IMG/VR virus record: IMGVR_UViG_3300048672_001143
Location: 1 to 11,883 of that record
Length of the DNA: 11,883 nucleotides
Direction: 5' to 3' (one strand)
Source of the DNA: a virus
Lineage: Duplodnaviria; Heunggongvirae; Uroviricota; Caudoviricetes
How positions within the stretch are numbered: position 1 is the stretch's first letter; each line of letters starts with the position of its first letter. Positions 1 to 11,883 of the stretch are shown here, one piece after another. The notes under the pieces were generated by a model. The model made no database searches. It saw only the letters and a list, made by a program, of their open reading frames with translations, and was not told the origin of the DNA. Position numbers and translations under genes: made by a program.

Positions 1-249
1 TACTGTTCCAACAGATAAAGTAGAAGCCGAACCTGTGAGGGCTGTCGTAAAAGCCGTACTTGTTGAAACATTTCCTGCAGATAAAGTAGAAGCTGAACCT
101 GCGAGAGCTTCCGAATTATTGGCTACGATTGTTCCAGCAGATAAAGTAGAAGCTGAACCAGTAATAGAAAGCGTTACGTTCGGACTTCCCCCACTTGGCT
201 CAGGTAAAGTGGATAGTGGCTGTGTAGATAGTGGCGTGAAGCCTAACAC
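1..249 (-). CDS. Virion/fibre-associated repeat protein, N-terminal part (runs off window edge; absent from the ORF track)
   Basis: Manual translation from GTG at 249-247, 4 nt after the upstream TAA: MLGFTPLSTQPLSTLPEPSGGSPNVTLSITGSASTLSAGTIVANNSEALAGSASTLSAGNVSTSTAFTTALTGSASTLSVGTV, open to position 1. Ser/Thr/Gly/Ala-rich with three (I/L)xGSASTLSxG repeats. Confidence 0.8.
   Translation of the reverse strand, partial: MLGFTPLSTQPLSTLPEPSGGSPNVTLSITGSASTLSAGTIVANNSEALAGSASTLSAGNVSTSTAFTTALTGSASTLSVGTV
12..159. repeat. Three 22-nt direct repeats cagataaagtagaagc(c/t)gaacc
   Basis: Copies at 12-33, 78-99 and 138-159 (spacing 66 and 60 nt, both multiples of 3); they encode GSASTLS on the minus strand. 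Confidence 0.95.
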
Positions 250-253
250 TAGA

Positions 254-1168
254 TTACCAACAAATAATAGTTACAAACCCATTCCCACCACGACCACCAA
301 GCCCCGCGACGCTTGCAGTTAACGCGCCACCTGATCCGCCGCCGCCGCACCCCCAACCACCATCGCCGCCGATTGATTGTCGCAAACCTGCGCCGGTCGC
401 TGTTCCGTGGGTAGACGCGCCACCTGTTCCACCGTAGGCGAACGCAAGTCCGTTAAACGTATTAAAACCGTGCGACCCATTAGCGGCTGGGCTAGTTGCT
501 GTAGCCGAACCCACGCCCCCGCTTTGCGCGGGGTATAAGTTTGGTTGGGCCGGAACAACGAACGACCCCCCATTCGTTCCGGTCGCGGCTGCTGCAGGTA
601 AGCCGCCCCCACCCGTTCCACCCGTTACAGGTAAACCCGTCGCCGGTAATGTTAAGTTACCACCCGCGACGGCAACGCCCCCTATTATCCCAGCTTGCCC
701 GGCTAAAAAGGTATATGTACCCAATCCGGCTAAAGCGTTGGAGCCAATTGCAGGAAGTCCACCCGCTGCTCCTGCTGCTCCTGCGGTGGCTGCTGCTGCG
801 TTGCCACCGTTACCACCTGCGGCGCACCGTAATAAAAGATTATTAGCCGCTGTGGTTGGGTAACCAATCGCTATGAATGTATCTTGACCGGGAACCGGTG
901 CGGAAATATACATAATTTCCGGCAAGAACGTAACCGGAATCAATAAGTTAGCCCTCGCACCTGATCCACCACCACCACCACCCGCCGCCGCAGAGTTGGC
1001 ACCGATTGCACCGTTTCCACCATTCCCACCCGGACCCTGACAAATGATCATAGCCATTGTCACGCCGCGCGGCTTCGACCATATCTCATATTGGCCGATA
1101 CCCATTCCCGTAAACGTTTGAATGTCGTTTCGTTTGGTTTTTGGAAGGTGGGGCAAATCGACTTTCAT
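254..1168 (-). CDS. Glycine-rich phage virion/tail-fibre-like protein (304 aa)
   Basis: Poly-Gly tracts (GPGGNGGNG, AAAGGGGGGSG, GGGGSGG) and a C-terminal GGRGGNGFVTIICW ending typical of phage glycine-rich domain proteins; ATG directly follows the upstream TAA (TAAATG). Confidence 0.7.
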   Translation of the reverse strand: MKVDLPHLPKTKRNDIQTFTGMGIGQYEIWSKPRGVTMAMIICQGPGGNGGNGAIGANSAAAGGGGGGSGARANLLIPVTFLPEIMYISAPVPGQDTFIAIGYPTTAANNLLLRCAAGGNGGNAAAATAGAAGAAGGLPAIGSNALAGLGTYTFLAGQAGIIGGVAVAGGNLTLPATGLPVTGGTGGGGLPAAAATGTNGGSFVVPAQPNLYPAQSGGVGSATATSPAANGSHGFNTFNGLAFAYGGTGGASTHGTATGAGLRQSIGGDGGWGCGGGGSGGALTASVAGLGGRGGNGFVTIICW

Positions 1169-1603
1169 TTAGTATTTTCCAGCCATTGGGGTAACTGACC
1201 AACCCGCCGCAACAGCCGTGCCGAGTCCAACATATATTTTAAACGCTTGATCAATTACAAAACCGAGCGGGAAAAATAAAACAGGCCCAGTGATACCCGC
1301 AGCATTAGCGGTTGTAGCTGGCAACGCCAAGTCTCCGATATAGGTGTTATTCGCCGCTGTCGTATTGGCCGCACCATTATTAATAAAAATACGCGCCACC
1401 GAAGCTACGTTCGTTCCATTTGGGGTAAAACGCAACCCTTCGACGAAGCTTCCAAAAGTCCCAGCTGTGAACACTAAAACGTTATTTGCACCCGCGCCGG
1501 TGAAATCATTAGCCGCTAAAGTGATTGGTTGACCTAGTCCTGTTGCCCCGTCTTTTGTAACGGTCCCCGCGACTGAAAATATAGGCGTGTTATTCGCTGG
1601 CAT
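1169..1603 (-). CDS. Putative virion structural protein (144 aa, beta-rich)
   Basis: MPANNTPIF...GTNVASVARIFINNG...LPATT pattern resembles small phage structural proteins found beside Gly-rich genes; AAGG RBS in the 9-nt gap after the upstream stop. Confidence 0.6.
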   Translation of the reverse strand: MPANNTPIFSVAGTVTKDGATGLGQPITLAANDFTGAGANNVLVFTAGTFGSFVEGLRFTPNGTNVASVARIFINNGAANTTAANNTYIGDLALPATTANAAGITGPVLFFPLGFVIDQAFKIYVGLGTAVAAGWSVTPMAGKY

Positions 1604-1612
1604 GGTTAACCT

Positions 1613-1966
1613 TTACTGATAAGTTAAATAATTATTAACGGCATAATTAGTCGGCACAATAACATTAAGATGAAACGAGGGTATAGTTGCAAAAACGTCT
1701 TTAGTGCCTGCACTGAAATTAACCAATGCGTCAGCGTTACTCGATCGCAAAACGGTCGACCGTAGTAAAAACGTGCTTGAACTTATCGCACCAATCCCGA
1801 CTTCCCATTCAATCCCTGTTTGACCAACAATCGCATAATAAACCGATTCTCCGTTTGCAAACCGAGCCGAAAAAGCATCGAATTGAGCAACGGCACCCAA
1901 TAAAGTAATTAAACCCGTACCGGTCGACGTTGTTGTTTCTTTGACTCGATCGTTAAACGCTGGCAT
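1613..1966 (-). CDS. Stand-alone tail-fibre N-terminal-like domain protein (117 aa)
   Basis: DRVKETTTSTGTG...YYAI...EWEVGIG...VLRSSN..ALVNFSAGTKDVFATIP is a motif set I recognise as the N-terminus of many uncultured-phage fibre proteins; TAAGGT RBS overlaps the upstream stop. Confidence 0.7.
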   Translation of the reverse strand: MPAFNDRVKETTTSTGTGLITLLGAVAQFDAFSARFANGESVYYAIVGQTGIEWEVGIGAISSSTFLLRSTVLRSSNADALVNFSAGTKDVFATIPSFHLNVIVPTNYAVNNYLTYQ

Positions 1967-1975
1967 TTAAGAACC

Positions 1976-2434
1976 TTAAGCGAGCCTAATCAAGGCATTC
2001 GAGGCGTCGTTAGTCGGCATAGTAAGCGTAAAGTTACCCGCCGTTATAGTAGTTGCGCCGAAGGTGAACACGCCTACCGCGTTTTTACCGGCGGAAGTAT
2101 CGTTATAGATGGTAAGACAGTCAAAGGACGTGGCTAGTGTTACTGTGGTCCAGGTTAAAGAAGCACTGGGAGTCCAGAAAGCTGTAGTGCCGGAAGTTGT
2201 AGGCGCTGTGGCATTAGTAACCGCAGTCCCCGTAGCAGTGTAACCCGTACCCGATACCTCATTAGTAGCAGAATACGCCGTTGTACCGGCCCCCTGACTT
2301 CCTGAAGCTAGATACAAAGCCCCCTTGAATGAATCTTTTGTAGTGGTGCCCCGCACAACCGTAGTTCCGAAAGCATGCAAACCGTTTAATAGGTCTTGCT
2401 TAAAAGAGGTGCATAACGCTTGAGTATTGGCCAT
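1976..2434 (-). CDS. Conserved phage virion structural protein (152 aa)
   Basis: MANTQALCTSFKQDLL...FKGALY...GTTAYSATNEVSGTGYT...GNFTLTMP...ALIRLA matches a widespread phage structural family; GGGA RBS upstream. Confidence 0.7.
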   Translation of the reverse strand: MANTQALCTSFKQDLLNGLHAFGTTVVRGTTTKDSFKGALYLASGSQGAGTTAYSATNEVSGTGYTATGTAVTNATAPTTSGTTAFWTPSASLTWTTVTLATSFDCLTIYNDTSAGKNAVGVFTFGATTITAGNFTLTMPTNDASNALIRLA

Positions 2435-2464
2435 GATCTAAATTCCCAAAAATAAAATAAAATA

Positions 2465-2668
2465 TTAAAAAGTGGCTTGCTCTCCGAACAAATCCAACGG
2501 TTTTCTGTTATAGGCGTGCGTGCTGGACTTTACCAGCTCGTCTGCTAAATAATAATTCTCTGTGAACGTAGTAAAATCCTTTTGGTCGTTCCATATAGTT
2601 TCGTAACGTAAACCAGCTAAAGGCAAATTTCCCTTCGCGGTCCAAATCAATGGTTCTTCAGTATTCAT
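2465..2668 (-). CDS. Small conserved phage protein (67 aa); start revised from 2704 to ATG 2668
   Basis: GGAGA RBS 4-5 nt before ATG at 2668. LIWTAKGNLP...FTENYYLADELVKSSTH resembles a small family (TxKG..., EYW.dGELVhrS.H) that I recall neighbouring the MANTQA(L/M)CTSFK gene. Confidence 0.65.
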   Translation of the reverse strand: MNTEEPLIWTAKGNLPLAGLRYETIWNDQKDFTTFTENYYLADELVKSSTHAYNRKPLDLFGEQATF

Positions 2669-2694
2669 AGTATCTCCAGGTTGGTAACTTTTGT

Positions 2695-2703
2695 ATTGTA
2701 CCA
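2695..2703 (-). promoter_or_regulatory. Possible extended -10 promoter (TGgTACAAT)
   Basis: Minus strand reads TG-G-TACAAT in the intergenic gap ahead of the left structural cluster; no properly spaced -35 seen. Confidence 0.25.
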
Positions 2704-2725
2704 AATTTTTAGATAGCCGCCTAAA

Positions 2726-3340
2726 TCAATTGCCAACACGAGAATTTTGAATAACTTTAAGCTTCTCGATTCTTAAACTCTTTTTTTTTAAGGTGTCTAC
2801 GTTATCACGTATGGCATTTAAACTGGATTCTGTTATCATCATTTTCTCTAGTTCATAGAGTTTTTGAGAGTGATCCCTAACTTCTGTATCCAGGTTAGAT
2901 ATTTTATCAAAAGCTTTCTCCAGGGCTATATATTTCCAAAAAGCTCCGACGCTCAGTGCTACCGCAGAAGCGGCGAAAGTAGATACTAACCAGGAAATTA
3001 TCGTATTTCGGCCGGCTATTTTAGCCCTTTCGATATTTTCTTTATTTATCCGATCCGTATAAATATTTTCATGCTCATTCATCCGAGCTTCGTGCTGTTT
3101 AAGGATATCCGTTATGGATTGCCTATCCCTTCTAGCTTGTTCTTCCTGATTTTTGGCTTGCTCATTCTGGATGTGTAGGGTGCGCGTTATTTCTCGCAGT
3201 TCTTCATACATGCGTAAAAATAAGTTAACGGCCCCTTTATCCTCTTCAGTCGTGGCGGACTTATACAAAGTATCTATGTCTGCCCTCAAACTGTCGGTAA
3301 CTCTCCTGTTTTTATTGCTTGTAGATTCATCCGTTGTCAT
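2726..3340 (-). CDS. Single-pass membrane coiled-coil protein at the end of the lysis cassette (204 aa)
   Basis: One hydrophobic segment (TIISWLVSTFAASAVALSVGAFWKYIAL) between charged helical regions; ATGA overlap with the i-spanin stop. Confidence 0.7.
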   Translation of the reverse strand: MTTDESTSNKNRRVTDSLRADIDTLYKSATTEEDKGAVNLFLRMYEELREITRTLHIQNEQAKNQEEQARRDRQSITDILKQHEARMNEHENIYTDRINKENIERAKIAGRNTIISWLVSTFAASAVALSVGAFWKYIALEKAFDKISNLDTEVRDHSQKLYELEKMMITESSLNAIRDNVDTLKKKSLRIEKLKVIQNSRVGN

Positions 3341-3891
3341 TTATGCAAGCCCTCTACTTGATCCGCATAGGCATTAACTGCGTCTATATCCGCTTCGTAT
3401 TTGTTGTAGCACTCTTCCCGATCGACTACTACTTTGTCGGCGTCTGTGAATTTCCGTAAAAGAAATTCTGTAAGTCCGGCAGAAAGCTCGGGATGCTCTT
3501 CTTGTCCCGCAGTTTCAGAAACGCCGGTTTGGTTAGCCGTATCGGTTTGGCAGCTACGACGTTGCAATCTGCCTGGGTCGCGCAGGCCGCGATTTGCAAT
3601 AGCAGTACGGAGAGAAGACTCCAACGTATCAATTTTTTGAAGGGATTCACGTCTCGTTACCTCGACTTGCTGGGTTGATTCGGCCAATGTCTCTTGTAAC
3701 TTCGAGTTGGCGGCATTTAATTGGTCTTTAAGAACTGAAGCGGCTTTTATTTGCTCAGCTTGCTCCGCTCGCCAAGTATCGTTGACATACTTATAGGTGA
3801 TGTTAACCGTAGCGCCGGTATACGCAAGCAATACCGCTATCTCGATGGCCAATTTATACTGCGGTGGTATTAAAAGTCCTAGAAAGCTCAT
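3337..3891 (-). CDS. Inner-membrane spanin (i-spanin, Rz-like), 184 aa
   Basis: N-terminal hydrophobic anchor (LAIEIAVLLAYTGATV), long Q/E/K/A coiled coil, C-terminal ELSAGLTEFLL...AD...EC segment typical of i-spanins; lies downstream of the endolysin and contains a nested lipoprotein ORF. Confidence 0.85.
   Translation of the reverse strand: MSFLGLLIPPQYKLAIEIAVLLAYTGATVNITYKYVNDTWRAEQAEQIKAASVLKDQLNAANSKLQETLAESTQQVEVTRRESLQKIDTLESSLRTAIANRGLRDPGRLQRRSCQTDTANQTGVSETAGQEEHPELSAGLTEFLLRKFTDADKVVVDREECYNKYEADIDAVNAYADQVEGLHK
3429..3650 (-). CDS. Outer-membrane lipoprotein spanin (o-spanin, Rz1-like), fully embedded in the +1 frame of the i-spanin
   Basis: GTG start with GAGGT RBS 8 nt upstream; basic N-terminus (KK, R), hydrophobic core WSLLSVLLLQ, lipobox IAA-C23, short Pro-containing mature part; frame offset +1 as for lambda Rz1 within Rz. 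Confidence 0.85.
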   Translation of the reverse strand: MNPFKKLIRWSLLSVLLLQIAACATQADCNVVAAKPIRLTKPAFLKLRDKKSIPSFLPDLQNFFYGNSQTPTK

Positions 3892-3920
3892 GTTAGTAAG
3901 TAATAGATGAAGTAATATAT

Positions 3921-3949
3921 TAGATACAATATTATGACCGACATGTCAA
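3921..3949 (-). promoter_or_regulatory. Candidate sigma70-like promoter ahead of the spanin genes
   Basis: Perfect TTGACA at 3949-3944 overlapping the endolysin TGA; the hexamer at 17-nt spacing is TATCTA (weak), with TCTAAT at 19 nt; very AT-rich 54-nt gap. Confidence 0.3.
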
Positions 3950-4632
3950 ACTTCTCCTGTAATTAATACCCCTTGCGTCTTAAAGGGGACTTCTAATAGC
4001 CAGTTGCCTTCCGCTATCCTGGCAGCCATGCAGTCCATTCGGTATACGGTAGAATGTAAAATAGGGTTTTCTGCGGTAGCTAACCATGCCCTGCGCGCTT
4101 TTACATACGCTTTAATCCATTCTTTTTCAGCTCCCCCGGCCGCCGGTACTTTTTCAGAAAACTTTTCTCTGAGAAAATCGGGAACTCTCCCACTGTGGAT
4201 GTAAGAATCGTAGATAACTAGTGCCGATAGCGGCAAAGTGAAGCCATTTTTAGTCCCCCAGTTTATCGCGGGGATGTAATAACTCCCATCAAAAAACGTA
4301 TCTTGGGCCTGTTGCATAACGGGATCGGTGGAACCCGCTTGCTTTAGCTTGCTTTTAAAATTTATATCTTGGCTCAAGGGTTCTATACCTAATTTTGGTA
4401 AGTACGGCTTGAAATCTTCCGAGAATTTCCCCCCTAGTTCAATATACCGTAGTAATAGTTTTTTCAGATTGCCATATTCAGTAGTTTGAGATCGCCCAAA
4501 GGTGATCTGGGGTTTTTTACTTGGGCCGTCCTTCATAACCACTAAAGCATCGTACCGGCCGTGTAAAGTCCCGGTTTCGAAGGCATTTACGGTCTGTTCT
4601 ATAACGCGTTTCTGCTTAGTTGAAATGTCCAT
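3946..4632 (-). CDS. Endolysin, GH46 chitosanase/lysozyme-like fold (228 aa)
   Basis: NAFETG (catalytic Glu-like), DG...ITFGRSQTTEYGNL, QAQDTFFD..Y..PA, VIYDSYIHSG, E.EWI.AYV.ARRAWL, YRMDC motifs of GH46-like proteins; position between holin-like and spanin genes; no signal peptide. Confidence 0.85.
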   Translation of the reverse strand: MDISTKQKRVIEQTVNAFETGTLHGRYDALVVMKDGPSKKPQITFGRSQTTEYGNLKKLLLRYIELGGKFSEDFKPYLPKLGIEPLSQDINFKSKLKQAGSTDPVMQQAQDTFFDGSYYIPAINWGTKNGFTLPLSALVIYDSYIHSGRVPDFLREKFSEKVPAAGGAEKEWIKAYVKARRAWLATAENPILHSTVYRMDCMAARIAEGNWLLEVPFKTQGVLITGEV

Positions 4633-4802
4633 TAGTCTATCCTAAAGTATCGGATATCGTCATACTTCAAGGGGATTCGTGGATCTTCCTCGTCTATTAG
4701 CCTTTGAATCTCGTTTTCCGCGTCTTCTTGACTATGGACATTTATCGGTATCATTTGGTTTTGGGCATACTGCTCTTGCAGCATAAATCTTACAGCGATC
4801 AT
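4632..4802 (-). CDS. Small acidic protein B (56 aa; below the ORF-track cutoff)
   Basis: Manual translation MIAVRFMLQEQYAQNQMIPINVHSQEDAENEIQRLIDEEDPRIPLKYDDIRYFRID*; GGAG RBS 6 nt before the ATG; its TAA overlaps the endolysin ATG (TAATG); fills the gap exactly. Confidence 0.8.
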   Translation of the reverse strand: MIAVRFMLQEQYAQNQMIPINVHSQEDAENEIQRLIDEEDPRIPLKYDDIRYFRID

Positions 4803-4818
4803 TTATTTCTCCAGTTGT

Positions 4819-5001
4819 TTACTCTATATCAGTTTCTGCAAACAGTATATCATCCCAATTATCCGGCAGCTCCGGAGCCTCGGCTTCGATCATTATCGAT
4901 ACTAATTTCCTTGCCACGGTTTCCGTATCCGCATCGACGTACACCACCCCTTTGTAAGAGGGATGTCCTAAAAACAGGAATTGTACTTTCCAGCGTTTCA
5001 C
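4819..5001 (-). CDS. Small acidic protein A (60 aa)
   Basis: GTG start overlaps the stop of the holin-like gene (GTGA coupling); aligns without gaps to protein B. Confidence 0.75.
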   Translation of the reverse strand: MKRWKVQFLFLGHPSYKGVVYVDADTETVARKLVSIMIEAEAPELPDNWDDILFAETDIE

Positions 5002-5312
5002 TTAACTTCGTTCAGCGCTGCTGATGCATCTGGTGCTTTGTTGTATTTGTTATCAAAACCGTAGCCCGCTCCGAAAATTAGTCCTATTTCAATAAATCCT
5101 GGGTACCATCCGGTGGTGTGTATTGCCGCTGTTCCAAAGCAAGTAGCCACCATGGCGCCAGCCGCCTTCATTGTAGCCTTTTGCTCCTTGAAAATGTACT
5201 CGTACAAAGAACAAGAAGTCGTCATGTGATCAAACCTCTTCTCTTTGTAGTGGTACAACATGCCGGCGAAGGCGATCACTAATAATTCTAAAAATATGAC
5301 AAATTGGATCAT
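4998..5312 (-). CDS. Putative holin (104 aa, 2-3 hydrophobic segments)
   Basis: Hydrophobic stretches FVIFLELLVIAFAGMLY, AAGAMVATCFGTAAI and GFIEIGLIFGAGYG; charged C-terminus; first gene of the lysis cassette; AGGA upstream. Confidence 0.6.
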   Translation of the reverse strand: MIQFVIFLELLVIAFAGMLYHYKEKRFDHMTTSCSLYEYIFKEQKATMKAAGAMVATCFGTAAIHTTGWYPGFIEIGLIFGAGYGFDNKYNKAPDASAALNEVK

Positions 5313-5339
5313 AGCTTAATTTTCCTAAGTTTGCAGTTA

Positions 5340-5360
5340 AAAACCGTTCGTTTCGGTTTT
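5340..5360 (-). terminator. Weak hairpin/possible terminator aaaaccg-N7-cggtttt
   Basis: 7-bp inverted repeat 5340-5346/5354-5360 with only 3 GC pairs, followed by T's on the minus strand. Confidence 0.25.
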
Positions 5361-5410
5361 GAATTCTTTGGGGTACCCGTTTAACACATCGAGTTTATGC
5401 TTTACAGATT

Positions 5411-5442
5411 GGCTACGGCAGGAAGCTGGGATATCCGTAGCC
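5411..5442. repeat. 8-bp inverted repeat ggctacgg-N16-ccgtagcc
   Basis: Perfect inverted repeat 5411-5418/5435-5442 in the gap between the beta-helix gene and the holin; no adjacent U-tract. Confidence 0.7.
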
Positions 5443-5491
5443 GTTACCGATAAAATAAATACTAGCACAAATTTTAACATGTGTGGCCCCC

Positions 5492-6745
5492 TTATGTGGT
5501 TATATCCGCAGGAAAATTATCGATCAATCCGTTAAAAGAATTACCTATTTTCCTGTTCGTTGCTGAATTTGTTACGTGACTAGTTTCTTTTTGTACGGCT
5601 ACTTTTGTCTTACCTGTAGGACTAGTAAAAGTGTTATTTATAAGGCTTATGTCGGAAGATGTTCCGTTAGAACCCAAATCTATGGCTATTGAAGACCCCG
5701 CATTACCGGTTCCACAATCCGATAGCTCGTTATTGCTTATAGTTAAAGTGTCTACACTCGCTATTACTAAACCTTTTCCGCTTATACTCCCGTTAGTCTG
5801 AAGTTTATTGCCCGTAAAAAGAACATTGTATACCGTGGACGTATTCGAGAATCCTATGAAATTACTATCCGTGCAATTCGATATGTTGTTTCCGGTTACC
5901 GCTACGCCAGAACCTCCAATTACAGTAATACCTTTTACGCTATCGGATACGTTATTATTAGCCGCGGTATATGTATAGCCTACTATACTGGCATTGGCTC
6001 CTCTGGCATCATAATAGTTTAAAGCGACCTGACAATTGCTTAAAATATTGTCTTTAATGGTTATATTGCTCGGCTCTTGGGTAAACGCTGCATTTTTATA
6101 AAACACCGTTATAGCCCCGACGTTCCCCCCTATATCTAGCAGAGTGTTATTCCGTATTGTTATGTTTTTATTTATATCGGTAACCAGATTTGGTTCTATG
6201 TCGATAGCTCCCGGCATATCGTTTCTGGAACACCTTGTAAATATACAATTTTTTACTGTTAATCCGTCTACCGTTATGCTAGAAACAGCATTGCGGTTTT
6301 GTTTATTTACCCCGTCAAACAGGCATGAATCTACTACTACGTCCTGATTCGTCGTGCCAGCTGAATTAGAACCTAAATACACCCCATCCCCTTTCCATCC
6401 CGTAAACTGTACCGCCTGAAAAAGAACATTTCTGGCATTATTCGTAAATACTAGGTGCGTATGCTCTTCAAATATCGGGGCATCTGAAAATCCTCGGATC
6501 TGTAGGGACTTGAAAGTAACTCCAGAGGCTCCGACTATATTTATAGAATTTGTTCCGGCTACTGCAGTGGGTGATTGCTTAATAATAGTCGCGCTGCCAT
6601 CTCCGAAGATAGTTACGGATTTAGAAATTAAAAGTTTATCGACTATATAAACTCCGGCGGGTACATATATTAACGAGCCGGTATTTATAGCGCTGTAAAA
6701 AGCTAGTGTGGAATCCGTTGTTCCAGTTCCATCCGCTTTAAACAT
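5492..6745 (-). CDS. Pectate-lyase-like right-handed beta-helix protein (tailspike/depolymerase-like), 417 aa from first ATG
   Basis: FKADGTGTTDSTLAF...GSLIYVPAGVYIV opening motif of Pectate_lyase_3-type domains; many Asn/Ile/Val beta-helix turns (ITIRNNTL, ITIKDNIL, VAVTGNNISNC, LTISNNEL); GDG and AIDIEPN motifs. True start uncertain (see findings). Confidence 0.85.
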   Translation of the reverse strand: MFKADGTGTTDSTLAFYSAINTGSLIYVPAGVYIVDKLLISKSVTIFGDGSATIIKQSPTAVAGTNSINIVGASGVTFKSLQIRGFSDAPIFEEHTHLVFTNNARNVLFQAVQFTGWKGDGVYLGSNSAGTTNQDVVVDSCLFDGVNKQNRNAVSSITVDGLTVKNCIFTRCSRNDMPGAIDIEPNLVTDINKNITIRNNTLLDIGGNVGAITVFYKNAAFTQEPSNITIKDNILSNCQVALNYYDARGANASIVGYTYTAANNNVSDSVKGITVIGGSGVAVTGNNISNCTDSNFIGFSNTSTVYNVLFTGNKLQTNGSISGKGLVIASVDTLTISNNELSDCGTGNAGSSIAIDLGSNGTSSDISLINNTFTSPTGKTKVAVQKETSHVTNSATNRKIGNSFNGLIDNFPADITT

Positions 6746-6775
6746 AAGTACATTTACGGACTCACCCGCCGCCAG

Positions 6776-7633
6776 TCATCCATAGAATAGCGTGACCGTC
6801 ATATGCTCTAAAGTTATGTAATCCGAAGCGGTATTCAGGGTTAACTGCACGGTTATATTTTTATCTACCGTAGAGTCTTGCGTCCCTGTGACAGGGACCG
6901 TTGTTACTGGACCTGCATTTCCTGGAGAACCTGTAGCAAAGGCTATCTGCTTAGTTAAACTGTTATTGTTTCGCACTCTGTGCGTTTCTTCGATTGCGAC
7001 CGCGGTAGCTCCAGGTGCTGGATTTTTATACGAAAAAGTGCCATATAGAAATGACATTCTTTTAGTGCCTGCCGAAGCATTACACCAGCTCATGTGGTAG
7101 GTATCAAAGTACCCATTTTCGCTAAGTGATCCCCCTGGAAGCGTATAACTGACCGTTGGTATAGTAAAGGTACTTGTTTGCGTGGTCAGAGTACCACTGG
7201 CAGTTTGGCTGACTGCGCTTACACACGTAAACGTATTGGCATCTACCATTTGAAAATCATCATAGAGCCCTGCCGCAATAGCAGCTCCAGTTGTTACGGT
7301 AGCGCCCCCGATATAAACACGTTTCCCATTATGCACGGTGGCTGGAATATTGTGCGCCGTTGAGGTCACCGTAATTAGATTTCCTGTTTGTGAATACGTT
7401 GCCGCATTCGCCGCCGCCAGGGATGGTAGCACAATACCAAAATACTGGTTAAAAACTATCGTGGGGGCCGCAGTCCACCTAGACCCATCACTAGTAAACA
7501 ATACCGATCCAACTTGGCATTTCCAAGGTCTACCGCCGTAATAATCCGCTGGAGGGCGTTCAGCTATCGTAGCGAATACCGGATCTTTATCTAATAAGAC
7601 GGGTGTGCTGCCATAAGGTAATGTGTCTGCCAT
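6776..7633 (-). CDS. Putative virion fibre/receptor-binding protein 2 (285 aa) with shared N-terminal module
   Basis: First 41 aa are 40/41 identical to the 553-aa gene; the YSQTGNLITVTSTAH...V..DANTFT segment resembles the FCCH-like beta repeat of phage tail proteins; Thr/Ser-rich beta C-terminus; ends in TGA in frame with the next ORF. Confidence 0.7.
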   Translation of the reverse strand: MADTLPYGSTPVLLDKDPVFATIAERPPADYYGGRPWKCQVGSVLFTSDGSRWTAAPTIVFNQYFGIVLPSLAAANAATYSQTGNLITVTSTAHNIPATVHNGKRVYIGGATVTTGAAIAAGLYDDFQMVDANTFTCVSAVSQTASGTLTTQTSTFTIPTVSYTLPGGSLSENGYFDTYHMSWCNASAGTKRMSFLYGTFSYKNPAPGATAVAIEETHRVRNNNSLTKQIAFATGSPGNAGPVTTVPVTGTQDSTVDKNITVQLTLNTASDYITLEHMTVTLFYG

Positions 7634-7677
7634 AGTAGTTCTTTTATGCCTCTAAAAATAAGTATCGTCTATCTCGT
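7512..7677. repeat. 166-bp direct repeat, copy 1
   Basis: 161/166 identical to 9219-9384 (offset 1707); covers the intergenic region and codons 1-41. Confidence 0.97.
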
Positions 7678-7678
7678 A

Positions 7679-9340
7679 TTACGCTGGTTTCTGCCAAGGG
7701 AATTTCGCAAGAAGCCATTTTCTAGCCCGCATAAAAATATATTTCGGCGTTACTACTGAACGCCCCAAATAAGTAATATCGGCGGTTTCGAGCAGCTTGT
7801 AAGCTTGCGTGTAAGGTGCTGGCGTTACATATAAACCCGGTGCAGGTGCTGGCGCTTCGGTAACAAAATAATAAAGGTTTGTGTCAAGTGGGTTATAAAC
7901 CAATGACCTTACGGTCTCGCCTGTTTCAGGATGCCCCCATAGCTGGGTGTTCATATTAAACCCGTTAGGATTTCCCGATACCTGTGACATCATTAAATGT
8001 TTTCCGCGCTTATCTCCGCACCCATATACACCAGTAGGCGCTCCCTTTGCTGGGTTTAACTCGATAATATCAACAGGGTAGTTATAAGCGTATGGCGTGG
8101 CGTTATTTGTCCATCGCGCCCAAGTGTCAGTTGCAATTGCAGTGCAGCGCCATAGGCCAACATCAGCCCCATAACCATTATCACCGACAGAAGCCCACAG
8201 TTTTACTGTCTGGTCTGAAAAAAATGAATGTATGTGCCTAGCTCCTGTCATTTGCTTTGATAGCGTCCATGTTGGCGTTCCAGACAAGGGGCCGTATTTA
8301 AATATTCTAGGTGGGGCTGGGTCTGCTGGGTCTGTAGTTAGATCAGCAGCGGCGCTATACTCACCCCAAACTAAGTAATCTTGAAATAGGGCGATACCAT
8401 AAGGGCGCGTCGTTGCTAATGACCTTTTTAAGCCAGTCTGTATTGGGCATGTAATATCTGTCCAGGTTGCCGAAGATGTTAGGTCTGATGATCTATAAAT
8501 ACTTGTATCTGATCGCAACAAATAGAGCTGGTTATTATACTCAAGCAGGTCTGATATGACGTATACACTAAGTGCAGGAGCGGTCATTAAGTCGGTCCAA
8601 GTGTCGCCATCAGTCGATACGGTTATCTTTGAGTTGGATGCTCTCAAACCATAGGCTTTTGATGATGTGTAGCCGGACAGTGCTGCGCCCACTACTGATA
8701 TGCCGGTAAAATCGACCGGGGCGAAATTATAGGGTGTATCCAAGTTTACAGCATGTCCAACAAGTTTAGGATGGCTGCTTGTTGGAGTGATGCTTGTAAT
8801 CAAGGTATTCATAGGCATTATTGACGTTCTAAAGAACCCGCCATACCCCTGAACAAATGTCATTGTCGCCGTAGTGCCATTGCATGACACAGCATAATAA
8901 TATGTTCCTGGGTCTAAAGTCGTAGGAACATGGGAGAACTCAAATGGCCCAGCAATAGGAACTTCTCGCTGCTCAGTGGTCACAAGCATATTCATTGTGT
9001 TGTCAAAGATAGCTATTTCGATTAGCTTAGATGCTTGAGTTGTTCCTATATATCCAGAAACTCTGTTTAATGTGATTGTTTCGCTTACAACAAAAGGGGC
9101 CAATCTAATATCATTTATTACCGTATCTATCGGGCTTTCGCCTTTTGTCTCAATTGTAATTAGCCCAGAATTTAGCGCGCGCCATGCAATACCGTTACTG
9201 GTATACATCGTATTATCTACTTGGCATTTCCAAGGTCTACCGCCGTAATAATCCGCTGGAGGGCGTTCAGCTATCGTAGCGAATACCGGATCTTTGTCCA
9301 ATAAAGCGGGTGTGCTTCCATAAGGTAATGTGTCTGCCAT
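7679..9340 (-). CDS. Putative receptor-binding protein 1 (553 aa): shared N-module + beta-sandwich + BNR/Asp-box beta-propeller
   Basis: Asp-box-like motifs STDGDTWTDL and SSDLTSSATWTDI, plus GEY and RHIHSFFSD...LWASVGD motifs of BNR/sialidase-like propellers; middle domain TLDPGTYYYAV is beta-sandwich-like. Confidence 0.7.
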   Translation of the reverse strand: MADTLPYGSTPALLDKDPVFATIAERPPADYYGGRPWKCQVDNTMYTSNGIAWRALNSGLITIETKGESPIDTVINDIRLAPFVVSETITLNRVSGYIGTTQASKLIEIAIFDNTMNMLVTTEQREVPIAGPFEFSHVPTTLDPGTYYYAVSCNGTTATMTFVQGYGGFFRTSIMPMNTLITSITPTSSHPKLVGHAVNLDTPYNFAPVDFTGISVVGAALSGYTSSKAYGLRASNSKITVSTDGDTWTDLMTAPALSVYVISDLLEYNNQLYLLRSDTSIYRSSDLTSSATWTDITCPIQTGLKRSLATTRPYGIALFQDYLVWGEYSAAADLTTDPADPAPPRIFKYGPLSGTPTWTLSKQMTGARHIHSFFSDQTVKLWASVGDNGYGADVGLWRCTAIATDTWARWTNNATPYAYNYPVDIIELNPAKGAPTGVYGCGDKRGKHLMMSQVSGNPNGFNMNTQLWGHPETGETVRSLVYNPLDTNLYYFVTEAPAPAPGLYVTPAPYTQAYKLLETADITYLGRSVVTPKYIFMRARKWLLAKFPWQKPA

Positions 9341-9384
9341 AGTAGTTCTTTTATGCCTCTAAAAATAAGTATCGTCTATCTCGT
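9219..9384. repeat. 166-bp direct repeat, copy 2
   Basis: Partner of 7512-7677; the five mismatches correspond to copy-1 positions 7589, 7592, 7598, 7599 and 7610. Confidence 0.97.
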
Positions 9385-9385
9385 G

Positions 9386-9619
9386 TTATTCTTGATCATA
9401 CACGCCGCTCAAGAGATTAAATTTAAACTGTTCAATAAGAAAGAGTATCCGCGCTGGGTCACCCGTATGTGAAGCTATCCAGTCATCCCCGTTATGGCAT
9501 CGGCCTATTACGACAACTTGCTGAAGCTCGCCCATTGCGCCGGCTAAAACGTCATCCGGATCAATATCCAGATTTCGATTAACGGGAAAATGGATTATAT
9601 TATCTTTCATCGCTAGCAC
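9386..9619 (-). CDS. Small conserved phage protein (74-77 aa; ATG at 9610 is a plausible alternative start)
   Basis: NIIHFP...LDIDPDDVLAGA...VVVIG...WIAS...ILFLIEQFK pattern resembles a common phage hypothetical family; abuts or overlaps the adaptor TAG. Confidence 0.7.
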   Translation of the reverse strand: MLAMKDNIIHFPVNRNLDIDPDDVLAGAMGELQQVVVIGRCHNGDDWIASHTGDPARILFLIEQFKFNLLSGVYDQE

Positions 9620-10308
9620 ACAGTCATTTCAAAAGGGACGTCCGTCTGCCGCTCACGAATTACCACAGCAGGCAAACGTGGGCCAAACCGTTCTTCGAAC
9701 ATCGCGAATTCTTTTTCCGACTTTTTTTCGTTAAAAGTATCCGTATCTCGCTTTAAATACGCTAATGCGGTAATGCCATATATCAAATCTGGGTGCCATA
9801 TCTCATCTATCTCGGGAACATCTCCGTCGGATTCCAAAAGAACGGGCAACCGTCGTACGTCTAGATACGCGGTATCCGCTTTGTTCGGGGTGCCCATAAA
9901 AGTAATGGTTCTTACGAAAATCCCGGAGTCCTCTCCGGTTCCAGCCTGTGTTTGATCGAGTGCGTAAGCAAAAGGTGTGCCCGTAAAGTCCATTCGGGTG
10001 GAATAGTACTGCTGTTGCTGCCGAAAACTGACTTCTTTGAGAAGATTACTTGGTTGAGACGCTAAATAAACCGATTTAACGGCCAAAAAACCACTAGGAA
10101 GTGCATATTTTGACCTCCACGTCAGGTCTACGTTTTGTGTGAAAACTATTGGAATATCGTCTTGGACGACCAAATTGGCGCGTAAGCATGCATCTCGAAG
10201 GGTATCGTTGGTGTAGTCAAGAATTTCTTCATCCGACCACAGGTATTCGGGGTTTTTATCGTCTAGCCGAGATCTAACTCTGCGGCGTATGTCTGCGAGT
10301 GTTAGCAC
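9613..10308 (-). CDS. Head-tail adaptor/connector protein (231 aa)
   Basis: MLTLADIRRRVRSRLDD...YLWSDEEILDYTND...YALP...GTP..Y...PEIDEIWHPDLIYGITALAYLKRD: helical-bundle adaptor signature; lies downstream of the capsid genes; GAGG RBS before GTG. Confidence 0.8.
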   Translation of the reverse strand: MLTLADIRRRVRSRLDDKNPEYLWSDEEILDYTNDTLRDACLRANLVVQDDIPIVFTQNVDLTWRSKYALPSGFLAVKSVYLASQPSNLLKEVSFRQQQQYYSTRMDFTGTPFAYALDQTQAGTGEDSGIFVRTITFMGTPNKADTAYLDVRRLPVLLESDGDVPEIDEIWHPDLIYGITALAYLKRDTDTFNEKKSEKEFAMFEERFGPRLPAVVIRERQTDVPFEMTVC

Positions 10309-10327
10309 GGGGGCCTCTGTTAGATCT

Positions 10328-10365
10328 GGAAAAGAACCCGAAAGCCAGTCGCCTGGATCCGGGCC
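10328..10365 (-). terminator. Probable intrinsic terminator after the head-gene block
   Basis: Minus strand GGCCCGGA-U-CCAG-GCGA-CUGG-CU-UUCGGGUU-CUUUUCC: GC-rich stem with GNRA loop and U-rich tail, about 10 nt after the stop at 10375. Confidence 0.6.
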
Positions 10366-10374
10366 GTGTTATTC

Positions 10375-10653
10375 TTAGATGTTGTCCAAATCCGGAAGCG
10401 CCGGTTCTTCTGAAGCTACTTCTGGAGCTACTTCTGGAACTGGTTTGGCCTTAGCTGGTTTTTTAGCCGCTTCTGGAGCGGATTCCTCTGCTGGCGCTTC
10501 TTGTACCGCCAATACAAAATTACCATGCTCGTCCGTGGTAACCTCATCGCCGTCGGTATTAAACATGAACCCGTCTTGGTAAAAAAACGGTTCCATTGGG
10601 GCTACCAAACCCATAGCCGATTTATACGGCTTTTCTCTGTTAAATTTTGCCAC
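10375..10653 (-). CDS. Head-region hypothetical protein (92 aa) with Ala/Glu/Pro/Lys low-complexity tail
   Basis: GTG with GGGGA RBS, 1 nt after the upstream TAA; FYQDGFMFN motif then APAEESAPEAAKKPAK tail. Confidence 0.7.
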   Translation of the reverse strand: MAKFNREKPYKSAMGLVAPMEPFFYQDGFMFNTDGDEVTTDEHGNFVLAVQEAPAEESAPEAAKKPAKAKPVPEVAPEVASEEPALPDLDNI

Positions 10654-10654
10654 G

Positions 10655-10897
10655 TTAATTCCCCAGTCTGTTTTTTGATGCTACTTTTGTCATGTAGCGA
10701 GTTTCTTCCGTTTCGTAACGTTGGCCGTGGCCATAATCTGTGCTCATCGATGTGTCATACCACAGAGAGGATCCTGTCGGGCCTGAAGCGTTACCCTCGC
10801 AGATATATCCAGTTTGTAAAGGGTCGTCAGAAGACATTGTGGTATCTTCGTCTTCAAACGAACCGATGATCGCGTCTACCACAATGCTGCCGTTCAT
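10655..10897 (-). CDS. Head-region hypothetical protein (80 aa, acidic)
   Basis: Tiles between neighbours; TAAGG RBS overlapping the upstream stop; no recognisable family. Confidence 0.6.
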   Translation of the reverse strand: MNGSIVVDAIIGSFEDEDTTMSSDDPLQTGYICEGNASGPTGSSLWYDTSMSTDYGHGQRYETEETRYMTKVASKNRLGN

Positions 10898-10900
10898 GCC

Positions 10901-11152
10901 TTAATACCGGAATTTGAAGTTCTTGCCGTTTTCTGAACCGGCATCTTCATCCATGCTTTCCTGGCGGAAAACACTGTTATTGGTTTGCTGTTGGGTTTGA
11001 ACTGCGCCACGGGTCAGGTTTTCAACCATGCCCAGGCCTGATTCAACACCAGCTTTCAAACCGGATTTTGGAAAATTGCGCGTATCGCGCATGTCGTTTT
11101 CTTTATCAACGTCAAAATCATGCACGTTGTCTCTTCCTGCGTAACTGCCCAT
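10901..11152 (-). CDS. Head-region hypothetical protein (83 aa, hydrophilic)
   Basis: GGAG RBS before ATG; tiles with neighbours; no recognisable family. Confidence 0.7.
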   Translation of the reverse strand: MGSYAGRDNVHDFDVDKENDMRDTRNFPKSGLKAGVESGLGMVENLTRGAVQTQQQTNNSVFRQESMDEDAGSENGKNFKFRY

Positions 11153-11182
11153 AGCAATCTCCGAGTTTATGTGTTTGGTTTT

Positions 11183-11204
11183 GCGAAGCCGGTTAAAGCT
11201 TCGC
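11183..11204. repeat. Intergenic hairpin gcgaagc-N8-gcttcgc
   Basis: 7-bp perfect inverted repeat 11183-11189/11198-11204 just after the decoration-gene stop; followed by A's rather than U's on the minus strand. Confidence 0.75.
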
Positions 11205-11217
11205 GATTACAACTATT

Positions 11218-11670
11218 TTAGAACCAAGCCAGGGTTACGTCAACTGTTGCTGCACCGGCTGGTGTTCCAACAGGTGCCGTATACGTAATACTGACCGGTC
11301 CAAGCGCTTCGATTGCCGCTGGGTACGGCGCAGAGACTGCCGCTGGGTTGGCAGTGCCAGTAAGGTCCAAAGTGCCGACGATAGGGTTTGACCCTTTGCG
11401 GAACTGTGAGCCCCAACCTAATACAGTACCAGCCTGTGACGGAGACGCTGCTGTACCGAAGGTTAAAACACCAGCGGCTGATGGGTTGCTTGGTACGCCG
11501 ACAGCGATGTTAGCTGGAGTAGTGGTACCAACAAAGTTAGTAGTTACCGAAGCGTTAATATCGATCAATCGGCACTGGGTAGCGCCAGGAGGTACAGCTA
11601 CAGTCCACGCAGTAGTAGTGGTAGCTACCGAGCGAGTGTAAGTTTGAAATCTTGGGTTTGAGTATGCCAT
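11218..11670 (-). CDS. Probable capsid decoration/minor head protein (150 aa, beta-rich)
   Basis: Immediately downstream of the major capsid gene; GAGGA RBS; MAYSNP...P.G...LIDI...VTTNF..TTTPA.IAVG pattern; Thr/Ala/Gly/Val-rich. Decoration role is inferred from position and composition. Confidence 0.65.
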   Translation of the reverse strand: MAYSNPRFQTYTRSVATTTTAWTVAVPPGATQCRLIDINASVTTNFVGTTTPANIAVGVPSNPSAAGVLTFGTAASPSQAGTVLGWGSQFRKGSNPIVGTLDLTGTANPAAVSAPYPAAIEALGPVSITYTAPVGTPAGAATVDVTLAWF

Positions 11671-11702
11671 TGCATTTGTCCTCTGAAAAAATTCTGTTTA
11701 GT

Positions 11703-11726
11703 GTAACCCGTATTGCTACGGGCTAC
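11703..11726 (-). other. GNRA-capped hairpin after the capsid stop
   Basis: Minus strand GUAGCCCGUA-GCAA-UACGGGUUAC: 10-bp stem with one G-U pair; no immediate U-tract. Confidence 0.75.
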
Positions 11727-11744
11727 TCGGTTTCGCAGCCTTAC

Positions 11745-11882
11745 TTAGATAGATGAGTCCCATTTAACAACACGGGCATCCGCAGCGTTGGGATGGCTTA
11801 AACCGAAACCTTCCAAAGCGTACCATGCGATACCACGGCCACGGCCGTAGTCGTCAGGAATCTTACCGCGAATTTCTTCGGG
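11745..11882 (-). CDS. Major capsid protein, C-terminal 45 aa (N4-gp56-like family; partial, absent from the ORF track)
   Basis: Manual translation PEEIRGKIPDDYGRGRGIAWYALEGFGLSHPNAADARVVKWDSSI*, matching the EEIRxKIPxDYGRxxGIAWY..GFG...RxVKWDS ending of N4-gp56-type capsids. Confidence 0.85.
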   Translation of the reverse strand, partial: PEEIRGKIPDDYGRGRGIAWYALEGFGLSHPNAADARVVKWDSSI

Positions 11883-11883
11883 G

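Follow-up and report, generated by a model that had tools for sequence, protein, structure and literature searches.

The UGA that ends the coat gene of phage Qbeta is read through at a few per cent, and the product, A1, is a minor and essential virion protein. The locus described here resembles that system in that a single UGA ends a structural protein, which would be the abundant form, and is followed by an in-frame extension lacking its own start, which would give a minor long isoform with an extra domain. The two differ in other respects, since Qbeta is a ssRNA levivirus in which readthrough has been shown experimentally and is conserved, whereas the present case concerns a dsDNA SU10-like phage with a candidate 427-aa, probably enzymatic beta-helix extension. 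C-terminal extensions of structural proteins are also made in tailed phages by programmed frameshifting, as in T7 gp10B, Cps and Tsh of Listeria PSA/A118, SPP1 gp17.1* and lambda gpG/GT. These systems have in common with the arrangement proposed here a recoding event at the 3' end of a structural gene and a short major and a long minor form made from one start; unlike them (they shift to -1 or +1 at slippery sites), the frame in our locus is unchanged and only a stop codon would have to be passed. To our knowledge programmed readthrough is undocumented for structural genes of tailed phages, and a literature search for it in such genes found none.

Two other kinds of receptor-binding locus bear comparison. 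In the branched dual systems (Klebsiella KP32-type phages, E. coli G7C gp63.1/gp66 and CBA120 TSP1-4), receptor-binding genes stand in tandem and a depolymerase lacking a full anchor is carried by another receptor-binding protein, an arrangement similar to the present one; unlike the latter, the second protein of those systems is initiated separately and bears a docking peptide or domain, whereas zero residues precede the beta-helix here. Scars of receptor-binding cassettes are similar in their mosaic composition, in the truncated tailspike left over beside a newly placed cassette and in the lack of initiation signals. Typical scars are short and decaying, whereas the leftover at this locus is predicted to be a complete and intact catalytic domain, joined in frame at a domain boundary.

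The late module and the junction behind RBP2

The window (the whole stretch of DNA analysed, 11,883 nt) comes from an uncultured virus whose genome, complete at 87,848 bp, has direct terminal repeats and a GC content of 45.8%; the window covers its first 11.9 kb. Its late module lies on the minus strand in the order SU10-type adaptor, 77-aa ORF, RBP1, RBP2, 417-aa beta-helix ORF and lysis cassette (Table 1). The adaptor protein upstream of the fibre genes matches PF24175 at 9613-10308 (65.8 bits, cut-off 27), and SU10 portal, MCP and adaptor are present at the loci of relatives; this is a phage with a SU10-like podophage tail module. A GH46-family (chitosanase-like) protein occupies the endolysin position (3946-4632, minus strand; PF01374, 49.4 bits).

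Table 1. Features of the fibre and beta-helix region, in window coordinates
Feature	Coordinates	Strand	Basis
RBP1, 553 aa, RBP2-type anchor and body with BNR-like motifs	7679..9340	-	translation, profile match
RBP2, complete 285-aa fibre gene, TGA included	6776..7633	-	ORF, 261 homologues
5' repeat, intergenic leader and about 41 anchor codons	7512..7681	-	170 nt, 96% identical to 9219-9388 before RBP1
RBP2 stop UGA, next nt C (UGA-C), preceding codon GGA (Gly)	6776..6778	-	family-canonical C-terminus
10-codon in-frame spacer LAAGESVNVL	6746..6775	-	Pfam, homologue alignments, profile gain
SD-like GGGTGAG, too distant from ATG 6745	6761..6767	-	dG -6.1 kcal/mol, 17 nt from ATG
Out-of-frame ATG, 7 nt past SD-like run; 16-codon ORF overlapping ATG 6745	6751..6753	-	read from sequence
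First in-frame ATG of the beta-helix frame, inside conserved N-terminal cap	6743..6745	-	homologue alignments
417-aa right-handed beta-helix ORF (PF12708/PF13229)	5492..6745	-	Pfam, PHROG 2234, AF2, Foldseek
Candidate readthrough ORF, 713-aa fibre-depolymerase fusion	5492..7633	-	one frame, single internal TGA

A first-pass annotation of the window had proposed readthrough of the stop between RBP2 and the beta-helix ORF, and the layout from which it argued is confirmed. The minus-strand junction reads ...CTA TTC TAT GGA TGA CTG GCG GCG GGT GAG TCC GTA AAT GTA CTT ATG TTT AAA..., and RBP2 (7633-6779), its TGA (6778-6776), exactly 10 sense codons (6775-6746), the ATG (6745-6743) and the ORF ending at 5492 all lie in one frame, so that the frame of the 713-aa product expected on readthrough is interrupted by a single TGA. 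The sole SD-like run is the GGGTGAG listed in Table 1, as had been stated. The in-frame layout alone means little, since at 19 places in the 87.8-kb genome a single stop separates two same-frame open stretches of 80 codons or more. The unusual feature is that homology to the beta-helix family reaches upstream past ATG 6745 to the stop, and a scan of the spacer found no ATG, GTG or TTG, its only near-cognate codon being CTG. A search for a promoter or terminator between RBP2 and the beta-helix ORF found neither.

The fibre terminus and the ancestry of the spacer

RBP2 consists of an N-terminal anchor common to RBP1, a small beta repeat and a beta-sandwich tip; its AF2 model has a pLDDT of 86, and fold searches returned generic beta-sandwich or lectin-like matches only, with Z up to 7.7. 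An exhaustive HMMER search found 261 homologues (E down to 1e-78), and among the 150 of these that were listed the alignment extends to residue 270 or beyond in 105. The C-termini of these 105 representatives are nearly uniform: among the matches listed, 102 end at most 5 residues from the end of RBP2, their tails align strand for strand, and P0102 and P0117 have the same length as RBP2 at the terminus. Judged by these alignments, the fibre protein is complete and the TGA at 6778-6776 is its inherited stop. When readthrough was first proposed, a nonsense mutation within a fused gene was offered as an alternative; it is unlikely, since the TGA stands at the canonical C-terminus of the family, with 102 of the 105 ending within 5 residues of it. 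Some BLAST alignments of the beta-helix cross the stop, and RBP2 M278-G285 was considered as an N-terminal peptide of the beta-helix; this was ruled out, as the segment matches the C-terminal strand of the RBP2 family in sequence and exact length.

The three exceptions are true fusions in which a C-terminal enzyme domain follows: P0173 has a BNR-like propeller and P0186 a GH5 domain, and P0222 is an incomplete copy of the P0173 type. Both P0173 and P0186 are continuously translated under table 11 and have lost the stop entirely. Like the candidate fusion in the window, they place a glycan-active domain behind an RBP2-type fibre-tip domain, and unlike them the window keeps its stop. The architecture is viable, as natural proteins that join this fibre domain and a C-terminal enzyme on one chain exist.

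On the other side of the stop, 427 codons are open. The spacer falls into two halves of 15 nt, the first GC-rich and linker-like, the second encoding the opening strand of the beta-helix. The claim that the SVNV part of the domain lies upstream of the ATG was borne out: on the 427-aa extension PF12708 aligns from residue 7, which is the first V of SVNV and corresponds to profile position 2. Counted from the stop, homology to the profile sets in at residues 4-7, and the BLAST alignments of most of 98 homologues begin at extension residues 1-8. Against a profile built from the N-termini of 60 homologues the sequence scored 75.4 bits with the spacer and 66.9 bits without it, a gain of 8.5 bits, and none of 300 versions with shuffled spacer residues reached 75.4 bits. 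The Met of ATG 6745 takes the D position of the conserved V-x-V-K-D-F-G-A opening (the VKDFGA motif). Among 97 homologues the first strand is present in every intact one, and a start at or after the position of this Met (Met11) was found, besides the window's own call, only in the truncated fragment P0037. By homology, the spacer has coding ancestry and encodes the conserved opening strand of the beta-helix.

The domain itself scores 49.4 bits for PF12708 (cut-off 27) and 45.7 bits for PF13229 (cut-off 25.9) and matches PHROG 2234, a tail spike group. Its AF2 model has a pLDDT of 93.6 and places residues 7-12 within the fold. Foldseek matches include CBA120 TSP3, AlgE4/6, phi29 gp12 and RbmB, with a probability of 1.00 for CBA120 TSP3, phi29 gp12 and the HK620/Sf6 tailspikes. 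Five alignment columns are invariant (G155, P188, D192, E194 and P195 in window numbering) and occur in the window protein by definition, and no internal stop interrupts the 417 codons. From sequence and model, the 417-aa beta-helix is a probable polysaccharide depolymerase or modifying domain, and the enzyme domain looks intact.

It was also correctly noted at the outset that the beta-helix lacks an anchor of its own. The ORF was found to have neither an N-terminal virion-binding or docking module nor an extra C-terminal domain, at least 25 residues precede the domain start in 88 of 109 homologue matches but zero in the window ORF, and the downstream receptor-binding genes of relatives do carry their own anchor motif. 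A search for the anchor motif in the beta-helix homologues did not find it. In two stand-alone homologues (L058:243-300 and L059:2976-3030) a conserved peptide, MxLTK(V/A)(T/S)YSMIxG, precedes the first strand; gene callers clip it at an internal Met. This peptide may be a docking peptide.

Base composition changes across the junction. GC3 is 0.53 in the RBP2 body and 0.35 in the beta-helix, with neighbouring genes at about 0.45-0.49, and the AT-rich part of the spacer begins where beta-helix homology begins while its GC-rich part resembles the RBP2 side. The coincidence of the composition switch with the homology start puts the joint at about E291/S292, exactly at the domain boundary. An unselected joint would be in frame with a chance of 1 in 3. 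The repeated sequence before RBP1 and RBP2 (7512-7681 and 9219-9388; 170 nt, 96% identical) represents a common anchor cassette and, from this sequence comparison, recent cassette recombination at the locus.

Junctions at related loci

Close relatives were not found by megablast against phage records, and IMG/VR protein scans with either ORF returned only a 34% identical beta-helix relative and no RBP2 relative; the best homologues overall are 39% identical for the beta-helix and 60% identical for RBP2 (P0100). The next gene after P0100 (ENA ERZ1426827) begins 21 nt past the stop in the same frame, on a contig with SU10 adaptor and capsid genes; a search with short N-terminal beta-helix fragments, made to identify that gene, found no match.

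At distant loci of the RBP2 family the gene that follows brings an ATG, SD and N-terminal module of its own, in many cases with an RBP2-type anchor motif. It begins after a gap of -4 to 65 nt, and its frame across about 44 distinct family junctions is distributed roughly evenly over 0, 1 and 2. The nearest relatives for which DNA is available (L004, L064 and L060) end in TAA or TAG and have a separate downstream gene in another frame. When readthrough was proposed, a good ribosome-binding site and a variable frame in homologous loci were named as observations that would speak against it, and both are seen in the distant relatives; on the other hand, the downstream genes concerned are not homologous to the beta-helix and, unlike it, are self-sufficient.

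One distant member shows a similar junction. The fibre gene of L076, about 41% identical to RBP2, ends ...GAT TGA CTG GCG GCC TCG GCG GAG GAT TAC GCG ATG... (L076:922-951), and the 11 nt TGACTGGCGGC are common to it and the stop context of the window; across 876 codon-aligned nt the two loci have just one other exact run of at least 7 nt. The post-stop peptide is L-A-A-S-A-E in L076 and L-A-A-G-E in the window. A different anchor-less module, of 228 aa, follows the stop in frame; its one distant homologue, P0252, in which it is a C-terminal domain, is uninformative on the module's first 29 residues. The shared motif fits a reusable readthrough or linker joint, and a shared initiation region would be an equally good reading because in L076 the ATG of the module is preceded, at 7 nt, by a good GGAGGA.

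Two further, distant RBP2-like genes (L079:2078-2121 and L070:1280-1323) end G-TGA-CT(G/C), followed by exactly 13 in-frame codons, LNQDSLYLDLVIQ and LIDDSLLSELIIL, which are 46% identical with synonymous changes between them, the flanking genes being 41% identical. After these 13 codons a second TGA overlaps the ATG of a ConA-like plus GH5 gene. As far as the sequence comparison goes, the post-stop extension in these two loci looks translated. In the family tree the four TGA-CTN members fall at scattered positions, and no extension was found in L142 and L143, which are sisters of TGA-CTN members. An IMG/VR pattern scan for GARCAY-N24-TGACTGGCNGC gave 37 matches, none of them next to an RBP2-like gene, and all are thus regarded as chance matches.

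Readings of the junction

All readings have the recombination joint in common and differ in how, or whether, the module is expressed. Readthrough fusion is preferred tentatively as the best single explanation of how the beta-helix module is made; its prior is very low and it falls somewhat short of being probable. A horizontally acquired beta-helix depolymerase module would have recombined in frame directly behind the natural UGA of the lectin-like fibre gene, with the whole domain and its first strand kept from about E291/S292 onwards and the donor start codon, N-terminal peptide and anchor lost. Most ribosomes would stop at the UGA and yield the 285-aa fibre. A small share would read UGA-C as sense, most likely via a near-cognate tRNA such as tRNA-Trp, and would continue through the linker L-A-A-G-E into the beta-helix, the resulting 713-aa fibre-enzyme fusion bringing the depolymerase onto the virion via the RBP2 anchor.

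The natural stop, the coding ancestry of the spacer, the lack of an upstream start and the mosaic composition are observed features of the locus. Readthrough would explain why the module is in frame and complete yet has neither a start nor an anchor, and it would also account for the rare natural fusions. We infer that it may reach a useful level and have been selected for; either way, traces of the fusion protein are probably made by basal leakage at UGA-C. A C after the UGA reportedly makes for weak termination in E. coli, as at the prfB recoding site, and TGA-C also terminates several other genes in this genome. Counting against readthrough, the arrangement is known from a single genome with no close relative in which conservation of stop, spacer and frame could be followed.

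The short and long isoforms first proposed are partly supported by the coding spacer, the poor SD of the ATG, the missing anchor and the fusions elsewhere. The word programmed is not supported: neither a stimulatory RNA structure nor a suppressor tRNA was found, and most features of the locus would be accounted for about equally well by a recombination scar. Folding of the 151 nt that span the stop was no stronger than that of shuffled sequences (z = -0.12), with no sign of a stimulatory or SECIS-like RNA, and the phage encodes only three tRNAs, Gly(tcc), Pro(tgg) and Met(cat). The genes of these tRNAs lie within C1:21818-21976 and 61344-61421, and the GGA before the RBP2 stop is the codon read by tRNA-Gly(tcc). 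In a search for genome-wide TGA recoding, the gain in open frame from reassigning TGA did not exceed that from reassigning TAG or TAA. Stop-codon reassignment (codes 4 or 25, or phage late-gene recoding) was rejected, as TGA is common as a stop (it ends 25 of 77 called genes) and no suppressor tRNA is present.

An extended form of the readthrough reading would make the junction a reusable joint (UGA-CUG-GCG-GC, linker L-A-A-[G/S]-E) at which selected UGA readthrough places exchangeable C-terminal modules on a minority of lectin-like fibre subunits, the beta-helix here and the 228-aa domain in L076, with short and long isoforms from one gene; this extension is possible and lies on the unlikely side. 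If readthrough is real, it would be, as far as we know and from the literature searched, the first reported case of a tailed-phage receptor-binding protein extended into a fusion by stop-codon readthrough. A bulky depolymerase would be dosed at few copies per virion without a separate anchor, host-range exchange would have a novel type of module boundary, and gene calling in fibre genes would have to look beyond natural stops.

Rather unlikely is the possibility that the junction is a dead or dying recombination scar, in which cassette exchange left a 5'-truncated beta-helix gene behind RBP2, in frame by chance, not usefully expressed and still intact because the event was recent. The mosaic GC3 (0.53 against 0.35) and the 170-nt repeat, which points to recent cassette recombination, agree with it, as do a full domain without start or SD, the normally self-sufficient downstream genes of relatives and the frequency of in-frame neighbours in this genome. 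Such a scar sits less easily with 417 codons free of stops and frameshifts that encode a domain well above the Pfam cut-offs with a confident fold, with a joint placed exactly at the domain boundary so that the first strand is complete, and with the junction motif common to L076, which suggests constraint. Were it only a scar, the locus would be an ordinary by-product of receptor-binding cassette shuffling, yet a clean example of a boundary-exact joint.

The two genes may also be expressed as separate proteins, by re-initiation or weak initiation at AUG 6745, with a 417-aa enzyme that lacks its first strand and is either free or docked non-covalently; this we consider unlikely. The ATG lies 30 nt past the stop, a distance compatible with termination-reinitiation, which reportedly operates over such distances, an SD plus ATG occurs in the equivalent place in L076, and separate downstream genes are the rule in the family. 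The initiation signals argue the other way. A clear SD (dG -4 or below) precedes 53 genes of this genome and lies at a spacing of 4-9 nt in 44 of them, whereas ATG 6745 has none at that spacing, its nearest pairing ending 17 nt upstream, and the out-of-frame ATG 6753-6751, 8 nt upstream of it, is better placed and would compete from an ideal distance. The SD of RBP1 and RBP2 is itself oddly distant, at 14 nt, and the poor-SD argument against ATG 6745 is therefore moderate and not strong. The product is a further difficulty, since an N-terminus clipped in this way is seen in none of the 97 homologues except one truncated fragment, residues 7-12 belong to the fold in the AF2 model, and the protein would have no anchor or docking peptide. 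A complex prediction of RBP2 with the 417-aa beta-helix scored 0.00, which is evidence neither for nor against docking.

A truly fused 713-aa gene, in which the TGA would either be an error of sequencing or assembly or represent a nonsense variant present in the population, is very improbable. The frame is fully open on both sides of the TGA and natural fusions of the fibre domain exist, but the stop stands exactly at the canonical terminus of the family, as expected for an inherited stop and hardly for a random error, and consensus substitution errors are rare in assemblies. Initiation of the full domain at CUG 6775-6773, right after the stop, is scarcely credible: no other near-cognate start lies ahead of the first strand, and the conserved internal Met of homologues with short N-termini aligns with it, but CUG is a very weak start codon in bacteria, no SD precedes it and the true homologue start lies 9 codons further upstream (MxLTKVTYS). 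A related idea, that stand-alone homologues start at the Met aligned with the CTG and that TGA and ATG ancestrally abutted (TGA|ATG), was ruled out, as L058 and L059 likewise start 9 codons upstream of that Met.

Elsewhere in the window, three genes on the minus strand at 254-1966 (1966-1613, 1603-1169 and 1168-254) follow each other consecutively, all in one frame, and the last two abut as TAA|ATG. The 304-aa product is extremely Gly/Ala-rich and weakly matches PHROG 863 (tail fibre assembly).

Follow-up and report, generated by a model that had tools for sequence, protein, structure and literature searches.

Two adjacent genes of an uncultured phage share an almost identical 5′ end. We interpret this repeat as the common start of two tandem virion-appendage genes in an accessory block, whose heads are exchangeable and whose 5′ ends were recently homogenised, and we assign this explanation as a whole a probability of about 0.65. 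The tandem arrangement was observed in one assembled contig, and the terms appendage and docking are derived from fold, context and analogy. As modular appendage cassettes shuffled by homologous recombination, the two genes are a clear new example of a known phage mechanism. The host range of phages is set largely by exchangeable receptor-binding parts. In this one uncultured lineage, sequence alone reveals a slot with no gene, a single gene or three, a head recently passed between phages that are not related, and a within-genome repeat that records recombination. The analysis also brings to light an N-terminal motif family that lacks annotation, as well as a propeller and a jelly-roll head family, both uncharacterised; all three have no cultured-phage representative. 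These families could help to annotate metagenomic phages. If the docking function is true, they could also offer a natural plug-and-play scaffold for laboratory phage-host studies.

The window, that is, the whole stretch analysed, comprises 11,883 nt of an 87.8-kb genome. All genes of the locus lie on the minus strand, and the features are listed below in the direction of that strand.

9613-10308, minus: head-tail adaptor gene, 231 aa, upstream of the slot (Pfam SU10_adaptor, E = 9e-18; phrog_399)
9386-9619, minus: 77-aa gene (phrog_11040), whose TAA (9388-9386) is the left edge of the slot
9341-9384, minus: leader copy A, 44 nt, non-coding, same as copy B (alignment, genome search)
7679-9340, minus: 553-aa putative appendage gene (RBP1), with N-module, CBM-like beta-sandwich (about aa 60-200) and seven-bladed beta-propeller (about aa 202-553) (AlphaFold2, Foldseek, VIA)
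9218-9340, minus: N-module copy A, codons 1-41 of the 553-aa gene (alignment, protein comparison)
9176-9217, minus: codons 42-55 of the 553-aa gene, diverged module remainder with an Asp-box-like S-x-N-G-x-x-W turn (protein comparison)
7679-9170, minus: head of the 553-aa gene, codon ~57 to stop (blastn)
7634-7677, minus: leader copy B, 44 nt (alignment, genome search)
6776-7633, minus: 285-aa putative appendage gene (RBP2), with N-module and jelly-roll beta-sandwich body (AlphaFold2, VIA, BFVD)
7511-7633, minus: N-module copy B, codons 1-41 of the 285-aa gene (alignment, protein comparison)
7589-7610 and its counterpart, minus: mismatch patch, 22 nt, codons 8-15 (alignment)
5492-6745, minus: 417-aa right-handed beta-helix ORF, pectate-lyase-like (Pfam Beta_helix and Pect-lyase)
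5337-5480, minus: truncated 47-aa remnant of a small secreted HNH-like gene, right edge of the slot (comparison with loci L003, L004 and L022)

The variable slot

The phage is an uncultured podophage of the SU10-adaptor type, and its slot lies between the adaptor and 77-aa genes on one side and the lysis genes on the other. Neither a megablast search with the region nor tblastn searches with the two proteins gave a match in cultured phages (50,697 GenBank phage records). The adaptor was at most 30% identical to those of Acidovorax phage AP1 and Pseudomonas F116-like phages. Among the relatives (16 IMG/VR loci), the adaptor was always kept, at 67-97% identity. The 3.9-kb block downstream of it was not. 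Five relatives (L003-L007, adaptors 74-97% identical) had an empty slot, and the block was absent even beside an adaptor of 97% identity. Homology to L003 and L004 stopped at the stop codon of the 77-aa gene, and homology to relatives picked up again at about position 5426. The HNH-like gene at the right edge was full length (112 aa) in L004 and also present in L003 and L022. The slot of L022 contained a single gene, of the 285-aa type. L022 is only ~70-80% identical to the window in DNA sequence and is therefore a relative that has diverged, not the outcome of a recent deletion. The 77-aa gene was found in relatives without the cassettes and, at 33% identity, in L031, a locus of a different phage context where it did not adjoin the head gene. 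We therefore rejected the 77-aa protein as a dedicated partner.

The repeat and the N-terminal module

A repeat search of the window revealed a direct repeat, 7512-7681 and 9219-9388, in which 164 of 170 nt (96%) are identical and the two starts are 1707 nt apart. The next-longest direct repeats were just 20-38 nt at 66-87% identity, so the 170-nt repeat is far beyond chance. A preliminary description of this DNA had reported 161/166 identity between 7512-7677 and 9219-9384, and our pairwise alignment returned the same value; the sixth difference of the longer repeat is the single base that separates the upstream TAA from the repeat proper. It had also described copies that begin 1 nt past the TAA of different upstream genes and consist of an intergenic part plus 41 codons, and both points were borne out. 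Copy A follows the 77-aa gene and copy B follows the 553-aa gene (TAA 7681-7679). Each copy comprises the 44-nt leader and codons 1-41 of its own gene, with the peptide MADTLPYGSTP(A/V), in which A or V occupies residue 12.

All five internal differences fall inside the 22-nt mismatch patch, which leaves difference-free flanks of 67 and 77 nt. These perfect stretches include non-coding and synonymous sites, whereas the orthologous N-modules of L022 are only ~78% identical. For this reason, the identity of these stretches is a DNA-level event and not the result of protein-level selection, and it would reflect recent duplication or gene conversion. DNA identity between the copies is gone beyond codon 41. 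Codons 42-55 of the 553-aa gene were not homogenised with copy B, and their product has 5 of 14 residues in common with the 285-aa protein. As this weak protein homology runs on to residue 55, the structural module is about 55 aa long, and the 41-codon edge is a recombination breakpoint within it. Copy B is the resident copy because past codon 41 it is still orthologous to L022. In sum, the repeat is best seen as a trace that recent recombination left in a slot whose genes can be swapped.

The leader occurs only twice in the 87.8-kb genome. We found no sigma-70-like promoter, terminator or Rfam match in it, and its RNA folded no better than shuffled sequences (z = -0.2 and +1.2). An AGAGG in the leader lies 16 nt from the ATG, which is a poor spacing for a ribosome-binding site. 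With no promoter or terminator, RNA fold, Rfam match or third genomic copy, the leader was ruled out as a regulatory element.

In the AlphaFold2 model of the 553-aa protein, residues 1-15 had a pLDDT below 50, and residues 37-55 formed a small beta-hairpin and a strand; confidence was likewise low for residues 1-15 of the 285-aa protein. With the threshold relaxed to E = 10, the N-terminal segments still matched no Pfam family; they had no PHROG model either, and the N-module profile had no credible match among PDB chains. A feature-based Atlas look-up yielded sub-threshold leads only, including Mtd_N at 0.86, which we did not adopt. Searching residues 1-55 with phmmer against 1.84 billion cluster representatives gave two weak matches, both to internal repeats; this negative is weakened by two module carriers found by another search, P0004 and P0016, for which other members probably stand in as representatives of the 50% clusters. 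Among IMG/VR and JGI metagenome contigs, the module alignment gave no locus.

The motif was also searched for with an HMM. The consensus of the motif is roughly x-R/K-P-x-A-x3-G-x-G-x5-9-S-D/N-G-x2-W, over ~40-55 aa, and the motif family precedes both body families in many uncultured phages. The element stands directly before the body in six propeller-family proteins and in most jelly-roll-family proteins. In several homologues it is placed behind a long fibre-like N-extension, so the motif may be the neck of the head instead of a docking element. That the N-module docks the proteins on the virion, at the tail or at the capsid, we infer only by analogy. A still wider proposal is that the motif is a new and widespread universal plug by which unrelated heads can be mounted on phages as dissimilar as SU10-like podophages, HK97-like siphophages and others, with the homogenised plugs of the tandem array evolving in concert and the array shedding or gaining heads often enough to create standing host-range heterogeneity in natural populations. 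We regard this proposal as tentative and unlikely.

The heads and their exchange

The 553-aa protein was modelled with a pLDDT of 81. Its family comprises P0003-P0014 and P0053, and its C-terminus ends as the family consensus does. The family profile matched no PDB sequence, which argues against sequence similarity to solved fibres. By Foldseek, the sandwich domain matched chain 9jwb_Z from a cyanophage A4 capsid (TM 0.56 by target, 170 columns); the chain, of 201 residues, is presumably the auxiliary cement protein gp25. The body had earlier been called a BNR propeller. The propeller fold was recovered as a generic seven-bladed one, while membership in the BNR family was not, since Pfam detected no BNR repeats at E<0.01. 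Sialidases were among the Foldseek matches of the propeller, but VIA ranked generic seven-bladed propellers equally (Z ~21).

The 285-aa model had a pLDDT of 82. For this protein an FCCH-like/beta-helix body had been suggested, and the structure models show a beta-sandwich (jelly roll) instead; the beta-helix belongs to the next ORF, 5492-6745. The sandwich reached VIA Z values of up to 7.5 to TNF/C1q/CBM-like sandwiches, which are generic matches, and its partial BFVD matches were to C-terminal domains of tailspikes. The family profile had no credible match among PDB chains. The 38 homologues align at their C-termini, and the TGA stop lies where the whole family ends. The 417-aa beta-helix ORF follows in frame, behind this TGA and ten codons, and has no N-module of its own; the motif HMM found the module in none of 111 beta-helix homologues. 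At another locus, L023, a 37%-identical beta-helix homologue likewise comes next after a gene of the 285-aa family. Together with the late-gene context, the predicted CBM-like sandwich, propeller and jelly-roll folds fit phage receptor-binding or decoration proteins.

The preliminary description had treated the N-terminus as a module on diverging bodies, and further carriers agree with this. Besides the two unrelated bodies of the window, P0004 carries an N-terminus of the 285-aa type (53 aa, 91% identity) in front of a propeller-type body, and in P0016 the N-module precedes a jelly-roll body. One N-terminal element is thus joined to C-terminal bodies that have no structural relationship, as in modular appendage proteins. 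The predicted in-frame capture of foreign C-terminal heads was also seen. By blastn, 1492 nt that encode the head of the 553-aa protein recur in L031 with 90.8% nucleotide identity, under a different and longer N-terminus and between terminase-side genes and a portal-like gene. The homology has a sharp 5′ boundary at codon ~57-61 and ends on the other side at the stop codon, and so records horizontal transfer of a head between phages with the junction at the anchor/head boundary.

Two other points found no support. The repeat had been thought to be a fixed crossover point, and the junctions vary instead: codon 41 in this genome, ~53 in P0004 and ~57-61 in L031. The description had also raised the question whether related phages carry arrays of the module, and 24 further loci (16 relatives and 8 homologue loci) showed no other tandem array. 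The proposed loss of 1707 nt by crossover is sound in that it would leave an intact 285-aa gene, and L022 has such a one-gene architecture.

In the explanation that we favour, each gene would consist of the leader, an N-module of ~55 aa (a short disordered peptide, then a beta-hairpin/Asp-box motif) and an exchangeable head. Heads would pass between phages via homologous recombination at or near the module/head boundary, and the leader and first 41 codons would have been made identical recently by unequal crossing-over (duplication) or gene conversion. The shared N-terminus might fix the two heads to particle sites of one kind. Virions would then show the propeller next to a lectin-like jelly roll and perhaps also a beta-helix depolymerase. 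With its 170 nt, the repeat would permit the loss or gain of the 1707-nt unit as an occasional by-product of recombination, not as a regulated switch.

Alternative readings and known systems

The proteins might be capsid decoration or head-fibre proteins and not tail receptor-binding proteins, with the shared N-terminus as a capsid anchor like that of cyanophage A4 gp25. The docking site may be the capsid because L032 and L034 carry jelly-roll-family genes between the major capsid gene and the connector/adaptor genes. In L015, a motif-bearing ORF lies immediately before the adaptor, and the fold match to 9jwb_Z and the dispensability of the block in relatives point in the same direction. However, the genes of the window come after the adaptor, where SU10 encodes its adaptor-bound fibre (PMC9509320), and the L023 member stands last in a cluster of tail/ejection genes, with a beta-helix depolymerase behind it. 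The BFVD matches to tailspike domains also favour the tail, and the CBM match involves a common fold. We consider the capsid reading unlikely.

The preliminary description had gone further and named the locus a recombinational host-range switch. In a strong form of this reading, the repeat would exist for frequent, selected deletion, duplication or capture of heads, and phage stocks would be a programmed mixture of genotypes. Every recombination product would indeed be an intact gene, because the repeats are direct, share the same register to the ATG and begin right after stop codons. L022 looks as a deletion product should, and the phrog_69 exonuclease encoded by this phage could belong to a recombination system. 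However, Pfam and PHROG searches found no recombinase among the larger ORFs of the window or in the part of the remaining genome that was scanned, and no inverted repeats of note flank the genes. The absence of a recombinase, inverted sites and a regulatory signal in the leader makes switch too strong a word, and we found no evidence for a programmed one. The divergence of L022, the junctions that differ with each event and the lack of further arrays also speak against it, and recombination at a repeat of 170 nt should be no more than occasional. In Mu (G/Gin) and P1 (C/Cin), a constant N-terminal part is joined to alternative C-terminal host-range parts by site-specific inversion between inverted sites, which is performed by a dedicated invertase. 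Here, by contrast, direct repeats are present, each gene is complete and the two are co-expressible, and no recombinase was found at the locus. A dedicated switch thus seems distinctly improbable. Least probable is an assembly artefact that joined two one-cassette strain variants via the shared 170 nt. The tandem order is known from one contig, and the sample holds related variants (L022 and L031 came from sister ENA assemblies). But a real molecule with leader and module behind the 553-aa gene is needed to explain the junction at its stop codon. In addition, ordinary reads can bridge the copies, since the five internal differences limit exact shared stretches to 77 nt, and the contig closes on itself (127-nt terminal overlap) and was rated 100% complete.

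Shuffled appendage cassettes have precedents. In T7/K1F, K1-5/SP6 and Klebsiella phages, the N-terminal anchor or peptide is as a rule conserved, and the heads are exchanged horizontally (PMC6872550). Like T7 gp17, K1F gp17 and the receptor-binding proteins of the Klebsiella KP32, KP34 and JD001 groups, the present proteins combine a constant N-terminus with swapped C-terminal domains (L031, P0004), but the module has no sequence similarity to those anchors and no Pfam or PHROG model. In K1-5, K1E and SP6, adjacent genes with different heads each have a short conserved N-terminal element, and cassette-wise exchange of heads between related phages expands the host spectrum (PMC6872550). Their N-terminal peptides, however, are unlike each other (7 and 11 residues) and use two sites on a known adapter, gp37, whereas both genes here have the same 41 residues and an identical leader. 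Instead of tailspikes, the present heads are a propeller and a jelly roll, the docking is putative, and no adapter with a T4gp10-like domain was identified in this phage. In SU10 (gp12/gp11), a fibre encoded beside the adaptor gene binds the adaptor through its N-termini (PMC9509320). The present genes also lie close behind an SU10-type adaptor gene, but, in contrast to SU10 gp12, they form an accessory block that is missing from relatives with 97%-identical adaptors. Cyanophage A4 gp25, an auxiliary cement protein, forms a trimer on the capsid with an N-anchor and a CBM (PMC12002296). The 553-aa protein resembles it in having a short N-anchor followed by a carbohydrate-binding sandwich, with the fold match via 9jwb_Z, although there is no sequence similarity and the proteins here have further or other domains.

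The repeat and its homogenised 5′ ends

The window is the start (11.9 kb) of an IMG/VR virus record of 87,848 bp, whose ends overlap by 127 bp and whose completeness is estimated at 100%. All of its real genes lie on the minus strand. The major capsid gene is just beyond the window and is followed by four small genes, after which the order is as follows.

10308-9613, minus strand: adaptor gene (Pfam SU10_adaptor, E 9e-18)
directly before copy A of the repeat, minus strand: 77-aa gene (phrog_11040)
9340-7679, minus strand: 553-aa gene
7633-6776, minus strand: 285-aa gene
6745-5492, minus strand: 417-aa beta-helix ORF (Pfam Beta_helix and pectate-lyase-like)
5480-5337, minus strand: 47-aa remnant of a small secreted gene
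after the 47-aa remnant, minus strand: holin-like gene, GH46-fold lysin and spanin-like genes

A repeat search of the window revealed a direct repeat of 170 nt (copy A, 9219-9388; copy B, 7512-7681) with 96% identity and a spacing of 1707 nt. It was the only long one; all other direct repeats were 20-38 nt in length and 66-87% identical. Read on the minus strand, each copy starts one base past a TAA stop (of the 77-aa gene for copy A and of the 553-aa gene for copy B) and consists of 44 nt of non-coding leader plus the first 41 codons of the following gene, both copies being in the same register relative to the ATG. Alignment of the copies returned the 161 identical positions out of 166 counted in the preliminary description. 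Of the five internal differences, three are synonymous and two fall in a single Ala/Val codon; all are inside one 22-nt patch. On either side of it the copies are free of changes, over 67 nt that take in the whole leader and over 77 nt. The leader occurs only in copies A and B, and searches of it for a promoter, a terminator, a stable fold or an Rfam match were negative.

Aligned over 55 residues, the 553-aa and 285-aa proteins were identical at 40 of the first 41 positions and then at 5 of 14. Beyond codon 41, copy B is still orthologous to L022, an independent ENA contig, but copy A is not. Thus, copy B is the resident copy. For residues 42-55, the 553-aa gene retains an older, diverged version of its own, and a recent overwriting or co-duplication evidently gave it its present leader and first 41 codons. 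The orthologous modules of the window and L022 are about 78% identical at the DNA level. Compared with this value, the perfect identity of the leader and of the synonymous sites outside the patch could not be explained by protein-level selection. The 5′ ends were homogenised at the DNA level, and their identity is a recombination footprint.

A variable slot

Among the 16 IMG/VR loci with an adaptor 67-97% identical to this one, none encoded the N-module (the shared N-terminal part of about 55 residues), the 553-aa protein or the 285-aa protein within 10 kb. Two loci from other phages, L003 and L004, have flanks of 84-90% nucleotide identity; the homology breaks off precisely where the 77-aa gene stops and restarts at about 5426, within the small secreted gene. 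The holin gene of L003-L007 comes within a few hundred bases of the adaptor and 77-aa genes, on their downstream side. The order in L022 is adaptor end, 74-aa gene, 31-nt diverged leader, P0016 (an 87%-identical homologue of the 285-aa protein) and small secreted gene, with neither the propeller gene nor the beta-helix present. Because L003-L007 are empty, L022 has one gene and the window has three, slot occupancy across the lineage is none, one or three genes. The left edge of copy A coincides with that of the slot, and the 3.9-kb three-gene block is accessory. The small secreted HNH-like gene past the slot has 112 aa in L004 and is present in L003 and L022. Here it has 47 aa (5337-5480, minus strand), its signal-peptide part being replaced and its catalytic part lost. 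The truncation is probably collateral damage of the block insertion.

Modular architecture and candidate docking sites

AlphaFold2 models built from homologue alignments were of good confidence (pLDDT 81 for the 553-aa and 82 for the 285-aa protein). The 553-aa protein was predicted to form a beta-sandwich (about aa 60-200) and a 7-bladed propeller (about aa 202-553), the latter matching generic propellers with a Z of about 21 (VIA). Its Foldseek matches include sialidases, galactose oxidase and Ycf48, and the sandwich matches the cyanophage A4 capsid chain 9jwb_Z. A beta-helix body had been proposed for the second protein; the 285-aa model is a jelly-roll sandwich instead (AlphaFold2, VIA). 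Its TNF/C1q-, CBM- and PRD1-P5-like matches reach a Z of 7.5, which is not decisive, and its BFVD matches are uncharacterised phage proteins and tailspike C-terminal domains. The beta-helix ORF is in frame with the 285-aa gene, with one TGA and ten codons between. All 34 aligned members of the 285-aa family end at this TGA position. L022 has no beta-helix behind its 285-aa-type gene, and the 633-aa beta-helix gene of L023 (37% identical) has its own start two bases past a 285-aa-family member.

The two models give residues 1-11/15 a pLDDT <50 and fold residues 37-55 into a hairpin and a strand. An HMM of the N-terminal motif matched directly before the body in six propeller-family proteins and most jelly-roll-family proteins, but in no further gene of this phage and not in any of the 111 beta-helix homologues. 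Some family members lack the motif, and in P0019, P0046, P0009 and P0053 it comes after a long fibre-like extension. Neither Pfam nor PHROG has a model for the motif, solved structures gave no match to it, and no homologues of the two proteins were found among 50,697 GenBank phage records. One jelly-roll-family protein, P0027 (L027:8001-8951), has two consecutive N-terminal motif copies, an internal module duplication. A conserved 106-aa ORF (L026:7681-8001 and L035:3-323; 39% identity between loci) lies immediately upstream of the propeller-family genes P0005 and P0010 on contigs unrelated to each other. It is absent from the window; a role as dedicated partner or chaperone is possible.

The motif may be a neck preceding the head, and docking itself could fall to the disordered residues 1-14, in the manner of the conserved 7-29-residue N-terminal peptides of K1-5/SP6 and KP32/KP34 phages (PMC6872550). 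The adaptor is a candidate docking site, because a fibre encoded beside the adaptor gene of SU10 binds the adaptor via its N-termini (PMC9509320). Docking on the capsid instead is a live alternative. Jelly-roll-family genes are located between the major capsid and connector/adaptor genes in L032 (7001-7858) and L034 (7001-7852), where one would more typically expect head decoration proteins than tail fibres, and cyanophage A4 gp25 provides a precedent of an N-anchor and CBM design on the capsid (PMC12002296). The context of L032 is an HK97-like siphophage or prophage and that of L034 an SU10-like phage.

Head transfer and possible turnover of the tandem

The in-frame capture of foreign heads suggested in the preliminary description is supported by the second of two mosaics. 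The first is P0004 (542 aa, JGI contig), whose residues 1-53 share 91% identity with the 285-aa protein; what follows is a propeller-type body that resembles the 553-aa protein (about 50% identity). The second is P0053, encoded on L031, which matches the head of the 553-aa gene over 1492 nt (90.8% nucleotide identity); the match has a sharp boundary at codon ~57-61 and the stop codon as the other end. Its N-terminus is different and longer, with its own diverged motif copy, and its surroundings are those of a different kind of phage, with terminase-side genes on one side and a portal-like gene on the other. This match indicates recent horizontal transfer of the head. Both mosaics support a module with mobile heads and the recombination reading of the repeat. 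As for the fixed crossover point proposed earlier, junctions do cluster at the module/head boundary, but their positions vary (codons 41, ~53 and ~57).

The tandem order is known from one contig and might be a chimeric join of two one-cassette strains. This seems unlikely, as the junction of the 553-aa stop and then the leader needs a real molecule with leader and module after that gene. In addition, the copies differ at five internal positions, and the exact shared stretch is at most 77 nt. The shared N-terminus is proposed to mount different heads on one kind of site, and virions may carry two or three specificities. The repeat may occasionally delete or duplicate the 1707-nt unit; since the copies share their register relative to the start codon, the genes would stay intact each time. 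The term recombinational switch does not apply in the sense of Mu or P1, whose recombinase and inverted sites are not matched at this locus; neither was found by the repeat search of the window or by Pfam/PHROG scans of its larger ORFs. The genome encodes a 446-aa exonuclease at 41391-42731 (L028:18391-19731; phrog_69, E 5e-62); a recombination system of the phage's own would promote exchange at short repeats like the 170-nt one.

T7/K1F, K1-5/SP6 and Klebsiella phages combine a constant N-terminus with exchangeable heads and cassette-like gene boundaries, and the logic of receptor-binding modularity here is the same (PMC6872550). Such modularity is already known; what is new is its occurrence in a lineage and protein families without a cultured or annotated representative. 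It is unusually clear here in three features: the repeat inside one genome, the slot occupancy (0, 1 or 3 genes) and the head that recurs at 91% identity in a different phage. The boldest reading, in which the motif serves widely as a universal plug and the array turns over fast enough to matter ecologically, seems unlikely.

Two further observations concern the start of the window. A 304-aa glycine/alanine-rich protein with a weak PHROG hit to 'tail fiber assembly' (phrog_863, E 3e-9) is encoded downstream of the lysis genes (254-1168, minus strand), and the lysis genes are embedded in the structural gene cluster. An open-ended minus-strand ORF at the window start contains three copies of a 38-nt unit (6-169; spacing 60-66 nt, 79-87% identity) encoding a recurring 'GSASTLSAG' peptide, and looks like a repetitive fibre-like protein.
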